Source: a virus
Reading direction: 5' to 3' (one strand)
Virus record (IMG/VR): IMGVR_UViG_3300021256_000097
DNA: 64,000 nucleotides
The notes under the pieces are model-generated. The model was not told the DNA's origin. It saw nothing but the letters and a program-made list of their open reading frames with translations, and did no database searches. Shown here in pieces: positions 1 through 64,000 of this stretch. How positions within the stretch are numbered: position 1 is the first letter of the stretch; each line of letters begins with the position of its first letter. The translations under genes and the position numbers were made by a program.

Positions 1-138
1 CATTAATTAATATAACTACAACTGCAGAAAATTCACATTTAAAACATAACATATCAGTGTAGCGACAGAGCTTGCTCTGGAGCGGAACATAACATGTTTC
101 GCAGAAACTGGTATGTTTATAAAAAAATGTATTTTTAA

Positions 139-233
139 AATGTTTCAAAAAAAATGGTTAATTAGCTATATTAATTAATATATATTAATTAATATATACA
201 TACTAAGTAACCATTTTTTTTGAAACATTTAAA
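139..233. repeat. Perfect 22-bp inverted repeat (aatgtttcaaaaaaaatggtta / taaccattttttttgaaacatt). It flanks a tandem tattaattaatatata x2 spacer. A third half-site lies at about 259-277.
   Basis: Read directly from the sequence: the two arms are exact reverse complements. The site is AT-rich and lies upstream of tdk. Confidence 0.7.
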
Positions 234-340
234 TTAATATATTTTTTTATAAAAAAGCCATATTTTTTGAAACATGTTACAGTTTGGCTTTTGTTTTGCT
301 TTTTATATAAAGGTACTATATTACATGTTATTATATAAAT

Positions 341-898
341 ATGATAACATTGATATGTGGACCTATGTTTAGTGGTAAAAGTACTGAGTTAATCAGACAA
401 CTTGAACGTAAACATATTGCAGGCAAAAAAGTTCTTTATATACGACCTAATAAAGACTCTCGTAACTTTGTTGCAAGAGGCTATAAGGGAGACTTGAAAA
501 AACTGGCAAGTCTTGAGTATGTAAATGACTTCAGTAAAAACCATGATAAGTTGGTTGAGTGGATATCTGAGTATGATGCTATTTTTGTAGATGAATACTT
601 TATGATTGAAAACTGTGATCTATTATGTAAGGTTTTACCTGAAGAAGATCATAAGTGTGATATATACTTTGGTGGACTGCTTGCAACCGCAGAAAATGTT
701 ACTTGGCCCGAGGCAGTCAAAATATTGCCATATTGTGATGAAATCATCAAATTGAACGCAGTCTGTACAAATTGTGGTTCAGAACATGGTAATTATTCTC
801 TCTTTAAGGGGGAGAAGAAAGAAGCACTTGTTATAGGCGACAATACTTATATGGCCGTTTGTAGAAAGTGTTATGGCTTGCTTAAAGGACATTTATAA
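341..898 (+). CDS. tdk: Thymidine kinase
   Basis: ICGPMFSGKSTELIR P-loop typical of TK. C-terminal CTNCG...CRKC zinc ribbon. Confidence 0.9.
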   Translation: MITLICGPMFSGKSTELIRQLERKHIAGKKVLYIRPNKDSRNFVARGYKGDLKKLASLEYVNDFSKNHDKLVEWISEYDAIFVDEYFMIENCDLLCKVLPEEDHKCDIYFGGLLATAENVTWPEAVKILPYCDEIIKLNAVCTNCGSEHGNYSLFKGEKKEALVIGDNTYMAVCRKCYGLLKGHL

Positions 899-955
899 AC
901 CTATACTTGTTGGATTTTGTCCACATATTATTATATATGTGAGGACAAATATTTT

Positions 956-1186
956 ATGAATATTGTTTTATCTAAGAAGGATACGGATTATATTCGTAGC
1001 TTAGTTCCGAACAATATGGTAAGTCTCGTTAATCGTAGAATGCCTATTGGAGATGCTGATGTTGTACGACAGTATCTTGAAGGAGCATCCATCGAGAACG
1101 CCACAATCAACATTTTGTTGTATGGTAGCAAACTCGCCAAAAAAGTAAATTTTTATAATAGTCTTATCGGAGGACAACACAGATGA
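956..1186 (+). CDS. Hypothetical protein. The likely start is M14 of the track ORF 917..1186.
   Basis: GAGGA RBS lies ahead of ATG at 956. Its stop overlaps the start of the next gene. Confidence 0.4.
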   Translation: MNIVLSKKDTDYIRSLVPNNMVSLVNRRMPIGDADVVRQYLEGASIENATINILLYGSKLAKKVNFYNSLIGGQHR

Positions 1187-1818
1187 AAATCGGACAGTTT
1201 TTCCATCATCTCAAGAGAAAGGCAGAATCAGGCCTCGACAAACTCATTGACGCAGAGACACGCGTAAACACAGCTCTTCAGGACACAATGGAGAACCTTA
1301 ATAAGCAGGCAGAGAATGCTAAGAAACTTGAAGCTTCCCGCTTGGAATTTAAGGCTAACATGAAGAAGATTGAAAACGAGACAACTCGTTACAAGACAAA
1401 TTGTGAAGTCCTCAAGAATAAGGGTGTCGCTAAAGAGTCTGAGGAATTCCAGATTGCTGGTATGCAGTATATCGAGCATAAAAAGATGCTTGAAGACCTT
1501 AAGAGCCAGGAAAAGCAGATTGATGAAACTTGGGAGCGCGTTCAGAAAGCACTCAAGACTCTCAATTTGAATAAGAGCCTTCTCAATGCCAAGGCAGAAA
1601 TGCTCAAAACAAAGATCAACATGTACAAAGTTATGGAAAATATCACAGACTCAGGTATTGTTGATATCAACACAACATTTGCAGAAGTTGATGAAATGGT
1701 TAACAAGATGCAGTTCCAGAATGAGGCAAGCCGCACAGTTGACAACATTGTTAACGGCCGCGACACATCAAACGCTATGAAAATGGCAGAAGTTGATGAC
1801 CTCTTCGACTCGCTCTAA
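1183..1818 (+). CDS. PspA/IM30 (Vipp1)-like coiled-coil protein
   Basis: About 210 aa of all-helical heptad sequence. An N-terminal DKLIDAE...ALQD segment resembles the PspA N-terminal helix. A GGAGGA RBS is present. A terminator follows at 1852-1880. Confidence 0.45.
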   Translation: MKIGQFFHHLKRKAESGLDKLIDAETRVNTALQDTMENLNKQAENAKKLEASRLEFKANMKKIENETTRYKTNCEVLKNKGVAKESEEFQIAGMQYIEHKKMLEDLKSQEKQIDETWERVQKALKTLNLNKSLLNAKAEMLKTKINMYKVMENITDSGIVDINTTFAEVDEMVNKMQFQNEASRTVDNIVNGRDTSNAMKMAEVDDLFDSL

Positions 1819-1851
1819 TAAGCCAATAAAAGCAAACTAAGCTTTGTTATA

Positions 1852-1880
1852 AGACCCAGTATTTTGCTGGGTCTTTTTTA
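1852..1880 (+). terminator. Intrinsic terminator
   Basis: agacccag...ctgggtc hairpin followed by a T-run. Confidence 0.6.
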
Positions 1881-1972
1881 TACTTTAGTGAAGTTTTTAA
1901 CATATTATTTATATACATTTTATTATAAAAATATTTTAAAGTACAAATATTAAAATTTGTATTGGAGGAAAA

Positions 1973-4663
1973 ATGACAGGACTTACATCTAGTCAGGTTG
2001 AAGCTTCTCGTGCAAAACATGGAAGCAACGTTATTCCAGATTCAGAACCAACAACATTCTGGGCTGAATTTAAGGAAGCACTTGGTGATCCAATGATTAA
2101 GATTCTTATGGCAATTGCCGCTCTTATGATTGGATTGTTCGTAATTGGCGACAATTGTCTTCATCTTGTAAAAGGTATTGATCAGACATTGTTTGAACCA
2201 CTTGGTACTTTGATTGCCGTATTCTTGGTAGCAACAATCTCTGCTAAGACAGCTGTTGGTAGCGACCAGAAGTATCGCGACCTTAAATCACGTTCTGAAA
2301 AGGACAAGGTAAAGGTTCTTCGTGATGGTAAAGTTCAGGTAATTGATGCTGATGACATTGTAGTTGACGATATTGTGCTGCTTCAGTCTGGCGATAAGAT
2401 TCCAGCTGATGGTACTCTTATTGAAGGTAAGCTTAAGGTAAATAACGCAGCTTTGAATGGTGAGACAGAAGAAGCTAAAAAGACTGGCGATGAAAAGTCA
2501 CATATTCCTGAAAATCTTACTGGTGATACATTCGTTGATAAGTCATCACTTTTCCGTGGCGCAATTGTAACAGATGGGGAAGGTTACTTCCGTGTTGAAG
2601 CAGTTGGTCTTGCTACTATGATGGGTAAAATGGCTGAAGAGATGAATGGTGAACAAGTTGATTCACCACTTAAGGTTAAGCTCTCTAAGCTTGCTAACCA
2701 GATTTCAGTATTTGGCTATATTTCAGCTGTTGCAATTGTAGTTCTTTACCTTGTTATGGGTATTGTACATGCTGGTGGTTTTGCTCCATTCTTTACCAAC
2801 TGGCAGGGACTTGTTCATACTATCGTACAAGCCGCAAACCTTGCAATTTTGATTATTGTTTGTGCTGTTCCAGAGGGACTTCCATTGATGATTTCTTTGG
2901 TACTCATGCAGAATACATCTAAGATGCTTGACCATAATGTATTGGTTCGTAAAGCTCAGGGTATTGAAACAGCTGGTTCTTTGAACATTTTGTTCTCTGA
3001 TAAAACTGGTACAATTACAAAAGGACATCTTGAAGTAGTTGAACTTTTTGATGGCGCTGGTAAAGCAACAAAGCCTGCTGAAGCATTCCTTGAATGTGTT
3101 ACAAAGAATACACAGGCTATTATCGAAGGCGACAAAGTAATTGGTGGTAATATGACTGACCAGGCTTTGATGCGCTATGTACTTGAAAACAAGCTTACAG
3201 CCCCTGAAGTTTCTATTGTTAAAGAACAGGGATTCAACTCAGCTAACAAGTTTAGCCAGGCGCAGCTTTCAGATAAAAAGCTTGTATATAAGGGTGCTCC
3301 TGAACGTCTTCTTCCAAACTGTACAAAGTATCTTGATGCAGATGGAAATCTTCAGGATTTCGATGTTAAGCAGCTTGAGCCAAAGATTGACGAAATGGCA
3401 AATAAAGCTATGCGTATGCTCGCATTCGCTTACAAAGCTGACGCAACACTTAAAGAAGATAAAGTACAGGAAGAACTTGTACTTGTAGGTATTGCAGCTA
3501 TTCGTGATGATGTTCGTCCTGAAGCTCGTGATGCTATTGCTGAAGTAAATCGTGCTGGTATCCAGGTTGTAATGATTACTGGTGACCGTCTTGAGACAGC
3601 TGTTGCAATCGCAAAAGATGCTAATCTTCTTGATGAATCTGCAACAATCTTGACTGAAGAAAACAAAGATGAAATGCTTAAGCGTTACAAGGATACTGAA
3701 ACATCAACTGACCGTAAGGGTATCGCAGTTTCTTCTGCAATGCTTAGTACACTTTCAGATGATGAAATCAAGATTCTTGTATCTGGTATCCGTGTAATTG
3801 CGCGTGCTCTCCCAACAGATAAATCTCGTATGGTTCGTATCTGCCAGGAAATGGGACTTGTATGTGGTATGACAGGTGATGGTGTAAACGATTCTCCAGC
3901 TCTTAAAGCTGCTGATGTTGGTTTCGCTATGGGTTCTGGTACAGAAGCTGCAAAGGAAGCTGGCGATTTGGTTATCATTGATGATAACTTTAAGTCAATC
4001 AAAGACGCAATCTTGTTTGGTCGTACAATCTACCACAACATCTTGAAGTTTGTAAGATTCCAGCTTAGTATGAACGTACTTGCAGTACTTGCAACATTGT
4101 TAAGCCCTATCCTTGGTTTCAATGCGCCACTTACAGTTGTAATGTTGCTCTTTGTAAACCTCTGTTGTGATTCATTGGCATCACTTATGTTTGGTCCTGA
4201 ACCAGCTCTTGAAAAGTATATGGATGAAAAGCCACGTAGACGTACAGAATCTATCGTTAGTGGTAAGATGCTTACAAATATCGTTCTTACATCCGTATGG
4301 CTTGCTGCTGTAGGATTTGTAATGATGGCACGTAATGCTGGTACATTGTCAGTATATCAGATGCAGGCTATGTATTTTGTATTCTATATCTGGGGATCAT
4401 TGTTCAATGGATTCCAGTGTCGTTCAGATGGATTTGATATCTTCACTGGTATCAAAGAAAATAAGAACTTCATTAAGATTCCTTTGATTATTGTTGCTGC
4501 TCAGGCTGCAATCGTATGTATTGGTCTTATCCCAGCACTTGCTCCTGTAGGACTTGTATTTGGATGTGAACCAATTGCTGCTAATCTCTGGATTGAAGCA
4601 ATTGTTCTTGGTTTGACTGTACTTCCTATCGGCTGTATCACAAAGATTGGCCGTAAGCGCTAA
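1973..4663 (+). CDS. P-type cation-transporting ATPase (P2-type, Ca2+/Mg2+-like)
   Basis: DKTGTIT phosphorylation motif, MITGD, GDGVNDSPALKAADVGFAMG, and multiple TM segments. 896 aa. Confidence 0.9.
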   Translation: MTGLTSSQVEASRAKHGSNVIPDSEPTTFWAEFKEALGDPMIKILMAIAALMIGLFVIGDNCLHLVKGIDQTLFEPLGTLIAVFLVATISAKTAVGSDQKYRDLKSRSEKDKVKVLRDGKVQVIDADDIVVDDIVLLQSGDKIPADGTLIEGKLKVNNAALNGETEEAKKTGDEKSHIPENLTGDTFVDKSSLFRGAIVTDGEGYFRVEAVGLATMMGKMAEEMNGEQVDSPLKVKLSKLANQISVFGYISAVAIVVLYLVMGIVHAGGFAPFFTNWQGLVHTIVQAANLAILIIVCAVPEGLPLMISLVLMQNTSKMLDHNVLVRKAQGIETAGSLNILFSDKTGTITKGHLEVVELFDGAGKATKPAEAFLECVTKNTQAIIEGDKVIGGNMTDQALMRYVLENKLTAPEVSIVKEQGFNSANKFSQAQLSDKKLVYKGAPERLLPNCTKYLDADGNLQDFDVKQLEPKIDEMANKAMRMLAFAYKADATLKEDKVQEELVLVGIAAIRDDVRPEARDAIAEVNRAGIQVVMITGDRLETAVAIAKDANLLDESATILTEENKDEMLKRYKDTETSTDRKGIAVSSAMLSTLSDDEIKILVSGIRVIARALPTDKSRMVRICQEMGLVCGMTGDGVNDSPALKAADVGFAMGSGTEAAKEAGDLVIIDDNFKSIKDAILFGRTIYHNILKFVRFQLSMNVLAVLATLLSPILGFNAPLTVVMLLFVNLCCDSLASLMFGPEPALEKYMDEKPRRRTESIVSGKMLTNIVLTSVWLAAVGFVMMARNAGTLSVYQMQAMYFVFYIWGSLFNGFQCRSDGFDIFTGIKENKNFIKIPLIIVAAQAAIVCIGLIPALAPVGLVFGCEPIAANLWIEAIVLGLTVLPIGCITKIGRKR

Positions 4664-4685
4664 GTTAAAGGCTAAGTAAAATAAA

Positions 4686-4721
4686 AAGCCAGTTTGAGAA
4701 ATCAGACTGGCTATTTTTTTG
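4686..4721 (+). terminator. Intrinsic terminator
   Basis: gccagtttgagaaatcagactggc hairpin plus a T-run. Confidence 0.6.
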
Positions 4722-4926
4722 GATATATTATGTTTTGGTTTACACAAGTATTAATCTTTATTGGTGGGATTACATTATTATTCTCAGTAAAAGTCAGTAA
4801 ACCTGAAGATTTAATCAGTACTTTAATTGTAGGCCTCTATTATTTCTTTGTTACTGTGCTTATACTCGAACCCGTACTAGCATTTATACTTATAAAGACT
4901 AAAATAATTTATCTATTTTTATAAAT

Positions 4927-4960
4927 AAAAAAACTCCCAAATTAGGGAGCTTTATTTTTT
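4927..4960. terminator. Bidirectional terminator between the + block and the - block
   Basis: aaaaaactccc aaatta gggag ttt...ttttt. Confidence 0.55.
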
Positions 4961-5648
4961 AGATTGTATCATCACCACGCCGCATATCAACACTTATTGA
5001 TGATCCCATCATTTGAGCATTGACATTCTTAGAAAGCTGTCCAAGAATAAATGCGTAGTTTTCCCAACCCTTAAGAAGGCGTTCTACTGTAGAACGTTGG
5101 CCTTCCGCTTTTATTGTTTCCGCTTTAAGTTTAGCAGCTTCCTTTCTGTAGATCTTAAACAATGTTGCATCAATCTCTTTTGATGAAAGCCACTGTGCAG
5201 TTTTTACATCTTTTGTATTATAGGTATTTCTGATTTCCATATACTTATCATAATACCATTCATTATACTTTTCCTTAGCTACTTCAGCATCAAATCGAGC
5301 TTGTTCATACAAAGCTGTAAGAGCAAATAGGGTTGGCTCATAAGTAGAAAGCGCAACATCAAGCTCATAAAGTGTAATATTACCACTATTAAATGATACT
5401 TTACTGTTCATACGCTGAATTTGCTTATCAACATATGCAAGAAGCTCTTCACCCGCCTTAGTAGTTTCACGCTCAATATCAGAATCAGTTTCTGCAAATG
5501 CTGTCCAAGGATTTGGTTCTGGAGCAGCTTGATTTGTAGTTACAGTAGCTGTTTGCATATTATCAAAGTTTATATTTGTAGCTGTTACTGGCTGCTCAAC
5601 CGTAATAGGCGTGCGAGTTGCACGAGTAGCTCTAATTTGTTCACCCAT
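4959..5648 (-). CDS. Hypothetical protein
   Basis: Long ORF with a compatible codon pattern. It belongs to a minus-strand operon. Confidence 0.5.
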   Translation of the reverse strand: MGEQIRATRATRTPITVEQPVTATNINFDNMQTATVTTNQAAPEPNPWTAFAETDSDIERETTKAGEELLAYVDKQIQRMNSKVSFNSGNITLYELDVALSTYEPTLFALTALYEQARFDAEVAKEKYNEWYYDKYMEIRNTYNTKDVKTAQWLSSKEIDATLFKIYRKEAAKLKAETIKAEGQRSTVERLLKGWENYAFILGQLSKNVNAQMMGSSISVDMRRGDDTI

Positions 5649-6132
5649 TTTTTGCCTCGTTATTCATAATACTATTTACTAAATCCAAATATTGGCCTTT
5701 AACGCCATTATACAATGCTTCAGTACCAGAATAAGGATTATCTATCATTCCAAAGCCACCAAGGTCTTTTATTTTATTTACACAAAGTCTGTCACGTTGT
5801 GGCTTTTCTTTTATCTCTGTTAAAGTTTTTCTTTCTCTATCATAGAAGAATGGAACACCCAACTCGCGACAAGCATTGCTTAGCCTATCAGCCTCGTCCT
5901 TACCACAAGTATCTTTTATTTTTTGGTAGAACTCCTCAAAGGCATACCATGTATGATACTCACCCTGGTCAATATATACCTCAACCATTCTAGTTTGTGT
6001 ATTAGGGATAAAAAGCAGGAACATAAACTGTCCCATAGCTTCTTCTGTTCTCTGATATATTTCATCTTGAGCTTCAGCAAACTCTTCTTTTTCTTTATCA
6101 GTCATATAGTAATGGACTCCAAGATGAATCAT
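5641..6132 (-). CDS. Hypothetical protein
   Basis: ORF in the minus-strand operon. It overlaps the neighbouring start and stop codons. Confidence 0.5.
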   Translation of the reverse strand: MIHLGVHYYMTDKEKEEFAEAQDEIYQRTEEAMGQFMFLLFIPNTQTRMVEVYIDQGEYHTWYAFEEFYQKIKDTCGKDEADRLSNACRELGVPFFYDRERKTLTEIKEKPQRDRLCVNKIKDLGGFGMIDNPYSGTEALYNGVKGQYLDLVNSIMNNEAKNG

Positions 6133-6730
6133 GTAATGTATCCATCATAGTTTTAATATTAGCATCTCCCTCTTCTAGAAGGCGGTTAGCTACCAATTGT
6201 GCGTCTCTATTAAGCATCTCAGCGTATTCAATAGCTTTAGTAAGCATTGGGGTTGCACCACAAAGAGACTTAATTTTTCCTGTTAGAGAATCCTTAAAAA
6301 ACTTTGTTTTAGATTGCTTATAATAGTAAAAGGGCATTCCTGGACGAGCAGTAACTGGTCTATGCTGCCGCATTGTTTCATCTGATAAAAATTGCGATAA
6401 TCCAGTACTATTTCCAGCTGAACATCTTTCCAAATAGAATGTAGGCGTTGTACCTTGATGAATAAGATAAGGCGCAGCTAATAATCCGAAATAGAATAAG
6501 TTAAAGTTATCTCTATATAAAAAATCAACTTCTTTTTCGCCTACAAGCTGCAACTCTTGGCCAAATGTTTGAAGGTAGACTTCTCTAAAGTCAGGATTCA
6601 TTGCATACAAGTAGTGGCCATTTAATAATATTTGGTCAACTGCATATTGTTCATTAATAGTTTTATATGTAAATCTATTAGGTGTTACTTCCTCAAATGG
6701 AGTAAGACACCATTCCTTATTTAATATCAT
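6098..6730 (-). CDS. Hypothetical protein
   Basis: ORF in the minus-strand operon. Confidence 0.5.
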   Translation of the reverse strand: MILNKEWCLTPFEEVTPNRFTYKTINEQYAVDQILLNGHYLYAMNPDFREVYLQTFGQELQLVGEKEVDFLYRDNFNLFYFGLLAAPYLIHQGTTPTFYLERCSAGNSTGLSQFLSDETMRQHRPVTARPGMPFYYYKQSKTKFFKDSLTGKIKSLCGATPMLTKAIEYAEMLNRDAQLVANRLLEEGDANIKTMMDTLHDSSWSPLLYD

Positions 6731-7791
6731 TTTGTACCTTCTCTTAAATTAAACTTAAGACCACGCGCTTGCCTAAATCCCATGTCATAAGAACATTTAC
6801 AGCCGGGGAATCCGGTAGTTTCATCTGGTATTGCTCCCAAATATGGACAATAAGAACAAGAAAACTTTGTATAAGTACCAAGATTTGGAATATCAATAGT
6901 TGACCATGGTAATGAATCTGCTTCACGAACTACGGAAATATTATGCTTAATTACTTCATCAACATCTTCTGGTTTATAGTTAACACGTTTTACAGATGCT
7001 AACATATTATCATAATCATTATTATGTTTTTGATCTGAGAATGGGAAGAAAATAAAACAATCTATATTTTCATAGATTTGCTGGCTATTCCAACCTTGTG
7101 TCTGACCAACCATATAAGCATAAAGTACAATCTGTTTCTTATAAGATGCTGCTGAGCTACTTTTAGGACTTTTGTAGTCAAATATGATTACGTGCTCAAG
7201 TGACCCGTCAGGTTTATATTTATAAAGTGACAAGTCAAGGTTTCCTGTATAGAGATGATTATCAATATTTGACTTAAAAGTAAACTCTTTACGGGTTACA
7301 TATCCCTCAGCCTCTTTCTTTGTTACATATTCCGGCCAAAATAGCATAAAACGTCTGAAAGCTTCATCTTCTGAATATTTTGTTCTATCAACCTTATGCT
7401 CAAGAATCTTATCTTCAAGAATCTGTTGCATTTCTTCCATTGTCTTGCCAGATTCCATTTGTTCGGCCATTTCGTGGAAACAAGAACCTTTATGCGCTGC
7501 TTCAGTATTAGCTTCCTGATTAGGATCAAAAGGGCGTACATAACGATAATAATACTTAAGCATACACGCATCAAATGTAGAAATACGGCTATAACTCCAT
7601 TTAGGCGCAACTGTTATAAGGCCATCTTTTACCATAATCCAGTCGCCATCAGTGAGATGCTTTTTAATTTTATCTTTATTTTCCTTATCAAGGGGCAATT
7701 CAATATATGCATCACCTTTTACTACCCAATAGTCACCTTCATGTCCTACGGGTAATGGGTCTGTAACTTTCCAATCATTTATATATTGCAT
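6727..7791 (-). CDS. PD-(D/E)XK nuclease, Cas4/RecB-like with a C-terminal Cys cluster
   Basis: IIFDYKS (D/ExK), QIVLY (QxxxY), and C-terminal CSYCPY...CKC, which could be Fe-S cysteines. Confidence 0.55.
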   Translation of the reverse strand: MQYINDWKVTDPLPVGHEGDYWVVKGDAYIELPLDKENKDKIKKHLTDGDWIMVKDGLITVAPKWSYSRISTFDACMLKYYYRYVRPFDPNQEANTEAAHKGSCFHEMAEQMESGKTMEEMQQILEDKILEHKVDRTKYSEDEAFRRFMLFWPEYVTKKEAEGYVTRKEFTFKSNIDNHLYTGNLDLSLYKYKPDGSLEHVIIFDYKSPKSSSAASYKKQIVLYAYMVGQTQGWNSQQIYENIDCFIFFPFSDQKHNNDYDNMLASVKRVNYKPEDVDEVIKHNISVVREADSLPWSTIDIPNLGTYTKFSCSYCPYLGAIPDETTGFPGCKCSYDMGFRQARGLKFNLREGTK

Positions 7792-7802
7792 AGTAAAATC
7801 CT

Positions 7803-8111
7803 TTAATTAAAATAAACTTCTGAAATATCATCTTCTCCACTTAATATAGGCCCTTCTAAGGTTATACTATCAGAAGTTTCTATCTTATTCCATGCGTCCC
7901 CAAAATATATAAGAGTCGATCCACGGTCAAATTTAGAGTTTCCATTTGATACAACGCAGTAGTCACCCTCATTTGCTGATAAGGGTAAACTATTAGCATC
8001 ATATGTCCCAGTAAAATAGAGACCACTACGTGTATTAGAGATAGAGGAAGAAGTACATACTTCGTGTTCAATAACACTGAACGGAGCTTTATGTGCCATA
8101 TCACAAAGCAC
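7803..8111 (-). CDS. Hypothetical protein
   Basis: ORF in the minus-strand operon. Confidence 0.4.
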   Translation of the reverse strand: MLCDMAHKAPFSVIEHEVCTSSSISNTRSGLYFTGTYDANSLPLSANEGDYCVVSNGNSKFDRGSTLIYFGDAWNKIETSDSITLEGPILSGEDDISEVYFN

Positions 8112-8436
8112 CTTGGCCTTTATTTACATACGGACTGATTGGTGTATTTTCAATATCATTATCCGATATTTTTCTACCAGCAGCTTCATTTAATGCAACA
8201 AGAAGTTTAATAGCATTATCATTTTCAGTAGTTGTCTTAAATGCATCACCATTTTTAGGAAATCTTACATCACCAACTGAGCCACAAACTGTACAATAAT
8301 AATTAAATATATGAGGCTTTTCACATACAGTAGAAATAAAAGTTGCGCAGCCACATTTACATGTGCCGATCAGCTTCATTCCATTAGCCATTTTTTCTTC
8401 TAAATGTTTTAATTTTATTTGTTGTTTTCTATTCAT
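8101..8436 (-). CDS. Zinc-ribbon protein
   Basis: CKCGC...CTVCGS cysteine pairs. It is the first gene of the minus operon. An ATGTTATTATAT promoter variant lies upstream. Confidence 0.45.
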   Translation of the reverse strand: MNRKQQIKLKHLEEKMANGMKLIGTCKCGCATFISTVCEKPHIFNYYCTVCGSVGDVRFPKNGDAFKTTTENDNAIKLLVALNEAAGRKISDNDIENTPISPYVNKGQGAL

Positions 8437-8507
8437 ATTAAATATAATAACATTTTTAGAAAAATAATACCTAACTGTAGAATTTTTGTACTAATTGCAA
8501 ATTGACG

Positions 8508-8517
8508 ACATATTATA
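8508..8517 (+). promoter_or_regulatory. Conserved phage promoter core ACATATTATA. The upstream element is TGTACT-N15.
   Basis: One instance of a motif seen more than 35 times directly upstream of an RBS and start codon. Confidence 0.6.
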
Positions 8518-8620
8518 AAAGCGAAACGTGGGTTTCGAAGGTAAGATATGTTTTTTTGGGATTGCTAATTCTAAGATTACATATTTTATATGTAAACTTT
8601 TATAATTAAGGAGCTTTATT

Positions 8621-8797
8621 ATGAATATGATTATCAAATGGATTTTAACAGTAGTTTCAATTATTTTAATTGCTGCTGGTATTGGACTTTTTCTTTTAGG
8701 AAAAGCTGTTATTGACTTCTGTGGTGGCTGGATGGACTTTGTAAGCATGGCATTAGGTATTAGCATGCTTATCTTTGCTTGGACAAAGGATAATTAA
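8621..8797 (+). CDS. Small membrane protein (58 aa), not in the ORF track
   Basis: AGGAG RBS and a hydrophobic MNMIIKWILTVVSIILIAAGIGLFLLG sequence. Confidence 0.35.
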   Translation: MNMIIKWILTVVSIILIAAGIGLFLLGKAVIDFCGGWMDFVSMALGISMLIFAWTKDN

Positions 8798-8821
8798 TTT
8801 TTTAGATAGGAGGTTAGCAAT

Positions 8822-9349
8822 ATGGTATTAGTTGAAGTAGATAAAAGAATTAGTACAGCAGTTGTTTTCAAAGATAACACTATTTTAACACGTATTGCTT
8901 TTTTTGAAAGTAACGGCCGTATCGCTGGTAAATCATATGATACTGGCACAAGTACTGGAAATAAGGTTAGATTCAGAACAATTGATGAAGCCAGAAATTG
9001 GGTTCATGAGATTGCTCCTGAAAATGCAGAGTTTGCTGCTAATAAACAGTTTAGTGAAGACCACTATGATAATATTGGAAAAAATCGTAGAGATTTTGAA
9101 GAAATGTGGGGTATTCATAATGAGCCAAAGGATATGGTTCGTTTGTTAAACGGTAGCGAAACATATTTTGACAGATGTGTTGGCTATTGTGCTCACCACA
9201 AAAATTATCTTACTAAGCAGCAGCTACAAACAAAAAAGTGCTTGCAGAAAGAATGCAATCGTTTGATTAAAATTGAGTGTAATTTCTGGAAAGAACGCGA
9301 TGCTAAACAGGTTGAGAAGCGACTTAAAAAAGCTTTGGAGGTAATGTAA
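8822..9349 (+). CDS. Hypothetical protein
   Basis: GGAGG RBS. Confidence 0.5.
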   Translation: MVLVEVDKRISTAVVFKDNTILTRIAFFESNGRIAGKSYDTGTSTGNKVRFRTIDEARNWVHEIAPENAEFAANKQFSEDHYDNIGKNRRDFEEMWGIHNEPKDMVRLLNGSETYFDRCVGYCAHHKNYLTKQQLQTKKCLQKECNRLIKIECNFWKERDAKQVEKRLKKALEVM

Positions 9350-9751
9350 TTGCAATCCTTTGAGGTGCAGAAAGATACAATTCAATTTTTTTATGAGATT
9401 GATAAATATTGGCAAGACCATATAAAAGAAAAACAAAATAAAATAATTAAAAAACTTAAACCTCTCTATAAAGGAATCACAGGTCATATGATCTCTCCTA
9501 GTAGAGAGGCATTTCTATATAGAAAACTAGATCGTCTCCTATCATATAAACTTGTAAAAAGCACAATGTCTAAAGAAGATTTCGTAGAGTACATCTTAAC
9601 TAAAGGCGAATTTTTTAATGGCTTTTATAATGCTTTATGTGATTATTATTTTAAGCGTTTAAACGGAGATGATATTAAAGCAATCCATGAGACATATAAA
9701 GATGTAAAGTTTGATTTATTGGAAGATACATATAATAAATGTGTTAAATAA
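9350..9751 (+). CDS. Hypothetical protein (TTG start)
   Basis: GGAGG lies 10 nt upstream of TTG. Confidence 0.4.
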   Translation: MQSFEVQKDTIQFFYEIDKYWQDHIKEKQNKIIKKLKPLYKGITGHMISPSREAFLYRKLDRLLSYKLVKSTMSKEDFVEYILTKGEFFNGFYNALCDYYFKRLNGDDIKAIHETYKDVKFDLLEDTYNKCVK

Positions 9752-9817
9752 TCCATAAATTGGGATTCTACAATTGCTAATATATGCTTATCAATTAAAT
9801 TATTGGAGAAGCATAAT

Positions 9818-10987
9818 ATGCAATGGTCAATTTCAATGAGGCCTCATACCTTTAGTGATATGTATGGCTGTAAGAACATTAAAAGTTATTTTTATGGATT
9901 AAGAGCTAGTGGGCAGCCATACCCTAAGGCAGTTTTGTTTGAGGGTATTTTTGGTGGTGGAAAGACAACGTCCGCAAAGATTCTCGCACAGATGATTATG
10001 TGTACTAATCCAAAAGAAAATGGTGATCCATGTTGTGAGTGTGCTTCTTGCCAATCAATTATTGATGAAACCTTTGATATGGACTGTAAGCAGATTGATG
10101 GTGGTCAGGTAGGAAAAGATGAAGTAATCGATATTATTTCTAATTTTGCATCAAAGCCTTCTTATCGTGGAAACCATCAGAAAGTTGTAATTCTTGAAGA
10201 AGTTCAGGAATTATCAACAAAAGCAAAGAATGCTATATTAAAGATGCTTGAGAAACCACGTGAGAATTTCCATTTTATTTTTACATCAATGGAAACTCTT
10301 CCAGCGGGTGGTCTTAAATCACGTTGTGTTACTTTCCCATTTAAGCCAGCAGGTATGGGTGATATAATGTATTATCTTAAAGACTTGCTTGAGAAAACTG
10401 GAAATTGGGAAAATAAAGATATTATTGGTACAGCTGGTCCTGTTGAATTCTGGGGACCAGTTATTCAAGCCGTGGCTACAAATGCCTCAGGTTCTTATAG
10501 ACAAGCTACGCAGCTTATTGAGCAGTGTATTCATTGTAATTCATTTACAGCCGAAGAAATTCGTGATAATACTGGCTTAGTAGACATGAATACTTGGTAT
10601 GAGATGCTTACTGCGGTAATGGATGGACAAGCAAATGATCTTGTTCTTAACAATCTGCTCGAAGGTGACTATCAGTCAAACTTTAGCCTTGCATATAAGG
10701 TTGTTGCTGATGCAGTTACTTATGATACCTTCGGTAAGATTGTTAAACAGAATTCCTATTTCTTAGCGCAAGCTAAACAGCTTGCTTCACATAAGAACTT
10801 TCCATTACTCAGAGATACATATATGCATATCTCTGAGAATGGAGGAAAGTTTATTGCAAAATCGGATTATATTATTGAAATGTGTAAGCTTATTAAAGCT
10901 TGTCAGGCATCAAATTCAAAGCCTAATTTAACAAAGTTTGCAGAAGCAACTCCGGTTCGTGCAACTCGAACACCGGTTGGAGTGTAG
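9818..10987 (+). CDS. Clamp-loader AAA+ ATPase (DnaX/gp44-like)
   Basis: GGGKTT Walker A, CCECASCQ zinc module, and SRC motif (LKSRC). The start was moved to the ATG after the GGAGAAG RBS. Confidence 0.75.
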   Translation: MQWSISMRPHTFSDMYGCKNIKSYFYGLRASGQPYPKAVLFEGIFGGGKTTSAKILAQMIMCTNPKENGDPCCECASCQSIIDETFDMDCKQIDGGQVGKDEVIDIISNFASKPSYRGNHQKVVILEEVQELSTKAKNAILKMLEKPRENFHFIFTSMETLPAGGLKSRCVTFPFKPAGMGDIMYYLKDLLEKTGNWENKDIIGTAGPVEFWGPVIQAVATNASGSYRQATQLIEQCIHCNSFTAEEIRDNTGLVDMNTWYEMLTAVMDGQANDLVLNNLLEGDYQSNFSLAYKVVADAVTYDTFGKIVKQNSYFLAQAKQLASHKNFPLLRDTYMHISENGGKFIAKSDYIIEMCKLIKACQASNSKPNLTKFAEATPVRATRTPVGV

Positions 10988-10988
10988 T

Positions 10989-11237
10989 ATGAATAAAGGA
11001 TTAAAAGATACCCTTGAGAGCCTCTTGAAGGCTTATGGTGGAACCAATTATAAAAATTATACATTGGAACAGATTAAAACTCAGGTAGGAGATGCATTGG
11101 ATAAAACTCCTATTAAGAGCCCAGCCGAAAAAGCAATTATTATTAAATTTAAGGCAAAGCTCTTAAAAATGAAATCCGCTGAAGCTATTCTTACCGAGAT
11201 TACAGAAAAAATGTTTGGACTAACTGCATCACTTTAA
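10989..11237 (+). CDS. Hypothetical protein
   Basis: GGAGTG RBS ahead of ATG 10989. Confidence 0.4.
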   Translation: MNKGLKDTLESLLKAYGGTNYKNYTLEQIKTQVGDALDKTPIKSPAEKAIIIKFKAKLLKMKSAEAILTEITEKMFGLTASL

Positions 11238-11254
11238 CTACTAATTTTAATATT

Positions 11255-12457
11255 ATGAGATTAAATGAAGCATTAGATTTATCAACTCTCGATAAAGCTG
11301 TAGAAGGCATAAAATCCGGCTCAATTGGTGAAAAAGTACCAACTGAGCTTAAATTATATATAGGTCCAGAAGGTGGAATTAAAGATATAGAGAATTATCT
11401 TAAAGGAGCCGAAGAAGCTCATGCGGATAAAACAAAAACTATTCAGATGGCTGTAAGAGTTGCAGCACATTCTGAAAATCCAGTTGAAGGATTCCACCTT
11501 TGGTCAACTCGTGAACTTTGCCAGAATTTAGCTAAATATGGACAATCAGATTGGCTTAAGAATAATGAAAAATATAAATCTTTAAGTGTAAAAGGCACAG
11601 TATTTACCCGTCATGATTTTGAGGAACTTAGAGCTTTTATACGTTCTGAGTCAATGAAACATGGTAAGAATACTAAAGGTACTGGCGCTAAAAAGAATAA
11701 TGATGTTGAGCTCTTGTATAAAGATGCAAATTGGATCCTTTTAAGACCAAAATCTTGGGAAGCAGAAAAGAAAATTGCTTTCTTTACAAATGATATGGGC
11801 GAAAAAGAAAAGTGCCACTGGTGTACTGCATCTGGTAATGATATTTCTTGGTATAACAGATATACTTATTCTAATACTAAACCATTATATGTAATGATTA
11901 ATAAGGAAGATCAAGCATGGCAGCTTGCTTATTATCCATCCGAAAAAAGAGTTGAGTTCTTAAATGAATTTGATCAAAAAGATGTCTTTACAAAAGGCGG
12001 TTGGATGGATGAGCTTCCAATGGAAATGCAGGAAAAAATTGTAAATGAGTTCAATGGTAGGTCTTTGGCAGACTATACTAGAGCAAAAAATGGCCAGATT
12101 GGAATGGAAGAAGAGCCATTTACAGTTAAGTTTTTACCTTATGTCGAAATATCTGGTAAGCCTGACCTTGGAGAAGATTTTGATGCATTTATGTTGGATA
12201 CACAATCCAAGCTTATAAAATCTAAACTTGCACTTTATATTCGTATAAGAACTCGACCAAATAACTTCTTTAGATTTAGCATTACTGAAGCAGGCCCAAA
12301 AGTAATGGATGATATGAGCATGCTTTTCCCACAAGAAAAGAAGTTTATAAAGACTGCATTGCTACAATATATGGCTGAAGCTATGGGCTTAGATGTAGAT
12401 TATACTAAGCGCTTTGATGCATTGCTAGAAGAAATTAAGAAATTAAAGATTAGATAA
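11255..12457 (+). CDS. Hypothetical protein (400 aa)
   Basis: Long ORF with a bidirectional terminator after it. Confidence 0.5.
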   Translation: MRLNEALDLSTLDKAVEGIKSGSIGEKVPTELKLYIGPEGGIKDIENYLKGAEEAHADKTKTIQMAVRVAAHSENPVEGFHLWSTRELCQNLAKYGQSDWLKNNEKYKSLSVKGTVFTRHDFEELRAFIRSESMKHGKNTKGTGAKKNNDVELLYKDANWILLRPKSWEAEKKIAFFTNDMGEKEKCHWCTASGNDISWYNRYTYSNTKPLYVMINKEDQAWQLAYYPSEKRVEFLNEFDQKDVFTKGGWMDELPMEMQEKIVNEFNGRSLADYTRAKNGQIGMEEEPFTVKFLPYVEISGKPDLGEDFDAFMLDTQSKLIKSKLALYIRIRTRPNNFFRFSITEAGPKVMDDMSMLFPQEKKFIKTALLQYMAEAMGLDVDYTKRFDALLEEIKKLKIR

Positions 12458-12464
12458 AAAAAGG

Positions 12465-12492
12465 GACTCATATGAGTCCCTTCATTATTTTA
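12465..12492. terminator. Bidirectional terminator
   Basis: gggactcatatgagtccc hairpin with flanking A-runs and T-runs. Confidence 0.6.
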
Positions 12493-12499
12493 AGCTAGA

Positions 12500-13651
12500 T
12501 TACCAATCTTCATCATCAATTTCAGCTTTATGAGCATCTTTATATTTAGAAGACATTTTCTTAAATGTTGTGTATCCATCACCACGTTTTTTAGCAGTAG
12601 CAACACGAGGAATTACAGCGCCTTCACCCTCAATAGCATAATCATCTTCTGAATCTTTTTGATTCATAGACTTTCTTAATGCAGCTAAGTCTGTAAAATA
12701 CTCAGCATCGTCATTTTCAAGTTTATCAAGCTTATCAATAGTATAGTTCTTCATGTCTTTGATTAAAGCTAAAGCAACCGTAGTTCTTTGTGGCTTCATT
12801 TTAAGATTACCTGATCCACGAGCTGTTGCGCGATGTGCCAATGGAGAAGATGTTCCAAGACGTTTTTTAGCTACTTTGTCAGCTGCAAATCTTACGATAT
12901 CCATCTTAGTAGCATCGTTACAAGTAATGTTATCAATAGAGTCAAACATATCTACAAGCATTAGTTCGATTTCGGTAACAAGGTCAACTTCGGCCCAGTC
13001 TTCTTCTGCGCCTGTAAACGGTTTCGCACCACTACGAATAGTAGCTGCAGTCTCAGCTTCTTGCTCAGATGTTGCATAAGGCGTTAAGTCCTGACCATAT
13101 CTGTCAGTGGCATTTCCTTTGTATTTATCAACAGGAATAGATGCAATTTCTTTTAAGATTGCTTGTTCCTGACGATATAATTCTCCAACATACCGAGAGA
13201 ATTCAGCATAAGTATATAATGTCTTTTCAAGATGGCCTGTTGCTCCAACTTTTACCATATCAATGAGGTATTTAGTATCACGAGGATCACCATCTTTATA
13301 GTCTGGATTAGGAACAACATATTTTTCTCTAATATCCGATTCAAATTCATCATCAGCCATATGCTTGTATTCACGACGAACATGGTAGAAATGACCGAAA
13401 TCAATTGCGCGATCAGCGGTTTTATTTACTTCAGATGTAAAATCTGTAAAAGACTGTTTTACGCTGTATCCCATAAATTTGAGAGTACCATCAGATTCCT
13501 CATGATAGTCAGCATATACCTGACCATATCCGCGGTATTTACCACGTACAGTTCTTACATCATTTTTGTCTAAATCAATTGCCTCTTTAAGCTCATTTTC
13601 AAAATTTTGAGCTAATTCACCTTCAGATAAACGAATAACTTTCTTTTCCAT
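12500..13651 (-). CDS. Hypothetical protein (383 aa)
   Basis: GGAGGA RBS on the minus strand. It appears translationally coupled to a small upstream ORF. Confidence 0.5.
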   Translation of the reverse strand: MEKKVIRLSEGELAQNFENELKEAIDLDKNDVRTVRGKYRGYGQVYADYHEESDGTLKFMGYSVKQSFTDFTSEVNKTADRAIDFGHFYHVRREYKHMADDEFESDIREKYVVPNPDYKDGDPRDTKYLIDMVKVGATGHLEKTLYTYAEFSRYVGELYRQEQAILKEIASIPVDKYKGNATDRYGQDLTPYATSEQEAETAATIRSGAKPFTGAEEDWAEVDLVTEIELMLVDMFDSIDNITCNDATKMDIVRFAADKVAKKRLGTSSPLAHRATARGSGNLKMKPQRTTVALALIKDMKNYTIDKLDKLENDDAEYFTDLAALRKSMNQKDSEDDYAIEGEGAVIPRVATAKKRGDGYTTFKKMSSKYKDAHKAEIDDEDW

Positions 13652-13800
13652 TATTCTTCCTCCGGTCCAAGGACTTGTTCTACTTTCGCATAGAAGTTGT
13701 CAGCAAGTACATCAAGAACATCATCTAGCGATTCTTGCATTGGTTCACGAGCTGCGCATGCTTGTGAATAAATGCTTTCAAATAATTCGGTTTCATTCAT
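13651..13800 (-). CDS. Small acidic protein (49 aa). Its stop overlaps the start of the 383-aa gene (TAATG).
   Basis: AGGAG RBS. Not in the ORF track because it is under 60 aa. Confidence 0.35.
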   Translation of the reverse strand: MNETELFESIYSQACAAREPMQESLDDVLDVLADNFYAKVEQVLGPEEE

Positions 13801-13889
13801 TTTGTGTTCTCCTATATAGAATTATTCATATGAATTAATATTAAAATTAGTAGCTACATAAGCTAATATAATCATTAGTTGGAGTTATT

Positions 13890-14687
13890 ATGATTAAATT
13901 TATTCCTTGTAGAAAATGCATTGGTAAGAATGGCCGTAATCCAGAAGGTTATATTATTAAACAGGTCCCTTCGGGAAATGGTCAGGGAACTACAACTGTT
14001 GCGGTAGAATGTGAATGCCATAAAGCTTGGCGTGAGGCCACTAAGCTTGAAGTTTATATGCAAAAAGCGGGTATAGCAGCAGATGCAGCAAAATATAATA
14101 TTAGCGATTATGTTGGCACAAAATCTTTAGCTAATGTTAATCGATTAAAAACTTTTACAGAAAGATCTTTGGATAAGAATGAAACCCCAGAAGTAAAATC
14201 TGCTTTAGCTGCAAGTAGCCTATACATTTATGGCCCTAATGGCACACAGAAAACGACCTTATCAATGTGGATGGGCTATGAGTTTTTAAGATCTGGGAAG
14301 AAAGTAAAATATATTCTCATGAATGAGCTTATAAAGCTTTTAATGAAAGCAGACCGTGATGAGGAAATTCAGGCACAATTAGAAAAAATATCAGATGTTG
14401 ATTTATTAATTATAGATGAATCTTTTATGAAAGAGCGTGTTACCCTTTATCGCTCTGGATATCAATTAAGCTTTTTGGATACTTTTTTAAGAAACAGAAT
14501 GCAAACAAATAAAAAGGGTGTTGTATTTATTTCAAATATCAGTATTGAAGAAATTGATAGAAATCTGTTTGGAGAGGGCTTAATTGATCTAGTAAAACGA
14601 AATGTTTATCTATGTAAAGGTGATTTGTTATTTGAAGACAATTATCTTGAAAATAAGTCAAGTATTGATACAAGTGCGTTATTTTAA
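13890..14687 (+). CDS. DnaC/IstB-like AAA+ helicase loader with an N-terminal zinc ribbon
   Basis: GPNGTQKTT Walker A and LLIIDE Walker B. N-terminal CRKC...CECH. Confidence 0.6.
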   Translation: MIKFIPCRKCIGKNGRNPEGYIIKQVPSGNGQGTTTVAVECECHKAWREATKLEVYMQKAGIAADAAKYNISDYVGTKSLANVNRLKTFTERSLDKNETPEVKSALAASSLYIYGPNGTQKTTLSMWMGYEFLRSGKKVKYILMNELIKLLMKADRDEEIQAQLEKISDVDLLIIDESFMKERVTLYRSGYQLSFLDTFLRNRMQTNKKGVVFISNISIEEIDRNLFGEGLIDLVKRNVYLCKGDLLFEDNYLENKSSIDTSALF

Positions 14688-14714
14688 TTAATAACAATGG
14701 AAAGGAGCTTTTAA

Positions 14715-16133
14715 ATGAGCGATTTACAGACTATAGATAATAGTCAAGCAGTAGTATTGTCTGAATATAGATTATTAAATGCAATCTATCTTAATCCAAG
14801 CATACTAGACGATACAGATTATTCAGAAGACTTATATATACACTCAACTTGTAAAGCACTTCATAAAGCTTTTACCAATTTGGTAAAAGAGAAGATTCCT
14901 ATTAATGACTTGTCATTATTTACAGAAGCTTCAAAATATGAAATGACAATATCTAAAGATGTTATTGATGAGGTTATTCATATTAATGATAAACCAGTCA
15001 CTACCATTAAAGATATGACTACAATTCTTAAAACTGCAAAGCGTACAATGGACGCAATGGATAGGCTTTCCCGAGCTCAAACTGCGCTTGCTACAAATAC
15101 GGTTTTAACTCCAGAAATAAAAGAGTCATTACGTAATGAGCTTTATGAAGCTGAAGATTTAATACTTTCAGATTCAGAAGATACATTCAAGAAGTCCCTA
15201 ACAACAAAAGAATGGACTGATATGTATCTTGAATCATATAAAAAACGTAAAGATGGTAAACAATATTGGTTTAATGAGCCGGTTCTTGATAAAATTGTAG
15301 TTGATGGTCCAATTCCAGAGACTGGAGGCATTATTGCTGCTCAGTCTGGTATGGGTAAGTCAACATTTGTTTTAAGCTTAGTAAATAAGCTTATTGATTC
15401 TGGCATTCCATGTATGTACTTTTCTTTGGAAATGGGCCAGGAATCAACAATGGACCGTTTATTAGCGTCAAGACTTCAGATTCCATATTCTGATATTGTT
15501 AATCCGCCAGATTCTGAAACTTTCTATACAATTTATCAGAGAATTTTGGAAGAGAAGAAAAAGTTAGAAATGAATAAAAACTTTAGATTCTCTGAAAATC
15601 CGGATATTTCAATTAATGACCTTAAAAAGGAAATTAAAAAGTTCCAGAATGAAATTGGGCAACAGTACTGTATTGTAATTCTTGACTTGATTACGATGGT
15701 AAAGGATTTCTGTATTGGGGGAAGTTCCGGGGCTTCATTAGCTACAACAATAGAAATGGCAATTAATAAAATGAATGCACTTTCTAAGGAGCTCAAGATT
15801 CACTACATTGGAACTGCTCAGCTTAACCGTGTCGGTGAATCGGCTACTGTAACAGATATTGAAGATATTGAAAAGCTTAGACCATCACGTCATCAGATTA
15901 AAAACTCTGGTGCTTTGCTTGAACGTTGTCGTTATGCTATTTCATTATTTAGACCAAAGTTTTATATCGACCAGAATTTCCCAGATGACCCGGTTGCGCA
16001 GACTGTGGATGATATAGTTGAAGTTCAGCTTTTGAAGCAGAGTAATGGTGAATGTAAAAGATATAAAGAATTATTCAATGGACAGTGTTTTACTGTAACA
16101 CCATTGAATATTGAAGAGGATGTAGAGGAATAA
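14715..16133 (+). CDS. dnaB: DnaB-family replicative helicase
   Basis: AAQSGMGKST Walker A and an SLEM motif. Length 472 aa. Confidence 0.8.
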   Translation: MSDLQTIDNSQAVVLSEYRLLNAIYLNPSILDDTDYSEDLYIHSTCKALHKAFTNLVKEKIPINDLSLFTEASKYEMTISKDVIDEVIHINDKPVTTIKDMTTILKTAKRTMDAMDRLSRAQTALATNTVLTPEIKESLRNELYEAEDLILSDSEDTFKKSLTTKEWTDMYLESYKKRKDGKQYWFNEPVLDKIVVDGPIPETGGIIAAQSGMGKSTFVLSLVNKLIDSGIPCMYFSLEMGQESTMDRLLASRLQIPYSDIVNPPDSETFYTIYQRILEEKKKLEMNKNFRFSENPDISINDLKKEIKKFQNEIGQQYCIVILDLITMVKDFCIGGSSGASLATTIEMAINKMNALSKELKIHYIGTAQLNRVGESATVTDIEDIEKLRPSRHQIKNSGALLERCRYAISLFRPKFYIDQNFPDDPVAQTVDDIVEVQLLKQSNGECKRYKELFNGQCFTVTPLNIEEDVEE

Positions 16134-16136
16134 TTT

Positions 16137-17153
16137 ATGGTAATACGCGCTGTAAAACCACAGAGCGCTCCTGTTATTAGGAAAACAAGAGCTACCAGAA
16201 AAGTTAAGCCTGCATATAAACACTTAAATCTTGCAGGCGTTGACTGCAATATTTTGGCGGATAATCCCGTTCCATCATATAAAAATAAATATGATATGAC
16301 ACCACATTTTATACAAAAAAATGATGATGAATTTATTTGTGCGGCTGTATTTAATGAAGCAGCAATGAAAATGTATACTTGTGGTGAAGTAGGATCTGAT
16401 AATTTTAAGAATGGGAAGTTAAGACGTATTGACCAAAATATGACTCCATACTTTTTTGTATATGAGTCTGATAGTCTTTCATTAGATGAGCAGCTTAAGC
16501 TTATTGATGATATTCTTGATGGTCCTGCTGCATCAGCTATAACCTCTGTTACTTTTTCTGGAAGTAAGTCTATTCATGTCTTAGTTAAGATTCCTGAGAG
16601 ATTCCGAGAAGACATAAAGAAAGACTTTAAGTATTATTGGGATTCAGTTGCTCAGTATATTTTCCAGGAAAATAAAGATAAATTAGATAAAGCCTGCGCT
16701 TCGGTATCTAGGTTAACAAGACAACCAAATGGTACACGAGACTCAGGAGTTAAGCAAACATGTTACTATTATAACAAAAATGCATGTTTGTTAGATTCAC
16801 AGTTTGAATGGTCTGTTCCAATGCACAATGAAGAGCTTAGACAGCTCGAATTGGAAATGGCTGAAAAAGAGAGAAAGCGTATGATGAAAGCAGACGCTTT
16901 GAAAGAGACTGATGAATTTGAAAAGCTTGAATGTATGCATCGTAAAGTAAAGATTGGCGCTTTTGATGTAGCATATAATGCAATCCATGGTGATTGTCCC
17001 GCTGGAGAAAATTATGTAGCTGCGTTAAGAAGCTTGCGTGCTAGGGGCTTTTCTAAGGATATTCAAAGGATAATGCTTGAAAATGTTTCAGCAGCACATC
17101 CTACGAATATCTCTAAAGCAAGAGTTAAATACTTATTGGAACATGACGATTAG
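16137..17153 (+). CDS. Primase, probably of the archaeo-eukaryotic (AEP/PrimPol) type
   Basis: SGSKSIHVLV (AEP motif II-like) and R.PNGTR (motif III-like). It sits directly after the helicase gene. Confidence 0.45.
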   Translation: MVIRAVKPQSAPVIRKTRATRKVKPAYKHLNLAGVDCNILADNPVPSYKNKYDMTPHFIQKNDDEFICAAVFNEAAMKMYTCGEVGSDNFKNGKLRRIDQNMTPYFFVYESDSLSLDEQLKLIDDILDGPAASAITSVTFSGSKSIHVLVKIPERFREDIKKDFKYYWDSVAQYIFQENKDKLDKACASVSRLTRQPNGTRDSGVKQTCYYYNKNACLLDSQFEWSVPMHNEELRQLELEMAEKERKRMMKADALKETDEFEKLECMHRKVKIGAFDVAYNAIHGDCPAGENYVAALRSLRARGFSKDIQRIMLENVSAAHPTNISKARVKYLLEHDD

Positions 17154-17180
17154 TTCCAAATAAAATAGGAGTCTGTAAAA

Positions 17181-17624
17181 ATGGCTAAAAAGAAGAATAC
17201 CACTGAATCAGCAACAGCTGATGTATTGAAGAAGGAATCTTCGGATACAAGTATGCCGATTGATAGTGGGGATTGGGTAAACAATCTCAAAAATGGAGAT
17301 TATCTTTATTCCGCAGGATATGAGCGTAATAAGGACGGCGATGAGCGTGTAAAAATATTGACGCTTAAATTTGTAGAGTATGATTCAAAGGCAGTAGTCG
17401 ATGAAAATACTCGTATGGCAACTTTGATTCCAATTGTTGATGGAAAGGAAGCTGAATCTGTTAAGCTTCCAAGTCAGAATATCCGTTCAGGATATTTCCC
17501 ATCAAAGATTGAAGCAATTAGGGCATTCCAGAATGCGCTTGAGCACATGGTGTCAGTAGTTAAAGAAACAGCTGATAGATTGGAAGTTGAGACAAAGTCC
17601 AACAAAGTTAAAGTAAATGTATAA
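17181..17624 (+). CDS. Hypothetical protein
   Basis: RBS plus ORF. Confidence 0.45.
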   Translation: MAKKKNTTESATADVLKKESSDTSMPIDSGDWVNNLKNGDYLYSAGYERNKDGDERVKILTLKFVEYDSKAVVDENTRMATLIPIVDGKEAESVKLPSQNIRSGYFPSKIEAIRAFQNALEHMVSVVKETADRLEVETKSNKVKVNV

Positions 17625-17635
17625 GGGAGATTAAA

Positions 17636-17923
17636 ATGCAGACATTTGAGAACGAAGAACTTTTAGGCCTTTTTGAGGCAATTGATGATAATAACGAAAA
17701 GATTGATACTCATAAAGAGACAATCAAAATGATTAATGCCGATACAGCAGAGCAGCTTAAGACTTTTGCATCTGAAAAAGAAATTAAGGTTCAGGACCTT
17801 AAAGATGCTTACAAGTATTATCAGAAACGCCATAATGATGGAGAAGCTGCAAATGAGGATTATTTCACACTTTGTGCAATGATCGATACTGCAACTGATA
17901 CCGATGAAGATGAAGCAGAGTAG
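17636..17923 (+). CDS. Small, highly acidic protein
   Basis: 95 aa, rich in D/E. Confidence 0.45.
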   Translation: MQTFENEELLGLFEAIDDNNEKIDTHKETIKMINADTAEQLKTFASEKEIKVQDLKDAYKYYQKRHNDGEAANEDYFTLCAMIDTATDTDEDEAE

Positions 17924-18542
17924 TAAAGATATGAGACTTACTTCTAAAAATGGAAAAAAATGGATAAGTGACTCTATTGACAAGCTACATGCATATTTAG
18001 ATAGAGCACCTATTTTGGTATCTGATATTATCAGTACTGAAAATTGTGTAGATGGCGTATACATTATCCATGAGGAAACAAAGCAGAAATTCTTTTTTCC
18101 TTTTGATTATGATAGCGAACCTAAGATTTGGGTACATAATATAAAAGAAAGGCTTATGCCATTGTATCCGCGTATTATTGAAAATATTTGTGAAGAACGC
18201 GCTTCAACACCAGCTGAAATGGCTGAGTTTGTACTTCAAGGTGGAGACCCATCTAAAGTACCAGTTCTTACAAAGGATACAAAGTCGCAGAAACTTTGGC
18301 GTATTGATAAGGTACAACTTTATAAAGATATTTTTATTTTGCAGCTTGAGGGTACTCGTGAGTTAGGTGAGGAAGTCTGGAAGACTGATGTTACTCCAGC
18401 ACAGCATCGCTTTAAGTTCCAGGGTGGATGTTCAGTACTTTATCTTACAAAGTACAGAAATAAAGAGTTTGCAAATCAGATTGAAGCGGGAAAATATTTC
18501 TTTGATAATTCAATTTTTATTGATGAACTTCAGCAGAAATAG
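17904..18542 (+). CDS. Hypothetical protein (start uncertain)
   Basis: ORF. The RBS is weak. Confidence 0.4.
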   Translation: MKMKQSSKDMRLTSKNGKKWISDSIDKLHAYLDRAPILVSDIISTENCVDGVYIIHEETKQKFFFPFDYDSEPKIWVHNIKERLMPLYPRIIENICEERASTPAEMAEFVLQGGDPSKVPVLTKDTKSQKLWRIDKVQLYKDIFILQLEGTRELGEEVWKTDVTPAQHRFKFQGGCSVLYLTKYRNKEFANQIEAGKYFFDNSIFIDELQQK

Positions 18543-18561
18543 AAAACAACATTTCTTATCT

Positions 18562-18590
18562 AAGGCAGTAGTTAACCCTACTGCCTTTTT
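18562..18590 (+). terminator. Intrinsic terminator
   Basis: aaggcagtag...ctactgcctt hairpin plus a T-run. Confidence 0.6.
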
Positions 18591-18638
18591 ACTTTTAAAG
18601 CACTTGTCTACATATTATAATATGAATATGGAGAAGAT

Positions 18639-19298
18639 ATGCATTTAACAGTAGAAGATAAAGATTGGAACCGTATGTATGACTTAATCGTAGACGGTAA
18701 AGATGGCGCTGGCGTAGCACGCTCAATTAAATCTAAAGAAAAAGCTGTTGCAAGATATGTTGCTGCAATGCGACTTTTAAGTCGAAATCCCGCAGATTAT
18801 TATGAGGATGATACCTACAATAAATATTTTAAGGGTGATTTCGCGGATTTTGCTAATAAAGCGCTTGACTTAGGTGCAACATATGATGACATCTATTCGG
18901 TATGGGATAATTGTCCAGCACCAATTGATTTGATTGAAAAGATTAAAGGGTATTTCGGAGCTGTGGATGTTCGAGCAAATATTCCCGATAATTTCTTTAA
19001 GGAATTGCGCCATAGAAATATTCCAATTATGACAAAACTTACACCTGGTAAATCCATTATGGATACACTGGGCATAAAAGAGGTTCCAATGGATATTGTT
19101 TTTTATCCAGGCGAGTTTGCTGAGTGCTCAGTAAGTATTAAAGTTACAGTCCATAAAAATGGAGAAGCGAATGAATATGCTTTGGTGAAGACAGATGGAC
19201 TTAAAGTTAATGACTTTAGCCATTGTGGTTATAATTTTTTCCGTGAACAGATTTTTAATGCTCTTGATAACAGAGAAGAGCCTGAATCTTACTTTTAA
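18639..19298 (+). CDS. Hypothetical protein
   Basis: Promoter core at 18610-18619 and an RBS. Confidence 0.5.
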   Translation: MHLTVEDKDWNRMYDLIVDGKDGAGVARSIKSKEKAVARYVAAMRLLSRNPADYYEDDTYNKYFKGDFADFANKALDLGATYDDIYSVWDNCPAPIDLIEKIKGYFGAVDVRANIPDNFFKELRHRNIPIMTKLTPGKSIMDTLGIKEVPMDIVFYPGEFAECSVSIKVTVHKNGEANEYALVKTDGLKVNDFSHCGYNFFREQIFNALDNREEPESYF

Positions 19299-19341
19299 TT
19301 TTACTTTATAATTTACATATTATAAATAATAGGAGATATAT

Positions 19342-20799
19342 GTGCGTAGTTCTAGCGTAGATGTGGATGAAGTAAAGCCTTTTGAAAATGTTTTTGGAAA
19401 TAATAAAAAGGCTAATAAAAATAGACTTAGAGATACAATAATCTCAGCTGTGGAACTTTCACGTAGAACGAAAGTTCCAATGTTATTTTTTAGCAATCCA
19501 GGTTTTGGTAAGACAACAACAATTTATAATATTGCACAGAGACTTGGAATGCATGTTGAAGTTGTTTGTGGTTCTCAGTACTCTCAGGATGAAATTTTGG
19601 GATTCCAGACAAATGAGCCAGGTCAGACCTCATTGGTAATTAAAGAGCCAGAATGGTTTGCTCGTATTAATGAATTTGAATCACGAAAAATTCCATCTAT
19701 TCTTTTTATGGATGAACTTTCAACTGTATCAGGTCCTACTCAAGGTGCTTGTTTGCAGGTTATTTTTGAGAGACGCATTCGTGGTGGTAAGGCTTTGCCA
19801 GACGATTGTTTGATTATTGCTGCGGCCAACTATAAAGGAAACTTGTCTGGTTGGTCTGAAATTATTGCTCCAACTTTGAATCGTTTCTGTATTATTAACC
19901 TTCTTCCAGAAGATCCTGTTGAAGCTATTATGGAGTTTACGCAGGATGTCCATGAAAATCAGGATAATTGGCCAGAGTTTGACAATAATAATATAACAGA
20001 CGCAGTAAAAAATACCCTTGTTTCAGAATGTGGCTTGATTTTCCAGAACTTATTTAGAACTTATCAGGCTGGGTCAAATCGTGGCTTCTTGAATATCCGT
20101 AATACAATGTATGATGGCATCTATGACCGCGACGATGGAAATCCAGAAGTATTGAACTTTATTTCTGGTCGTACAATGTCATATTTAACACGCTGCCTTA
20201 TTGGTATGACAGAAATGGGATTGGATAGCCATTCAGATGTTTTCAAAAAAGTAATTGGTGGGCTTATTGGTTTAGGCACAAATACTTGGTCAGAAGATGG
20301 TAATATACAGACCCAGACAGCTCGTCTTGAGAAGTATCTTACAGATGTTACAGCTAAGTTCTCCAAGATTTTGGATAAGGCAGTTTCAAAAGTTAATTCT
20401 AGTAAGTCATCAGACGGAGATAAAGCAGCTATAAATCGTCTTAACGAACTTGTAGGTGAGGACAACTTTACAAATCATGTAACTGCATTTATTGCAAATC
20501 AGGACCCAAATAAATATGCATCAACTGATTTTACAACTCTGTTTAAGGAAGCTTGTGAATTATTCCCTTCAGTTGAAGGTATGAAAGATTCATTAAACGC
20601 TAGCTTCCAGAGCCAGGAAGAGATGCTGTTGTTCAAGTCTAATATGGAATGGCTTGCAAAGCTTTATGATGAAGTTGATTATGCAAACTCTGTAACGGGT
20701 TACTTAAAGCCATATATGCTTGAAATTGATAAGATGTATAGAACATATGAGTTCTATTATAACACAGCTTGTGTTTTACTTAATGAGGAAGAAGACTAA
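19342..20799 (+). CDS. MoxR/AAA_5-type AAA+ ATPase
   Basis: NPGFGKTT Walker A and ILFMDEL Walker B. GTG start after AGGAG. Confidence 0.7.
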   Translation: MRSSSVDVDEVKPFENVFGNNKKANKNRLRDTIISAVELSRRTKVPMLFFSNPGFGKTTTIYNIAQRLGMHVEVVCGSQYSQDEILGFQTNEPGQTSLVIKEPEWFARINEFESRKIPSILFMDELSTVSGPTQGACLQVIFERRIRGGKALPDDCLIIAAANYKGNLSGWSEIIAPTLNRFCIINLLPEDPVEAIMEFTQDVHENQDNWPEFDNNNITDAVKNTLVSECGLIFQNLFRTYQAGSNRGFLNIRNTMYDGIYDRDDGNPEVLNFISGRTMSYLTRCLIGMTEMGLDSHSDVFKKVIGGLIGLGTNTWSEDGNIQTQTARLEKYLTDVTAKFSKILDKAVSKVNSSKSSDGDKAAINRLNELVGEDNFTNHVTAFIANQDPNKYASTDFTTLFKEACELFPSVEGMKDSLNASFQSQEEMLLFKSNMEWLAKLYDEVDYANSVTGYLKPYMLEIDKMYRTYEFYYNTACVLLNEEED

Positions 20800-21044
20800 T
20801 GGCAAGAGAAAAGAAGATTGTAGAAATAGTAGACATGGTATTAGTAAACCATGCTGAAGTTGGCGATATTCCATTGATTTATTATCAGGATAAATTCTAT
20901 GAAGCCGCTTTTACTCTTAAGCTTTCACAGCAGGTAGACGTTTCAAGTATTAAGGGTGTATATTTCCCTTCTAAAAAAGGCATGGAACTTCTGAGTGTAA
21001 AAGACTTCGCAAAAAAATATAAGAACGTTAAAGCATTAAGCTAA
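20799..21044 (+). CDS. Hypothetical small protein, coupled to the AAA+ gene (TAATG)
   Basis: Overlapping stop and start. Confidence 0.45.
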   Translation: MAREKKIVEIVDMVLVNHAEVGDIPLIYYQDKFYEAAFTLKLSQQVDVSSIKGVYFPSKKGMELLSVKDFAKKYKNVKALS

Positions 21045-21060
21045 GGGATAAGTAGTTAGA

Positions 21061-22713
21061 ATGAACGCAAGAGCTAAACGTATTGCTAAAAAAATTAAAG
21101 AGCCTCTCGTAGTTAAAGACCCATCATTGTTAGATGCTGCTGAAGCAGAAATGGCAAAATTGGTATGGGTTCCAATTGAGGATGATTTCCCTCCAATGAA
21201 AATGGCTTTTGCAACTAAAACTAATGATAACTGCTATAAAGTTTTTGTAAATAATAAGATTCCTGAAAGGTACCGAAACCAGTTTAAGTTGCATGAGTAT
21301 GGTCATATTCTTTTCGGACACCTCTTAGATCTTGATGAAAATAATCAGCAGCTAAAACATAAGTTTACGCAGTTTTGGCCAAAGATTAAAAAGCATATTG
21401 AGCTTGAGCCAGAAGATGAAAATAAAGATATTTTGGATATATTCCAAAAATATTTACTTCCCGTTCAGAATCTTTTTGAAAACTACGCTATGGATATGGA
21501 AGTAAACTCTAAGCTCTTTACCAATGCTGCTGAAAGAAAACAAATGCGTGAAATTACAAGTATTGCCTTAGTATTAGCAATACTTAATGATGACTCTACT
21601 TCAGACAGTGTACTTGACCAAATTGAGGACCATATAAAGAATAAGCCTGATGAGCCACATGCTAAGCCAATTTATCCAGAAGACTATGGTTTTCCAGATA
21701 AGAAGTCTTTCACTGAATATCTTGATTTAATGTTCTTAAATCTCGATAAGTTTATGGACTTGCTAAAGCAACAAGCTAAGGACCTGGACCTAGGTCCTTC
21801 TAATGGTAATTCTGGTAATAATGGCGATGGCGATGGTGGTAGCGGATCTAAGCTCTCACTAGAAGAAATCGAAGCATTAAGAAAAGCAGCTAATGCATCT
21901 GATACTGATAAAGAAGAAAATAATAAAATTGCTGAAAAAGCAGGCCATGGAGAAGGTGCGGATGACTTTAGTGATGGTGACAGTGAAAGTGAAGACTCTG
22001 ACCCAGCTGATGGTGAAGGTGCTGGTAGCGGCTGGACAGGCAATAGAGGCTTTGGTGCAGTAGGGCATGGTCACAAAGAAGAAGTTATCGAGTTAGGCAA
22101 TGGTAAATCCCTAGCTAAATATTTAGAAAAAGAAGTATTTTCTAAGCATGTAAGTAACACTCGTGTAAATGAAATGTATTACTATAATCGTAGAAAATAT
22201 GGCGATAAAGATGTTGTTGCGAAGTTGACAAAAGAAGAGCTTTATAGGCCAGGAAATCTTATCCTTGTAATTGACTGTTCTGGCTCAATTGATAAGAAAG
22301 CAATTAGAATTATGATTAGCGTAATTCGTCAGCTTTCTAAAAAGTGTGGGCCAAGATCAAGAGTAATTTGGTGGGATACAAGATTATGTGGCGATACATT
22401 TTTGAGACAGGAACAGGAGCCTTGTAGTGGAGGATGTACTGATATTGCTGGTGGTATTAAATATGCTGCTGAGCATTATCTTAAGCATTCCAATGATAAA
22501 CTTGTAGTTATTAGCGATTATTGTGATACGCTTTCTAGATGGCTAGAGGAAGCTGAAAAGTTTAAGAATGACATTATTGGTATTGGATGGACATATCAAG
22601 CGTCAGGATCTGTTAGTGAATTTATTCGTAGCAACTACTGGACAGGGTCTGTTGATGCTGATAAGTTTATGAAACGAATTCGTACTAAAATCGTTAGAAT
22701 AGATAATAGATAG
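21061..22713 (+). CDS. Metallopeptidase-like (HEYGH) N-domain plus a C-terminal von Willebrand A domain
   Basis: HEYGHILFGH (HExxH) and LVIDCSGS MIDAS motif. An acidic G/D/S-rich linker separates them. It sits next to the MoxR-like ATPase. Confidence 0.65.
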   Translation: MNARAKRIAKKIKEPLVVKDPSLLDAAEAEMAKLVWVPIEDDFPPMKMAFATKTNDNCYKVFVNNKIPERYRNQFKLHEYGHILFGHLLDLDENNQQLKHKFTQFWPKIKKHIELEPEDENKDILDIFQKYLLPVQNLFENYAMDMEVNSKLFTNAAERKQMREITSIALVLAILNDDSTSDSVLDQIEDHIKNKPDEPHAKPIYPEDYGFPDKKSFTEYLDLMFLNLDKFMDLLKQQAKDLDLGPSNGNSGNNGDGDGGSGSKLSLEEIEALRKAANASDTDKEENNKIAEKAGHGEGADDFSDGDSESEDSDPADGEGAGSGWTGNRGFGAVGHGHKEEVIELGNGKSLAKYLEKEVFSKHVSNTRVNEMYYYNRRKYGDKDVVAKLTKEELYRPGNLILVIDCSGSIDKKAIRIMISVIRQLSKKCGPRSRVIWWDTRLCGDTFLRQEQEPCSGGCTDIAGGIKYAAEHYLKHSNDKLVVISDYCDTLSRWLEEAEKFKNDIIGIGWTYQASGSVSEFIRSNYWTGSVDADKFMKRIRTKIVRIDNR

Positions 22714-22717
22714 ATTT

Positions 22718-22749
22718 AAGCCGGTATTTTCTACCGGCTATTTTTTTGC
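22718..22749 (+). terminator. Intrinsic terminator
   Basis: aagccggta...taccggctt hairpin plus T7. Confidence 0.65.
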
Positions 22750-22769
22750 TAATTTAAACTGGAGGAAAT

Positions 22770-23309
22770 ATGAAAGAGTTATACATTCGTGCGGGCAACT
22801 CCAGCGATACTAAAAGAGTACTGATTATTGGAGAAGAAGATATTTTAGGTGCCCGAGATAATTCAGGATATAAACCAAGTAAAGGACAAATATTTGAAAG
22901 CCTTATAGAAATTGATCCATATTCAGGCGGAAAAGATCTAACATATGTACATGTCACACCCAATATAAAATTGGATACAAATCTTTATTCTAGAGACTAT
23001 GATGTTCATAAGTTTATAAAACGCTCCTGCAAAGATTTAGTAAAATGGGACGGTGAAGCAGATGAAGGATTAGTACGGTCTAGAGAAGCTTTTATTGTAA
23101 AAGATGGCCTTGATGTGGATAAAGTTGCTAAAGAACTTTATAATAGAATTGAAAAAGAAATTCATTATAAAACTGTATCCGAGGCCGTATTTGAAGAGAT
23201 TAAAAGAAAAACTGTGGAAGAAGTTAAAAAACAGTATCACCTAGATGACTTGGAAAAGTCTTTAAGGCTACTTAAGGATTTAACTAAAATAGCAAAAACA
23301 TTAAGATAA
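22770..23309 (+). CDS. Hypothetical protein
   Basis: GGAGG RBS. Confidence 0.5.
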   Translation: MKELYIRAGNSSDTKRVLIIGEEDILGARDNSGYKPSKGQIFESLIEIDPYSGGKDLTYVHVTPNIKLDTNLYSRDYDVHKFIKRSCKDLVKWDGEADEGLVRSREAFIVKDGLDVDKVAKELYNRIEKEIHYKTVSEAVFEEIKRKTVEEVKKQYHLDDLEKSLRLLKDLTKIAKTLR

Positions 23310-23486
23310 ATAAAAGGGACAGTTCTGCTGTCCCTTCTTTTTTGTTCTCGTTATTATATTGATATCTAGAAAATGCTGATGTTGTAATTGGTGGAATGTA
23401 ACTAATTTAAACATCTCAACAGGGACATTAGTGCCCAGATATCACTTTAATGGAGTCATAGTACTCAAAAATAGGAGAACAAAAAC

Positions 23487-24971
23487 ATGGCAGATTATTC
23501 TGTTGCTAGCAACGATGCATTCGCTGCATTTGTTAAAAAGTCTGAAGAGGAAGAAGCAAAACTTCAGGCAAAATCTTCCGGAAATGGCGGCAAGTCATTT
23601 ACTTATGAAACTCAGCAGTGGGTAGGTCTTGATCAGGGACAGGCTCACATCCTTCGCTTAGTTGGCAATCCACCAGAATCACTTACACCTGGCTTTAAGG
23701 CTGGCCCTTATGATGCTCACGAAATCTACTTTGAAACAATCAAAGATGATAACGGTGACCGTATGCAGCTTCGTCTTCCTTGTCATGCAGAAGACATTAA
23801 TGATGAACACATTATGTGGCGTATCATCAATAAGGTAAAGGAAGTTGATTGGGTTGATGATCCAGCAAATCCAGGAAAACGTAAGAGAATTCCAAAGCAC
23901 GAAAAGACTTTGGTATATGACAAGATTACACACGGCGGTTTTAACCCAGCAGACCCAAAAGAAGCAGATTCATATCGCTATTCAAAAGGTTGGTCCGGAC
24001 AGCAGGTAACAATTATGAATGTTATCGACCGTGAAGACGACTGGTGTAAAACAAATAAGCATACAAAGCTTTTGTCAAAGAAAGTTTCATATAAAGACGG
24101 CGTTGCTTACCCTACAGTAGGTGTTCCTTCATACGGATTCCTTTCAACACTTAAGAAGCTTGTAAAGGTTTATGGTAGTTGGGAAAACTACGACGTTCAA
24201 GTTGTAAAAACTGGACAGATGAATACGCCTTATGAAGTAAAGAACGCTTCATATTACAAGAGTGTAGGTGTTCCTGAAATTGATCAGTCTAAGCTTGAGT
24301 ATATCTCACTTGACCAGTCACTTACAGCAGAAGAAAAAGCTTACGAACGTTATGATATTGCAAAGTTCTATTCACCAACATCTTACAAGAACTTGAAAGA
24401 GCGTCTTGGAAAAACAATCCAGGAAGTTGACTCAACATTCAACACACACTTCTATCAGGAACTTGTTTCTCTCGCAGAAAAAGAAGAAGCTGAAAGAAAA
24501 GCAGCTCAGGAAGAAGAAGCAGCAAACAATCCTGCTCCAGAAGCCCAGACAGCTGCTCCTGTTTACACAGCAGTTTCTGATCCAGCGCCAATTGTTGAAT
24601 CTACTCCTGCTTACCAGCCAGCTTCAATTCAGCAGCCAGCTCAGGTAGCTCCAGTTGTGGAACCAGCAAAAGTTGCAGAACCTGTAAAAGTTGCAGAACC
24701 AGTAACTCCTGCACAACCAGCTGTAGCAACACGTAGTACAGTAAACATTGGTACATTAGCACCAAACAAAATTGCAGCTCTTAAGGGCTGGATGAAGCTT
24801 ACAGAAGCTCAGAAGGCTCAGATTAAGGATGTAGTTTTGGATGCAAATGGCGCAGTTACAAATGTTATTTATACAGAAAACGCTGCTCCACAGTGCAACT
24901 GTAACAATTGTATGATGCCATCACCACAGGATTTCTTATCTTGTCCAGTTTGCGGTGCTGACTTCGAATAG
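23487..24971 (+). CDS. ssDNA-binding protein, T4 gp32-like
   Basis: GQAHILRLVG resembles gp32 GQAVIRFLP. A P/A/Q-rich linker (PAPEAQTAAPVY...) and a C-terminal Cys cluster are present. Confidence 0.4.
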   Translation: MADYSVASNDAFAAFVKKSEEEEAKLQAKSSGNGGKSFTYETQQWVGLDQGQAHILRLVGNPPESLTPGFKAGPYDAHEIYFETIKDDNGDRMQLRLPCHAEDINDEHIMWRIINKVKEVDWVDDPANPGKRKRIPKHEKTLVYDKITHGGFNPADPKEADSYRYSKGWSGQQVTIMNVIDREDDWCKTNKHTKLLSKKVSYKDGVAYPTVGVPSYGFLSTLKKLVKVYGSWENYDVQVVKTGQMNTPYEVKNASYYKSVGVPEIDQSKLEYISLDQSLTAEEKAYERYDIAKFYSPTSYKNLKERLGKTIQEVDSTFNTHFYQELVSLAEKEEAERKAAQEEEAANNPAPEAQTAAPVYTAVSDPAPIVESTPAYQPASIQQPAQVAPVVEPAKVAEPVKVAEPVTPAQPAVATRSTVNIGTLAPNKIAALKGWMKLTEAQKAQIKDVVLDANGAVTNVIYTENAAPQCNCNNCMMPSPQDFLSCPVCGADFE

Positions 24972-24996
24972 GCTTTGAATCTTTAGGTTATTTATA

Positions 24997-25030
24997 GAAA
25001 GACGCGTTTGAGATGACGCGTCTTTTTTTA
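24997..25030 (+). terminator. Intrinsic terminator
   Basis: gacgcgt...acgcgtc hairpin plus T7. Confidence 0.65.
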
Positions 25031-25098
25031 TGCGCATCTACTCGGCCTAAGAATAAAATAAGCTAATATATAATAAATTAAATTATTGGAGTCTTAAA

Positions 25099-25569
25099 AT
25101 GGACAAAAGTTGGGATAAAACGTTTATTGAGATTGCAGAAAAATATGCTGAGCATAGCTCTTGTGCAAAGTATCATGTTGGCGCAATTATAACAAGAGAT
25201 AGACGAATTATTAGTTCGGGCTACAATGGGGTTCCTAGCGGCAAGCCACATTGTAATAGCATCTTTAAGAACATTAATTTCAAAGAAGATAAAGTAATGA
25301 GCGAAAAGCATCATGAATGGTCTCTTAAGAATGAAATTCATGCTGAAATGAATGCTATTGGATTTGCCGCAAAATATGAAGCTCTTACAAGAGATGCTAC
25401 AATCTATATTACTTTAGCGCCTTGCTTGAATTGTTCAAAGGCTATTATCGCAGCTGGTATTAAGCGTGTTGTATATAAAGAAGCTTATGCTAGAGAACCA
25501 GAATCTATAGAGTTCCTTAAGTCCGCAGGGGTGGAAGTTGTCTGCCTCGAAGAAACTGAGCAGCGTTAG
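25099..25569 (+). CDS. dCMP/cytidine deaminase (zinc-dependent)
   Basis: HAEMNAI and PCLNCSKAI motifs. Confidence 0.85.
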   Translation: MDKSWDKTFIEIAEKYAEHSSCAKYHVGAIITRDRRIISSGYNGVPSGKPHCNSIFKNINFKEDKVMSEKHHEWSLKNEIHAEMNAIGFAAKYEALTRDATIYITLAPCLNCSKAIIAAGIKRVVYKEAYAREPESIEFLKSAGVEVVCLEETEQR

Positions 25570-25608
25570 TATAATATATAGAAATACTTAATTTGGGAGA
25601 AATTAAAA

Positions 25609-26637
25609 TTGGATTTATCGACTACTATAAATAAGGTTTGGGGAAATACTATTCAGAGTAAACAACCCATTTGGGCTACAAAAGAGATTATTGCAAAAGC
25701 AAATGATCTTTCGAAGAGAAATATAAGAGGAAATCTTGCTAAGTTTGTAAAACCTACAAATATTAGAATGTTTCCTGATGGTGGAATGGATGACCCACTT
25801 TTCGTAGATAGAAACGTTCGTCGTTATGGTACAGACATTTACTTTTTGGATGCAATTGATGATGAAACACAGTTGATTCTTCAGGTAATGCTTAAGCAAG
25901 CACAGGCTGAGTTCCTTGGTGACCATGTGCAGGATATTCTTACACAGACACTTTCTGATACAGTTACTATTCATTTGAATTCGCCAGGTGGATACGCTTA
26001 CTGTGGACTTGCACTCTATGATTTTATTAAGCAGATGCAGGTACCAGTTACTTGTGTAGTTGAAGGTTCTTGTGCATCAGCTGCCACACTTATATTGCTT
26101 GCTTGTGAAGAACGTCATATGCTTGATAACTCAGTATTCTTGATGCATCAGTGCTCTTGGGGCGCTTGGGGTGAAAATCGTTATATGCAGGATGAAGCAG
26201 AAAATAGCCGTAAGCTTATGTCTCGCCTCCGCAAAATTTATCTTGATGAAACAGAAATTGGAAAAGAGTATACTGATCCAAAAGAACGTGAAAGCTATAT
26301 TCAAGCTATTCTTGAACATGACAGATATTTCTCAAAAGAAGAATGTGAAAAGCTTGGTATCTTGAAATGTGATTGTGATGGTGAGCCACCACTTAGTGAA
26401 GCTTCAATTGCAAAGCTTAATGAGTTTGCTCAGAAGTTGTATGAGGAAGAACAGAAAGCTAAGGGAAAAGCTATACCAGCTAAAAAGGACGTAAAAGATA
26501 AAAAAGATACTAAAGAGAAAAAAGTTGATTCAGATGATGATGACAAACCAGCTAAAAAGCCTGGTAAGTCTAAAAAGACTGAAAAGGATTCAGTAGATAA
26601 AGATCCACCAGTTCGTAAGTCAACTAAAAAGGCTTAG
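25609..26637 (+). CDS. ClpP-family serine protease (possibly a prohead protease) with a K/D-rich C-terminal tail
   Basis: LNSPGG, GSCASAA (Ser) and FLMHQ (His) motifs. TTG start after GGGAG. Confidence 0.65.
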   Translation: MDLSTTINKVWGNTIQSKQPIWATKEIIAKANDLSKRNIRGNLAKFVKPTNIRMFPDGGMDDPLFVDRNVRRYGTDIYFLDAIDDETQLILQVMLKQAQAEFLGDHVQDILTQTLSDTVTIHLNSPGGYAYCGLALYDFIKQMQVPVTCVVEGSCASAATLILLACEERHMLDNSVFLMHQCSWGAWGENRYMQDEAENSRKLMSRLRKIYLDETEIGKEYTDPKERESYIQAILEHDRYFSKEECEKLGILKCDCDGEPPLSEASIAKLNEFAQKLYEEEQKAKGKAIPAKKDVKDKKDTKEKKVDSDDDDKPAKKPGKSKKTEKDSVDKDPPVRKSTKKA

Positions 26638-26640
26638 TTA

Positions 26641-26685
26641 AAAAAGTCCAGGTAGTTCAAAAAGTTACCTGGACTTTATTTTTGT
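26641..26685 (+). terminator. Intrinsic terminator
   Basis: gtccaggta...tacctggac hairpin plus a T-run. Confidence 0.65.
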
Positions 26686-26703
26686 AATGAACATATTATA
26701 GAT

Positions 26704-27000
26704 ATGAAGAAGAAAGAAAATACAGGCCTGACTTATGTACAGGCAGCTAGCATGATAAAAAGAAATCCATATGGAGTAGACTCAAAAGGTGGAAATGCGC
26801 CAAATCTCATTCGTCGTGACGATTGGACTGAAAATAAAGTCCTTACTATTGATAATAAGGGACAACTCCGTATGGCAGATGTAAGACTGAATCCGTCAAC
26901 AAAGAAGCATATGGTGCCTGAGTTTAACAGTCAGGTTACCGCGCGTGAAGACCTCTGGGCAACAGACTGGTGTTTCATTGATGCGGCAGATTATTTCTAA
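26704..27000 (+). CDS. Hypothetical protein
   Basis: Promoter core at 26691-26700. Confidence 0.45.
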   Translation: MKKKENTGLTYVQAASMIKRNPYGVDSKGGNAPNLIRRDDWTENKVLTIDNKGQLRMADVRLNPSTKKHMVPEFNSQVTAREDLWATDWCFIDAADYF

Positions 27001-27490
27001 TTTTCTCGATGATGAAGATAATCAGTTAGAACATCTAAATTTTGCTAGCACAACCGCGTATAAAAGCTTTTATAATTTCTATGATAAAAGCCTACAAATG
27101 TTTATGCCAGATTCACCTGCGGATTTTGCTTTTGTAAAAAAGTGGCTACAAACATTAGGCCTTGGAAAAGCTTTTAAAAAAGCTTTTAATGAAATTAAAA
27201 AAGTAGATGGAGAAGTAGCAGCATATAAGTTTGCTTCTTATGTTAAGGAATTACTAATCAAATGTTATCTAGTTGTTCATTGTCCTAATGAATATACTTA
27301 CCTTAATGAAAAGGCAGAAGAGCTATCTAAAATTAAACTCATGAAATTTATGAGAAGCCCCCTAATGCAAGAAGAAGCTAGTGACTTTCAATTAGAAAAA
27401 CTATTTGAACTTATAAAACTGATAAACTTTACATTTGATAAATACGCTTATAAATTTTTATTGAAACATGAGCACACAATTAAAGACTGA
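26945..27490 (+). CDS. Hypothetical protein in the +1 frame. It overlaps the 3' end of 26704..27000 and has no RBS of its own.
   Basis: ORF track. The start is unclear. Confidence 0.3.
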   Translation: MKTSGQQTGVSLMRQIISNFLDDEDNQLEHLNFASTTAYKSFYNFYDKSLQMFMPDSPADFAFVKKWLQTLGLGKAFKKAFNEIKKVDGEVAAYKFASYVKELLIKCYLVVHCPNEYTYLNEKAEELSKIKLMKFMRSPLMQEEASDFQLEKLFELIKLINFTFDKYAYKFLLKHEHTIKD

Positions 27491-27725
27491 ATTTGATTGG
27501 GTAAAGAAGAATAATATTATTGTGGTTTATAGTGACCACGCAAGATTCTTTAGGGATTCTTTGCTCTTTACCGAAGTTGACAAAAAAATAACGCCACATC
27601 AAGCAATAAAAATGAGTATTGCTGAGAATATTAAGATTGATCTAAGAATGCTTCCCTCTGATAAGAAAACATTTGTTAGTGAAATTTTAATTGGTCATGG
27701 CGTTTTAGCTGAAAATATAATTTAG
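27468..27725 (+). CDS. Hypothetical protein
   Basis: Overlapping coupled start. Confidence 0.4.
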   Translation: MSTQLKTEFDWVKKNNIIVVYSDHARFFRDSLLFTEVDKKITPHQAIKMSIAENIKIDLRMLPSDKKTFVSEILIGHGVLAENII

Positions 27726-27803
27726 AAAAAATTCTACGGAAGTTTTTTGACTTCCGTTTTTTTATTGACATATTATCTATAACATAACGCATAGGAGATA
27801 ATT

Positions 27804-28907
27804 ATGGACGAAATCAATGAAATCGTAAAAACATTGACAGAATGGCGGAATGCTTACTACAATGGTAGCCCAGTCGTATCAGACGCTGAGTTCGATGACC
27901 TTGAAGATAAGCTCAGACAGCTTGATCCAGATAACGAATACTTTAATGGAATTGGTGAAGATGAGCTGGATGGCTTTCCAAAAGCAAATCACACTATTCT
28001 TATGGGTAGCCAGGAAAAATGTAATACCGTTGAGGAAATTATCAAGAAGCTTAATCATTTTACTGGTAAAAAAGTTGCAATGCTTGTAGAGCCAAAATGT
28101 GATGGAATCAGTCTTGAATTGAACTACAAAGATGGAAAAGCAACAGCGCATATTACTCGTGGCAATGGTTATGTTGGTGATAACATTACTGTAAACGCTT
28201 CAAAAATGCAGGGTGTACCCGCGGGTATTCCTGTTTCGGAGGGTGTTGCTATTCGTGGCGAAATTATGCTGCTTCATTCTGATAAAGAAAAATATTTCCC
28301 AGAACTTAAGAACTGTCGTAATGGCGCTTCTGGTATTGCAAAGAATAAAGATGGAATCGGATGTGAGCATCTTACCGTTGTATGCTACGATTGCCAGTAT
28401 ACCGACGAGGATAAATCTTTCGGAACAGAAGCAAACAAACTCGACTTTCTTACTCAGTGTGGCTTTATGCGCGTAAATGCGGATATGGTTATTGCTGACT
28501 GTACAACTCCAGCTGGAATTAAAAAAGCTGCTGAAGATTTGATGGCAAAAATGAATGAGTTTACAATGACAGAACGTGAATATGACACTGATGGTGTTGT
28601 TGTTAAGCTCAACATTATCGATGACCACGATCTTCGTACAGAACTTCACCCAAAAACTCAGTGGGCCATTAAACCTGCTCGTGTAGAAGTTGAGACTACT
28701 CTTATCGATATTGAATGGAACATGACAAATGGTAGCCTGGTACCAGTAGCAATCTTTGAACCAGTTGTCCTGGATGGCGCAACAATCCAGCGTGCAAGCC
28801 TTGTAAATGTAGCAGAAATTGAACGTCTTGGCCTGTATATCGGCGCAAAGATTATGGTATCTCGAAGAAATCTTGTAATACCTAAAGTAGAGAGATTAGC
28901 TGCGTAA
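27804..28907 (+). CDS. ligA: NAD-dependent DNA ligase, N-terminal fragment (adenylation plus OB domain only)
   Basis: EPKCDGISLELNY (KxDG) and TRGNGYVGDNIT. It ends right after the OB-fold ...NLVIPKV, which matches LigA DVIPQV. Confidence 0.8.
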   Translation: MDEINEIVKTLTEWRNAYYNGSPVVSDAEFDDLEDKLRQLDPDNEYFNGIGEDELDGFPKANHTILMGSQEKCNTVEEIIKKLNHFTGKKVAMLVEPKCDGISLELNYKDGKATAHITRGNGYVGDNITVNASKMQGVPAGIPVSEGVAIRGEIMLLHSDKEKYFPELKNCRNGASGIAKNKDGIGCEHLTVVCYDCQYTDEDKSFGTEANKLDFLTQCGFMRVNADMVIADCTTPAGIKKAAEDLMAKMNEFTMTEREYDTDGVVVKLNIIDDHDLRTELHPKTQWAIKPARVEVETTLIDIEWNMTNGSLVPVAIFEPVVLDGATIQRASLVNVAEIERLGLYIGAKIMVSRRNLVIPKVERLAA

Positions 28908-28991
28908 GTTAAAAATAATTGCCAGAGTTCTATACTCTGGCTATTTATTTTACATATTATAATTGTTAACCTTATACAGAAGGAGGCAATT

Positions 28992-29333
28992 ATGTCTTAT
29001 GTTTTACCTAGAGAAATCGATGTAAAGATGCTTGCTGCAGTAGAGAAAGATAAGCAGGCTATTATCAAAGCTCTCTGGCCAAATGGCAGTTTTGATCCAG
29101 TACCAAATGAAGCTTTTGTAAAAAAATTCATGTCAATTAAGGACCCAATAAGACTCGCACGTCGTGCTAGAGCTTATGTATCTCTTGTTGGAAAGCCTTA
29201 TGTAAATGAAACCACTTTCACAAGCGAGTTTGCCTTGATAGTAAATCAGCTATGGAAAGCTGGATTTGATGGTCAGCAAATTCATGATATTGCACAAACA
29301 AAAGCTAATATTCCTGTTCTTATGAACATTTAG
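28992..29333 (+). CDS. Hypothetical protein
   Basis: Promoter 28952-28961 and a GGAGG RBS. Confidence 0.5.
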   Translation: MSYVLPREIDVKMLAAVEKDKQAIIKALWPNGSFDPVPNEAFVKKFMSIKDPIRLARRARAYVSLVGKPYVNETTFTSEFALIVNQLWKAGFDGQQIHDIAQTKANIPVLMNI

Positions 29334-29342
29334 GAGTTTAAT

Positions 29343-29876
29343 ATGAATCTTATCGTGGATAAGCCAAAATATTCTAATTGTCTCTTTGAAGCCATTAGGT
29401 ATAAGTGGAAAACACATGGTAAGATTTATTCACTTGATCGATTCTATCAGAATACCTTTTATAATGCACTTCGTAGAGATGACGAAGAAACTAACATACT
29501 TACCAAACATTACTTTGTAGTTACACCAGATTTTGAAAATGGTGAGATGGGGTATATTTACCAGTTTAAGTCAGCTAAGGCGAGAGTAAGGTTTCCTCTT
29601 CTTTTTAAGGGAAGCATTACAGCTATGTATAAAGATGATGGCTTTAATACCATGCTTTTCAATTTAGCTTGGGCCATGAATAAGCTTGGTTATTCAACAG
29701 AAGAGATTAAGAATAAAATTCTCGATTATGAAAATAAATGGCACTATAAATCTACTTTAGGAAGTCTTATTTGTAGAGGCATAAAAAAAGACTTGGAGCA
29801 AACTTATCGAGAAGCTTATCCAAGTCTTATTGCTGATTTAGAAGCAATTAAACTTACAATTGTGACGGTTTCCTAG
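29343..29876 (+). CDS. Hypothetical protein
   Basis: RBS plus ORF. Confidence 0.5.
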   Translation: MNLIVDKPKYSNCLFEAIRYKWKTHGKIYSLDRFYQNTFYNALRRDDEETNILTKHYFVVTPDFENGEMGYIYQFKSAKARVRFPLLFKGSITAMYKDDGFNTMLFNLAWAMNKLGYSTEEIKNKILDYENKWHYKSTLGSLICRGIKKDLEQTYREAYPSLIADLEAIKLTIVTVS

Positions 29877-30111
29877 AAGTATATGTTATTGTGCTATTAG
29901 GAAACTCTTTTTTAAGTTCAGCATATTTCTTTTTTGCTTCTGACTTAACATAGCTGCCTTTCTGTAAATTACCATCTACATAGAACAAATAAACACTTTC
30001 GAAATCATCATCTGGATTTCCAGTAATCTCGTGTCCATGTAAGCCTTTTTCAGCTGTAAGTTCTCTAAGGTGATTAGCCTTTTCGTAAATAGATTCAAAA
30101 ATTTTATCCAT
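29854..30111 (-). CDS. Possible minus-strand small protein
   Basis: ORF only. No clear RBS. Confidence 0.25.
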   Translation of the reverse strand: MDKIFESIYEKANHLRELTAEKGLHGHEITGNPDDDFESVYLFYVDGNLQKGSYVKSEAKKKYAELKKEFPNSTITYTSRKPSQL

Positions 30112-30178
30112 AATACATAATTAGCTTATACTTTCCAATTTTATTCTACATATTATAGATACTTAAAGGAGGAAGAAA

Positions 30179-30670
30179 GTGCTTAGAGAAGACGAAATTC
30201 AGATTATGCTCTATGCTATGAATCAGTATTGCGACGCAAACTTTATTGGTGAACGACGCCAGTATGCTAAGGCTTTCATAGCTGAGCTTGATCTTCAGAT
30301 TAACGCTGAATCATTCAGAAAAATAATTCAGGAAGTTGAGGAAAAATTTTCTAACAGAACTTTATGGGATGTTTACCGTAATGTTGCTATGAATCAGAAT
30401 TGGCCACTTAAAAAACATTTACGATGGGTTCACAATCACACTATTGATATGGACCTACTTTATACATATATGAATGACTTAATGCATAAAGAACTACCAA
30501 AAGCATGTTTTGACAATTTCGTTGTAAATTACCTTCAGCCTAAAGCTGAAACATACGTAAAGGTAATTGCGCCAGAAGCTGAAGCAGCTCGCGAAAAGTT
30601 GGAAGAAGCAAAGGATGAATCCAAGAGAGCATTGGAACGTGAAGAAGCATTTTTTAAGGGAGCCTATTGA
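30179..30670 (+). CDS. Hypothetical protein
   Basis: Promoter 30148-30157 and a GGAGG RBS. GTG start. Confidence 0.5.
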   Translation: MLREDEIQIMLYAMNQYCDANFIGERRQYAKAFIAELDLQINAESFRKIIQEVEEKFSNRTLWDVYRNVAMNQNWPLKKHLRWVHNHTIDMDLLYTYMNDLMHKELPKACFDNFVVNYLQPKAETYVKVIAPEAEAAREKLEEAKDESKRALEREEAFFKGAY

Positions 30671-30957
30671 TGGAAAAGTCTGATGGGATATTTGAAGAGT
30701 TTGAATCAAGTATGAATCAGATGCTTAAAGATGGTAAAGACTTCTGGCATGCGGCCAGAGTTATTGCGGGTAATCTTATTGAAAAATATTCAGAAGATAC
30801 TGTATCTGAAGCGTCCGTACTGATAAGAACAATGCCAAATAAAAATGCAAGCCTTGTATCTAGCTTGCTTCAATCCGAACTTGCAATGATGCATATGAAG
30901 TTTGTTAAGCCAGATGGTAAAGAATACCCTATGACTTATCAAAGAGTTTTCAAATAA
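30667..30957 (+). CDS. Hypothetical protein
   Basis: Coupled start. Confidence 0.45.
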   Translation: MMEKSDGIFEEFESSMNQMLKDGKDFWHAARVIAGNLIEKYSEDTVSEASVLIRTMPNKNASLVSSLLQSELAMMHMKFVKPDGKEYPMTYQRVFK

Positions 30958-31008
30958 TTTTTGGACTATAGAACTTTTGTAAACATATAATATATAATTG
31001 GAGGAATT

Positions 31009-31839
31009 ATGAATATTAAAGATTTTATCAAGGCAAATCCAAATGCGCAGAAATGGAATCTTCCATCAGTCTGTCCAGTTTGTGGAGCTGATCTTGAACT
31101 TAATGAAAATCATACAGACATCGTTTGTACGAATGAGGGCTGCAAATCAAAGCTTATCGGACGCTTAAAAAAGTGGGCTGAGAAACTTGAAATCAGAGAG
31201 CTTGCTCCTACAACTCTGGAAAAGTTCATTGATGGTGGTCTGATTAAGAATGTATCTGACCTTTATAAAGCAGACTTTTCTGTTATTGCAAATTGGCCCG
31301 GATTTGGTGAGCGTTCCGCTGAAATCTACAAGAAAAACATTTCAAAAGCAACAACTGCAACTCTTGCTCAGTTTATCGCAGGTTATAATATTGGTGATGT
31401 TGGTGAAAAAGTTGTTCAGAAGATTATTGATGCAAAAGGTATCCGCGAACTTTCTGAATTTGCAAATCTCAGAGCAGAAGATCTTGTTTGTGAAGGCGCT
31501 GGTATTACAACCACAAGAAAGCTTATTGATGGAATCTCAGCTGTCTGGGATGATATGCTTGAAACATCTAAGTACGTAGCAATCGAAGTACCAGCAGAAA
31601 AAGATTCTAACAAGCTCGCTGGAATGGTATTCTGCTTCACAGGAAAAGCTTGTCTTCCACGTCCGCAGCTTCAGGCAATGGCGGAAGCAAATGGTGGAAA
31701 GTGTGCTTCTTCAGTATCTAAGAATACAACTTATCTTGTAACTGATGATACAGACACTGGATCAAGCAAGAACAAGAAAGCTGCTGAGCTTGGTATCCCT
31801 GTAATCACATCAGAACAGTTCTTGGAGCTTGTAAAATAA
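31009..31839 (+). CDS. ligA: NAD-dependent DNA ligase, C-terminal fragment (Cys4 zinc finger, HhH, BRCT)
   Basis: CPVCGADL...CTNEGC zinc finger, HhH region, and BRCT (FCFTGK...LVTDD). It has its own promoter at 30983-30992 and its own RBS. Confidence 0.8.
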   Translation: MNIKDFIKANPNAQKWNLPSVCPVCGADLELNENHTDIVCTNEGCKSKLIGRLKKWAEKLEIRELAPTTLEKFIDGGLIKNVSDLYKADFSVIANWPGFGERSAEIYKKNISKATTATLAQFIAGYNIGDVGEKVVQKIIDAKGIRELSEFANLRAEDLVCEGAGITTTRKLIDGISAVWDDMLETSKYVAIEVPAEKDSNKLAGMVFCFTGKACLPRPQLQAMAEANGGKCASSVSKNTTYLVTDDTDTGSSKNKKAAELGIPVITSEQFLELVK

Positions 31840-32229
31840 ATGAATCTATCTAAGTTCATATTTCTATCATGCGTATGGGCTTTTTTATTCTATAATCTGC
31901 GTATTTATTGCGCAGATGGTAGATATGCTTATGCAAAAATCTTATGTGACTTTCGGGATAAAGTGTCTAATCTTATCGAAAAAGGACTTAAGTTAACTGA
32001 GCATCTGGATCAAGAAGAAGGTAAAACAACACCTGATGATATTGAAAGCATTATATTGATTGCTGGCTTAACTGGAATCCTTGATGAGCTTACTACGGAA
32101 ATGGTCTTTATTAGGAAGTTTCCTTTTATTTATATCCGTAATCCTGAAAAGCGCTTAAGACGCAGATATGAAAGGTACTTAGAGATCTTGAATGCAGCAC
32201 ATGAAAAGTTTTTAGGAAAAACAGCTTAG
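31840..32229 (+). CDS. Hypothetical protein
   Basis: Coupled to the ligase C-fragment (TAAATG). Confidence 0.4.
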   Translation: MNLSKFIFLSCVWAFLFYNLRIYCADGRYAYAKILCDFRDKVSNLIEKGLKLTEHLDQEEGKTTPDDIESIILIAGLTGILDELTTEMVFIRKFPFIYIRNPEKRLRRRYERYLEILNAAHEKFLGKTA

Positions 32230-32246
32230 ATATAGGAGGAGTACTT

Positions 32247-32735
32247 ATGGCACAAGAAAATGATATTATTGAAGTAATGCAGCGACGGCAGCAAGTATTG
32301 CAGGAAGCTGCTGAACGTAAAGCAAGATTCTTTGAAGTTGCAGTCAATAAAATGACGCCATTTATTGAGAATCTGAAAAAGTATAAAATGCAGTACTTGC
32401 AGATGCAATTTGAACATGGCCAGGATTTTGGTGATTTTTCTATGGGAGGCAAAAGTCTTCTTATGGTTACGCCAAAAGGTGTATGTGTCGTTGATATGAC
32501 AAAAGACGTTAAAGACGCCGGGCGTTATGTTGACATGTCATTGGTATCTTTCAATAAGATAACCGAAGAAGAACGGCGTGGCCATTTGTTAAATATTACA
32601 ACATATGTTGCGCAGAATCTGGATAAACTAGTAAGCCAGGAAATAGAAGATATTTATAGCTTCTATAAGAATCAGCTTATTGAAGCCCAGGATAATTCAG
32701 ATGGATGGGAGCAGCTGACACAGAACATAGCTTAA
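32247..32735 (+). CDS. Hypothetical protein
   Basis: GGAGG RBS. Confidence 0.5.
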   Translation: MAQENDIIEVMQRRQQVLQEAAERKARFFEVAVNKMTPFIENLKKYKMQYLQMQFEHGQDFGDFSMGGKSLLMVTPKGVCVVDMTKDVKDAGRYVDMSLVSFNKITEEERRGHLLNITTYVAQNLDKLVSQEIEDIYSFYKNQLIEAQDNSDGWEQLTQNIA

Positions 32736-32758
32736 CTGACTTGTCTATATAGTAAATA

Positions 32759-32825
32759 AAACCCGCTTTAATTCCTACGTTAAATAAGTAGGTTAGGCGG
32801 GTTATTTTTTTTTTATTTTTTTTTG
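32759..32825 (+). terminator. Strong intrinsic terminator
   Basis: aacccgc...gcgggtt hairpin followed by a long T-run. Confidence 0.65.
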
Positions 32826-32902
32826 ATCGGTTTTTATACTCTGCATAAACTATAAACATATAATATATGTAAACTAAAACAATTACTTTGGAGGTAATAC
32901 TT

Positions 32903-33895
32903 ATGATTATGTCAACTGAAAAGAACAAAGTTCTTACAAATGCAAGTGACGCAGAGACAAGAAACTTTACAATTGCTTGTAACGAAAATATTCTTGATAC
33001 CTTGTCAAGACGTCTTTACACAAACATTCCACGTGCTGTAATTCGTGAGCTTGTGTCAAATGCAATCGATGCAAATATTGAAGCTGGTGTTGATGAAAAA
33101 ATCCTGCTTCACCTGCCAAGCGGACTTGAGCCAGAGTTTTATGTTGAAGACCATGGTATCGGTATGAATGAAGAGACAATCTACAACGTTTATACTCAGT
33201 ATGGTAACTCAACTAAGAATGGCTCAAACAATTGTATCGGTGGACTTGGACTTGGTTCAAAAACTCCATTCGCTTACACAGACCAGTTTTTCGTAATTTC
33301 TTCAAAAGATGGTGTTAAGAATACTTTTGTCTGCTTTAGAAATGAGCAGGGAGAAGCTTGTATCACTAAAATGGCATCTGAAGCATGTTCTGAAACTGGT
33401 ACAAAGGTATCATTCCCAGTAAAGGAAAATGACATTCGCAGCTTTACTAACGAGGCTGTCATAACTTTACTCTTCACTATGAAGATGCCAGAACTTGTTG
33501 GTGAAAAGGATCGTTTCTTAAGAGTAGCTGGTGTTGAGTCTCTTGAAGAATATGAAGCACTTCGTAAAGAACTTGCTGAGAACACTTACATCACAAATGA
33601 AAAGCTGCGTTCACTCATCAACTACTCGTCTTCTTATGGTAAACTTATCGTTGAAATGGGCGGAGTTGCTTACAAAGTAGATTCTAACGAAATCTTCGAA
33701 GATGGTAACTACAATCCTGTTCTGGAATATATCTGCAAGAAAAGCGATCTTCAGGTATTCCACTTGCCAATCGGCGCAGTTCAGATCCAGTCTTCTCGTG
33801 AAGCGCTCAACTACACACGTTTCACAAAAGAAGCTCTTACTAAGCTGTTTATTCAGGAATTCTTGGCAGATGCTAAGAAGGTAATTGCAGCTTAA
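32903..33895 (+). CDS. GHKL-superfamily ATPase (Hsp90-like N-domain)
   Basis: RELVSNAIDA (N box), EDHGIGM (G1) and GGLGLGSK (G2). Confidence 0.6.
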   Translation: MIMSTEKNKVLTNASDAETRNFTIACNENILDTLSRRLYTNIPRAVIRELVSNAIDANIEAGVDEKILLHLPSGLEPEFYVEDHGIGMNEETIYNVYTQYGNSTKNGSNNCIGGLGLGSKTPFAYTDQFFVISSKDGVKNTFVCFRNEQGEACITKMASEACSETGTKVSFPVKENDIRSFTNEAVITLLFTMKMPELVGEKDRFLRVAGVESLEEYEALRKELAENTYITNEKLRSLINYSSSYGKLIVEMGGVAYKVDSNEIFEDGNYNPVLEYICKKSDLQVFHLPIGAVQIQSSREALNYTRFTKEALTKLFIQEFLADAKKVIAA

Positions 33896-33970
33896 GTCAA
33901 GACAAGTCAGTTCAGTTAAAAAAATAATTTAAAAAAGTTGCGCAGATTTTATACTCTGCGCAGCATATTT

Positions 33971-33980
33971 ACATATTATA
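33971..33980 (+). promoter_or_regulatory. Promoter core ACATATTATA. The TATACT element lies 15 nt upstream, inside the loop of the preceding terminator hairpin.
   Basis: ttgcgcagattttatactctgcgcag hairpin, then the core motif. Confidence 0.6.
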
Positions 33981-34014
33981 AATGTAAACGATTAAACATC
34001 AAGGAGGAATTAAG

Positions 34015-35427
34015 ATGAATAAAATCGGCACAGCGTTGACAATTTTTAACAACAACGGTTTTGAAGCTGCTTTCAAAGAAGCTCAGAAGTACACTGGTTA
34101 TTTGACAGACGAAGACCGTGCATTGCTTAGCCAGTTAGACGCTTCAGTTAAGGCAAAAGAAGAGGCTTTTACAAAGACTGTCGCAAAGTTTGCAGCTAAT
34201 GGCTTCAAAGTTCTTACTCTTACAAATACAAAATCTGGAAAGAATACTTCTTCAAGCGTTCTTTCACTCAAGTCAGAAACTTCTCGTAACTTGTTCGGCT
34301 TGTCTATGGAATTGAGCAAGTTCCAGAATACTGATGTATTAGTAGCTGATGATGCTCGTTTTCAGGACGACTTGTTTGCAAGAGGCCTTGCTAAGGTTCT
34401 TCGTGAAACTCTTAATTTTGATGGCTGTTATGCAAAAAAGAGCTTTATTGCTCTTCCAGCAAGTAAGCTCAAGTCTTACGAAAAGGTTTTCGATATTGGT
34501 ACAGTTTACAACTTGTCTAGCCTTCTTGATGCAGCAAAAGAAAAGGCAAGACAGGCACGTAAGGTAGCAGCTACTGGTGAACGTTGCGAAGCTGGTGATG
34601 CAGAGCTTTTTTATCAGGTGCTCTATTTTGATACAGCTTCTAATGGCTGGAAATCAAAATACAATATGTCTTATAACAAGCTCAAAGCTGAGTTTGCTGG
34701 AAAGACAATTGTTGCAGCTATTCGTGGAAAAAATGGTGATAACAGCTATGACTATTACGCAGACGTTCGTATTCCTACCGATAAGGCTTCTGAAAAGACA
34801 TTTACAACTTCTGATATTAGCATAAAAAGTCTTCATAACGGTATGTACTACGTTGCCAAGAACTTCGGAGTAGCTGAAAATTATGTTTTGGCTTACTTGT
34901 CTGGTGGTAGTTACAAGCGTCTTAAACTCTGGCGTGATACAGATATTTTGCTTGAAAAACAGACACTTATTGACATCTACCGCGAAAAACTTGCAAATCT
35001 TAAGCCAGTTGAAATTGTGAATTACACAGATAACTTGCTTAACGAGAATAACATTACAGACGTTAAGGCTTGTATTGACAAATACTCAACATTGGCCGAT
35101 CGTCAGACAAAGTTCTACAAGAGATTTGCAATGGCTGTAACAAAGCTTGAACAGCAGGAAACTCTTCGTCAGAGTGACGAGTACGCAACATACTTCAGAA
35201 ATCAGAGTGACTTGAGAGAACTTGGATTTAATGAGCTGGTAACTTACAAGACTGTAACACCAGAACTCTTCGCTGACTACCCAATGCTTAAGCACTTCGG
35301 TTATAGTTATGGTTCTGATCTGCGTCTTTCAAGAGATGGCGCAGTTAGAGAAATGTTCGACTACGTTTCTATGGTAGAAGAACTTCAGGCTATGAAAGCT
35401 GCATCTGTAACTGAACAGGTTGCGTAA
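34015..35427 (+). CDS. Hypothetical protein (470 aa)
   Basis: Promoter, GGAGG RBS and long ORF. Confidence 0.55.
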   Translation: MNKIGTALTIFNNNGFEAAFKEAQKYTGYLTDEDRALLSQLDASVKAKEEAFTKTVAKFAANGFKVLTLTNTKSGKNTSSSVLSLKSETSRNLFGLSMELSKFQNTDVLVADDARFQDDLFARGLAKVLRETLNFDGCYAKKSFIALPASKLKSYEKVFDIGTVYNLSSLLDAAKEKARQARKVAATGERCEAGDAELFYQVLYFDTASNGWKSKYNMSYNKLKAEFAGKTIVAAIRGKNGDNSYDYYADVRIPTDKASEKTFTTSDISIKSLHNGMYYVAKNFGVAENYVLAYLSGGSYKRLKLWRDTDILLEKQTLIDIYREKLANLKPVEIVNYTDNLLNENNITDVKACIDKYSTLADRQTKFYKRFAMAVTKLEQQETLRQSDEYATYFRNQSDLRELGFNELVTYKTVTPELFADYPMLKHFGYSYGSDLRLSRDGAVREMFDYVSMVEELQAMKAASVTEQVA

Positions 35428-35514
35428 GTTAAATAAGTTTTGAAAAAAGTTCGGAAGTTTTGTGCTTCCGAACTACTATAGACATATTATATATGTACAA
35501 TGGAGGTACACGTT

Positions 35515-36630
35515 ATGGAAAACAAAATGCGTTACATGGTAACATCGAATGGCTTGTCAGTATTCTTTGCTGGTAAGAAACCTTTTATGGTTGCAAAAGA
35601 CCATCCAAACTTCAATGCAATTCTTGAGGCTGTAACAGCTGATAAGGCTCCTTCTTATGAAGACATTGAAAAGTTGGCTGAGATCAAGAAGTCTTTGACA
35701 ACTCTGTCTTATGACAATGTTGAAATTGCTCTTGATGAAAATGACGAACTGATCTTGAAGCTTGACGGAAAAGTAACTGAAGTTCTTTCTTCTGCTCTTA
35801 TCGGCCGTTTGGTTGGTATGCTTCGTGAATCAGAAAGCCCACTCCGCAAGGCAGTATTCCAGTCATTCGCAAAGTTCATTTCGAACCTTTACAAGAATCC
35901 TTCTTACCGCTCTGTAAAGCAGATGTACGGCTTCCTTGAAGCAAACAACTTGCCAATCACTCAGAATGGTACATTCTTGGCTTACAAGAAAGTTCGCGGT
36001 GACTATTTTGACATTCATTCAGGCACATTCGACAATTCAGTTGGAAAAGTTGTTGAAATGCCTCGTAATCAGGTTGAAGACAACCCAGAAATCACTTGTT
36101 CACACGGCTTGCACGTTTGTTCATATGGTTACTTGAAACATTACTCATCAGCTTCTGATGACCGTATTGTAATCTGCGAAGTAAACCCAGCAGATGTTGT
36201 ATCAATTCCAACTGACTACGACAACGCAAAAATGCGTGTATGCAAGTACACTGTAGTTGATGAAGTTCCAAGCCACTTCACAGCACAGCTTTCATCTTAC
36301 GTTTACGGTAAGCATTCAGATGGCTGGATCAACGAGACTTACAAGAAGCTTGAAACACTCTTCAAGAAGTTCTTCGCTGTTGAGCATGTTGATTTTGATC
36401 ACTTGCCTAACACAATCAGCTATAACGACATGACACCACCAGTTATCGAAGACTTCTACAAAGAAGCAGAAGCTGTTGGCTTGAATGTTCCAACTAAGTT
36501 GAAGGACCTTTCTCTTGAAAAAGAATGTGTACCTACAATGAAGACAATGTTCCAGTGGCTCGCTAAGTACGACTCAAACTGGGTACGTCCTACAGCTGCT
36601 GACACAGAAGACGAAGCTGACGCTGAATAG
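35515..36630 (+). CDS. Hypothetical protein (372 aa)
   Basis: Promoter 35482-35491 and GGAGG RBS. The start was moved to the ATG after the RBS. Confidence 0.55.
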   Translation: MENKMRYMVTSNGLSVFFAGKKPFMVAKDHPNFNAILEAVTADKAPSYEDIEKLAEIKKSLTTLSYDNVEIALDENDELILKLDGKVTEVLSSALIGRLVGMLRESESPLRKAVFQSFAKFISNLYKNPSYRSVKQMYGFLEANNLPITQNGTFLAYKKVRGDYFDIHSGTFDNSVGKVVEMPRNQVEDNPEITCSHGLHVCSYGYLKHYSSASDDRIVICEVNPADVVSIPTDYDNAKMRVCKYTVVDEVPSHFTAQLSSYVYGKHSDGWINETYKKLETLFKKFFAVEHVDFDHLPNTISYNDMTPPVIEDFYKEAEAVGLNVPTKLKDLSLEKECVPTMKTMFQWLAKYDSNWVRPTAADTEDEADAE

Positions 36631-36635
36631 CAAAA

Positions 36636-36700
36636 CTGACTGGCTTAAGCCAGTCTAGTCAGCCAAGACCGGAGCTAGTTCTCCGGTTTTTTTATTTTAA
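36636..36700 (+). terminator. Tandem hairpin terminator
   Basis: ctgactggc...gccagtc hairpin and ccggag...ctccgg hairpin, then T7. Confidence 0.6.
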
Positions 36701-36766
36701 AATTTTTATATAAGTTTTAGGATATAGAACTTTTATTTACATATTATAATTGTACAGGAGATTATT

Positions 36767-36940
36767 ATGGAAGAAACTAAAATTATTGCTAACAACCCTT
36801 GGGTGCGCCACCACTTCAATTCTGTGTCTGAAGCAGCTGCTTACTTCGGTATTTCAGAGGATGCTGTAAAAAGCGCAATTGAAACTGGTAAGCCAGTTGG
36901 TATCGGTGTTCGTTACTGGACTTTTGATGAGGCACTCTAA
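36767..36940 (+). CDS. Small protein (57 aa), not in the ORF track
   Basis: Promoter 36739-36748 and an AGGAG RBS. Confidence 0.35.
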   Translation: MEETKIIANNPWVRHHFNSVSEAAAYFGISEDAVKSAIETGKPVGIGVRYWTFDEAL

Positions 36941-37110
36941 TGGAATATATTGTAACTGTTAAGTGTACCGCGTATGACGAAACAGAGCTACAGGAATTCC
37001 GAGTAGCTGCAGTTGGTCCAGAAGAAGCTATCGATAAAGCAATGGAGCTTGCACAGGAAAATGGATCAGAAGAATGCGAATACGAATATGATTCGATCCG
37101 TGAAGCCTAA
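36940..37110 (+). CDS. Small acidic protein (56 aa), coupled (TAATG)
   Basis: Overlapping stop and start. Confidence 0.3.
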   Translation: MEYIVTVKCTAYDETELQEFRVAAVGPEEAIDKAMELAQENGSEECEYEYDSIREA

Positions 37111-37121
37111 CTAATTACTTT

Positions 37122-37766
37122 ATGGACGAATCAATTGTAAAAGAACACTGGGAAGGTGGTATTTGCCCAATGGCAAAACAAGCTGCTGATGTAGCGACAC
37201 GCTATCCAGAAGCTGCTGCGGAAGATCTTGAAAAAGATTTCTATGAAGCATATAAAGCTGGTATATCTGGCGAAACTTGCCCAACCCCAAGTCATTTGGG
37301 AGATATTGAAGAAGCTAAACGCAGACGTTATGATAACATGTGTAGAAACTTCTTTGAGCTTGGTAAAGACGCAGCAGACGAAATAAAGCGCAATACATTT
37401 GATGCAACTTATGAAATAAACGACGAATATAATATCGGTATTAAGAATAGTAAAGACCCTGAAAAGTGTACAATCTATTTCTTACATAAGAATAACAAGC
37501 CCGCTGGCTATAGTTATTATGCATCAACTCTAGCAGACCACAAAAAAGACGTTGGTTTGTATCTTGACATGGGACGTGATATTAAGATCAATGGTCAGGA
37601 TATGAATGAAGTTATCAGAATTGCAAAAGCTTACGTAGGTAAGGAAGATGATCCAGAAGAAGATTACGAAGACGAAGCTGCTTTGGTAAGACAGACACAG
37701 GCTTTGTATGATGCTGGCGAAATTGATGACGACGAATATGAACGTCGTATGGACTTTCTTTTGTAA
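37122..37766 (+). CDS. Hypothetical protein
   Basis: ORF. Confidence 0.45.
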   Translation: MDESIVKEHWEGGICPMAKQAADVATRYPEAAAEDLEKDFYEAYKAGISGETCPTPSHLGDIEEAKRRRYDNMCRNFFELGKDAADEIKRNTFDATYEINDEYNIGIKNSKDPEKCTIYFLHKNNKPAGYSYYASTLADHKKDVGLYLDMGRDIKINGQDMNEVIRIAKAYVGKEDDPEEDYEDEAALVRQTQALYDAGEIDDDEYERRMDFLL

Positions 37767-37796
37767 CTTTGTCAAATAAGTTAATTAAGTTGAATC

Positions 37797-37826
37797 AAGA
37801 CCGGATTTTTTCCGGTCTTTTTTTAT
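37797..37826 (+). terminator. Intrinsic terminator
   Basis: gaccgga...tccggtc hairpin plus T7. Confidence 0.65.
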
Positions 37827-37880
37827 ACTATGCAGAAGTTATCTACATATTATAAATACAATAAAGAATTGGAGGAAATT

Positions 37881-38231
37881 ATGCCAAGAAGTATGGAAAT
37901 TAAGAACATCAATAAAAAGCCATTTATTGAGATTCTGGACGACCACAAGTATATTGCTGAAATGAAGCTTGCAGATGGTGATGACATTGTTAAGATCGGC
38001 TTCCCAAAGAAGGATAGCTGTGATAGAGATTACTATCCAGTATTTGTAAATAATCAGGAGGTCTTTGGTACGGGTACAGAGTCCTTCGGTCAGGCAATTA
38101 TTTGGGGTGAAACTTACCTGTCACGAAAAGAAGACCCTGTTGAAACTCTCATGGGTAAAGTAAGAGCTATCAGTCATGAAGCAAACTTTCTGGAATTTGT
38201 TTTGGAAAAAACTAAAGTAAGCGAAATGTAA
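37881..38231 (+). CDS. Hypothetical protein
   Basis: Promoter 37845-37854 and a GGAGG RBS. Confidence 0.5.
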   Translation: MPRSMEIKNINKKPFIEILDDHKYIAEMKLADGDDIVKIGFPKKDSCDRDYYPVFVNNQEVFGTGTESFGQAIIWGETYLSRKEDPVETLMGKVRAISHEANFLEFVLEKTKVSEM

Positions 38232-38297
38232 TTTGTGCTTCACTAAAACTGAAGACATATTATATATACAATAAATAAATATTTAGGAGCCCATTAA

Positions 38298-38570
38298 ATG
38301 GCAAAAAAGTCAACAAAAACAGTGTCTAAGTATGTAGCAAATCGTCAGACACCTCGTGCTGTAAAAGCACAGAAAATTCTTAAGAGCGGCAAAGTAAGCG
38401 CTTCAGCAAAGTCTTTTGCTTCAATTAGCGAAGCAGCTACTTGGGCTGTAAAGCAGGGTCTTACTGATAAGGCTCAGAATGCAGAGTTCAATATCTGTGT
38501 TGCTGCTCAGGGATATGATCGCGACACAGTTCGTAAGTCAGCTTACGGATATGTTTGGAGCCATGCATAG
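38298..38570 (+). CDS. Hypothetical basic protein
   Basis: Promoter 38255-38264 and a GGAG RBS. Confidence 0.5.
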   Translation: MAKKSTKTVSKYVANRQTPRAVKAQKILKSGKVSASAKSFASISEAATWAVKQGLTDKAQNAEFNICVAAQGYDRDTVRKSAYGYVWSHA

Positions 38571-38630
38571 TTTTTGTTTATAATCGGAGCGCTTCCTGGT
38601 GAGGCGTTCCGATTTTCTTTTGTTGATTTT

Positions 38631-38921
38631 ATGAAGAAACTGTTAATTTTAATAAGTCTGGTAAGCTGCTTGTTTATCAGCTGCGCAAAACCAGTACATA
38701 AAGAAGACCCAGTTAATTCTGCTATTCAGTTTTCAGAAAGTGATTTTATCAATCTTAAAAAGATAGCGGGCAGAGTATATGTGGATCTTAATTCGGATGT
38801 ACTTTATTACTATGATAGTCGCTATAGTGACCGGTCTGCTATATCACCTATTATGAAAGCTGATGGAACTTGTCTAACATTTTCTGAATGGAAAAGTAAA
38901 CAATCCTTATATGTTTTTTAA
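38631..38921 (+). CDS. Putative lipoprotein
   Basis: MKKLLILISLVSCLFISC signal peptide with a lipobox Cys. Confidence 0.5.
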   Translation: MKKLLILISLVSCLFISCAKPVHKEDPVNSAIQFSESDFINLKKIAGRVYVDLNSDVLYYYDSRYSDRSAISPIMKADGTCLTFSEWKSKQSLYVF

Positions 38922-39033
38922 GATGTGTTCATTAGGTAGTATTCCCTTAAACATTATTAAATGGAAATCTACAAGTCTGATTCAAGAGACAATCTAACAG
39001 TAAGTCACTCTTGTTGAAAGGCGAATCTTTATT

Positions 39034-39597
39034 ATGGTTTACGGATTTAACTTATATAAATATACTGTAATAGAACGCGTATACGATATTGATTTGAGAC
39101 AAACAGCATCAATGCTTCTATTTGATCGTCCTGGTTATCCATTCAGAGTTTATTTTAAGTTTGATCCTGAATATAAAGAAATTAAAGAAGTATATCCTCT
39201 TCTTTTAGACGGTGATGTTAAAAAGTCTATTAAAGTGTTTAAGTCTGAGAAACCTTATAAAGGAACTTTTGATTTTAACAAATACAGTTATTTAAGCTGG
39301 GACTTGAAGACAGAACCAAATCAGGTTTATTTTGATAGCCCAACGGGATTAAAACGTTTTGCTGGTGACGACTTAGCTCAAGATATGGAATATGAAAATG
39401 TTTCATTGGATGAGTTAGTTGAGAGAACAGATATTCCTGATAATATAAAAGAGTTTGCTGATGAAAAAAATGCGGAGTATATATTTCTTTACTGGCGAGG
39501 TAAAAAGCTCGTTAAATTCTTAATTGGAATAACAATGTTCCATCCTGCTTATCTGATCTTGAGAAAGGATATAGATAGTAAGTTGGCACATTTTTAG
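39034..39597 (+). CDS. Hypothetical protein
   Basis: ORF. A tRNA gene starts immediately downstream. Confidence 0.45.
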   Translation: MVYGFNLYKYTVIERVYDIDLRQTASMLLFDRPGYPFRVYFKFDPEYKEIKEVYPLLLDGDVKKSIKVFKSEKPYKGTFDFNKYSYLSWDLKTEPNQVYFDSPTGLKRFAGDDLAQDMEYENVSLDELVERTDIPDNIKEFADEKNAEYIFLYWRGKKLVKFLIGITMFHPAYLILRKDIDSKLAHF

Positions 39598-39603
39598 ATA
39601 CAT

Positions 39604-39676
39604 TCGGGAGTCGGCAAGCGGTAAGCCCCCGGCTTTTGGTGCCGGTATTCCACAGGTTCGAATCCTGTCTCCCGAA
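39604..39676 (+). tRNA. tRNA-Gln (anticodon TTG). CCA is not encoded.
   Basis: Acceptor tcgggag/ctcccga. Anticodon stem ccggc/gccgg with loop ttTTGgt. T-arm acagg-ttcgaat-cctgt. Confidence 0.7.
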
Positions 39677-39834
39677 CAAGGCCAATAACAGGCCGTATAA
39701 TAACATATTTACATAAAAAAGTTTTCAACTTTTTTCTCTCCTAAGAGCCCTATAATTTTTATAGGGCTCTTTTTTACTTTCTATAGTATTGTAGACATAT
39801 TATATATACAAAATAAATATATGGAGGCTTAAAA

Positions 39835-40788
39835 GTGAATAAGCGAATTATTAAATGGACAGCACTTGGTGTTATTGGAATTTTGGTTCTTATAACCGGG
39901 CTTAATTGTTGTTCTGTAATTGATCCTACAGAAGAGGCTGTAACTGTAACATTGGGTTCTCTTGGTAATGATAACATTGGTCAGGGATTGCATTTCAAAG
40001 CGCCTTATGTGCAGACATTCCGCAAGATTGACAAAAACCCTATTGAATATAAGAAGTCAATTCCGCTCGGTGAAAAGGCTCTTATTACTAAAGATGGCCA
40101 GTCACTTGGTGTTGATTTTACTATGACATGGAAATATACTGATGGTTCAGCAGTACTAGTAGCTAAGCGATTCAGTGATAAAAACTCTTTATATAATTTG
40201 ATTTCAAATCCTTGTAAACAGGCGTTTAAGTCAGAAATTGGTAAGCTTGAAGCACTTGAGTTTGTAGGTAAGCAGGATGAAGTAATAAGTAAAGTAATGG
40301 ATCGTGTTACTGCTGAAACGGCCCGTTTGCAGTTGCCTATTGAGATTCTTAATATTGTAATTGAAAATATTAACTGGGACCCTGGTTTTGAGGCTCAGAT
40401 TAAGAAAACTGCTGAGATGCGTGCGCAGGTAGAACAGGCTAATCAGGCTGCTGACCAGGCTGCTGCTATTGCCCAGAAGAAAGTACGTGAAGCCAAAGCT
40501 GATGCTGACGCGGCTCTTGAAAAGAAACGTATGACTGAAGCAGAAGCTGAAGCAGAAGCTAATGCGGAATTGATTAAAGCACAGAAAGCTGCTGATGCAA
40601 AGCGCGTCGAAGCTGATGCTCTTGCCTATTACAATGCAAAAGTTGCGCAGAACTATCAGGTAGAAATTAAGCTTAAAGAACTTGAAATTGAGCTTGAGCG
40701 TGCTAAGAAATGGGATGGACGACAGGTACCTGAATATATTCCATTGACAGCTGCTGGTGGTATTGTAAATCTTCCGGAGAAGAAATAG
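39835..40788 (+). CDS. SPFH/band-7 (HflK/C, stomatin)-like membrane protein
   Basis: N-terminal TM segment, SPFH-like core, and an Ala/Glu-rich coiled coil (AEAEAEAEANAE). Confidence 0.55.
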   Translation: MNKRIIKWTALGVIGILVLITGLNCCSVIDPTEEAVTVTLGSLGNDNIGQGLHFKAPYVQTFRKIDKNPIEYKKSIPLGEKALITKDGQSLGVDFTMTWKYTDGSAVLVAKRFSDKNSLYNLISNPCKQAFKSEIGKLEALEFVGKQDEVISKVMDRVTAETARLQLPIEILNIVIENINWDPGFEAQIKKTAEMRAQVEQANQAADQAAAIAQKKVREAKADADAALEKKRMTEAEAEAEANAELIKAQKAADAKRVEADALAYYNAKVAQNYQVEIKLKELEIELERAKKWDGRQVPEYIPLTAAGGIVNLPEKK

Positions 40789-40792
40789 AAAT

Positions 40793-41047
40793 ATGACAAA
40801 GAAAGAGAACTTTATTAGCATGATGGCCAAGAAGTTCCGTTTGTCTGATGCAACATCAAAAGCAATTTATGAAGCGTCAGACAAGCTCTTCAAGGACAAA
40901 GATACTTTGAAATACAATTCTTTTAAGAATTGCTATTCAGAGCACTTTCAGAAGGTAATTGAAGAGGCTACATTCTTCATGCAGGAAAGTCCAGAATATT
41001 CAGTTGAAGGAAATATGGACGAAGAAATCCTTGCGCCTTGTTCGTAA
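40793..41047 (+). CDS. Hypothetical protein
   Basis: ORF. Confidence 0.4.
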   Translation: MTKKENFISMMAKKFRLSDATSKAIYEASDKLFKDKDTLKYNSFKNCYSEHFQKVIEEATFFMQESPEYSVEGNMDEEILAPCS

Positions 41048-41062
41048 TGTAAGTTAAGTAGG

Positions 41063-41096
41063 AAATGCCACATTAGGTTGTGGCATTTTTATTTTA
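41063..41096 (+). terminator. Intrinsic terminator
   Basis: atgccacat...gtggcat hairpin plus a T-run. Confidence 0.6.
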
Positions 41097-41146
41097 AAAT
41101 GGTATTCTACATAATTGTGAACATATTATAGTAAATAGGAGGAACT

Positions 41147-41428
41147 ATGACTGCGATTGAAAAACCACACACAATTGAAGCGGTTTTCTGGGATGGCACG
41201 AATCAGGAAGAAGTTGAAAAAGTATTTCCTATGGTTCGTTGGGTTAAGTATCAGGTAGGAGAAGATGCTCCAGTTGAACTTCAGGTCTTATTTGACGGCT
41301 CTAGAGTAATGTCAGTCTCTAGAAATATGTATCTTTGCTGGGATATTCTAGAAGCAAATACAGACCTAAAGGGCTATTTCTGTTTAACAAAGGAAGAGTT
41401 TGAAAAACATTATACAATAGTAGATTAA
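41147..41428 (+). CDS. Hypothetical protein
   Basis: Promoter 41121-41130 and an AGGAGG RBS. Confidence 0.5.
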   Translation: MTAIEKPHTIEAVFWDGTNQEEVEKVFPMVRWVKYQVGEDAPVELQVLFDGSRVMSVSRNMYLCWDILEANTDLKGYFCLTKEEFEKHYTIVD

Positions 41429-41448
41429 AAAGCACTACTAATTTTATA

Positions 41449-42027
41449 TTGAACCTATATAGGAGACTTATAATGAAAGAAACTGTTTATTTGATTACAG
41501 ATAGATATGAACACGCAGAATTTTATGATTTCTACGGTAAGGGAATATATTCTACAGAAGATGAAGCAAACGCTGATCTTAAAAAGGAATATTTCGAGTT
41601 TGTAAAATACGGCCCCGATGACTGTCATACATTCCGCCTTACTAAACATACTCTTCTTCCAGAGGTATTGGCTCAGCTTAAGAAATACTATGAAGCTTAC
41701 AGAGAATCTCAGTCAGATTCAGCTAAGTATGACGTTCGCTATATGAACGACTTTACAGACTTCATGGAAAAGCTCATGAATCTTTCTTCAACTGTTGTTC
41801 TTTTTGAATCTGATGGTTGTTCAGACGCACTTGAAATTGTTGAGAAAGCTGAAGCAAATGGTGAAGACTTCCAGGATGATGAAGTATTCGCAAAATACTT
41901 TGAGGAAATCTGGAATAGCTCAGACAAAGAAGAGACTGAGTTTTTCTGTCCTGATTGTGGAGCAAAAGTTACAAAAGATGCTGACAAATGCCCAAAATGT
42001 GGATGTGAGTTTGATAACGAAGAATAA
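41449..42027 (+). CDS. Hypothetical protein with a C-terminal zinc ribbon
   Basis: CPDCG...CPKCGC. Confidence 0.5.
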   Translation: MNLYRRLIMKETVYLITDRYEHAEFYDFYGKGIYSTEDEANADLKKEYFEFVKYGPDDCHTFRLTKHTLLPEVLAQLKKYYEAYRESQSDSAKYDVRYMNDFTDFMEKLMNLSSTVVLFESDGCSDALEIVEKAEANGEDFQDDEVFAKYFEEIWNSSDKEETEFFCPDCGAKVTKDADKCPKCGCEFDNEE

Positions 42028-42048
42028 ACTTAAGTAAGTTAAGATAGT

Positions 42049-42083
42049 AAAGCCGCAAATAATTGCGGCTTTTTTATTTTTAA
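42049..42083 (+). terminator. Intrinsic terminator
   Basis: agccgcaaataattgcggct plus T6. Confidence 0.65.
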
Positions 42084-42132
42084 ATAGGCTTTCTGCATAG
42101 AAAATTACATATTATAAATACAGGAGAAAATT

Positions 42133-42372
42133 ATGTTTAGAGTTGCAATGTATTTCGAAGATGCACAACATAGTGCGGGTGCTCATTACTTTTCAAAAAG
42201 TGGAGACGGCACAATTACGCAAAACGAAAATAATGCAATTACACATAATTCAGCTTCTGAAGCAGAAGACTATGTAATCAACCAGACTATTGGTACTGAT
42301 AATTACTTTCAGAATATGGGCTATATAATCGAGCATCAGCTAGACAATGGGTCTTGGGAAGAATGCGAGTAG
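42133..42372 (+). CDS. Hypothetical protein
   Basis: Promoter 42107-42116 and a GGAG RBS. Confidence 0.45.
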   Translation: MFRVAMYFEDAQHSAGAHYFSKSGDGTITQNENNAITHNSASEAEDYVINQTIGTDNYFQNMGYIIEHQLDNGSWEECE

Positions 42373-42381
42373 GAGGAAATT

Positions 42382-42882
42382 ATGAATAGCAAAGTTTGGC
42401 CAGAATTAGGAACATCAAAAAAGCTTGGGCATCAAATTATGGAAGAGTTTATTGATAAGGCTTCAAGAACAGAGCTTGCTGAAAAGATTTGGGCAACTAT
42501 TAAGCTTAATCCTAATGACGAAGACGTGATCTCAGATATACTTTACATGATGGAATACATTATCGGAAACTACCGCTGTAAAGAGCTTTATGCGAATCTT
42601 AAAAATACAGTTACGCCATTCCGTACTGTAATTACAGCTAAAAACTCAGATACTGTTCTTTATCTTGATGAAAACGGTAAGTTTACAGACAGAGAAAATG
42701 AATGCGCGCAGTTTGCTGAAAACAATGAAGCTTGTTGCTTTTTGGAAAATTCCACTGAAAAATGTGCTGGTCTCTTTGATGTAATTACTGGAACACTGGA
42801 CTGGCATTTGGAAGAATTCAAAGATGGAATTTGGGTAAAAGCTGAGCCAGATGATGAGTTTCCTGGCTATTTGCCCTTTTAG
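42382..42882 (+). CDS. Hypothetical protein
   Basis: GGAGG RBS. Confidence 0.5.
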   Translation: MNSKVWPELGTSKKLGHQIMEEFIDKASRTELAEKIWATIKLNPNDEDVISDILYMMEYIIGNYRCKELYANLKNTVTPFRTVITAKNSDTVLYLDENGKFTDRENECAQFAENNEACCFLENSTEKCAGLFDVITGTLDWHLEEFKDGIWVKAEPDDEFPGYLPF

Positions 42883-42892
42883 GATATAAAAT

Positions 42893-43159
42893 ATGAGAGA
42901 TATGCAAATAACTTTAATTTCAGCTATTACAGCGGCTGGTCTTTACTTTCTTATAAGTCTTTTACCGGAACGTGTAAAAATTATTGTTATGCTAGTATTC
43001 TGCGGAACTGGCTTTGGATTTTGTCTTTATCCAATAGTTACAATGGGCGCTACTGATCCTAGACTTAAGCTTGGTGTATTCTTTTGTGCTATAGGAACTA
43101 TATCTTGGGTTTTAGTTTTAATAAGAAATATTAAAGGAGGAAAACATGGTCGAAGATAA
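42893..43159 (+). CDS. Small membrane protein
   Basis: Two hydrophobic segments. Confidence 0.4.
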   Translation: MRDMQITLISAITAAGLYFLISLLPERVKIIVMLVFCGTGFGFCLYPIVTMGATDPRLKLGVFFCAIGTISWVLVLIRNIKGGKHGRR

Positions 43160-43670
43160 AGTTAAGGTATTTGACTTTCCACTTGAATGTCATACGGCTT
43201 ATTACTTTGCAAAGTGTAAACATGGGGAGGTTCACCAGACTAGAAAAGGAACTGGCGTGCCCTATTTTATTCATCCAAAAGGTGTAGCTTTAATTGTTAA
43301 GCAGCATGGTGGAAACAATGATCAAATAAAAGCAGCACTGCTCCATGATACCCTCGAAGATACGCATACCTCAGATGAAGAATTACGGGTATGCTTTGGA
43401 GAGCATGTTCAGTCTTTGGTACGTGAGCTTACTAACCAGCGATATAAAATTGAAGAGATTGGTAAAGAAGCCTATATGACAGATAAACTTATGCATCTGT
43501 CAAATGAAGCCCTGTTGGTTAAGTTGGCTGATATGCTCTATAATATTTCAGACAATCCAACTGAAGCACAGGAAGTTAGAATGCTTCATAATATTTCTGC
43601 TTTGATTGCAAACAGAAAAGACTTAACTGACAATACAAAACGCCTTGCAGTAATGGTGTTTGGGAGCTAA
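43146..43670 (+). CDS. HD-domain (p)ppGpp hydrolase (small alarmone hydrolase, RelA/SpoT-HD type)
   Basis: RKGTGVPYFIHP...AALLHDTLEDT matches the SpoT hydrolase HD motif. AGGAGG RBS. Confidence 0.7.
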   Translation: MVEDKVKVFDFPLECHTAYYFAKCKHGEVHQTRKGTGVPYFIHPKGVALIVKQHGGNNDQIKAALLHDTLEDTHTSDEELRVCFGEHVQSLVRELTNQRYKIEEIGKEAYMTDKLMHLSNEALLVKLADMLYNISDNPTEAQEVRMLHNISALIANRKDLTDNTKRLAVMVFGS

Positions 43671-43674
43671 AAAA

Positions 43675-43836
43675 TGGATAAGAAAGACTTTTATAAGGAC
43701 ATGTGGAACCCTAAGCTTGAGCTTATCCTGGTAGAATTGGTAATAAACCTTCTAATAAAGGCTTATGTTGGTACACAGATGGTACTAAAAATATTATGGC
43801 TTCTAGTTGCCCAAGTGGTTTTAGAAAGGGAATGAC
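43675..43836 (+). CDS. Small protein (53 aa), not in the ORF track
   Basis: GGGAG RBS. Confidence 0.25.
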
Positions 43837-43876
43837 GAAAATAATTAAATAAAAATATACTTTACAATAATAAATT

Positions 43877-43886
43877 ACATATTATA
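43877..43886 (+). promoter_or_regulatory. Promoter core ACATATTATA. It starts the transcript of about 420 nt that runs into tRNA-Leu.
   Basis: Core motif. No ORF lies downstream until the tRNA. Confidence 0.55.
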
Positions 43887-44304
43887 ATTGTTAGGTGATA
43901 AACCTAATCGACCTAAGGCGTGGTAGCCTAAATAGTGATGAAGTATAGGATAGCGGTGTGCTTAAGAGCTACGCGACAATTACGTTTCCTATATGGAGCT
44001 ATGGAAGAAAAGCTCAGAGTTTCCTAATTGGGCTCTAGACTTGGACCATACAGACCAAGAGATCCTAACCCTAGAGTTAGGGGATGCAACGGTACGGTTA
44101 TAAACAACGAGAAGCTTCAGAGTGAGCTAATCGGGTCCAGTTTCAAACGTGGGAACATCCGTATTCCGTGAGTTTACACGGACACATTAGAATTGAAGAG
44201 TAGGGTCATACGGGATACCGAAATTCGTATTATTGCTGGTCAGTGAAAAGTTAGAAGCCCTAGCATATGGCGTCTGGCTTGGAGACCGAAATATATGCTA
44301 ATCT
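43887..44304 (+). ncRNA. ORF-free structured leader of about 420 nt, a candidate ncRNA, between the promoter and tRNA-Leu
   Basis: Several hairpins, for example ttaggtgataaacctaa, cttggaccatacagaccaag and ccctagagttaggg. No ORF or RBS. Confidence 0.3.
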
Positions 44305-44339
44305 GCGTGAGTGGCGGAATTGGTAGACGCCCAGGACTT

Positions 44340-45026
44340 TGAAGTCTAGAATGTTTACAAACAATTTGTACTAATTTAATTATGATTAGTAATGAAGAGT
44401 TTATAAGCATTGTAGAAAAATGTCAAACAATGGCACTAGCTGCCAAAAAAGTTGGTATGGCCTATACTTCCTTTATTAGGAAGGCAAAAAAACTTGGTTG
44501 TTATAAACCAAATCAAGGCCATAAAGGTGTTAAAACTGGTCATCCATCAAATTGGATCCGGACAGAAGACATCTTAGCTGGTAAGTACCCACAGTATCAA
44601 ACATATAAGTTAAAAGCTAGACTTATAACTGAGGGGTATTTAGAGGACAAATGTTCTTTATGTGGTTGGGATAAAAAGCCAGAAGGAGCAAGATTTACTC
44701 CTTGTGAGCTTGACCATATAAATGGAAATCCAACGGATCACAGATTTGAGAACTTAAGATTGATTTGTCCTAATTGCCATTCTCTTACTGAGACATATCG
44801 TTTCAGAAGAGGTAAGACAAATGAGTCACAAGGTAGGAAACTCCTTGATGAGAATGAGGCTAATTCGACGAACCCTTAACGATAGTTAAAGCGTTATGGC
44901 AACGACGAGCTAAGCAAAATGTGTAGAGACTATACACCTCGTACCTAAACAGAAATGCATGGTAATGAAATAGTCCAGACCACAAACCTTTTGTTTGATA
45001 AGGGTAATGAAAGTTATGGTGGTAAG
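44340..45026 (+). mobile_element. Group I intron in the tRNA-Leu anticodon loop, carrying an HNH homing endonuclease ORF
   Basis: The 5' exon ends in U and the intron ends in G (ggtaag|aaaa). The IGS aagtc pairs with exon gactt. P7 R/S-like elements tagagacta (about 44925) and aatagtcc (about 44970) are present. The insertion site is the same as in the classic tRNA-Leu(UAA) intron. Confidence 0.7.
44382..44879 (+). CDS. HNH homing endonuclease (intron-encoded)
   Basis: CSLCGW...ELDHINGNPTDHRFENLRLICPNCHS is an HNH motif with zinc cysteines. Confidence 0.85.
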   Translation: MISNEEFISIVEKCQTMALAAKKVGMAYTSFIRKAKKLGCYKPNQGHKGVKTGHPSNWIRTEDILAGKYPQYQTYKLKARLITEGYLEDKCSLCGWDKKPEGARFTPCELDHINGNPTDHRFENLRLICPNCHSLTETYRFRRGKTNESQGRKLLDENEANSTNP

Positions 45027-45165
45027 AAAATCCTGTGCTCGCTAAGGGCGTACGGGTTCAAGTCCCGTCTCGCGCAATGCACAGTAAAGTCTTTTGAAAT
45101 AATAAAGGCCATGGGACACTTAAGCTGTACGCTTTAGCCTGCTTTTCTTTGGTGTAGCCCAAGTC

Positions 45166-45207
45166 GCGGATTGAGGTGAAAGATGGTTCGACTCCATCCG
45201 TTCCGCA
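45166..45207 (+). ncRNA. tRNA-like module with an acceptor-like stem and a T-arm but no D-arm or anticodon arm (tRNA mimic, possibly YrlA-like)
   Basis: gcgga...tccgc stem. T-arm gatgg-ttcgact-ccatc. Only 9 nt separate the 5' stem strand from the T-arm. Confidence 0.3.
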
Positions 45208-45574
45208 TACGTGGCATAGAATTGAGGAGTAAATTGATCCTATGTGCATTTAGTGGATATCCCTACTTGCGCAATAAAAATAGGGGATTTTGAACGATTT
45301 TGTGTCCGCATACGTCGAGGCGACGTCATATTGTAACAGGTATGACAGGCGGTGCAACTCTCGCTATGTATGCATAGTGTTCAGGCATGCCTAACACGAA
45401 TTGAAAATCGCCAGGAGTAATTGACGAAAATTACGCGCGTTAAAGTAGTTGATGAATTATACTGGGAGCCTTAGAAAAACAACTGAGCCGCACTTGGTTG
45501 CTAAGGTATTGGGACTCGTACCAATTGAATATCCTACGATAAAGGCAGGGATAGCCACAACATCCAACCTTTAT

Positions 45575-45659
45575 GTATCAGTGGTCGAGAGGTCGAAGAC
45601 AGCAGACTGTTAATCTGCCGAGCGAAAGCCCACCACAGGTTCGAACCCTGTCTGATACG
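45575..45659 (+). tRNA. tRNA with anticodon GTT (Asn-like) and an atypically long 16-nt variable region. Identity is uncertain.
   Basis: Acceptor gtatcag/ctgatac. Anticodon stem gcaga/tctgc with loop ctGTTaa. T-arm acagg-ttcgaac-cctgt. Confidence 0.5.
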
Positions 45660-46151
45660 CTAAAAATCCAGGATCTAATACCTGGTTAGAAGTGTATTAG
45701 AGACCTAATATGAGCGGATGGTTTTACCAGATGAAACTTGTATTAGAAGGCTATTACTTTACAAATACTGTACGCTTGTGTCAGTCCTTGCGTTAACGAT
45801 GCGCAGGTATAACGGCTGGGAAGGTTCGTAGAAAGCCTAAGCTTAGAGTACTATGCTCAATACCGTAAGTCCGTCGCCTCAAGTTTGATTCTACCTATTA
45901 TATGATAAGGGTCGACTGACAGCCTACGGAAGTTTAGGGATTGATAGTAGGTGACCAATTATACGAGTCGTAATCCCTTTATAAATAACCATTATATGGA
46001 AGAGTCCTTAGGGAATGGCCTACCGAAATGGTAACAATGGGAATTGAAGTACTATTGGGGAGTGAACCGATTATAGGAACATTGTAGTATAGTGGTATTT
46101 ATAAACGATTTTTGTTAGTTATGTTAGTTTTATACTTTATTTGGTAAGCTA

Positions 46152-46161
46152 ACATATTATA
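46152..46161 (+). promoter_or_regulatory. Promoter core ACATATTATA. It drives a transcript of about 260 nt that ends at the terminator at 46393-46424.
   Basis: Core motif with no ORF downstream. Confidence 0.55.
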
Positions 46162-46164
46162 AAT

Positions 46165-46428
46165 ATGAAATTATGCGTATAATATGAAAGTTGAAATTTC
46201 ATAAAATACGCTAATATAAATATAACAGAAAATGCTGTAGGATTAGGTTTACTTAGATTCTATTTTTGGTTTAGAAAAAACAAAGAGCCTATCCGATTTT
46301 TCGCTTTTCTTAATTTTGGAATTATATGTAAGCCGACTCCCTATTACCAAATCGGGACCCCTCCTTGTCGGATTCATATGAGACATAGTTACGGGAAGCA
46401 TGCGAATGCTTCCTTTTTTTTTATTTAT
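46165..46428 (+). ncRNA. Candidate small ncRNA, about 260 nt from promoter to terminator, immediately upstream of the Ro60-like gene (possible Y-RNA-like RNA)
   Basis: The unit is bounded by the promoter and the gggaagcatgcgaatgcttcc+T9 terminator. An internal 13-bp hairpin gcgtataatatgaaa/tttcataaaatacgc is present. No ORF or RBS. Confidence 0.35.
46393..46424 (+). terminator. Intrinsic terminator
   Basis: gggaagcat gcga atgcttcc plus T9. Confidence 0.7.
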
Positions 46429-46471
46429 AAAATTATTTAATAAACTTCAGTTTGAAGTGAGGAGAAATAAA

Positions 46472-47917
46472 GTGAGTAAGGTTAATCAGAAAGCCAGTGT
46501 AGCAGAAGCTAAGAAGGTTTATGTACCGGGCGTTAAGGAAGATGCAAGACGTACTCTTATGACTTGTCTCTTGTGGGAAGATGAATACTATGAAAATGGT
46601 GTTTCAATTGCTGACCGCCTTAGGGGATATGTAAAACGCCTTAGCGAGCAGGATTGTCGTGAATTGTTATTGGAAGCAAAGTTCCAGAACAAGCTTCGCC
46701 ACGCTCCATTATTCTGGGCTGTTCAGATGGCAAAAGAAGGAAAGCTTAAGGCAGACGATGTTGCAAAGATTTGTGACCGTGTAGATACAATGGCTGACCT
46801 TTTGGCTATTTACTTTGATGAAAACCCTCTTTCAGACTCAGAAAAGTCAAAGTGTTATAAAAACGGAAATCGTGTGCACCGTGATAACAAAGCGGTACCA
46901 AAAGCAATTACAAAGGGCCTTCAGAAAGCAATTGAAAACCCAAGATTCGACGAATACGCTTTTGCAAAGTATCGTCTTGAGGATAAAGCAATCAAGACTC
47001 GCGACGTAATTCGTCTTGCACACGTAAAGCCATCAACCCCAGAACGTTCAGCTTTGTATAAGAAAGTACTTGATGGCACACTTGCGACTCCAGATACATG
47101 GGAAGTAGCTATCTCTGCTGCAGGTTCAGACATGAACGCTAAGCGTGACGCTTGGACTCGTTTGCTTTCAGAGAATAAGCTTGGTGTATTGGCATTGCTT
47201 CGTAACCTTAATGGTATGAGCCGTGCAGGTGTTGACCAGGCTAAGATTCGTAAGGCAGTAAAAGCAGCTTCAATTGGTCGTGTACTCCCATTCCAGATTG
47301 TAACTGCTTCAAGACACGCGCCAGAATTGGCAGATGTATTGAACACAAAGTTCATGGAATCTGTTGAAAACGTTGAAAAGCTTGAGGGAGAATCTCTTGT
47401 ACTTGTAGATGTTTCTGGTTCTATGAATGCTCCATTGTCAGCTAAGTCTGATACAAAACGTGTAGACGTAGCTGCTGCTCTTGGAGCTCTTGTAAAGGAA
47501 GTAAGTAAGGGTAGCGTAATCTACGCATTCGACGACAGCCTTAGACCAGTATCAACTGACCTTGCTGGATTGCCACTTGTACGTGAGCTTTCAAGAAATG
47601 GTGGTTGTACTGCAGTAGCAGAGTGTACAGAAAGAGCTATTAAAAACTACAGAAATTCACATGGCGGACGTGATCCAGCTCGTGTTATTGTAGTAACAGA
47701 CGCTCAGGACAACTCTTCTTACAACCGCGGTTGGGGCTGTGAATACGATGTAGCACGTATGCCAAAGGTTCCTTATGGAACTGGTTACATTGTAAATGTT
47801 GGAGCTCAGAAGAATGGCGTTGAATACGCGCTTCACTCTGGCTGGATGACTGTTTACGGATGGTCAGACAATATTGTTAAGTACATTGCAGCTTTGGAAA
47901 ATGAAAGACGCAAGTAA
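46472..47917 (+). CDS. rsr: Ro60/Rsr-like protein (TROVE plus vWA)
   Basis: CLLWEDEYYENG (TROVE-like), ALLRNLNG (Ro60 ALLRNLG signature), and vWA MIDAS LVDVSGSM. GTG start after GAGGAG. Confidence 0.6.
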   Translation: MSKVNQKASVAEAKKVYVPGVKEDARRTLMTCLLWEDEYYENGVSIADRLRGYVKRLSEQDCRELLLEAKFQNKLRHAPLFWAVQMAKEGKLKADDVAKICDRVDTMADLLAIYFDENPLSDSEKSKCYKNGNRVHRDNKAVPKAITKGLQKAIENPRFDEYAFAKYRLEDKAIKTRDVIRLAHVKPSTPERSALYKKVLDGTLATPDTWEVAISAAGSDMNAKRDAWTRLLSENKLGVLALLRNLNGMSRAGVDQAKIRKAVKAASIGRVLPFQIVTASRHAPELADVLNTKFMESVENVEKLEGESLVLVDVSGSMNAPLSAKSDTKRVDVAAALGALVKEVSKGSVIYAFDDSLRPVSTDLAGLPLVRELSRNGGCTAVAECTERAIKNYRNSHGGRDPARVIVVTDAQDNSSYNRGWGCEYDVARMPKVPYGTGYIVNVGAQKNGVEYALHSGWMTVYGWSDNIVKYIAALENERRK

Positions 47918-47937
47918 GCTCTAATTGAGTTTAAAAA

Positions 47938-47966
47938 TAAAGGAGGCTTCGGCCTCCTTTTGTTAT
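47938..47966 (+). terminator. Intrinsic terminator
   Basis: aggaggcttcggcctcct plus T4. Confidence 0.6.
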
Positions 47967-47975
47967 TATTAAATT

Positions 47976-48530
47976 ATGATTACCTATTCAAAAGTATTTT
48001 ACGATAAAAATACAGATAATTTTTATAATAGCCTCACATGTGGAAAAGATACCAAAGATATGATTCCAGTAGATGATTTATGGATTATACATAATGAAGC
48101 TACAATTCTTGGTAAAAGTGCTATAAATACTTATACAAGGTATCTTAACAATATTTCCAGAAACCCTTCTAACTATATTACTTGGAAAGTATCCAAGTAT
48201 GGTATACTTTCAAATAATGAAAATACTAAAAAGAGAATTAGAGTAATAGAAGCTGGACTTGGAAGCTCAGCTAGAAGTATTGTATACACAGAGCAAAATG
48301 AAAAATACATTGTATCTTTTATTCAGAATGGCAGGTGTAGACGGCGCTACTCTTATCCAAATAAGAAAGACTCTACATTTAATTTGGGGTATGTTCGATT
48401 CTTAGAAGAAAATAAAGAAGAACTATTAAGCCTTGGTTTTGAAGAATATATGGATATAAGATTTGAGCTTAAGCCAAGAAGAATACAGTATATGACTAAA
48501 GATGATGCTGCGGTTTATTTTGATGATTAA
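47976..48530 (+). CDS. Hypothetical protein with no promoter motif or RBS of its own
   Basis: The ORF starts 10 nt after the terminator. Confidence 0.4.
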   Translation: MITYSKVFYDKNTDNFYNSLTCGKDTKDMIPVDDLWIIHNEATILGKSAINTYTRYLNNISRNPSNYITWKVSKYGILSNNENTKKRIRVIEAGLGSSARSIVYTEQNEKYIVSFIQNGRCRRRYSYPNKKDSTFNLGYVRFLEENKEELLSLGFEEYMDIRFELKPRRIQYMTKDDAAVYFDD

Positions 48531-48660
48531 TCTATTTTCAGAAACATAACTAATTTAAAACCTAAAAATAAGTTAGCATATCGCAGCCGTATTGTCTCTA
48601 TTTAAGCTCGCTGCGGTGATTAGAATCTAACATTTAGGAAAGCTGCGTCCTAATTAACGT

Positions 48661-49344
48661 ATGAATCTAAGTAAGAAACATACGAAAAAACAAAAGAAGC
48701 CGCTTTCATGGTCAACACATTTCTGGGTTGTAGCATATACTATAGGTTACATGATTTTAACCCTTTTATACTGCTTACCTAGACTTATAGTTCAGCTAGC
48801 CGGACCTGGATTTAATCCATATTGGCTATCTGTAACGGCGACAAGTGGAATTCCATTGGAAATCTTTGCTTGGGGCTTGTTAGTAATCTGTGCTGGATAT
48901 TCTGGTATAGACAGAGCTTCATTAGCAACAAAGTCATCCATGATGGAAGTAGGATGCTGCGATATGGGCGATCCTGCAAAATTAAGAAGCGTAATTTATT
49001 TGCTGACGGCAGTATTCATTGAGAGTATTGCTTTGAACTTCTTCTTTGGGCAGGATTTTACAAAGATGACTGTTATTGCAGGAACTACGGAAGAAATAAC
49101 TAGGGTTTACCCTGGATTAAATCTTCCATTGGAAGGCGTGAGCTCCGCCTTAATGTCAACAGTTGTTGTATATGTTCTTGGTAACAAGTCTATACGTTTA
49201 ACTCAAACAATGGACCATACAAAAGCAGATGAGGATTGGGCTGATGAGAAAGAAGACCGAGTTTATGTAAAGAACGCGGAAAGTACTCAGCCAGCTGAAA
49301 AATCCGATCTAGGGTATCATGAAGATGAAATCCTAGGCATGTAG
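48661..49344 (+). CDS. Multi-pass membrane protein
   Basis: Several hydrophobic helices. Confidence 0.5.
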   Translation: MNLSKKHTKKQKKPLSWSTHFWVVAYTIGYMILTLLYCLPRLIVQLAGPGFNPYWLSVTATSGIPLEIFAWGLLVICAGYSGIDRASLATKSSMMEVGCCDMGDPAKLRSVIYLLTAVFIESIALNFFFGQDFTKMTVIAGTTEEITRVYPGLNLPLEGVSSALMSTVVVYVLGNKSIRLTQTMDHTKADEDWADEKEDRVYVKNAESTQPAEKSDLGYHEDEILGM

Positions 49345-49439
49345 ATTCATGTTGAGATATAAATAACCTTAAAGGTTCGCCGGTTCCACGACGAGCCTTT
49401 TTTTATTATTTATGCCAATATATAATTATTGGAGAGCTT

Positions 49440-49610
49440 ATGAAACCTATAATTTTATTTTTTGCTGGTTTCGTGATTTTAGGATTTTCACTAATGCTAA
49501 AGTCCGGATATACACCTATAAAAACTGTAGAGTCGGATAAGTCATATAAGCTTGAAGCAGTTTGTCCAAAGAAACATTGGAAAAATGAAATTCCTGTAAA
49601 AGATATTTAG
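49440..49610 (+). CDS. Small membrane protein (56 aa), not in the ORF track
   Basis: GGAGAG RBS and an N-terminal TM segment. Confidence 0.3.
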   Translation: MKPIILFFAGFVILGFSLMLKSGYTPIKTVESDKSYKLEAVCPKKHWKNEIPVKDI

Positions 49611-49669
49611 GATTCTACAGTAGAGGCTACATATTATATATGTAGCTTTTATTATATATGGAGGTAGCT

Positions 49670-50071
49670 ATGAGAACAAAAGAAAAGAAATACGTATTGG
49701 ATAATGGATCAGTACGCCTTCCAATTGCAAGCAAACTTGTTAAGAACATTTACAATGATAAGTTTGTTGGATGGTCCCGTTACGGAAGTTATGGTACTCT
49801 TGCATTCAATTTCACAAAGCCAAAGAACACTACCTATTTTCAGATTCTGAAGTCTTTCTACGACAATATGCTGCCTATGCGTATGGGTGATGCAAAACAG
49901 TCTGTTGGACTTCCGCGTAATTATTGGTCAACCTTTACTGGTGCAGTAACTGATTTTGGCCTTCTCCGTCGCGTTCCGGGTTCGTGGAACTATGAGCTTA
50001 CTTCAACTGGCATGATCTATGTCAAAGAAGTTCTTGCTGGCCGTGACGAGTTCCAGATTGTACAGGCCTAA
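49670..50071 (+). CDS. Hypothetical protein
   Basis: Promoter 49629-49638 and a GGAGG RBS. Confidence 0.5.
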   Translation: MRTKEKKYVLDNGSVRLPIASKLVKNIYNDKFVGWSRYGSYGTLAFNFTKPKNTTYFQILKSFYDNMLPMRMGDAKQSVGLPRNYWSTFTGAVTDFGLLRRVPGSWNYELTSTGMIYVKEVLAGRDEFQIVQA

Positions 50072-50074
50072 ATC

Positions 50075-50446
50075 ATGATTCAGCGAATGAAAACAAAAGC
50101 CCCGAAATATCGAGGTGTATCAGATAATATTAAAGCGCAGTTGCGACAGCTTGACGAGGGCCTTCACCAGTTTGACTATCTTGACAAGAATTGTATTTAT
50201 ATTAAGAAATGGCACTACAAGCAGCATCGTAACTGGTTTACTAAAACATATCGTACAAAGAGAAGTCGGGATATGATGGTAAGAACAGTAAGTTGTGTTC
50301 CGGGTTCTGATAGCATTAGAGACCAGATTTACGCAATTCTGGATAAGAATGTAAACCTGCCTCATACTAAAAAAGGGCTTGCTAAGTATTTGAATCGTAA
50401 ACTTAAGGAAGTCCAGTTGGATAGGTATTGGGTAATTTTTTACTAA
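50075..50446 (+). CDS. Hypothetical basic protein
   Basis: ORF, coupled to the upstream gene. Confidence 0.45.
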   Translation: MIQRMKTKAPKYRGVSDNIKAQLRQLDEGLHQFDYLDKNCIYIKKWHYKQHRNWFTKTYRTKRSRDMMVRTVSCVPGSDSIRDQIYAILDKNVNLPHTKKGLAKYLNRKLKEVQLDRYWVIFY

Positions 50447-50498
50447 TCACTTATACTTCTGCAGTTTTATTTACATATAATATTTGTATGGAGGAATT

Positions 50499-50723
50499 AT
50501 GAAAAAGGTATTCAATATTCTTGTTCAGGTATCAGTTGAAGATACAGGTCGAGAAAACATCATCAAGCATTTGGATAACATTTGTAATAATGTAAACAAT
50601 TGCTGTCAGACGGAACCTGAAAGTGATGTTACTGGCGAAGCAATTATTGATGGCTACTGGAATTCAGAGGAAGACTATATGGCGGGTCAAGATTGCCGTG
50701 ATGATGATAACTGGGAGGAATAA
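50499..50723 (+). CDS. Small acidic protein
   Basis: Promoter 50473-50482 and a GGAGGA RBS. Confidence 0.45.
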   Translation: MKKVFNILVQVSVEDTGRENIIKHLDNICNNVNNCCQTEPESDVTGEAIIDGYWNSEEDYMAGQDCRDDDNWEE

Positions 50724-50996
50724 ATGGAAGAAGCTAAGTTAGAAGAAGTTCAGACATTAGCTGACTACACCCAGTTTGTAAAAAATATGGACCCAAAACT
50801 TAAAATAAGATTTGGTGGAATACATGGCGATCCAATGGTAGGTTTCCAGTTGGGTAATATTAAGCAGATGTACAGGATGGATTCCGGAAATAACTTTCCA
50901 AAGTTTGTTATGGATTCACATCTTAAGTTTATGCAGGATTTGGCTCTTAATCACTTAAAAGATCCAGATGCTCAGGAGGTAATTTTTGGCAAATAA
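50724..50996 (+). CDS. Hypothetical protein
   Basis: Coupled start. Confidence 0.45.
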   Translation: MEEAKLEEVQTLADYTQFVKNMDPKLKIRFGGIHGDPMVGFQLGNIKQMYRMDSGNNFPKFVMDSHLKFMQDLALNHLKDPDAQEVIFGK

Positions 50997-51210
50997 AGCA
51001 AGCGCTTCAGCTTCAAGCGGAATTGGTATTGGAACAGTATGTTTTATTGTATTCGTAATTTTGAAGGTTATGAATATCGCACCTATCGCAAGCTGGTCTT
51101 GGCTTAAGGTAATTCTTTTACCGGTAGCTATCAGTTTTATTCCAGCACTGATTGTAATGTTTTTCTGGATAATTGGTCTTCTTTTCCTTTGGCTTTTTTC
51201 AAGGAAATAG
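50986..51210 (+). CDS. Small membrane protein
   Basis: Two TM helices. Confidence 0.4.
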   Translation: MANKASASASSGIGIGTVCFIVFVILKVMNIAPIASWSWLKVILLPVAISFIPALIVMFFWIIGLLFLWLFSRK

Positions 51211-51228
51211 GCTAATCTATTATTGTAA

Positions 51229-51238
51229 ACATATTATA
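51229..51238 (+). promoter_or_regulatory. Promoter core ACATATTATA upstream of the tmRNA
   Basis: Core motif about 60 nt before the tmRNA 5' end. Confidence 0.55.
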
Positions 51239-51297
51239 CAAAGTTAAAAATATTTATTTAAAAAATATTACATTTAAAAAACGTATAAATATATTAT

Positions 51298-51663
51298 GGG
51301 CCTGACTTTGGAATCGATTGGTATCAGAGTAGTCTATGTATCATGCACAGTGGTTATTGTACCCTAAAAGCAACGTAAGTAATCGACGCACAGAACGAAT
51401 ATGCAATGGCTGCGTAAGCAACCTAGCATCTAGAGACTTCGAGAGCTCTAGCGCTTGAACCAACAGATGTAGGTGGTATGGTTTTAAGTGTGGCTACTAC
51501 CTTCTAGGAAGCAGTGAGAGGCGGAGCGAGAGCTTGTAACTGTAACGACAATACTAGGGCAGAATCCGGTTGCCGGTCCCGAATCGAAAAAAGGCTTAAG
51601 CATGTAGAGAAGTACATATTCAAAAAGGTAAGCAAGACGAGAGTTCGAAACTCTCCAGGTCCA
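51298..51663 (+). ncRNA. ssrA: tmRNA (SsrA), standard one-piece form. The tag reading frame is (D)AQNEYAMAA-stop at 51385/51388-51417.
   Basis: The 5' end GGGCCTGACTTTGGAATCGATTGG matches tmRNA GGGGCTGATTCTGGATTCGACGGG. The conserved TAAGCATGTAG motif is present. The 3' tRNA-like end is gagag-ttcgaaa-ctctc plus acceptor caggtcc, which pairs with the 5' gggcctg. The ORF gca cag aac gaa tat gca atg gct gcg taa is present. Confidence 0.8.
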
Positions 51664-51689
51664 GTTCGGTAAATATAACTAATTTAAGT

Positions 51690-52382
51690 ATGGAAACAGA
51701 AAGAATTAGATATATTTATCAAATTACAAATTTGGTTAATGGAAAAACTTATTTTGGTCAACGTACTAGAAGCTTAAAGTATACTTCTTCTTTAGCAGAT
51801 ATGTATTGGGGATCAGGAGTTTTATTAAAAAAAGCTAAAGAAAAATATGGCTTAGAAAATTTTGAGAAGAAAATTATAATAGAGGGTCATTTTTCTAAGG
51901 AACAGATAAATCGCTTTGAAAGATGTATAATACGTATTCAGCGTTTTATAGGTAAAGCAGAGTATAATCTTGCAGATGGTGGTGATGGTGGTGATACCTC
52001 AAGATTTATAGATTATTCCTCAATTGAACGTTCAGAAAATATTTCGAATGCAATGAAGGAAGCTTATAAAGAAGGTAAAATAAAACCACGCGGGTGGACC
52101 TTTCATAAGGGTATGAAAGGGAAACATCAATCTGATGATGCTAAAGAAAAAATTCGAAAGGCACAGTCAGGATGTAAAAATTCACAATATGGCAAGCATC
52201 GTTCTGAAGAAACAAAAAAGCGAATACGAACTGCTTTAGCGAGAGATTATAAAGCTGAATATAAAGAGCTGTATGAAGCTTTTTTAGACCATGTTTTATC
52301 TTCTGATGAAAAAAGGCTTTTTGCTAAGAAATATAATATTGCATATGACTCTATAAATAGAGTTTTAAGGCAATTTATATAG
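51690..52382 (+). CDS. GIY-YIG homing endonuclease (I-TevI/Seg-like, with NUMOD3 repeats), free-standing directly after the tmRNA
   Basis: YIYQITNLVNGKTYFGQ (GIY-YIG), YNLADGGDGGDT, and repeated KGMKGKHQSDDAKEKIRKA / QYGKHRSEETKKRIRTA NUMOD3-like motifs. Confidence 0.85.
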   Translation: METERIRYIYQITNLVNGKTYFGQRTRSLKYTSSLADMYWGSGVLLKKAKEKYGLENFEKKIIIEGHFSKEQINRFERCIIRIQRFIGKAEYNLADGGDGGDTSRFIDYSSIERSENISNAMKEAYKEGKIKPRGWTFHKGMKGKHQSDDAKEKIRKAQSGCKNSQYGKHRSEETKKRIRTALARDYKAEYKELYEAFLDHVLSSDEKRLFAKKYNIAYDSINRVLRQFI

Positions 52383-52483
52383 ATTTCCTTGTTTCAAAGT
52401 AAACAAGGTGGTGGAAGGTTGTATCTAACTGGATACATCCCTCAGTGTTTTTAGGACTTATCTTCTTTCTGCTAATATAGCAG

Positions 52484-52897
52484 TTGGAGGATATGGTTTT
52501 GAAAACATATTTTTTTGTAGCTGTTGTAGTTGCTGGTGTAACTGAATGGCTTAAGAATTTCCTTCCTGCAAAGGTAGTGGAAAACAATAAGGCAATGGCT
52601 GGAATTGCTGGCGCAATGTCAGTAATTGGATCTCTCGCTTACATCTTTATCAATAAAGCAATTAATCCAGATGTAGCTCTTACATGGCAGAATATTATAG
52701 TATTTACTGTAATGGTTGTTGGTCTTGTTCAGGTCAGCTATAATGTACTTGTACAGACTTTCAAAGCTGTTAAAACAAAGCTGACACAGAAAGCGGGTGT
52801 TGATCCAGAAACTGCTGCTGATGAGATTGCTGATAAGGTTATTGAGGGAATTACAAGCGAAGTAACAGGTTTGCCTACAACTAAAAAAGAAAAGTAA
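52484..52897 (+). CDS. Membrane protein, possibly holin-like (speculative)
   Basis: 2-3 TM helices and a charged C-terminus. Confidence 0.4.
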   Translation: MEDMVLKTYFFVAVVVAGVTEWLKNFLPAKVVENNKAMAGIAGAMSVIGSLAYIFINKAINPDVALTWQNIIVFTVMVVGLVQVSYNVLVQTFKAVKTKLTQKAGVDPETAADEIADKVIEGITSEVTGLPTTKKEK

Positions 52898-52967
52898 GTT
52901 TAGCTAGTTTTGTACTTCTACAGTAGAATAAACATATTATATATGTAATCTATTTGTGGAGGTACTT

Positions 52968-53291
52968 ATGGTTGAATTGAAATTCAAAAGTTGGGAAGCA
53001 TTTCAGAAAGTTCCCCTTCAGATTCTTAAGATGAAGTTTCTTGAGAAGCAGTGTCTTAATGAAAAGGGTGAACGTGAAATTGCAATCACAGTTGATGTAG
53101 CTGGTGATGAATTTACTTATGGCGTACGTTATTTTTCTAATATGAACGTTGCTATGAGATTTGAGATAATTTTCGAAATGTCACAGTTTGATGACAATAT
53201 TGAATGTTGTCCAGAACTTCGCCAGTGTCATACAGCAGATGAAGCTTGGGCTTTTCTTGAGGAGCAACTTAAAGAAAAGTTCGGCAACTGA
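52968..53291 (+). CDS. Hypothetical protein
   Basis: Promoter 52932-52941 and a GGAGG RBS. Confidence 0.5.
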   Translation: MVELKFKSWEAFQKVPLQILKMKFLEKQCLNEKGEREIAITVDVAGDEFTYGVRYFSNMNVAMRFEIIFEMSQFDDNIECCPELRQCHTADEAWAFLEEQLKEKFGN

Positions 53292-53493
53292 GAGCTAGGC
53301 TATGGCTGACTTGAACAACCTAAATGCCGTTAGTAACTAAAAAAGCCTTTACGGTTTTCTGGAGAAAACTACTTCGTATGTAGATGCTTGTCCTCTGAGG
53401 AGGCAAGTTAGACTTTAGTTTTAATTTAGTAAACATTTGGAACACGACGCTCGAAAAGGGTGTCGTGCTTTATTATTTCTGGAGGACTATTAT

Positions 53494-53679
53494 ATGTCTC
53501 AACTTATTGCCAATTTTATGGCTAATGTTCATGCATTTGGTGTTGACCCAATTTCAACAGCAATTGTCAGTTTTCTTATTGTAGATGTTCTTGTTATTGC
53601 GACATGTCTTATTAAAATTGCTATAATCTCAAGTAAAGAGAAAAAGCCACCAAAAGTGCGCAGATTCGGATCGTACTAA
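53494..53679 (+). CDS. Small membrane protein
   Basis: GGAGG RBS and one TM helix. Confidence 0.4.
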   Translation: MSQLIANFMANVHAFGVDPISTAIVSFLIVDVLVIATCLIKIAIISSKEKKPPKVRRFGSY

Positions 53680-53703
53680 ATTCATACTTATCAGAAAATA
53701 ATC

Positions 53704-53713
53704 ACATATTATA
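53704..53713 (+). promoter_or_regulatory. Promoter core ACATATTATA. An untranslated leader of about 280 nt follows before the sigma-factor gene.
   Basis: Core motif. The leader contains hairpins gtcttcaatagatagaagac and ctcaaccttgagtgttgagg. Confidence 0.5.
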
Positions 53714-53995
53714 TTTATAGTTACGCGATTAAATACGCGTACACGGTTAATCGATAGCTGGTCACGCTATAGCAGAGCTGTCTTCAATAGATAGAAGACA
53801 AAGCGGTTTTAGAGGATGACTGCTGGAGGTTTATTCAATGCTAGAACGTTTTTTGTCTCTCAACCTTGAGTGTTGAGGAAAGGCAACAAATGGCGCGGAT
53901 TAGTACTTACCGCTTAAAATAATAAGTAACATTCTTAAATATATAGTCTTCTATTCTTAACACTCAAGGCGAGTAAATTAAGATAGGAGACGCGA

Positions 53996-54697
53996 GTGTT
54001 TGAAGAAAAAACTGATTATGAGCTTTTCGCTCAGTACATTAAAAACCCAGGAGCAAATGAGGGAGACAAGAAAGCTGCTCTAACTCAACTCTGGATGCGT
54101 TATGAGGCGCTTACACACAAGATGGGACACGTACTTGAAGCGAGACGCAACAAAGGTAATTTCTACGGACTAGAAACAGAGACTTACTATTCCGATTTTT
54201 ATGATGCTTTCTTGAAGGCAGTTGATGGTTTGCAGCTCAGTAAAATTAAAACTGATCCAAAGACTTGGAAGTTCTGGATTCAGTATAATGGCTACTTGCG
54301 TTCTGCTAATCGTGATAAGATTAATGATTATTGCCGCATAACAAAGCATGAAAGACCAATTACGGTTACAAATGAAGATGGAGAGGAAGTCAGCATTGCA
54401 GATTTATGTGGTTCAGAATATTCTGCTACAATTGAAGATGATTACTTTAAGAGTGAAGAATCAGTAGTTCTTAAAGAAGCAATCAAAAATGCTTATTCAA
54501 AGTTTTCCGATAAGCAGAAGAAGATTTGGTCAATGCGTGAGGGTGGCGATACCTTTACAGCAATAGCTAAATCAATGAATGTATCATCTAGCTCCATTAA
54601 ATATCAGATGAATCGCATTAAAGACGTTTTACGCAGTGAGTTAAACGAGTCAAATAAGCGACATAACACTGAAATTCGTCCTGCTTGCTTAATGTAA
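53996..54697 (+). CDS. Sigma-70-family sigma factor (regions 2 and 4; small, FliA/ECF-like)
   Basis: FLKAVDGLQLSK...WKFWIQYNGYLRSA (region 2.2-2.3-like) and the C-terminal HTH FTAIAKSMNVSSSSIKYQMNRIKDVL (region 4). GTG start after AGGAG. Confidence 0.7.
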   Translation: MFEEKTDYELFAQYIKNPGANEGDKKAALTQLWMRYEALTHKMGHVLEARRNKGNFYGLETETYYSDFYDAFLKAVDGLQLSKIKTDPKTWKFWIQYNGYLRSANRDKINDYCRITKHERPITVTNEDGEEVSIADLCGSEYSATIEDDYFKSEESVVLKEAIKNAYSKFSDKQKKIWSMREGGDTFTAIAKSMNVSSSSIKYQMNRIKDVLRSELNESNKRHNTEIRPACLM

Positions 54698-54701
54698 AAT
54701 A

Positions 54702-54736
54702 AAAGCCCAGACTTAATGCCTGGGCTTTTGTTTTTA
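54702..54736. terminator. Bidirectional terminator between convergent genes
   Basis: aaaagcccagacttaatgcctgggctttt. Confidence 0.65.
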
Positions 54737-54743
54737 TTGGTGG

Positions 54744-54878
54744 CTAACGCCAGAGTAAAACTTCTGGGTTATTTACGATCTTGGTAGCTGCTCCTTCGAT
54801 TCCAGCTTTCCAATCATAAGTTCCATTCTTAATAGCTTTTTTAATAGCTTTAACCTTTTCTGATTTGATTTTTGGCAT
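54744..54878 (-). CDS. FlgM-like anti-sigma peptide (44 aa), not in the ORF track
   Basis: EKVKAIKKAIKNGTYDWKAGIEGAATKIV matches the FlgM C-terminal sigma-28-binding region ([27 protein letters not shown]). It has its own AGGAGG RBS and a minus-strand ACATATTATG promoter at 54891-54909. Confidence 0.4.
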   Translation of the reverse strand: MPKIKSEKVKAIKKAIKNGTYDWKAGIEGAATKIVNNPEVLLWR

Positions 54879-54928
54879 TATACCAATTCCTCCTGTTATA
54901 CATAATATGTATATATCTATGCAGAAGT

Positions 54929-55264
54929 CTAATTTTTTATATTTTCTTTTAAGAAATTACGATAAGCTTTATTAAAGATAGCTTTATTTACTCCGAGAGT
55001 AGCATAATTTATGCTAGTTGTACCAGGTGCCGGAGGTGGAGTAACATCGAGCTTATCAAATACTTTGTGAATAACTTTCTTTTCTGACTCAGAGAGTTTA
55101 TTAAAATCAAATCCTACTATAGATAACGCATCTTCATGTACTTTATACACATTACGGTTCGCTATTTCGCCCTTAGCATTTCTATACTTGAATGCTACCA
55201 TTTTTGAATCATCAGCTACGGCTTCTTCAGCAACTTGTGTTGAATCTAATACTTCTTCTTCCAT
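54929..55264 (-). CDS. Hypothetical protein, a paralog of 61320..61589. The true start is probably the internal M22.
   Basis: About 40% identity to the + strand paralog (NAKGE...VTP.P....S.DYA.LG). Confidence 0.5.
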   Translation of the reverse strand: MEEEVLDSTQVAEEAVADDSKMVAFKYRNAKGEIANRNVYKVHEDALSIVGFDFNKLSESEKKVIHKVFDKLDVTPPPAPGTTSINYATLGVNKAIFNKAYRNFLKENIKN

Positions 55265-55331
55265 AAAATTATTAGTAAGTTCTATGCTTCTGTAAATCTA
55301 CTGACATATTATGCGTAGAAAGGAGGATTAT

Positions 55332-55703
55332 ATGAATGAGCAGCTCTTAGACGCATTATTGGGCGACTATGGTGAATACTATGGCAGTATTTTGCGTCTT
55401 AATCTTGGATCATACGCTGGTACATCAAATATTGACCCTGAATTTGAAGTTGATACAAATGATGATGGAACAAAGTTTGTAAAAAATTGTAATTCAGACA
55501 AGATTGTTGAAGCATGTATTGACGGTTTCAAAAATCATCTTCGTGACGCTGATAAATATGAAGATTATGACATCGACGAAATCACAGTTGAGAATCTTGG
55601 TGATTACTTGGCAAGAGAAGAAACAATAGGCTATGCGATCTATCAGTATGAGACCTGGCTCAATGAAGACAATAATGACGAGTCAGACGAAAAAGTAAAA
55701 TAA
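55332..55703 (+). CDS. Small, highly acidic protein
   Basis: Promoter 55304-55313 and an AGGAGG RBS. Confidence 0.5.
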   Translation: MNEQLLDALLGDYGEYYGSILRLNLGSYAGTSNIDPEFEVDTNDDGTKFVKNCNSDKIVEACIDGFKNHLRDADKYEDYDIDEITVENLGDYLAREETIGYAIYQYETWLNEDNNDESDEKVK

Positions 55704-55751
55704 TTTCTGTACTTCTGTATAGATGACAACATATTATAAACAGAGGTAATT

Positions 55752-56039
55752 ATGAAAAACTATTTGGGAATCAAAACAAAGACATTCAAGTTTACACATC
55801 AGCTGGTAATTGAAGATAACCAGATTGGTACATTCTGCCAGGAATTGGTAGACGTACTTAATCCATGTGGTACATTCAAAATGGCAGTTGGTACTGCAAT
55901 GTATCCAATGGTAGAAATCCGCGTACCAGAAGATTATGGTGTACAATTTGAAACATTTTTGGATAAGTGGTTTGGAAAAGGAACTGCTGATAAATGGCGT
56001 CAGGATGTCCTGGATGATGACGAGGACGAAACCGACTAA
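55752..56039 (+). CDS. Hypothetical protein
   Basis: Promoter 55728-55737 and an RBS. Confidence 0.5.
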   Translation: MKNYLGIKTKTFKFTHQLVIEDNQIGTFCQELVDVLNPCGTFKMAVGTAMYPMVEIRVPEDYGVQFETFLDKWFGKGTADKWRQDVLDDDEDETD

Positions 56040-56138
56040 GTAGACTTTTTGGGCTTCTACGTAGTAGCCCACATATTATAAGTGTAAATGAGAAAGCCTG
56101 AACTCAGGCTTTTGGTTAATAGTTCAAAGGAGGATAAC

Positions 56139-56384
56139 ATGAACGAAAACACAAATCCAGCTGTAGCAGCAGCAGTAAACCAGGCAGTAAATGCACTCCG
56201 CTTCAAGGGTGTATCAGCAGCAGCAAAGTACCTTTCAAATGAAAAGGGAATCGATCTTATGAATGCGCGTGACTGTATCTACAAGTCACTTCGTACTGCA
56301 AAGGGTGGAAAGACACATGGCTACAAAACAGCTCGTGATGAAGTAACTCGTGAAGTAATTCTTACACGCGTTCAGCCAGAATAA
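56139..56384 (+). CDS. Hypothetical protein
   Basis: Promoter 56071-56080 and an AGGAGG RBS. Confidence 0.45.
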   Translation: MNENTNPAVAAAVNQAVNALRFKGVSAAAKYLSNEKGIDLMNARDCIYKSLRTAKGGKTHGYKTARDEVTREVILTRVQPE

Positions 56385-56418
56385 GTTTTTAAGCAGCTGG
56401 AAAAATTATGGAGAAAAA

Positions 56419-56450
56419 GAGGACCAGATTTACCGGTCCTTTTTTATTTT
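56419..56450. terminator. Bidirectional terminator
   Basis: ggaccagatttaccggtcc plus T6. Confidence 0.6.
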
Positions 56451-56967
56451 AGAAGAAATCGTAATACTCGTCGTCCATGTCGGCTTCATCCTGAGCCTGA
56501 ATTAACTTGGCTAAGTCAGAATGTGAGCCTCTGGAAACAATACTATAAAAATAATCACGCTCTTCCATTACTCGGTATGCATTCTTTGCAGTATACTTAC
56601 CAACAATTTCTTCAAAATCTGTTGAGTTCATTTCTTCAACAGAAGTAACTTCAAACTTGTGATCATTTCCAAAATTACCTGGCACAATACTATGCTGTAC
56701 TATATCCCGAAATCCATCAAATGGACTTGGAATCTCAATATCATATCCAACAAGATATTTAATTTCTTCGTTGTCATTAGAAACTTTTACTAGTGCAAAC
56801 TTTTTGTGTTCTGGTCCTGGCTCATGAATATCCCATGATTCTTTGAGCTTAGAAGCAGCTTTATATCCAGCTTCAAAAGCTTGAAGTCCGAACTTTAGCT
56901 CTTTTGTACCAAGAGTTAAATCAAGAGTGTCAAGCCAGTCATTATACATTTTTGTACATTTTCCCAT
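56449..56967 (-). CDS. Hypothetical protein
   Basis: Minus-strand ORF with an RBS. Confidence 0.5.
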   Translation of the reverse strand: MGKCTKMYNDWLDTLDLTLGTKELKFGLQAFEAGYKAASKLKESWDIHEPGPEHKKFALVKVSNDNEEIKYLVGYDIEIPSPFDGFRDIVQHSIVPGNFGNDHKFEVTSVEEMNSTDFEEIVGKYTAKNAYRVMEERDYFYSIVSRGSHSDLAKLIQAQDEADMDDEYYDFF

Positions 56968-57050
56968 AGTTATCTCCTATAAAAATTAGTCTACAGAATT
57001 AGACTTTATTCTACGCAGAATACATATTATATATGTAGATAGGAGGAATT

Positions 57051-57353
57051 ATGCTTATTGTTATGTTTGGCGCTTGGAATGATGAGCGACATGAATATAA
57101 AGACCTCAATGAATATTTAGAAAAGAATAAGGACCAATTTGTTTGGTACGTAAACGCTTTCTTAGAAGAACATCATCCAGAAATGCCAAAGTTTGAGCTT
57201 ACTGATGAATGCAAAAAATTCTGTGAACAGTACGTAGAAAAACATGGTGCTGAAGCGCCTTGGTTTGCTTTGAATAAGGATGGATATTCTTATGAGCATA
57301 TAAGACTTAACAATTTAATTGTTGATGCAATCGCTATATTTTTGAACGTGTAA
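57051..57353 (+). CDS. Hypothetical protein
   Basis: Promoter 57022-57031 and an AGGAGG RBS. Confidence 0.5.
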   Translation: MLIVMFGAWNDERHEYKDLNEYLEKNKDQFVWYVNAFLEEHHPEMPKFELTDECKKFCEQYVEKHGAEAPWFALNKDGYSYEHIRLNNLIVDAIAIFLNV

Positions 57354-57404
57354 TTCTAGGCTTGTTCTGCGTAGAATACATATTATATATGTTTGGAGTA
57401 CAAT

Positions 57405-58163
57405 ATGACTATTGAAGTTGAAAATAAACAATTTAAGCTTAATGAAATTGAATCTCTTACATTTCAAACATATTTGGCAACATTGAAGGAAACTAAGCCA
57501 AACAAGGATAGATTCCGGATTGTAGTCATTAGCGATGGTGTTCCACAAGAGTATTACCTTCGTCCAAAGTCGCTTGAATATGTTAAAACTAGATGGTGTC
57601 CTACGGGCTTACTCCGAAAATGTGAGCATGTATTACTTGCAAGCAAGCCTTATGTTAAAGGTGAAGTTAGCCATGCAGAAGCACTTTACAAGAGACGCGC
57701 ATCAAATGATGCACAGTTTAAGATACTTTTGAGTCATGTATCAGAAATTGAAGCTGCAATTGGCTATACATTTAATAATAAAAACTTAATTGCTCAGGCC
57801 TTTATCCCTAAGGGCTGCGAAACAAGTATGGTTAATAGTGCTGCATTGGAATTGATTGGTGACCGAGTTCTTTATACAATTGTAATCCAGCATCTTGCAA
57901 AAGTTTGGACTAAAAGCATTAATGGCTATGTAATGGCCGTAAATATGGCTACATTCTCTGATAAAGCAACTGGAGATATTAGTAATCATACTTTTGCAGC
58001 ATTCTTTAAGAAAGCTGATCTTACAAAGTTTTTGCTTTCTACAACAAAAACTTCAAAGAAGATACTTGCAAATGGCTTTGAATCTATTTTCGGGGCAGTT
58101 GCAATTGATACAAATTACAATTTTGATACACTTAATAAAGTGTACGATAAGCTTACTGCATAG
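57405..58163 (+). CDS. RNase III-domain protein
   Basis: AALELIGDRVL (ERLEFLGD-like signature) and ESIFGAVAID (the second catalytic motif). Confidence 0.6.
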   Translation: MTIEVENKQFKLNEIESLTFQTYLATLKETKPNKDRFRIVVISDGVPQEYYLRPKSLEYVKTRWCPTGLLRKCEHVLLASKPYVKGEVSHAEALYKRRASNDAQFKILLSHVSEIEAAIGYTFNNKNLIAQAFIPKGCETSMVNSAALELIGDRVLYTIVIQHLAKVWTKSINGYVMAVNMATFSDKATGDISNHTFAAFFKKADLTKFLLSTTKTSKKILANGFESIFGAVAIDTNYNFDTLNKVYDKLTA

Positions 58164-58172
58164 GAGAATCAT

Positions 58173-58388
58173 ATGACAAGTAGCGATTATGAGTGCTGTA
58201 AATGTGGAAATAATGTATCAGTTGATAATGTTGGATTTCCAGATGGTACCAGTAAAGTTTATTTACTTTCTGATGATGAACATAATAATGTTGAATCAGC
58301 CGATATTCATTGTCCAAAGTGCGGCTCAAAAAATATGGAGTTTCTTCAGGGTGATGAAAACAACTGGGGCAATTATGATTGTGAATAA
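58173..58388 (+). CDS. Zinc-ribbon protein
   Basis: CCKCG...CPKCG. Confidence 0.5.
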   Translation: MTSSDYECCKCGNNVSVDNVGFPDGTSKVYLLSDDEHNNVESADIHCPKCGSKNMEFLQGDENNWGNYDCE

Positions 58389-58480
58389 AAATAAATAAGT
58401 TTGTCAAGCTGTAGAAGTTTTTATACTTCTACAGTTTAGTTTACATATTATAAATACAAAACAAATAAATGGAGGCAATT

Positions 58481-58978
58481 ATGGGTTGGGTATTTTCTCG
58501 ACGAATTACATCAGAAAATGTTGATGATTTCCAGGCAGCTTTTGAACGCGAAGTTATGCCACAGGTAAAAGAGTTCCTTAAAAAGTATGAGCTTGGAGAA
58601 TGCTCATCTTATGTATCATACGGCGACAATGGCCTTAGTGTAAAGGTATCTTCTAAGTATACACTTGCAGGTGGCGCAAAACCTTGGGCTGAATCAACTA
58701 TGCGTGAAGATTTTGAACGCTGGGCAAAGAATGCTGATACTACTGACGAACATGGTAAACGAGTTATTGCATTCGTTGATGCGCTTCCTTCTGGTAATCT
58801 TATTGGAAGGCATGTTCATATTCCTGGCTCTTCAAAAAGATACCCAGATGAAACTTTCACACTTACTGGTTACAATCCACATGCAAGATACCCTCTTGAA
58901 GTTACACGTGACCGTGACGGTAAGAAGTGGTCTTGGGAAGTAAATCTTGATATGAGGTTTGTTGATTACTCCAAATAA
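58481..58978 (+). CDS. Hypothetical protein
   Basis: Promoter 58443-58452 and a GGAGG RBS. Confidence 0.5.
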   Translation: MGWVFSRRITSENVDDFQAAFEREVMPQVKEFLKKYELGECSSYVSYGDNGLSVKVSSKYTLAGGAKPWAESTMREDFERWAKNADTTDEHGKRVIAFVDALPSGNLIGRHVHIPGSSKRYPDETFTLTGYNPHARYPLEVTRDRDGKKWSWEVNLDMRFVDYSK

Positions 58979-59058
58979 GTTGGTAAGGCTGTAGAAGTTT
59001 TTAGGCTCTACAGCCTTTATTTACATATAATAAATGTAAACTTAATAAGGAGGCAACT

Positions 59059-59364
59059 ATGGCTGGAGATTATTGGAACGACAGACAGTTTGTATCAACA
59101 TTTCCAACAGACTTCTCAATAGCAAATGCTTTTGGAGAAGCAGCTGTAAGAGATACTTATAAGCGCGCTTTTGAGGGCTGGAAAGACGACTACAAGATGC
59201 TCACTGATCTTGTTATCACACTTAACTGGATGATCTGGGCGTTGTATAAGAAGAATGAGGCTCTTGCTCGTGTATATAACGAGCTCTGGGAAAAAGCTAA
59301 AAACTACGCTGAATCTCACCTTAAGGGTGAAGCCATGACATACTACTTTCAGGAGACTGACTAA
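59059..59364 (+). CDS. Hypothetical protein
   Basis: Promoter 59023-59032 and an AGGAGG RBS. Confidence 0.5.
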   Translation: MAGDYWNDRQFVSTFPTDFSIANAFGEAAVRDTYKRAFEGWKDDYKMLTDLVITLNWMIWALYKKNEALARVYNELWEKAKNYAESHLKGEAMTYYFQETD

Positions 59365-59513
59365 TGTTACGAGAATTTTCAATTCGAATCCAGAATACTA
59401 AAACTGGTAAAATCGATATTATGACAGTAAGCGCCTTCGATTATGATATGGCTCTTACTATGGTAAGCGAGTTTGCTGCAAGTGAACCGAATATTGCAGT
59501 TCTTGGCTTCTAG
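59364..59513 (+). CDS. Small protein (49 aa), coupled (TAATG), not in the ORF track
   Basis: Overlapping stop and start. Confidence 0.3.
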   Translation: MLREFSIRIQNTKTGKIDIMTVSAFDYDMALTMVSEFAASEPNIAVLGF

Positions 59514-59535
59514 CTAAATTTATTGGAGGATAAAA

Positions 59536-59712
59536 ATGAAAAAACTTCATAAATCAGGTGATGGTATGATTTGTGGAGTATGCAGTGGTATTGCGGAATA
59601 CCTGGATATTGATCCAACTATTGTTCGTGCACTTTGGCTTCTTGCTGTATTTGGATGTGGTGTTGGGCTTATAGCATACTTCGCGCTTGCTTTAATTATG
59701 CCAGAAGAATAA
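59536..59712 (+). CDS. PspC-domain membrane protein (58 aa), not in the ORF track
   Basis: GDGMICGVCSGIAEYLDIDPTIVRALWLL matches the PspC domain consensus. GGAGGA RBS. Confidence 0.5.
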   Translation: MKKLHKSGDGMICGVCSGIAEYLDIDPTIVRALWLLAVFGCGVGLIAYFALALIMPEE

Positions 59713-59785
59713 AAAACAAATTCTATGCAGAGCTTTTTAGGCTCTGCATTTTTTATTTACATATTATAAATGTTTGGAGGTAACT

Positions 59786-60124
59786 ATGGATTTAGCAACT
59801 TTTAAGCAAAAAGAATCCGCATGTATGGAATATCTTGCATCAAATCCTGGTGGTAGTACTTGCTTAGATAAAGAGCATACTGATTTGGTTTTCAAAGATA
59901 CACCGGATTATATCATAACATATTATAAAGGTGAAGAATCTTGTAAGTTTGCTAAGCGATACAAGTCGTCTTTCTTTGCTGCTATACCTAATCCGAAAAT
60001 GACTGAGTTAGTTCGTAGAATGACCTTTGGTAGCATTGTTCGTACTCAGGAAGAATTAGACCTTATTTTGGCTGAGCATGGTCTTATTTTGACAGATTCC
60101 AGCCTTTGTAAAATGGAGTTATAA
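59786..60124 (+). CDS. Hypothetical protein
   Basis: Promoter and GGAGG RBS. The start was set to the ATG after the RBS. Confidence 0.45.
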   Translation: MDLATFKQKESACMEYLASNPGGSTCLDKEHTDLVFKDTPDYIITYYKGEESCKFAKRYKSSFFAAIPNPKMTELVRRMTFGSIVRTQEELDLILAEHGLILTDSSLCKMEL

Positions 60125-60126
60125 TT

Positions 60127-60369
60127 ATGGACAAGAAAACTTTTGAAACAAATGCATCAGTGCATTTTATTTTGGATGGCTGGGAGTTTGAGTGTCGTCA
60201 GTCACACACAGTAAATGATGGAAAATGGTACTTGTATCATTATTCCATTTCACGTGGAGATGACCAGATTGGTGTTGTATCAAATCCCTTCAGTAACTAC
60301 AGCGATTTCCTTTTAAATGCCGGAATTGTTGCTAAGGCTTGGATAAAAAAGAACGGAAAAATCTCATAG
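60127..60369 (+). CDS. Hypothetical protein
   Basis: Coupled start. Confidence 0.45.
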   Translation: MDKKTFETNASVHFILDGWEFECRQSHTVNDGKWYLYHYSISRGDDQIGVVSNPFSNYSDFLLNAGIVAKAWIKKNGKIS

Positions 60370-60423
60370 GATTTATACTTCTACAGATTTATTTACATAT
60401 TATAAATACAAACGGAGGTAATT

Positions 60424-60873
60424 ATGGGACATTATTCAAAGTCATATGTTATGGTTGAAGCACCAAAAGATTTTGCTTCATTCTGGAAACGCACTCGTGC
60501 ATGTGACAGAGATGGCTGTCATACAGTTCATGTGCACACAACAAAGTATTCTGATATGAAGTCCACCAAAGCGCGTACCACTGCTTTTCTTAATGAAGCC
60601 AAGAAAAACGTAAAGGGCAAATATGACTTACTCGATTCGCCTAACAGCTATACAGTAGAAGCGTACGATGTAGGTATTACTCAATATCAGGTACGCCAGA
60701 AGAAAAACAAAATCGTAAATCATAAGCGTACTGAAGTAACAATCTGTAAGGAATACAAATCAAAACCGGCTCATATTCCTGCTGGAGCATGGCTTGTAGA
60801 AATGCACCAGTATGTTATTTCTTATGATGGTCGCTGTTATGAGCCACAGGAGCATGGTGATGTCGACTGGTAA
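60424..60873 (+). CDS. Hypothetical protein
   Basis: Promoter 60395-60404 and a GGAGG RBS. Confidence 0.5.
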   Translation: MGHYSKSYVMVEAPKDFASFWKRTRACDRDGCHTVHVHTTKYSDMKSTKARTTAFLNEAKKNVKGKYDLLDSPNSYTVEAYDVGITQYQVRQKKNKIVNHKRTEVTICKEYKSKPAHIPAGAWLVEMHQYVISYDGRCYEPQEHGDVDW

Positions 60874-61249
60874 AAAATCCTTAAAAATGCCCTATATGAC
60901 TGGTTCCATTAATTGGAACAAGATATATAGCGACGCAAACTATCCTAGGACGAGAGAGCCTATTAAAGTAACTAAAAACCGAGCTGCTTATAAGTTCATA
61001 GAAAAGTGGGCTGATAAAAACTGCCACAAATATATGGACGACGAAGCAATGCGTACTGGTGGCGATGCGTATGGACCATATGAAATGTGTAGTATTGCTG
61101 AGCATGCTTTCATGATGGGTAGACTTTACGGGCGTACTGAAAGGGCTGAAGAAAAGAATAAAGAAATTAAAAAACTTCAGGCTAAGATCAAACGTCTGCA
61201 AGGCAAGGTAGATGAGTATAGGAATGCGACAGAAATGAAAATTTTGTAA
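60860..61249 (+). CDS. Hypothetical protein
   Basis: AGGAG RBS. It overlaps the upstream stop. Confidence 0.45.
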   Translation: MSTGKKSLKMPYMTGSINWNKIYSDANYPRTREPIKVTKNRAAYKFIEKWADKNCHKYMDDEAMRTGGDAYGPYEMCSIAEHAFMMGRLYGRTERAEEKNKEIKKLQAKIKRLQGKVDEYRNATEMKIL

Positions 61250-61319
61250 GTTTTTTATACTTTCTACATAGTATCTACATATAATAAATGTAAAACAAAA
61301 TCATTTGGAGGATTTTATT

Positions 61320-61589
61320 ATGAACATTAAGTTTAATTATGTTAATGCAAAAGGTGAAAAGAAAGCCCGCAACGTAATTGTAGTTCATGAAAGTACTGGT
61401 AAGATCTCTGGATTCGATCTTAAGTCACTCACACGCAGCGAAGCAGCAAAAGTTCGTAAGACCTTCGGAGCAAAGCCAGTTACTCCTTTCCCAACTGAAA
61501 AGACTTCGGTTGATTATGCAAAGTTGGGTATCCCGAAGGATGTGTTCGTTCGCAGCTACCGAACATTTAACAAAGCAGACATCCAGTAG
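61320..61589 (+). CDS. Hypothetical protein, a paralog of 54929..55264
   Basis: Promoter 61277-61286 and GGAGG RBS, plus the homology noted above. Confidence 0.5.
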   Translation: MNIKFNYVNAKGEKKARNVIVVHESTGKISGFDLKSLTRSEAAKVRKTFGAKPVTPFPTEKTSVDYAKLGIPKDVFVRSYRTFNKADIQ

Positions 61590-61667
61590 TAGATAACTGG
61601 ACCCAGTCCTGAATGTAGCCAATAAGTCCACCATGCCGGGTGGGCTTTATTATTTATGGAGCGAATC

Positions 61668-61856
61668 ATGAAAAAATTATTATCTGCATTATCTACAACT
61701 GCAAAAGTAGTTGGAACAGTCAGTAAAGCTCTTGATGGTAAAGCAAAACAAAGAGACTTTGAGAATACTACTTTTCTTGGCTCAGTAAATGAAAATCTTG
61801 AGACATTCAACGCAACTATGGCTGTTGCTAAAAAAATCAAAAAATATCTAAAATAA
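61668..61856 (+). CDS. Small protein
   Basis: RBS plus ATG. Confidence 0.4.
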   Translation: MKKLLSALSTTAKVVGTVSKALDGKAKQRDFENTTFLGSVNENLETFNATMAVAKKIKKYLK

Positions 61857-61907
61857 TTTTACTTTCATTCTACAGAATACATATTATAAATGTAATTGGA
61901 GGTAATT

Positions 61908-62123
61908 ATGGACGAATTGAAAAATATTGTTTTTGATGTAGTCGGTGAATATGTTGACCCAAATTGTTTAATCATTAGTAACAAGGGTGACCATTACTGG
62001 GTTATTTCAAGAGTGCGCATTGATGACGCGCTCCAGCATATGGCGCAGGATGACTTGGATAAGCGTCTTGCTGGAACCCGCTTTGATGACAAAGTAGTTC
62101 TTTATTGGCCGGTAGAAAAATAA
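61908..62123 (+). CDS. Hypothetical protein
   Basis: Promoter 61879-61888 and a GGAGG RBS. Confidence 0.45.
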   Translation: MDELKNIVFDVVGEYVDPNCLIISNKGDHYWVISRVRIDDALQHMAQDDLDKRLAGTRFDDKVVLYWPVEK

Positions 62124-62132
62124 TCTCAGGAG

Positions 62133-62450
62133 ATGAATATGGTACGCTGCGAAGGTGAACTTATAATCAATCGGAATCCAAAAGATATTCCACATCTTGT
62201 GCCCTACATTTCAAAAAAAGAAATTGAAGGCAAAAACAAATGGGTATTCAAGATTGATGACGTATATGAATCAAAAGCTGACTTCCTGAGATGGTATGAG
62301 AATACTGTTAAGAAGCCAATTCTTTTGGATGGTAAAACCAGACTAAATGGCAAGATAGTCATGACAGATATGGAAGATATGAACCAGAGCGGAGATTGGC
62401 TTATTAAAAATAATTTTCCATCATTCCAGCCAGTTTTACCAATGTTTTAG
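62133..62450 (+). CDS. Hypothetical protein
   Basis: AGGAG RBS. Confidence 0.45.
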   Translation: MNMVRCEGELIINRNPKDIPHLVPYISKKEIEGKNKWVFKIDDVYESKADFLRWYENTVKKPILLDGKTRLNGKIVMTDMEDMNQSGDWLIKNNFPSFQPVLPMF

Positions 62451-62492
62451 GCTTTCTACAGAATAGTCACATATTATATATGAGGTAAGAAT

Positions 62493-62888
62493 ATGACTAC
62501 TAAAACCAGAAAAAAGACTATTGAGGTAACGACTTATATTGCTGAAGATGGCAAGAAGTTTGATAATGAAAAAGATTGTCTTACTTATGAAGCAAAATGT
62601 TGGCTTAAAAAACATGAAGTAGCCTATAGTACTCATGATTGGACTGGCTATGTGATCAATAAGTCTGAGTGTCCAACTTTTTTGGATGTATATAGAAGAT
62701 TTGGAGAAGCTTATGGATATTATGCTAACCATATTCCAGCAGACTTAGAGAATGCGGATGGAGACAATTGGAAGTTTTTATTTAAGTTTGATAATGCTAG
62801 CCACAAGCTTTGTTTTTATGGAGCAGATTATGAGATGGCTTGTCTTAACTCAAGATATGAGAGCTTTTGTGAAGCTTTTAATCTTTAA
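62493..62888 (+). CDS. Hypothetical protein
   Basis: Promoter 62469-62478 and an RBS. Confidence 0.45.
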   Translation: MTTKTRKKTIEVTTYIAEDGKKFDNEKDCLTYEAKCWLKKHEVAYSTHDWTGYVINKSECPTFLDVYRRFGEAYGYYANHIPADLENADGDNWKFLFKFDNASHKLCFYGADYEMACLNSRYESFCEAFNL

Positions 62889-62954
62889 TAAAAGCTTTAT
62901 AGATTTTATACTTTCTACAGAATAATTACATATTATAAATGTTTGGAGGTGATT

Positions 62955-63407
62955 ATGTCATTAGAAGCTGAAAAGAACAAAATCATAAAAACCATGGATA
63001 AGGCTTATGAAGAGTCTGGTTACCATAAGGCTTATGAAGTATTCAATACTATGCAGCTTACATATCCTGTTAATCAGGTAAATGCTCGTGTACAGGAAGT
63101 GGAGGACAACTTTGTTGGTACTCTCAAAGAGATCAATGCTGAGAAAGAGCGTGTTAAAGCTCTTTACAAAGAGGCTTATCACAAAGACCTCTTGGAATAC
63201 AATAGAGCTATCAACGATATAAGAGACCATCTTATTGATCTTGCTGCAAAGGATGCTCTTCCTACAGAAGTTGCAAATAATGCTGAGTTTGTTAAAGCAA
63301 CTTGGTATTATGCTCTTTCAAAGGATGAGCCATATAACTGGGCTTCTGAGTATTCAGATTTCTGGGATACTTTTGAAGCTGGCATGAAAGCACTTAAGGG
63401 AGAGTAA
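62955..63407 (+). CDS. Hypothetical protein
   Basis: Promoter 62928-62937 and a GGAGG RBS. Confidence 0.5.
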   Translation: MSLEAEKNKIIKTMDKAYEESGYHKAYEVFNTMQLTYPVNQVNARVQEVEDNFVGTLKEINAEKERVKALYKEAYHKDLLEYNRAINDIRDHLIDLAAKDALPTEVANNAEFVKATWYYALSKDEPYNWASEYSDFWDTFEAGMKALKGE

Positions 63408-63410
63408 GCC

Positions 63411-63701
63411 ATGTGGAAGCCAACAGCTGAGAGAGCTAAAGAACTTAGAGCCTGGTATAAGGAAAACCTTGGCTTAAATCGTAATGATGTTTCAGTTACT
63501 AAGCAGCATGAAGGCTGTCTTAGAATTGAAATGAAAAATCCTAACTTGTCTGTAGAAACTAAAGACAAGATTTGGCAGGCTGCAAAAGGCCACGAGGACA
63601 TTCGCCGTGATGAATACACAGGTGAAATACTTCAGGGTGCAAATGACTTCGTATTTGTTTATGGTCCTGATGGTCGGACATATTGGCCATCCAAAAGATA
63701 G
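63411..63701 (+). CDS. Hypothetical protein
   Basis: Coupled start. Confidence 0.45.
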   Translation: MWKPTAERAKELRAWYKENLGLNRNDVSVTKQHEGCLRIEMKNPNLSVETKDKIWQAAKGHEDIRRDEYTGEILQGANDFVFVYGPDGRTYWPSKR

Positions 63702-63708
63702 AGGATAT

Positions 63709-63885
63709 ATGTGCCAAGCAAAAAGCTGTAAGAAATACAAAGATTGCAAATTAAAAGCTGGTTGTCAGGACTTCCGCTGTTCTAGCTATAAAAAAGCAGA
63801 AGGTAAGGAAGAAGAAGCAAATTATAAGTATAATCCAAATGGCAAGGTTAGTAACCTTAGTCAGGCTATTGGATATTGGTTGTAA
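63709..63885 (+). CDS. Small Cys/Lys-rich protein
   Basis: GAGGA RBS. CQAKSCKKYKDCKLKAGCQDFRC. Confidence 0.35.
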   Translation: MCQAKSCKKYKDCKLKAGCQDFRCSSYKKAEGKEEEANYKYNPNGKVSNLSQAIGYWL

Positions 63886-63945
63886 TTTAGGATTCATTCT
63901 TCTAAAGAACATATTATAAAAGTTCTTCAGAACAAGGAGTTTTAA

Positions 63946-64000
63946 ATGGCAAAAGCAAAATTTAATCGTGAAGACAACTTAATTGCAAAGTCTTTTAAGG
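63946..64000 (+). CDS. 5' end of an ORF that runs off the window
   Basis: Promoter 63909-63918 and an AAGGAG RBS. Confidence 0.35.
   Translation, partial: MAKAKFNREDNLIAKSFK

What the first reader, a model, noticed from the sequence alone, without database searches (positions are those of the whole stretch)
51298..51663. Complete phage-encoded tmRNA with a non-canonical ...YAMAA tag
The segment has the conserved tmRNA 5' end (GGGCCTGACTTTGGAATCGATTGG versus GGGGCTGATTCTGGATTCGACGGG), the universal TAAGCATGTAG element, and a 3' T-arm/acceptor that pairs with the 5' end. An in-frame tag ORF is present: (GAC) GCA CAG AAC GAA TAT GCA ATG GCT GCG TAA, giving (D)AQNEYAMAA. This resembles E. coli ANDENYALAA but ends in MAA. 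The RNA has its own phage promoter (51229-51238). tmRNA genes are rare in phages. A phage-specified degradation tag, together with the ClpP-family protease at 25609-26637, could reflect phage control of ribosome rescue and proteolysis.
Basis: partly seen in the sequence, partly recalled or inferred. Interest (0 to 1): 0.8.

Follow-up and report, generated by a model that had tools for sequence, protein, structure and literature searches.

The report
Phage-encoded tmRNA with ordinary degradation tag
This giant phage carries a complete gene for tmRNA, the RNA that frees stalled ribosomes and marks unfinished proteins for destruction, but such genes are already known in large phages and its tag ending is common in bacteria.

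Summary
ARAGORN and the Rfam tmRNA model (54.1 bits against a threshold of 47; E 1.9e-18) both call a complete one-piece tmRNA at 51298-51663 (+).

- **Anatomy:** it has a G3·U acceptor stem, a T-arm, helix H2, a plausible pseudoknot PK1, and a tag frame giving (A)DAQNEYAMAA with its stop in a hairpin loop.
- **Relatives:** five metagenomic relatives share the tRNA-like ends. Ten base pairs differ on both sides yet still pair, so the fold is under selection.
- **Promoter:** the motif ACATATTATA is real. It occurs 59 times against 12 expected, nearly all on the + strand.

- **Tag:** ...YAMAA is not unusual. A truncated scan found it in tmRNAs of at least 101 bacterial species, and gut Akkermansia tags end ...NEYAMAA.
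- **Protease:** the "ClpP" at 25609-26637 looks like a prohead maturation protease. The window has no ClpX, ClpA or SmpB.
- **Rarity:** tmRNAs occur in about 2.3% of phage genomes and are known in huge phages.

Two additions. A mobile GIY-YIG homing-endonuclease cassette sits exactly at the tmRNA 3′ end. Sister phages keep the same tRNA-like domain but encode a very different, basic tag.

Verdict: a new, divergent member of a known kind, of modest interest.

The parts
51223..51239 (+). Promoter-like motif TTGTAAACATATTATAC (core ACATATTATA at 51229-51238), 59 nt upstream of the mature tmRNA 5' end
   Evidence: Core motif: 59 hits with at most 1 mismatch against 12.2 +/- 3.6 expected, almost all on the + strand and intergenic. 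Extended motif: 6 hits against 0.59 expected. It precedes both ORFs and this RNA gene, which favours a transcription signal over a translation signal (inference).
51298..51663 (+). One-piece tmRNA gene, 366 nt, ending at discriminator A; CCA not encoded
   Evidence: ARAGORN. Rfam RF00023 at 54.1 bits, above the gathering score of 47, E 1.9e-18, full-length match.
51298..51304 (+). Acceptor stem 5' strand GGGCCUG; G3 forms the G·U pair that is the AlaRS identity element
   Evidence: All 7 pairs form with 51656-51662, including G3·U. The identity-element role is established knowledge.
51318..51346 (+). Helix H2 5' strand (sub-helices 51318-51320, 51322-51325, 51335-51341, 51342-51346)
   Evidence: All sub-helices pair with 51600-51635. 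Against the sister subfamily, 9 H2 pairs are changed on both sides and still pair.
51350..51373 (+). Pseudoknot PK1: S1 GUGGU/ACCCU (51350-51354 with 51361-51365), S2 UUGU/GCAA (51357-51360 with 51370-51373), A-rich loop 3
   Evidence: Found by inspection and checked by script. S1 has 4 of 5 pairs and S2 has 4 pairs. The sister subfamily has the same layout with different sequence (AAGGU/ACCUU and CCG/CGG).
51385..51417 (+). Tag reading frame: resume codon GAC, then GCA CAG AAC GAA UAU GCA AUG GCU GCG, stop UAA (51415-51417); product (Ala)-DAQNEYAMAA
   Evidence: ARAGORN coding part 88-120. U and A at -5 and -4 before GAC match E. coli (UAGUC|GCA; from memory) and the sister subfamily (UAACU|GCA).
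51408..51423 (+). H5-like hairpin GGCUGC-GUAA-GCAACC, with the stop codon inside the GNRA-type loop
   Evidence: Coordinates. 5 of 6 pairs form (read from the sequence). Corresponds to the stem after the tag in the Rfam alignment.
51600..51635 (+). Helix H2 3' strand; the conserved element UAAGCAUGUAG spans 51597-51607
   Evidence: Rfam alignment; pair check.
51639..51655 (+). T-arm GAGAG-UUCGAAA-CUCUC
   Evidence: 5-bp stem. Three stem variants in the family all pair (GAGAG/CUCUC, GGGAG/CUCCC, CUGGG/CCCAG).
51656..51663 (+). Acceptor 3' strand CAGGUCC plus discriminator A; followed by GUU, so CCA must be added after transcription
   Evidence: The window's two tRNAs also lack an encoded CCA.
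51690..52382 (+). GIY-YIG/NUMOD3 homing endonuclease gene, starting 26 nt after the tmRNA; part of a mobile cassette inserted at the tmRNA 3' end
   Evidence: TIGR01453 at 61.5 bits, above its cut-off of 56; NUMOD3 3.9e-10. Homologues (48-51% identity) sit at the same position in L020 and L021. Presence/absence polymorphism: a 724-bp insert begins exactly after the discriminator base.

Best explanation
This is a functional, phage-encoded one-piece tmRNA (ssrA) that works with host factors.

Proposed steps; all are inferred from established tmRNA biology unless marked as shown:
1. It is transcribed from the phage's own promoter class (ACATATTATA at 51229-51238; motif shown) as a precursor with a 5' leader of about 50 nt.
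2. RNase P cuts at G1 (51298). The 3' trailer is trimmed to the discriminator A (51663), and a CCA-adding enzyme supplies the CCA that the gene lacks.
3. AlaRS charges it with alanine through the G3·U pair (pair shown).
4. With SmpB and EF-Tu it enters ribosomes stalled on broken or stop-less mRNAs. Neither SmpB nor an EF-Tu gene was found in the window, so these are probably host proteins or encoded elsewhere in the ~573-kb genome.
5. Translation resumes at GAC (51385) and adds Ala-DAQNEYAMAA, stopping at UAA (51415-51417; frame shown).
6. The ...YAMAA end is the same as the natural tag end of many bacteria (shown). Host ssrA-tag proteases of the ClpXP type should therefore degrade the tagged fragments.

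The likely benefit is to keep ribosomes recycling when infection, or host anti-phage nucleases, flood the cell with cleaved mRNAs.
For: - Two independent detectors agree on the coordinates.
- All tRNA-like-domain features are present and pair.
- Five relatives (L001, L019-L022) have tmRNAs scoring 57-65 bits. Their tRNA-like ends match the window's: the 5' 24 nt and the acceptor 3' strand are identical and only the T-arm varies. Between the two subfamilies, 10 pairs in H2 and the T-stem are changed on both sides and still pair. PK1 keeps its layout with different sequence. This argues for selection on the fold.
- The tag ending YAMAA occurs in 101 bacterial tmRNAs from a truncated scan.
- The promoter-like motif is strongly enriched.
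- The locus is 100% identical in an independent sample.
- Phage tmRNAs are an established class (PMC4131195, PMC7162821, PMC9004378).
Against: - There is no expression or aminoacylation data.
- The Rfam score is low (54 bits, against 131-188 for six bacterial YAMAA tmRNAs), and the PK2-PK4 region aligns poorly.
- The MFE z-score is -0.11. That is uninformative for a pseudoknotted RNA, but it gives no support.
- No SmpB or CCA-adding enzyme was found in the window or around the relative's tmRNA.
- The host is unknown, so the match between the phage tag and the host tag is untested.
- Only two sequence types exist, so the covariation rests on a single comparison.
Confidence: 0.78

Rival explanations
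1. Decoy or inhibitor. The RNA mainly titrates host SmpB, AlaRS or EF-Tu and so dampens the host's own trans-translation, rather than performing productive tagging.
For: The tRNA-like ends are the parts held constant between subfamilies whose remaining sequence is only about half identical. Mycobacteriophage DS6A carries little more than a tmRNA tRNA-like domain, and such a molecule inhibits tmRNA (PMC4131195). No phage SmpB was seen.
Against: A decoy needs no PK1, no resume context, no intact in-frame tag ending in ...AA, and no stop codon in an H5-like hairpin. All of these are present here, and both subfamilies keep an open tag frame.
Confidence: 0.08
2. A phage-specific degradation tag works together with the phage 'ClpP' (25609-26637), giving the phage its own rescue-and-proteolysis axis.
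For: The protein has a ClpP-fold domain (PF00574, 1.8e-19; PDB ClpP chains down to 2.6e-14). It is not embedded in an obvious structural-gene module; its neighbours are a dCMP deaminase and a ligase.
Against: Its best matches are phage head-maturation protease models (phrog_94 at 3e-33; NF045542 at 87 bits). It falls far below every ClpP equivalog cut-off. No ClpX- or ClpA-type unfoldase was found among the scanned window ORFs. The tag ending is a common bacterial one, not phage-specific. The two genes are 25 kb apart.
Confidence: 0.05
3. Passenger or landing pad. The gene persists mainly because it is the homing site of the adjacent GIY-YIG endonuclease cassette, or it is a decaying host-derived copy (for example an att-site remnant) with no role in infection.
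For: The endonuclease cassette is inserted exactly at the tmRNA 3' end and is polymorphic. tmRNA genes are classic integration sites, and ssrA fragments occur in prophages (PMC9004378). The Rfam score is low.
Against: The gene is full length, not a 3' fragment. No integrase was found among the neighbours. No bacterial genome shares its 5' 20-mer, and identity to any sampled bacterial tmRNA is at most 68%. Compensatory changes maintain the helices. It has its own promoter-like motif.
Confidence: 0.06

Closest known systems
Bacterial one-piece tmRNA (SsrA; Rfam RF00023), e.g. E. coli SsrA and the YAMAA-tagged tmRNAs of Fibrobacterota, Chlorobi, Bacteroidota and Akkermansia
   Same: The architecture matches: acceptor stem with G3·U, T-arm, H2 with the UAAGCAUGUAG element, PK1, a short tag ending in a hydrophobic residue plus AA, and a stop codon in H5. 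The last seven tag residues (NEYAMAA) are identical to those of animal-gut Akkermansia tmRNAs.
   Different: It is encoded by a phage. It is strongly diverged: 54 bits against 131-188 for six bacterial examples, and at most 68% identity to any of the 105 sampled tmRNAs. The fourth acceptor pair is C-G. The resume codon is GAC (Asp), which from memory is less usual than the common GCN (Ala). The PK2-PK4 region is not recognisably canonical.
Known phage-encoded tmRNAs: cluster C mycobacteriophages (Bxz1 and others), Bacillus phage G (PMC4131195), huge phages (PMC7162821), and 402 of 18,146 phage genomes (PMC9004378)
   Same: A complete ssrA carried by a large lytic-type phage alongside tRNA genes and other translation- or RNA-related genes.
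   Different: There is no sequence relative among 50,697 GenBank phage records. It belongs to a small, uncultured lineage known from six loci. A homing-endonuclease cassette sits at its 3' end. Sister phages carry a very different tag.
Methylophilales phage Melnitz and pelagimyophage tmRNAs (PMC9004378)
   Same: A virally encoded tmRNA placed behind a phage promoter. The proposed roles are the same: maintaining the hijacked translation machinery, or tagging proteins for degradation.
   Different: Those tmRNAs are two-piece (permuted), and that of Melnitz (and of Pelagibacter phage Mosig) carries a glutamine riboswitch. This one is one-piece, and no other Rfam family reached its gathering score anywhere in the window.
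Phage T4 SegB, a free-standing GIY-YIG homing endonuclease in the tRNA gene cluster (recalled from the literature, not read here)
   Same: A free-standing GIY-YIG endonuclease gene lies next to tRNA-like genes and is present or absent between related phages. Sequence changes cluster beside the insertion point. The nearest other homologues (L146, L147) sit inside tRNA arrays.
   Different: Here the neighbour is a tmRNA. Cleavage specificity is untested.

Membership tests
tmRNA (RF00023) | Covariance-model match above the curated gathering score over the full model | tested here: met
   54.1 bits against 47, E 1.9e-18, model positions 1-374, not truncated. ARAGORN agrees.
tmRNA (RF00023) | tRNA-like domain: a 7-bp acceptor stem formed by the 5' and 3' ends, with G3·U and discriminator A, and a T-arm with a UUCRA-type loop | tested here: met
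   7 of 7 pairs form, including G3·U. The T-stem has 5 bp and the loop is UUCGAAA. Three compensatory T-stem variants occur in the family.
tmRNA (RF00023) | Long helix H2 linking the tRNA-like domain to the body, with the conserved UAAGCAUGUAG 3' strand | tested here: met
   Sub-helices of 3, 4, 7 and 5 bp pair in both subfamilies. Nine H2 pairs are changed on both sides and still pair. The element lies at 51597-51607.
tmRNA (RF00023) | Pseudoknot PK1 just upstream of the resume codon | tested here: inconclusive
   An H-type pseudoknot can be drawn (S1 with 4 of 5 pairs, S2 with 4 bp, AAAA in loop 3). The sister subfamily has the same layout with different sequence. No tool here scores pseudoknots, and only two sequence types exist.
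tmRNA (RF00023) | Short in-frame tag ORF with a proper resume context, ending in a hydrophobic ...AA and a stop codon | tested here: met
   The frame is GAC...GCG UAA at 51385-51417, with U and A at -5 and -4. The tag DAQNEYAMAA ends like 101 bacterial tags.
tmRNA (RF00023) | Pseudoknots PK2-PK4 in the 3' body | tested here: inconclusive
   Posterior probabilities in the Rfam alignment are low there. Hairpins and one possible pseudoknot (CUAGAG/CUCUAG with UUCGAG/CUUGAA) were found by inspection only. From established knowledge, these pseudoknots are dispensable in E. coli.
tmRNA (RF00023) | Partner SmpB available; alanylation and trans-translation activity | not testable with these tools
   No SmpB was found among the window ORFs scanned or near the relative's tmRNA. 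The rest of the ~573-kb genome and the host could not be read.
ClpP (ATP-dependent Clp protease proteolytic subunit), for the protein at 25609-26637 | Score above a ClpP equivalog cut-off, and a ClpX or ClpA partner | tested here: not met
   ClpP models score 35-62 bits against cut-offs of 228-361. The best hit is NF045542, 'head maturation protease, ClpP-related' (87 bits, cut-off 120), and phrog_94. No Clp unfoldase was found in the window.
GIY-YIG homing endonuclease (free-standing, Seg-like), for the protein at 51690-52382 | GIY-YIG and NUMOD3 domains, plus presence/absence polymorphism at a fixed site between related genomes | tested here: met
   TIGR01453 scores 61.5 bits, above its cut-off of 56.05, and NUMOD3 scores 3.9e-10. 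A 724-bp insert begins exactly after the tmRNA discriminator base in L020 relative to L019, flanked by 95-96% identity. Cleavage activity was not tested.

The most novel reading that the evidence does not exclude
This uncultured giant-phage lineage keeps a fixed tRNA-like domain on its tmRNA but changes the message. One branch encodes a host-type degron (...NEYAMAA). The sister branch encodes a long basic tag (ATKRSVVARGSRAAFARAA). That would suggest phages tune what happens to rescued polypeptides rather than simply copying the host system. In addition, a dedicated lineage of GIY-YIG homing endonucleases would use the T-arm and 3' end of tmRNA and tRNA genes as its homing site, spreading between tmRNA alleles and rewriting the T-arm as it goes.
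Probability: 0.25. Interest if true: 0.55.

Novelty: new member of a known kind. Interest (0 to 1): 0.27.

Why it matters
The finding adds a well-documented, strongly diverged tmRNA to the translation and RNA-quality-control toolkit of a roughly 573-kb uncultured phage. The same window also carries tRNAs, a Ro60-like protein, an RNase III and a RelA/SpoT-type hydrolase domain.

It also corrects two tempting over-readings. The ...YAMAA tag is a normal bacterial variant. The 'ClpP' is most likely a capsid maturation protease.

Two points could be worth a small follow-up: the mobile endonuclease cassette inserted exactly at the tmRNA 3' end, and the contrast between two very different tags on one conserved tRNA-like domain. 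Neither changes how phage tmRNAs are currently understood.

Tried and rejected
- **GenBank phage searches:** blastn of the tmRNA and megablast of 45-58 kb against 50,697 records found nothing.
- **16-mer probe:** CTGACTTTGGAATCGA in IMG/VR gave 17 chance hits with no tmRNA at the matched site. L009 holds an unrelated permuted tmRNA elsewhere on the contig.
- **3' T-arm probe:** it found only L001.
- **5' 20-mer in 185,579 bacterial species genomes:** zero hits, so no donor or host was identified this way.
- **Global alignment to 105 bacterial tmRNAs:** identity was at most 68%. The top value, 0.73, was an artefactual 682-nt ARAGORN call. No donor was identified.
- **RNAalifold on spliced tRNA-like-domain/H2 constructs:** it mis-registered H2 because MAFFT offset the subfamilies by one base. 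I replaced it with an explicit helix-by-helix check.
- **Whole-molecule MFE z-score:** -0.11, uninformative.
- **Terminator scan:** no + strand terminator after the gene.
- **Y-RNA search next to the Ro60-like gene:** no Rfam hit.
- **Host inference:** comparison with isolated phages by helicase and rIIB gave no close isolate. Shine-Dalgarno use (28 of 50 ORFs) only argues weakly against a Bacteroidota host.
- **Exact-sequence look-up of the 505-aa Ro60-like ORF:** it failed because the called gene starts 24 codons later.
- **att-site remnant or host contamination:** considered and rejected. The gene is full length, it is flanked by phage motifs on both sides, and it is identical in independent assemblies.

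Full report

Yes. ARAGORN reports a one-piece tmRNA at 51298-51663 on the + strand, with tag peptide DAQNEYAMAA*. The Rfam tmRNA covariance model (RF00023) matches 51298-51666 over its full length at 54.1 bits. The gathering score is 47 and the E-value is 1.9e-18.

- the 5' end GGGCCTGACTTTGGAATCGATTGG;
- TAAGCATGTAG at 51597-51607;
- a 3' strand CAGGTCC that pairs with GGGCCTG, including the G3·U wobble, followed by discriminator A;
- the frame GAC GCA CAG AAC GAA TAT GCA ATG GCT GCG TAA at 51385-51417.

One detail needs correcting. CCA is not encoded, because the gene is followed by GTT. The window's tRNA-Gln and tRNA-Asn also lack an encoded CCA. So do 64 of the 101 bacterial YAMAA tmRNA genes sampled, so this is unremarkable.

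**2. Anatomy (window coordinates)**

- **Acceptor stem:** 51298-51304 with 51656-51662, 7 bp.
- **T-arm:** 51639-51655, GAGAG-UUCGAAA-CUCUC.
- **H2:** sub-helices at 51318-51320/51633-51635, 51322-51325/51627-51630, 51335-51341/51612-51618 and 51342-51346/51600-51604.
- **PK1:** an H-type pseudoknot can be drawn at 51350-51373. S1 is GUGGU/ACCCU with one mismatch, S2 is UUGU/GCAA, and loop 3 is AAAA.
- **Resume codon:** ARAGORN chooses GAC. It is preceded by U and A at positions -5 and -4, as in E. coli (UAGUC|GCA; from memory of the literature) and in the sister subfamily (UAACU|GCA). The added peptide would therefore be Ala-DAQNEYAMAA.
- **Stop codon:** it lies in the GUAA loop of a hairpin, GGCUGC-GUAA-GCAACC, at 51408-51423.
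- **3' body (PK2-PK4 region):** it forms hairpins, but it aligns poorly to the model and could not be resolved.
- **MFE z-score:** -0.11 for the whole molecule. That carries no information for a pseudoknotted RNA.

**3. Context**

The window is phage-like. It carries a DnaB-type helicase, NAD-dependent ligase pieces, rIIB (about 40% identical to T4-like and jumbo-phage rIIB), a prohead-type protease and homing endonucleases. It has no nucleotide relative among 50,697 GenBank phage records.

The GIY-YIG protein just downstream is found, residue for residue, twice on a 940,564-bp ENA scaffold, 573,277 bp apart. The second copy runs off the contig end. That pattern suggests a circular genome of about 573 kb assembled past its end (inference). 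A contig from another JGI sample is 100% identical across 51504-52897, so the locus is not a chimera.

The sample name and the relatives' accessions suggest a rumen or gut source. This is inferred from the names only.

**4. Promoter**

Nearly all copies are on the + strand and intergenic, typically 5-34 nt before start codons. The longer form, TTGTNNACATATTATA, has 6 matches against 0.59 expected.

The motif precedes a non-coding RNA gene as well as ORFs. That favours a transcription signal over a translation signal (inference). The copy at 51229-51238 lies 59 nt before the mature 5' end, which implies a leader removed by RNase P. No + strand terminator follows the gene, so read-through into the endonuclease gene is likely.

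**5. Relatives and selection on the fold**

The 5' 20-mer finds one IMG/VR contig (259 kb) and four metagenome contigs. It finds no bacterial genome among 185,579 species. All five loci carry tmRNAs scoring 57-65 bits.

Their first 24 nt and their acceptor 3' strand are identical to the window's, and only the T-arm between them varies. The rest is only about half identical, and the tag is completely different: ATKRSVVARGSRAAFARAA. The helicase is 41% identical, so these are distant cousins.

Comparing the two subfamilies helix by helix, all pairs of H1, H2 and the T-stem form in both. Ten pairs are changed on both sides yet stay paired. PK1 keeps its layout with different sequence. A third T-stem variant (CUGGG/CCCAG) also pairs. 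This is good evidence for a maintained tmRNA fold, with the caveat that it rests on only two or three sequence types.

**6. Is ...YAMAA non-canonical?**

No. I scanned the genome collection for TTCGA, then 70-100 nt, then the coding sequence for YAMAA and a stop. ARAGORN found tmRNAs in 105 of those loci, and 101 of them have tags ending in YAMAA.

They come from Fibrobacterota, Chlorobi, Bacteroidota, Ignavibacteria, Planctomycetota, Desulfobacterota-type lineages, Bacteriovoracaceae, Treponema, one Lachnospiraceae genome and Akkermansia. Animal-gut Akkermansia tags (AYSKNEYAMAA, AYSNNEYAMAA, AYSDNEYAMAA) share the window's last seven residues.

No sampled bacterial tmRNA is close in overall sequence (at most 68% identity). 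Bacterial examples score 131-188 bits on the Rfam model, against 54 here. The phage gene is old and diverged, not a recent capture.

The host remains unknown. Frequent GGAGG Shine-Dalgarno sequences argue weakly against Bacteroidota.

**7. The 'ClpP' link**

The protein at 25609-26637 has a ClpP-fold domain. Its best matches, however, are phage head-maturation protease models: phrog_94 at 3e-33, and NF045542 at 87 bits. True ClpP equivalogs score 35-62 bits against cut-offs of 228-361.

From established knowledge, ssrA tags are read by ClpX, ClpA, SspB and other proteases, not by ClpP itself. No such unfoldase and no SmpB turned up among the 62 window ORFs scanned with Pfam. The proposed axis is unsupported.

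**8. How it most likely works**

See the best explanation. The most likely reading is a working tmRNA that relies on host RNase P, the CCA-adding enzyme, AlaRS, SmpB, EF-Tu and host ssrA-tag proteases. It would serve to recycle ribosomes when mRNAs are being cut during infection.

What is shown: the fold elements, the tag frame, the promoter motif and conservation with compensatory change. What is inferred: processing, charging, tagging and the benefit to the phage.

The rivals are a decoy role, coupling to the phage ClpP-like protein, and a passenger or landing-pad role. Each is less consistent with the intact, conserved mRNA-like part.

**9. An addition: a mobile endonuclease at the tmRNA 3' end**

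The gene 26 nt downstream (51690-52382) is a GIY-YIG/NUMOD3 endonuclease (TIGR01453 above its cut-off). Homologues at 48-51% identity occupy the same position in L020 and L021, but not in L001, L019 or L022.

L020 and L019 are 96% identical up to the tmRNA's discriminator base. L020 then has a 724-bp insert that replaces 15 bp, and 95% identity resumes after it. Nine of the twelve tmRNA differences between these two alleles lie in the T-arm, right next to the insertion.

The nearest other homologues sit in tRNA arrays. This looks like a Seg-type homing endonuclease that targets T-arm-containing genes. Cleavage was not tested.

**10. Novelty and score**

Phage tmRNAs are established. They are listed for mycobacteriophages and Bacillus phage G (PMC4131195) and for huge phages together with SmpB (PMC7162821). 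They occur in 2.3% of 18,146 phage genomes (PMC9004378).

This is a new, divergent member of a known kind. A specialist would not be surprised by the gene, by its lack of an encoded CCA, or by its tag. The endonuclease association and the tag swap between cousins are modestly interesting.

Interest is 0.27.

Noticed in passing
window 41690-62502 = ENA ERZ28612970 scaffold_1, record positions 352862-373554 and 926139-940564 (L023, L024): The same region occurs twice on a 940,564-bp scaffold, 573,277 bp apart, and the second copy runs off the contig end. This suggests a circular genome of about 573 kb, which would be among the largest phage genomes.
   Followed up: partly
L001 1110-1487 (-), L019 7732-8109, L020 1151-1528, L021 852-1230 (-), L022 2226-2603 (-): Sister-lineage tmRNAs keep the window's 5' 24 nt and acceptor 3' strand (only the T-arm varies) but encode a long basic tag, ATKRSVVARGSRAAFARAA, ending ...ARAA. 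Whether any host uses such a tag was not checked.
   Followed up: partly
L020 1529-2252 versus L019 8110-8124; window 51664-52382: A 724-bp GIY-YIG endonuclease cassette is inserted exactly after the tmRNA discriminator base, as a clean presence/absence polymorphism. The adjacent T-arm is rewritten: 9 of the 12 differences between the two tmRNA alleles lie there.
   Followed up: yes
L146 and L147, 3001-3261: The closest other homologues of the endonuclease in IMG/VR lie inside arrays of eight tRNA genes, reminiscent of T4 SegB.
   Followed up: partly
window 46472-47917 (+) and 45575-45659 (+): A Ro60/TROVE-plus-vWA protein (TROVE 2.1e-10) is encoded 3.4 kb upstream of the tmRNA. An odd 85-nt tRNA-Asn(GUU) with a 14-nt variable arm lies 0.8 kb before it. 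No Y-RNA family hit was found between them.
   Followed up: partly
window 44808-44999 (+), overlapping the HNH ORF at 44382-44879: A weak group I intron match (26 bits against a gathering score of 50, E 3.7e-4) lies at the 3' end of an HNH endonuclease ORF. Whether a host gene is interrupted here is unknown.
   Followed up: no
whole window, e.g. 18610, 19315, 26691, 28952, 30148, 33971, 35482, 39795, 41121, 51229, 57378, 62928: ACATATTATA is a pervasive + strand intergenic motif, with about 34 exact copies in 64 kb. It is probably the main phage promoter class. A sigma-like protein (53996-54697) and a weak FlgM-like anti-sigma ORF (54744-54878, - strand) are encoded nearby.
   Followed up: partly
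window upstream of 11255, 37122, 41449, 44382, 48661 and 51690; also L020 and L021 upstream of the endonuclease gene: A second short motif, (A)CTAATT, sits about 6-10 nt before the start codon of several ORFs that lack a Shine-Dalgarno sequence. These include both homing-endonuclease genes.
   Followed up: no
window 1973-4663 (+): A full-length P-type cation-transporting ATPase (E1-E2 ATPase 2.9e-35, plus the N- and C-terminal cation ATPase domains) is encoded in a phage genome.
   Followed up: no
window 27804-28907 and 31009-31839 (+): The NAD-dependent DNA ligase appears split into two genes about 2 kb apart: adenylation plus OB domains in one, and zinc-finger, HhH and BRCT domains in the other.
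   Followed up: no
window 43146-43670 and 57393-58163 (+): A stand-alone RelA/SpoT-type HD (HD_4) hydrolase domain and an RNase III homologue lie in the same region as the tRNAs, the Ro60-like gene and the tmRNA. Together they suggest a cluster for RNA and stress-signal handling.
   Followed up: no
window 60159-60378 versus L023 18470-18569: This is the only difference between the window and the ENA scaffold: 220 nt in the window against 100 nt in the scaffold. It is probably a scaffold gap.
   Followed up: no
L009 13045-13489: An unrelated IMG/VR contig, picked up by a chance 16-mer match, carries a permuted (two-piece) tmRNA with tag ANANTTEEEVMTFVWDLPANESRYALAA, next to seven tRNA genes.
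   Followed up: no

What the first reader, a model, noticed from the sequence alone, without database searches (positions are those of the whole stretch)
51690..52382. Free-standing GIY-YIG (I-TevI/Seg-type) homing endonuclease next to the tmRNA gene
The protein has a clear GIY-YIG catalytic motif and NUMOD3 repeats. It has no RBS or promoter of its own and starts 27 nt after the tmRNA 3' end. Free-standing HEGs typically target a neighbouring conserved gene in related phages, here probably ssrA. I checked for a group I intron context and found no P7 R/S pair in the correct order, so a free-standing arrangement is more likely.
Basis: partly seen in the sequence, partly recalled or inferred. 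Interest (0 to 1): 0.5.

Follow-up and report, generated by a model that had tools for sequence, protein, structure and literature searches.

The report
Homing endonuclease gene beside phage tmRNA
A selfish "homing" nuclease gene of the T4 Seg type sits directly behind the tmRNA gene of a ~573 kb rumen megaphage, and related phages carry it, lack it or keep only a stump of it at that same spot, so it is a real but fairly ordinary mobile element in a niche I found no description of.

Summary
ORF 51690-52382 (+, 230 aa) is a Seg/I-TevI-type GIY-YIG endonuclease with a NUMOD3 region and a C-terminal helical domain. It starts 26 nt after the 3' end of a tmRNA gene (51298-51663).

- All eight family members located through protein homology start 25-35 nt after a tmRNA.
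- Among tmRNA loci found with a tmRNA-only DNA pattern, 4 carry the gene, 20 lack it and 2 keep deletion stumps.
- Matched pairs have 96-100% identical flanks. They differ only in a ~705-nt cassette versus a 36-60-nt spacer, lying between the tmRNA end and a conserved hairpin.
- Both the endonuclease gene and the tmRNA are mosaics of alleles.
- The catalytic half is under strong purifying selection.
- No group I intron is present.

Closest known analogue: T4 SegB, which sits in a tRNA cluster and recognises the tRNA T-arm.

Not shown here: cleavage activity, the exact target, and co-transcription with the tmRNA.

Verdict: a new member of a known kind, in a niche (phage tmRNA) I did not find described. 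Moderate interest.

The parts
51298..51663 (+). Phage tmRNA gene (ssrA). The acceptor stem is GGGCCUG/CAGGUCC with a G3-U70 pair. No CCA is encoded.
   Evidence: ARAGORN. Rfam RF00023, 54.1 bits above the gathering score of 47. Sequence read.
51385..51417 (+). tmRNA tag reading frame: GAC GCA CAG AAC GAA TAT GCA ATG GCT GCG TAA, giving (A)DAQNEYAMAA*.
   Evidence: ARAGORN places the coding part at 88-120 of the gene. Sequence.
51639..51663 (+). T-arm (GAGAG-TTCGAAA-CTCTC), the 3' acceptor strand CAGGTCC and the discriminator A. This is the left border of the endonuclease cassette and the inferred part of the homing site.
   Evidence: High identity between alleles begins at AGGTCCA (A1; A2). 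The target role is inferred by analogy with the SegB site GGTTCRANTCC...CCAR.
51664..51689 (+). 26-nt leader of the endonuclease gene. It has no SD motif. It contains ACTAATT (51678-51684), which is shared by all 13 family loci examined.
51690..52382 (+). Free-standing Seg-type GIY-YIG homing endonuclease gene, 230 aa. Catalytic domain about aa 1-100 (51690-51989). Variable linker aa 101-140. NUMOD3 aa 144-180 (52119-52229). Helical C-terminal domain to aa 230.
52387..52415 (+). Conserved hairpin CCTTGTTT-CAAAGT-AAACAAGG followed by GGTGGTGGA. It is native to the tmRNA locus, because relatives without the endonuclease also have it. It forms the right border of the cassette. It may be the 3' end or terminator element of the tmRNA transcript.
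   Evidence: Covariation: 5 of 7 pairs have compensatory changes in 12 sequences.

Best explanation
ORF 51690-52382 is a free-standing homing endonuclease gene of the T4 Seg / I-TevI (GIY-YIG + NUMOD3 + helical DNA-binding) type. It occupies the gap between the mature 3' end of the phage's tmRNA gene and a conserved hairpin that normally follows it.

Shown here:
- The protein's family and fold.
- Purifying selection on the gene.
- The invariant position of its relatives behind tmRNA (or tRNA) genes.
- Alleles that carry the gene, lack it or keep a stump of it, at the same site in closely related phages, including within the same metagenomes.
- Mosaic recombination of both the endonuclease gene and the tmRNA.

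Inferred:
- The gene has no SD motif and no promoter-like match, so it is read as the 3' extension of the tmRNA transcript. It would be freed when the CCA-less tmRNA 3' end is processed.
- In a mixed infection, the protein makes a double-strand break in the genome that lacks the endonuclease, at or near the tmRNA 3' end. By analogy with SegB it would use the T-arm/acceptor DNA, probably together with the first bases of the native trailer.
- Repair from the genome that carries the gene copies the cassette, and sometimes adjoining tmRNA sequence, into the cut genome.
- The carrier genome is probably protected because the cassette replaces the native trailer. In the pair L018/L024, the 87 nt read up to the tmRNA 3' end and the 110 nt after the cassette are identical between the two alleles, so a site lying wholly in one flank would not distinguish them.
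For: Identity of the protein:
- NUMOD3, 39.9 bits.
- PHROG 314, 7.7e-30.
- 43% identity to the T4 SegB catalytic domain, E 2e-17.
- A profile of 35 family members hits only I-TevI among PDB sequences, both the catalytic and the DNA-binding domain, in the right order.
- Foldseek's top 3 matches are the I-TevI catalytic domain, probability 1.00.

Functional constraint: over the N-terminal 100 codons against L008, L010 and L017 there are 9-12 synonymous and 0-1 non-synonymous differences.

Position:
- All eight family loci reached through protein homology start 25-35 nt after a tmRNA. These are the window, L008, L009, L010, L012, L050, L051 and L053.
- L013, L017, L018 and L046, found through a tmRNA pattern, do the same.
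- The homologue in L015 starts 26 nt after tRNA-Glu inside a tRNA array.
- Distant homologues in L001 also sit in a tRNA array.

Polymorphism:
- The tmRNA-pattern sample gave distinct junction sequences as follows: 4 with the gene, 20 without and 2 stumps.
- L012(+) versus L029(-): 96% identity over 778 nt upstream and 4236 nt downstream, with 705 nt replaced by 60 nt.
- L018(+) versus L024(-): 97.5% over 3474 nt upstream and 100% over 110 nt downstream, with 710 nt replaced by 36 nt.
- L040 is the closest syntenic relative of the window. It keeps only the leader joined to the last ~47 nt of the ORF, at an AAATATA microhomology.
- Alleles with and without the gene co-occur in metagenomes Ga0326511 and Ga0326512.

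Recent transfer:
- Window versus L010: the flanks are unrelated, the tmRNA is 76% identical, and identity then rises to 98-100% from AGGTCCA through the first ~300 nt of the ORF.
- Break-points differ between loci.

Precedent: SegB lies 41 nt after tRNA-Ile in T4. It recognises GGTTCRANTCC plus CCAR inside tRNA genes and drives preferential inheritance of the tRNA region (PMC2330249).
Against: - No cleavage, target site or transcript has been observed. The link to ssrA as the target is positional only.
- The native spacers of alleles without the gene are unrelated to one another and 3-63 nt long. A single bipartite site spanning the tmRNA end and the hairpin is therefore not obvious.
- The tmRNA 3' ends of some alleles with and without the gene are identical (L009/L018 versus L024; L012 versus L029). 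No 'immune' substitutions are seen in the tmRNA.
- The canonical Arg27 of I-TevI has no clearly aligned invariant counterpart. SegB shares the same H/R-[ST] arrangement and is active.
- For the window protein alone, Pfam's GIY-YIG models fall just below threshold.
- The promoter scan is only a consensus scan, and its hits are not enriched over shuffles.
Confidence: 0.8

Rival explanations
1. The nuclease is kept mainly because it helps the phage. It would act as a weapon that cuts the tmRNA genes (or other tRNA-like genes) of competing phages or of the host, excluding their markers. It would not be a purely selfish homing element.
For: The association with tmRNA holds across very divergent phages and tmRNA types, with tags DAQNEYAMAA, DETEYEDLAMVA, ATKRSVVARGSRAAFARAA and AAKTFAPAVVARVA. 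The gene is under purifying selection. SegB-type enzymes cut many tRNA genes through the shared T-arm motif. A 2026 paper's abstract reports that SegB helps phage T6 evade bacterial immunity (PMC13096335, listed; full text not read).
Against: Most tmRNA loci of the clade lack the gene: 20 distinct junctions against 4. Two loci show it being deleted. That patchiness is the usual signature of a selfish element rather than a needed function. No bacterial genome among the GTDB representatives carries this tmRNA core, so a host target of this type is not evident. The two readings are not mutually exclusive.
Confidence: 0.12
2. The ORF is a decaying or catalytically dead relic, or only a DNA-binding protein, left over from an old invasion and no longer mobile.
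For: The homing cycle predicts degeneration, and stumps exist in L040 and L044. An Arg27 equivalent is not clearly conserved. The Pfam GIY-YIG score is below the cut-off.
Against: The ORF is full length. dN/dS is 0.00-0.02 in the catalytic domain and 0.22-0.42 overall. The invariant residues (Y8, Y10, Y21, G23, E77, N93) correspond to the I-TevI active-site Tyr/Tyr/Glu/Asn. Near-identical cassettes lie next to divergent tmRNAs, which indicates recent transfer.
Confidence: 0.05
3. The ORF belongs to a group I intron or another spliced or larger gene that interrupts or extends the tmRNA.
For: Introns are known to invade tRNA-like genes. A weak Intron_gpI match exists elsewhere in the window (44808-44999, 26.1 bits). 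In L009 a different 1.08-kb element does interrupt the tmRNA.
Against: No intron family match was found in 49000-55000 at E<=1. The ORF begins after the complete acceptor stem and discriminator base. Relatives without the gene have the same complete tmRNA. The stop codon position is shared by homologues, with TAA in L008, L009 and L046.
Confidence: 0.03

Closest known systems
Phage T4 SegB (free-standing GIY-YIG homing endonuclease in the tRNA gene cluster; Brok-Volchanskaya et al. 2008, PMC2330249)
   Same: Same protein type: 43% identity in the catalytic domain, E 2e-17. Same layout: the gene starts a few tens of nt after the 3' end of a tRNA-like gene, on the same strand (41 nt after tRNA-Ile in T4; 26 nt here). 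Relatives lack the gene. SegB's site is the T-arm motif plus CCAR at the tRNA 3' end, which are features the tmRNA tRNA-like domain also has.
   Different: The neighbour here is a tmRNA, not a tRNA, in a ~573 kb rumen megaphage rather than a T-even phage. The C-terminal DNA-binding part is unrelated to that of SegB, since BLASTP aligns only aa 8-101. Cleavage and preferential inheritance are shown for SegB and not for this protein.
I-TevI (intron-encoded GIY-YIG endonuclease of T4 td)
   Same: Same domain order: GIY-YIG catalytic domain, flexible linker, NUMOD3-type minor-groove element, helical DNA-binding end. The only PDB sequence hits (1MK0/1LN0 and 1I3J) and the best structural matches are I-TevI.
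   Different: I-TevI is encoded inside a group I intron, and its site is split by the intron. This gene is free-standing. No zinc finger is visible; the protein has only two Cys, at positions 79 and 162.
Other T4-type Seg proteins (SegA, SegD, SegE) and PHROG 314
   Same: They are the best database matches at 35-37% identity, in PHROG 314 and in Pfam SegE_GIY-YIG. All are free-standing intergenic genes with patchy distribution.
   Different: Those sit between protein-coding genes and target protein-coding neighbours.
Mobile elements that use ssrA: integrases targeting the tmRNA 3' end, and the group I intron in a clostridial tmRNA (from my own knowledge, not checked here)
   Same: The tmRNA gene 3' region serves as a conserved landing site for mobile DNA.
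   Different: The mechanisms differ (site-specific recombination or ribozyme splicing). Those elements act in bacterial chromosomes rather than phage genomes.

Membership tests
GIY-YIG homing endonucleases (Seg / I-TevI type) | GIY-YIG catalytic domain, by sequence and fold | tested here: met
   PHROG 314, 7.7e-30. SegB BLASTP, 43%, 2e-17. 33 of 35 family members hit PF19835. Foldseek's top 3 matches are the I-TevI catalytic domain, probability 1.00, TM 0.65-0.70. Caveat: the window protein alone scores 23.9 bits against a cut-off of 25 for PF19835, and E 0.52 for PF01541.
GIY-YIG homing endonucleases (Seg / I-TevI type) | Active-site residues: Tyr of GIY, Tyr of YIG, Arg27, Glu75, Asn90 (I-TevI numbering) | tested here: inconclusive
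   Y8/Y10, Y21, E77 and N93 are invariant in 35 sequences and align with I-TevI Y6, Y17, E75 and N90. No invariant Arg aligns with R27; position 25 is R or H. SegB has the same pattern and is active.
GIY-YIG homing endonucleases (Seg / I-TevI type) | Separate C-terminal DNA-binding region (NUMOD3, helix-turn-helix) joined by a variable linker | tested here: met
   NUMOD3, 39.9 bits against 20.4. The profile matches the I-TevI DNA-binding domain 1I3J weakly, E 0.12. The C-terminal three-helix bundle resembles homeodomain-type folds, probability about 0.7. The linker is the most variable segment.
Free-standing homing endonuclease genes | Not inside an intron or intein; lies between genes | tested here: met
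   It starts after the complete tmRNA. No intron match. Relatives lacking it have an intact tmRNA plus a short spacer.
Free-standing homing endonuclease genes | Presence/absence polymorphism at the same site in close relatives, with signs of gene conversion | tested here: met
   Pairs L012/L029 and L018/L024. Stumps in L040 and L044. Mosaic identity profile. Identity jump at the tmRNA end.
Free-standing homing endonuclease genes | Site-specific double-strand cleavage of the allele lacking the gene, and super-Mendelian inheritance in mixed infection | not testable with these tools
   Needs protein expression, cleavage mapping and phage crosses. The phage is uncultured.
SegB-like endonucleases that target tRNA-type genes | Gene placed directly downstream of a tRNA-like gene | tested here: met
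   26 nt after the tmRNA here. 25-35 nt after a tmRNA in the 11 other tmRNA-adjacent loci. 26 nt after tRNA-Glu in L015. T4 segB lies 41 nt after tRNA-Ile.
SegB-like endonucleases that target tRNA-type genes | Recognition of the T-arm (GGTTCRANTCC) and the 3' CCAR of the RNA gene | not testable with these tools
   The window tmRNA has AGTTCGAAACT and ...TCCAG at its end. Binding or cleavage was not measured.
Group I intron-encoded endonucleases | ORF embedded in a group I ribozyme core that splices from the host RNA | tested here: not met
   No Intron_gpI match in 49000-55000 at E<=1. The ORF lies 3' of the mature RNA.

The most novel reading that the evidence does not exclude
This is one member of a widespread lineage of Seg-type endonucleases specialised on the tRNA-like 3' end of the tmRNA genes of huge phages. 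By cutting there they drive wholesale swapping of tmRNA alleles, a ribosome-rescue function, between co-infecting megaphages. They may also cut the ssrA of rival phages or of the host, so the element would double as a competition weapon.
Probability: 0.25. Interest if true: 0.6.

Novelty: new member of a known kind. Interest (0 to 1): 0.4.

Why it matters
It gives a clean natural example of the full homing cycle (invasion, spread, decay, loss) in uncultured rumen megaphages, anchored on a non-coding RNA gene. It suggests that tmRNA alleles of huge phages are shuffled by a selfish nuclease, much as T4 SegB moves the tRNA cluster.

In practice, the family offers candidate endonucleases that may recognise tRNA-like DNA. 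It also explains a source of local mosaicism that can confuse the assembly and binning of megaphage genomes. It does not reveal a new kind of system.

Tried and rejected
- Megablast of 50000-54000 against 50,697 phage records found no match.
- IMG/VR scans with the downstream 137-aa ORF, the sigma factor and the TROVE protein found no relative. The scan with the endonuclease itself gave only distant hits.
- A GTDB genome scan with the tmRNA core pattern gave no hit, so no host clue came from it.
- ARAGORN and Rfam at gathering threshold reported no tmRNA in L008, L009 and L012. This first made me think close homologues sat in a tmRNA-free context. Direct alignment and blastn showed the tmRNAs are there, so I withdrew that idea.
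- I first read the tmRNA plus endonuclease pair as lying in different genomic contexts. tblastn of the neighbours showed the locus is syntenic (up123 ... tmRNA ... sigma) and that it is the TROVE module that differs in position.
- Reading TAG as a sense codon (alternative code), which would extend the ORF: rejected. TAG ends 17 of 55 long + strand ORFs, and homologues stop at the same position with TAA.
- Other endonuclease families directly after the tmRNA in loci lacking this gene: none seen.
- Pfam and PHROG on the flanking small ORFs gave nothing informative.
- MAFFT misplaced the L040 stump and could not align the second downstream hairpin. Those points rest on direct reading of the sequences.
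- Comparing the first trailer bases or the T-arm sequences of alleles with and without the gene by eye gave no clean discriminating pattern.

Full report
**Observation**

The window has an ATG-to-TAG ORF at 51690-52382 (+, 230 aa). A tmRNA gene lies at 51298-51663 with tag DAQNEYAMAA (ARAGORN). Rfam RF00023 scores it 54.1 bits against a gathering score of 47. The sequence shows a 7-bp acceptor stem GGGCCUG/CAGGUCC with a G3-U70 pair and no encoded CCA. A 26-nt spacer separates the tmRNA from the ATG.

The spacer holds no Shine-Dalgarno motif, whereas 46 of 83 + strand ORFs have GGAG/GAGG upstream (background 5%). It also holds no promoter-like match. No group I intron model matches 49000-55000 at E<=1.

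**What the protein is**

- Pfam gives NUMOD3 above threshold (39.9 bits, aa 144-180).
- SegE_GIY-YIG scores 23.9 bits, just under its 25-bit cut-off. The general GIY-YIG model is not significant.
- PHROG 314 'homing endonuclease' matches at 7.7e-30.
- tblastn finds T4 SegA/SegD-like genes at 35-37% identity.
- The catalytic domain is 43% identical to T4 SegB (E 2e-17).
- In an alignment of 35 family members the first ~100 residues are highly conserved. R7, Y8, Y10, Y21, G23, E77, Y92 and N93 are invariant. The linker and C-terminal modules vary.
- 33 of the 35 members hit SegE_GIY-YIG and 28 hit NUMOD3.
- The family profile finds only I-TevI among PDB sequences: the catalytic domain 1MK0/1LN0 and the DNA-binding domain 1I3J, in the right order but weakly (E 0.08-0.14).
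- An AlphaFold model has mean pLDDT 73, and 82-90 in the N-terminal domain. Its top three PDB matches are the I-TevI catalytic domain, with probability 1.00 and target TM 0.65-0.70. The C-terminal three-helix bundle resembles homeodomain-type DNA-binding folds.
- An invariant counterpart of I-TevI Arg27 is not evident. SegB shares this arrangement and is an active enzyme.

**Source**

The exact protein is encoded twice on one 940,564-bp ENA scaffold, 573,277 bp apart. The assembly is therefore a concatemer of a ~573 kb circular genome. I infer that it is a megaphage from a sheep-rumen data set. The window carries a replicative helicase, clamp loaders, a sigma factor and a Ro60/TROVE-like protein. 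Nothing similar is in the phage GenBank collection or, by protein anchors, in IMG/VR.

**The family sits behind tmRNA genes**

The large protein database holds 284 homologues. I looked up seven of them, at 87% to about 49% identity.

- In L010, L050, L051 and L053, ARAGORN and/or Rfam (51-80 bits) report a tmRNA. By ARAGORN's ends it stops 25-35 nt before the ATG in L050, L051 and L053.
- In L008, L009 and L012 both programs reported nothing at their thresholds. Alignment and blastn show tmRNAs 76-92% identical to the window's, ending at the same distance from the ATG.

So all eight loci reached through the protein alone are tmRNA-adjacent. A homologue in L015 starts 26 nt after tRNA-Glu(CTC) inside a 24-tRNA array. 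Distant homologues in L001 also lie in a tRNA array. All 13 loci share an ACTAATT motif 6-9 nt before the ATG and lack an SD motif.

**Alleles with the gene, without it, and with a stump**

A 26-base pattern from the tmRNA core, blind to the endonuclease, recovered 3 IMG/VR loci and 33 metagenome loci. Counting distinct junction sequences, 4 carry the gene (L013, L017, L018, L046), 20 lack it and 2 keep remnants.

Matched pairs define the cassette:
- L012(+) and L029(-) are 96% identical for 778 nt up to the tmRNA 3' end and for 4236 nt from just after the stop codon. Here 705 nt are replaced by 60 nt.
- L018(+) and L024(-) are 97.5% identical over 3474 nt upstream and 100% over 110 nt downstream. 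Here 710 nt are replaced by 36 nt.
- The same two allele types come from the same metagenomes: L038 and L025 from Ga0326511, L018 and L027 from Ga0326512.

L040 is the closest syntenic relative of the window. Its TROVE protein is 75% identical, the upstream 123-aa protein 85%, the downstream 132-aa protein 70% and the sigma factor 85%. It keeps only the leader fused to the last ~47 nt of the ORF, across an AAATATA microhomology. L044 joins GTTCGGTAAA of the leader to a downstream GGTAAA, which removes the gene and the hairpin.

The hairpin that follows the stop codon in the window (52387-52408, then GGTGGTGGA) also follows the tmRNA in most loci lacking the gene. It belongs to the tmRNA locus, not to the cassette. 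Five of its 7 pairs show compensatory changes in 12 sequences. The nonamer occurs twice in the window against 0.09 expected.

**Mosaicism and selection**

Between the window and L010 the flanks are unrelated and the tmRNA is 76% identical. From AGGTCCA, the 3' acceptor strand, through the first ~300 nt of the ORF, identity is 98-100%. Identity to the window, measured in 50-nt bins, switches between roughly 55% and 96-100% at different points in different loci, in both the tmRNA and the ORF. For example, L018 matches the middle of the tmRNA at 191/200 positions but the catalytic half of the ORF at only 50-74%. L012 does the reverse for the NUMOD3 half.

In the catalytic half, synonymous differences outnumber non-synonymous ones 9-12 to 0-1 against three alleles. 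Whole-gene dN/dS is 0.22-0.42. The gene is therefore functional and recombines often.

**How it most likely works**

Shown: family, fold, constraint, position, polymorphism and mosaic transfer.

Inferred: the cassette has inserted into the tmRNA transcription unit, between the mature RNA and its terminal hairpin. It would be expressed as the 3' extension of the tmRNA precursor.

In mixed infections the protein would cut genomes lacking the gene near the tmRNA 3' end, and repair would copy the cassette in. The nearest studied case is T4 SegB. It lies 41 nt after tRNA-Ile. It recognises a 27-bp site with the T-arm motif GGTTCRANTCC and a 3' CCAR. It cuts inside the tRNA genes of T2L and is inherited at nearly 100% in crosses (PMC2330249). 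The tmRNA's tRNA-like domain offers the same features (AGTTCGAAACT ... TCCAG).

L018 and L024 are identical over the last 87 nt of the tmRNA and over the 110 nt after the cassette. A site that tells them apart must therefore include the native trailer that the cassette replaces. That trailer varies between lineages (3-63 nt), which leaves the exact site open.

**Rivals**

- A beneficial competition or host-attack nuclease is compatible with the data but not needed. The gene is absent from most tmRNA loci and is seen being deleted.
- A dead relic is contradicted by the selection data.
- An intron or a larger gene is contradicted, by the intact tmRNAs of alleles lacking the gene, and by the shared stop position (TAA in L008, L009 and L046).

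**Comparison and novelty**

This is a Seg-type free-standing homing endonuclease, the same kind of element as SegB. What I did not find described is the niche. Papers on huge phages mention tmRNAs but no endonuclease beside them. A full-text search for tmRNA, homing endonuclease and phage returned 98 papers. None of the 15 listed titles and abstract openings concerned this association, and the rest were not read. I rate it a new member of a known kind, of moderate interest.

Noticed in passing
whole window (source scaffold ERZ28612970 scaffold_1): The source contig is 940,564 bp and contains this region twice, 573,277 bp apart. The assembly is therefore a concatemer of a ~573 kb circular megaphage genome.
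   Followed up: partly
window 52387-52445, and the same position in L008, L010, L012, L014, L016, L020, L024, L029, L034, L039, L047, L050 and L053: A conserved element follows the tmRNA whether or not the endonuclease is present. It consists of a hairpin (5 of 7 pairs with compensatory changes), a near-invariant GGTGGTGGA and a second hairpin. It has no T-run, so it is not a classical terminator. Its function is unknown.
   Followed up: partly
L009:6653-7733: In one relative the tmRNA gene is interrupted just after the tag stop codon by a 1081-nt insert. The insert carries a 313-aa ORF (DUF7487, 28.5 bits; weak PHROG 'endonuclease' hits). L024 and L018 have an uninterrupted tmRNA there. It is a second, different mobile element in the same RNA gene. 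Whether it splices is unknown.
   Followed up: partly
L008:8785-8853 (also L009, L012, L024, L044), just upstream of the TROVE/Ro60-like ORF; window TROVE ORF 46400-47917: A tRNA-like element (Rfam tRNA 24.2 bits, below the gathering score of 29, E 0.006) lies about 50 nt before the phage Ro60-like gene. It may be a YrlA-type Y RNA.
   Followed up: partly
window 44382-45660: An HNH endonuclease ORF lies at 44382-44879 (PF01844, 25.7 bits). It overlaps a weak group I intron match at 44808-44999 (26.1 bits, gathering score 50). Segment 44873-45572 is 94.6% identical to L040 while the surrounding genes are 73-79% identical. It precedes tRNA-Asn here but a tRNA-Gln copy in L040. This may be another mobile element next to tRNA genes.
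   Followed up: no
window, + strand ORFs of at least 120 aa: Stop codon use is TAA 36, TAG 17 and TGA 2. TGA is almost never a stop on the coding strand. I did not test whether TGA is recoded.
   Followed up: no
L015:1197-11922: A related ~300 kb phage contig has a tmRNA without the endonuclease, followed by 24 tRNA genes. These include one with anticodon TTA, which would read the TAA stop codon. A 46%-identical endonuclease homologue is inserted 26 nt after tRNA-Glu(CTC).
   Followed up: partly
L008:7609-8000, L012:7608-7999, L009:6557-6652 plus 7734-8000: ARAGORN and Rfam at gathering threshold both miss these phage tmRNAs, although they are 76-92% identical to the window's detected tmRNA. 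tmRNA counts in megaphage surveys may therefore be underestimates.
   Followed up: yes
L010:4434-4550 and L050:1432-1548: Rfam tRNA matches (46-50 bits) cover the full 71-position model but span 117 nt. ARAGORN does not call them. They may be intron-containing or otherwise expanded tRNAs.
   Followed up: no

Follow-up and report, generated by a model that had tools for sequence, protein, structure and literature searches.

Analysis of a 64,000-nucleotide stretch of viral DNA (IMG/VR record IMGVR_UViG_3300021256_000097, hereafter the window) indicated that huge rumen phages have probably captured the sigma-binding end of flgM without its secretion signal, and thereby hold what would be a constitutive anti-sigma factor that either silences the flagellar regulon of the host or acts as a brake on an ECF-like sigma factor of the phage itself. 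The two genes concerned, a plus-strand sigma gene and a convergent minus-strand gene coding for a 44-residue FlgM-like protein (mini-FlgM), were both found to be real and both homologies were upheld, the residues with which FlgM contacts sigma-28 are conserved, and mini-FlgM is equipped with a promoter and a ribosome-binding site of its own and with a terminator. Everything described in the earlier note was located at the positions given there. The relevant features, given in window coordinates or as residues of the sigma protein, are as follows.

53681..53713, plus strand: promoter of the sigma gene, with upstream element TTCATACTT at 53681-53689 and downstream element ACATATTATA at 53704-53713
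53714..53995, plus strand: long structured leader of the sigma gene, ~280 nt (RNAalifold and minimum-free-energy fold)
53838 (ATG) to 53876 (TGA), plus strand: upstream ORF of 12 codons, MLERFLSLNLEC, with Shine-Dalgarno sequence GGAGG at 53825-53829
53996-54697, plus strand: sigma coding sequence, 233 aa, GTG start
Sigma protein, residues ~1-118: sigma2
Sigma protein, residues 119-145: short linker with a beta-hairpin
Sigma protein, residues ~146-225: sigma4
54701..54729, both strands: bidirectional intrinsic terminator; stem of 12 pairs (6 of them G-C), loop of 5 nt, flanked by T-runs on either strand
54744-54878, minus strand: mini-FlgM ORF, 44 aa, MPKIKSEKVKAIKKAIKNGTYDWKAGIEGAATKIVNNPEVLLWR (Pfam PF04316, family profile, dN/dS)
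54894-54889, minus strand: mini-FlgM ribosome-binding site AGGAGG, 8 nt ahead of the ATG
54932-54925 and 54910-54901, minus strand: mini-FlgM promoter, upstream element TTAGACTT and downstream element ACATATTATG respectively, with a 14-nt spacer

The product of 53996-54697 is a genuine and very divergent protein of the sigma-70 family. The earlier note had assigned to it both sigma2 and a region-4 helix-turn-helix, and this assignment was borne out by matches to PHROG sigma-factor families (E 5.3e-10 and 1.2e-9), by an AlphaFold model and by Foldseek comparisons. TIGR02937 matched residues 70-216 (E 1.7e-7) with 31 bits against a cut-off of 42.9, the Pfam matches were all sub-threshold (Sigma70_ECF 16.3, cut-off 21.1; Sigma70_r4 12.8, cut-off 24.1), and no curated Pfam or NCBIfam cut-off was reached. 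A PDB sequence search with a profile of the close sigma family returned no match, and the deep profile returned only generic helix-turn-helix matches, in the C-terminal domain. When 1.84 billion proteins were searched exhaustively with HMMER, only 146 cluster representatives proved related to the protein at E <= 1e-3, indicating that the family is small and isolated. The translational start is a GTG located six bases beyond AGGAGA (53985-53990); relatives begin at the same MFEEKTDYELF, but with ATG.

Structural modelling with an alignment of 61 relatives drawn from the exhaustive search gave a confident AlphaFold2 model (pLDDT 92.7), this alignment having been used in place of one of 12 close homologues which left sigma2 unusable at a pLDDT of 58. 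The best 50 matches of the model by Foldseek against the PDB were sigma factors, three of these 50 being B. subtilis integrative models given without a protein name, and 4g6d and 3wod were among its structural neighbours. Both a sigma2 fold and a sigma4 helix-turn-helix domain are present, no sigma3 domain was found with either the family models or the AlphaFold model, and the modelled architecture is ECF-like, comprising the two domains sigma2 and sigma4. A sigma-28-like (FliA-SigD-WhiG, group 3) identity for the phage sigma was ruled out by the absence of sigma3 and of any specific family similarity. When set beside known phage sigmas (SPO1 gp28, T4 gp55, Bacillus phage SigF-like factors; PHROGs 351, 1740 and 1190), the protein represents an isolated family below curated cut-offs, and adds an upstream ORF in its leader, a stem sequestering the Shine-Dalgarno sequence and an FlgM-like partner gene. 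ECF (group 4) modules have the same sigma2-sigma4 architecture together with a small putative sigma-binding protein next door; however, the neighbour described here is neither of the ASD nor of the ZAS type, is convergent with its own promoter rather than co-transcribed, and is not universally linked.

The leader of the sigma gene is itself distinctive, in that seven of the eight sigma clades have an upstream ORF, 11-12 codons long and preceded by a strong Shine-Dalgarno sequence, the peptide sequence of which varies from clade to clade. The AGGAGA from which the sigma is translated is buried in a stem formed by 53946-53960 and 53978-53991, and RNAalifold predicted conservation of the stem that sequesters the sigma Shine-Dalgarno sequence, covariation support for which is thin because it draws on only four or five independent sequences. 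In the minimum-free-energy fold of the window leader (-47.8 kcal/mol, z = -4.68) the region of the upstream ORF pairs with that of the Shine-Dalgarno sequence, an arrangement suggesting that the sigma start site is opened when the upstream ORF is translated.

Both genes carry a promoter of the ACATATTATA class, which had been described in the earlier note as TATACT-N15-ACATATTATA; this form required correction, since alignment of the 32 exact ACATATTATA sites gave the consensus TTTRKRCTT-N14-ACATATTATAWATGTA, with an upstream element unlike the sigma-A -35 box. All but one of the exact sites (31/32) are on the plus strand, immediately ahead of ribosome-binding sites, and 59 sites with no more than one mismatch were observed against an expected 12.2, a count reached in none of 100 shuffles. 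The geometry of the mini-FlgM promoter is that of this dominant consensus promoter of the window. The sigma protein, put forward in the earlier note as the candidate recogniser of these promoters, is tied to the ACATATTATA motif solely by co-occurrence in related genomes, as results from shared ancestry, and the ~573-kb genome may contain further sigma genes.

The proposal that the two genes have a bidirectional terminator in common was substantiated by the hairpin at 54701-54729, which has T-runs on both strands and is matched by hairpins between the sigma and mini genes of relatives. The proposal that the mini gene possesses its own promoter and ribosome-binding site was similarly supported, by ACATATTATG/TTAGACTT and AGGAGG, both conserved in relatives: the promoter and Shine-Dalgarno sequence are kept in loci L017 and L022, and in L057 and L059 a -10-like element is present 5-6 nt upstream of the mini-gene ATG, suggesting a leaderless mRNA.

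Homology of the 44-residue peptide to those C-terminal helices of FlgM that bind sigma-28, as first claimed from the sequence alone, was confirmed with the single protein and with its family. Pfam FlgM (PF04316) matched residues 2-24 with 26.4 bits (gathering cut-off 25; E 8.3e-6), while the low score of the full-length model TIGR03824 (22.6 bits; cut-off 40.75) is explained by the mini protein being a fragment of FlgM. Profile searching defined a family of 27 clusters of 37-65-residue proteins, most of them 37-49 residues in length, and Pfam FlgM was matched at E <= 0.01 by 22 of the 25 family members scanned (best E 3.3e-9). The sole meaningful PDB chain found with the family profile was 9wsf_B, the FlgM of P. 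aeruginosa, aligned over residues 76-105 of 111 (E 3.7e-4); a PDB search with the single mini protein, its query trimmed one codon off, gave no match. Alignment of the mini family with nine bacterial FlgM sequences by hhalign gave a probability of 97.8% across 36 columns spanning both helices, a test not fully independent because the bacterial set was selected by motif. At E <= 0.01 no PHROG family was found for the mini proteins, and weak matches to DUF7366 and phrog_555 were discarded as not reproduced across the family. The prior annotation of the family consists of automatic JGI labels only, and no description of a phage FlgM was found in full-text literature searches, PHROGs or GenBank phages.

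The crystallographic work on the P. aeruginosa complex provides a direct frame for this homology: sigma-28 was co-purified and crystallised together with a piece of FlgM comprising two helices (47 residues, 61-107), the Kd of the full-length protein for sigma-28 was 2.2 nM, and FlgM, the N-terminus of which is variable, was anchored mainly on sigma4, with contacts also to sigma3 and the 3/4 linker (PMC12784957). The sigma4 contacts reported there are made through V77, I80 and I84 and through V96, A97, L100 and L101 (PMC12784957), which in the 9wsf_B alignment correspond to V9, I12, I16, A30, A31, I34 and V35 of the window protein, all of them hydrophobic. The FlgM signature K-x-x-[IL]-K-x-A-I-x-N-G-T-Y is kept essentially intact, as would be expected were sigma-28 binding still the constraint, and K13, A15, I16, T20, Y21 and A31 show little or no variation throughout the phage family. 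By this mapping of contact residues, the mini protein corresponds to the minimal sigma-binding module of FlgM.

What has been lost is equally apparent. The mini protein starts 5-7 residues ahead of the first conserved helix, most of its family measures 37-49 residues as compared with 95 for Butyrivibrio FlgM, and the N-terminal half with the flagellar type-III export signal is absent from it. In bacterial FlgM this half is disordered and mediates export; with no export signal, the activity of the mini protein would not be relievable by secretion. Homology to bacterial FlgM (PF04316; PDB 9WSF; Butyrivibrio) therefore covers the two C-terminal helices, with the signature and the hydrophobic sigma4-contact positions in common, whereas bacterial FlgM is ~85-110 residues long and the mini protein 37-49 (up to 65). 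Most mini members differ further in that two extra residues separate the helices and the C-terminus ends in a conserved aromatic tail (…LLWR or …ELDMW). The genetic setting also differs: the mini gene is phage-borne, has a phage promoter and sits beside a phage sigma gene and small genes of no known function, rather than within a flagellar flgM-flgN-flgK cluster such as that of the Butyrivibrio locus L040. Pairwise dN/dS values of 0.05-0.3, with synonymous sites near saturation, demonstrated purifying selection which, together with the conserved promoter, ribosome-binding site and terminator, establishes the ORF as a real gene.

The gene content of the window, comprising rIIA- and rIIB-like genes, a head-maturation protease, a DnaB helicase and clamp loaders, plus a split NAD-dependent ligase, two tRNAs and a tmRNA, identifies its source as a huge phage. 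A protein identical to the 44-residue mini-FlgM is present on 13 metagenomic contigs, among them a 940,564-bp ENA scaffold on which the locus occurs twice, the copies being 573,277 bp apart, which indicates a concatenated assembly of a genome of ~573 kb, ENA ERZ28612970 scaffold_1; contigs of relatives measure 553,723, 429,464 and 578,814 bp. GenBank phages gave no match by megablast (3 kb) or by tblastn with the sigma and mini proteins, and no relative was found when IMG/VR was scanned with the sigma alignment. The sample names SHIW14, XIEF21 and TONG22, from their wording alone, suggest ruminant gut studies.

As regards the host, 185,579 species genomes were scanned by pattern for the FlgM-type motif; of the 21 confirmed bacterial matches, 14 were Butyrivibrio FlgM genes in flgM-flgN-flgK loci, an enrichment that is biased because the scan was seeded with the motif itself. 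Judged by sequence, the nearest bacterial relatives of mini-FlgM are the FlgM proteins of rumen Butyrivibrio, with 12 of 18 residues identical across the first helix, the likeness being strong in that helix only. A Shine-Dalgarno core of at least 5 nt precedes 44 of the 92 ORFs of the window, compared with 1.2% of random positions, and GGAGG occurs 47 times on the plus strand and 6 times on the minus strand. Strong use of Shine-Dalgarno sequences is a Firmicute rather than a Bacteroidota trait, and its level in the window fits a Firmicute host. One 46-residue family member (MEE3415781.1) is labelled in NCBI nr as coming from a Prevotella sp. MAG. This label counts against a Firmicute host, even though phage contigs are not reliably binned and Prevotella, which has neither flagella nor sigma-28, is very common in the rumen. 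A Lak-type Prevotella megaphage, as genome size and this one MAG label might suggest, is disfavoured by the strong Shine-Dalgarno use; the GC content is 36%, against ~26% in Lak phages.

Linkage of the sigma and mini genes is recurrent and not obligatory. The mini gene is convergent with the sigma gene in five sigma clades, with sigma identities of 100, 86, 75, 73 and 70%, and the pair stays together while the flanking genes change; in two of these clades the mini gene had been overlooked by gene callers, and in one a 74-residue gene lies between the two. In three clades at 64-67% identity, the 4-5 kb around the sigma gene contain no mini gene. On four other large phage contigs a mini gene is present, no homologue of the sigma lies in the surrounding 5 kb, and the ACATATTATA motif is enriched slightly or not at all. 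Since each gene occurs without the other nearby, the two are separable. The 111-residue minus-strand neighbour (54929-55264) was considered as a partner and rejected, having no family matches and being missing from relatives that keep the sigma-mini pair.

Regarding the identity of the sigma factor bound, the host and the physiological consequence, we infer the following scheme. The pair would serve a transcription takeover by a huge rumen phage, with genes that are independently promoted and convergently terminated. The divergent sigma2 + sigma4 factor presumably directs the core RNA polymerase of the host to one class of phage promoters, and its own synthesis is apparently gated at translation by the upstream ORF of the leader and the stem that sequesters its ribosome-binding site. 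Mini-FlgM would be a truncated, host-derived FlgM that keeps the two C-terminal helices which clamp domain 4 of sigma-28, and that has lost the N-terminal half through which FlgM can be exported via the finished hook-basal body. Being non-exportable, it would bind FliA/SigD in a motile Firmicute, for example Butyrivibrio, and keep this sigma-28 closed and inactive; flagellin, motility and chemotaxis genes would be switched off, and core polymerase freed for transcription of the phage.

This identification of mini-FlgM as a non-exportable anti-sigma-28 that locks host FliA/SigD is a tentative preference, drawn from sequence comparison and ranked above the reading in which the phage sigma is the target; both targets had been offered in the earlier note. 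It is favoured because the signature and contact residues are retained, because Butyrivibrio FlgM is closest and because the two genes are separable; the mini gene resides on contigs without the sigma gene nearby, and the phage sigma does not resemble sigma-28. Since the genes for a sigma and its anti-sigma classically lie side by side, the adjacency seen in five clades with changing flanks counts against host sigma-28 and for the phage sigma as target. Were the host Prevotella, devoid of flagella and sigma-28, the host sigma-28 reading would fail.

A less probable though serious alternative is that phage sigma and mini-FlgM form a cognate pair, the latter having switched to domain 4 of the phage sigma encoded beside it, so as to limit or time the activity of that sigma. 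Should the sigma read the ACATATTATA promoters, the pair would form a negative feedback loop resembling the sigma-28-dependent transcription of flgM. Convergent adjacency and a common terminator, maintained in five sigma clades despite differing flanks, favour such a partnership, but the mini gene is also borne by other phage contigs on which the 5 kb around it contain no homologue of the sigma, and clades at 64-67% identity have the sigma without an adjacent mini gene. The same class of promoter on both genes would lead to their co-expression. FlgM anchors mainly on sigma4, a fold that the phage sigma possesses; it also contacts sigma3 and the sigma-28-type 3/4 linker, however, both of which the phage sigma lacks, and the peptide retains the canonical FlgM signature with no divergence toward a new partner. 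With a non-flagellated Prevotella as host, the adjacent phage sigma would be the sole sensible target and this alternative would then lead.

An improbable further alternative invokes an AsiA-like shut-off of the host, the FlgM helices having been adapted to domain 4 of host sigma A, or to several sigmas non-specifically, so that -35 recognition and flap binding would be blocked as they are by T4 AsiA, ORF67 of S. aureus phage G1 and gp39 of a Thermus phage. In its favour, sigma4 binding is a solution repeatedly reached by phages (PMC3950348), and 4g6d and 3wod are structural neighbours of the sigma model. The promoters of the window have no sigma-A-type -35 element, and blocking of sigma A region 4 could therefore be tolerated by the phage; nevertheless, the mini protein shows no similarity to AsiA, ORF67 or gp39, and the residues that it has kept are those typical of sigma-28 binders.

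The notion that the mini-ORF is a dead relic of a captured host flgM, or a chance Lys/Ala-rich helix that mimics FlgM, might draw on the very short length of the ORF and a Pfam score only 1.4 bits over the cut-off, but is essentially refuted by the 27 protein clusters across many independent contigs, by dN/dS values of 0.05-0.3 against saturated synonymous change, by the conserved promoter, ribosome-binding site and terminator, and by the FlgM matches of 22/25 members (best E 3.3e-9) and the hhalign probability of 97.8%.

Phage anti-sigma factors are established agents in the reprogramming of host transcription (PMC3950348; PMC5035744). Like mini-FlgM, T4 AsiA, G1 ORF67, gp39 of Thermus phage P23-45 and gp70.1 of Pseudomonas phage PaP3 are small phage proteins, and mini-FlgM too would be expected to act by binding a sigma factor, with domain 4 as the probable site; it is unrelated to them in sequence, however, and visibly derived from a cellular anti-sigma factor. 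Its likely target also differs, being sigma-28 or the sigma of the phage itself rather than a housekeeping sigma. In the literature found, phage anti-sigmas target either the housekeeping sigma (AsiA, ORF67, gp39) or RpoS (gp70.1), none resembles a cellular anti-sigma in sequence, and no report was found of one directed against a flagellar sigma factor.

Phage sigma and phage anti-sigma factors are thus known kinds of protein, and it is the origin of the present anti-sigma that is unusual: mini-FlgM would represent a domesticated piece of a cellular anti-sigma, cut to a minimal binding module of ~40 residues. The pair is readily testable, consisting of two small proteins with defined promoters. 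If the phage sigma is the target, the FlgM fold would be retargetable to a sigma other than sigma-28, and the phage would carry its own sigma/anti-sigma timer. If host sigma-28 is the target, mini-FlgM would be a natural minimal sigma-28 inhibitor that gives the phage a handle on motility, flagellin and chemotaxis in gut and rumen bacteria, with the possible consequences of resource reallocation, exclusion of flagellotropic competitors and altered behaviour of the host.

From 32 exact sites between positions 8508 and 63909, the dominant promoter-like motif of the window was established as TTTRKRCTT-N14-ACATATTATAWATGTA; it exceeds in length the motif built on TATACT with an N15 spacer that the earlier note had described. 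A CTACAG-like spacer is frequent in the motif, and a 5-bp inverted repeat, ACATA/TATGT, flanks its TTATA. Because sites are sparse throughout 0-26 kb and dense from around 26 kb onwards, the former region is suggested to be under the control of another promoter class.

The gene for the divergent sigma-70-family factor is preceded by a leader of some 280 nt, within which an upstream ORF of 11-12 codons is conserved and the left arm of a stem is complementary to the 3' end of that ORF.

Features of the sigma gene leader
53714-53995, complete leader (~280 nt)
53825-53829, Shine-Dalgarno sequence GGAGG of the upstream ORF
53838 (ATG) to 53876 (TGA), upstream ORF encoding MLERFLSLNLEC
53946-53960 paired with 53978-53991, stem sequestering the sigma ribosome-binding site

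The arrangement resembles erm/cat-type translational coupling or attenuation.

In two relatives, the genes for mini-FlgM, the short FlgM C-terminal-like protein, were absent from public gene calls.

Mini-FlgM genes of relatives
L057 4772-4891, minus strand
L059 1388-1504, minus strand

Neither has a Shine-Dalgarno sequence, and in each the ATG follows the end of a -10-like element (CCATATTATT or ACATAGTATT) by 5-6 nt; the corresponding mRNAs are probably leaderless. A 46-aa member of the family in NCBI nr (MEE3415781.1, in the protein cluster of P0015) originates from a MAG labelled Prevotella sp. This assignment is at odds with ribosome-binding sites that resemble those of Firmicutes and with the similarity of the family to Butyrivibrio FlgM, and it reflects either mis-binning or a clue to the host. 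Identical FlgM ORFs were recorded on two contigs of the single genome of Butyrivibrio sp. FCS014 (L046, L048), representing either a duplication of the flgM locus or an assembly duplicate.

The locus occurs twice (L001/L002) on ENA ERZ28612970 scaffold_1 (940,564 bp), the copies lying 573,277 bp apart, and the scaffold is thus ~1.64 concatenated copies of a ~573 kb genome; relatives attain sizes of up to 553-579 kb.

Further genes were located elsewhere in the window.

Other genes of the window
27804-28907 and 31009-31839, split NAD-dependent DNA ligase, one gene being the N-terminal half (phrog_3869 positions 8-380) and the other the C-terminal half (positions 377-653), with other ORFs in the 2.1 kb gap
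32888-33895, rIIA-like, far shorter than its family profile
35500-36630, rIIB-like, likewise far shorter
39604-39677, tRNA-Gln(TTG)
45575-45660, tRNA-Asn(GTT)
46400-47917, TROVE/Ro60-like RNA-binding protein (phrog_850, E 9e-36; Pfam TROVE in precomputed calls)
51298-51666, phage-encoded tmRNA (Rfam RF00023, 54.1 bits; ARAGORN tag peptide DAQNEYAMAA)

For the region of the TROVE/Ro60-like gene, no Rfam match attained the gathering threshold. Upstream of that gene lies a mostly non-coding stretch of ~1.5 kb (44880-46400), containing the tRNA-Asn and two promoter motifs, which is a candidate site in which to look for Y-RNA-like partners of the encoded protein.
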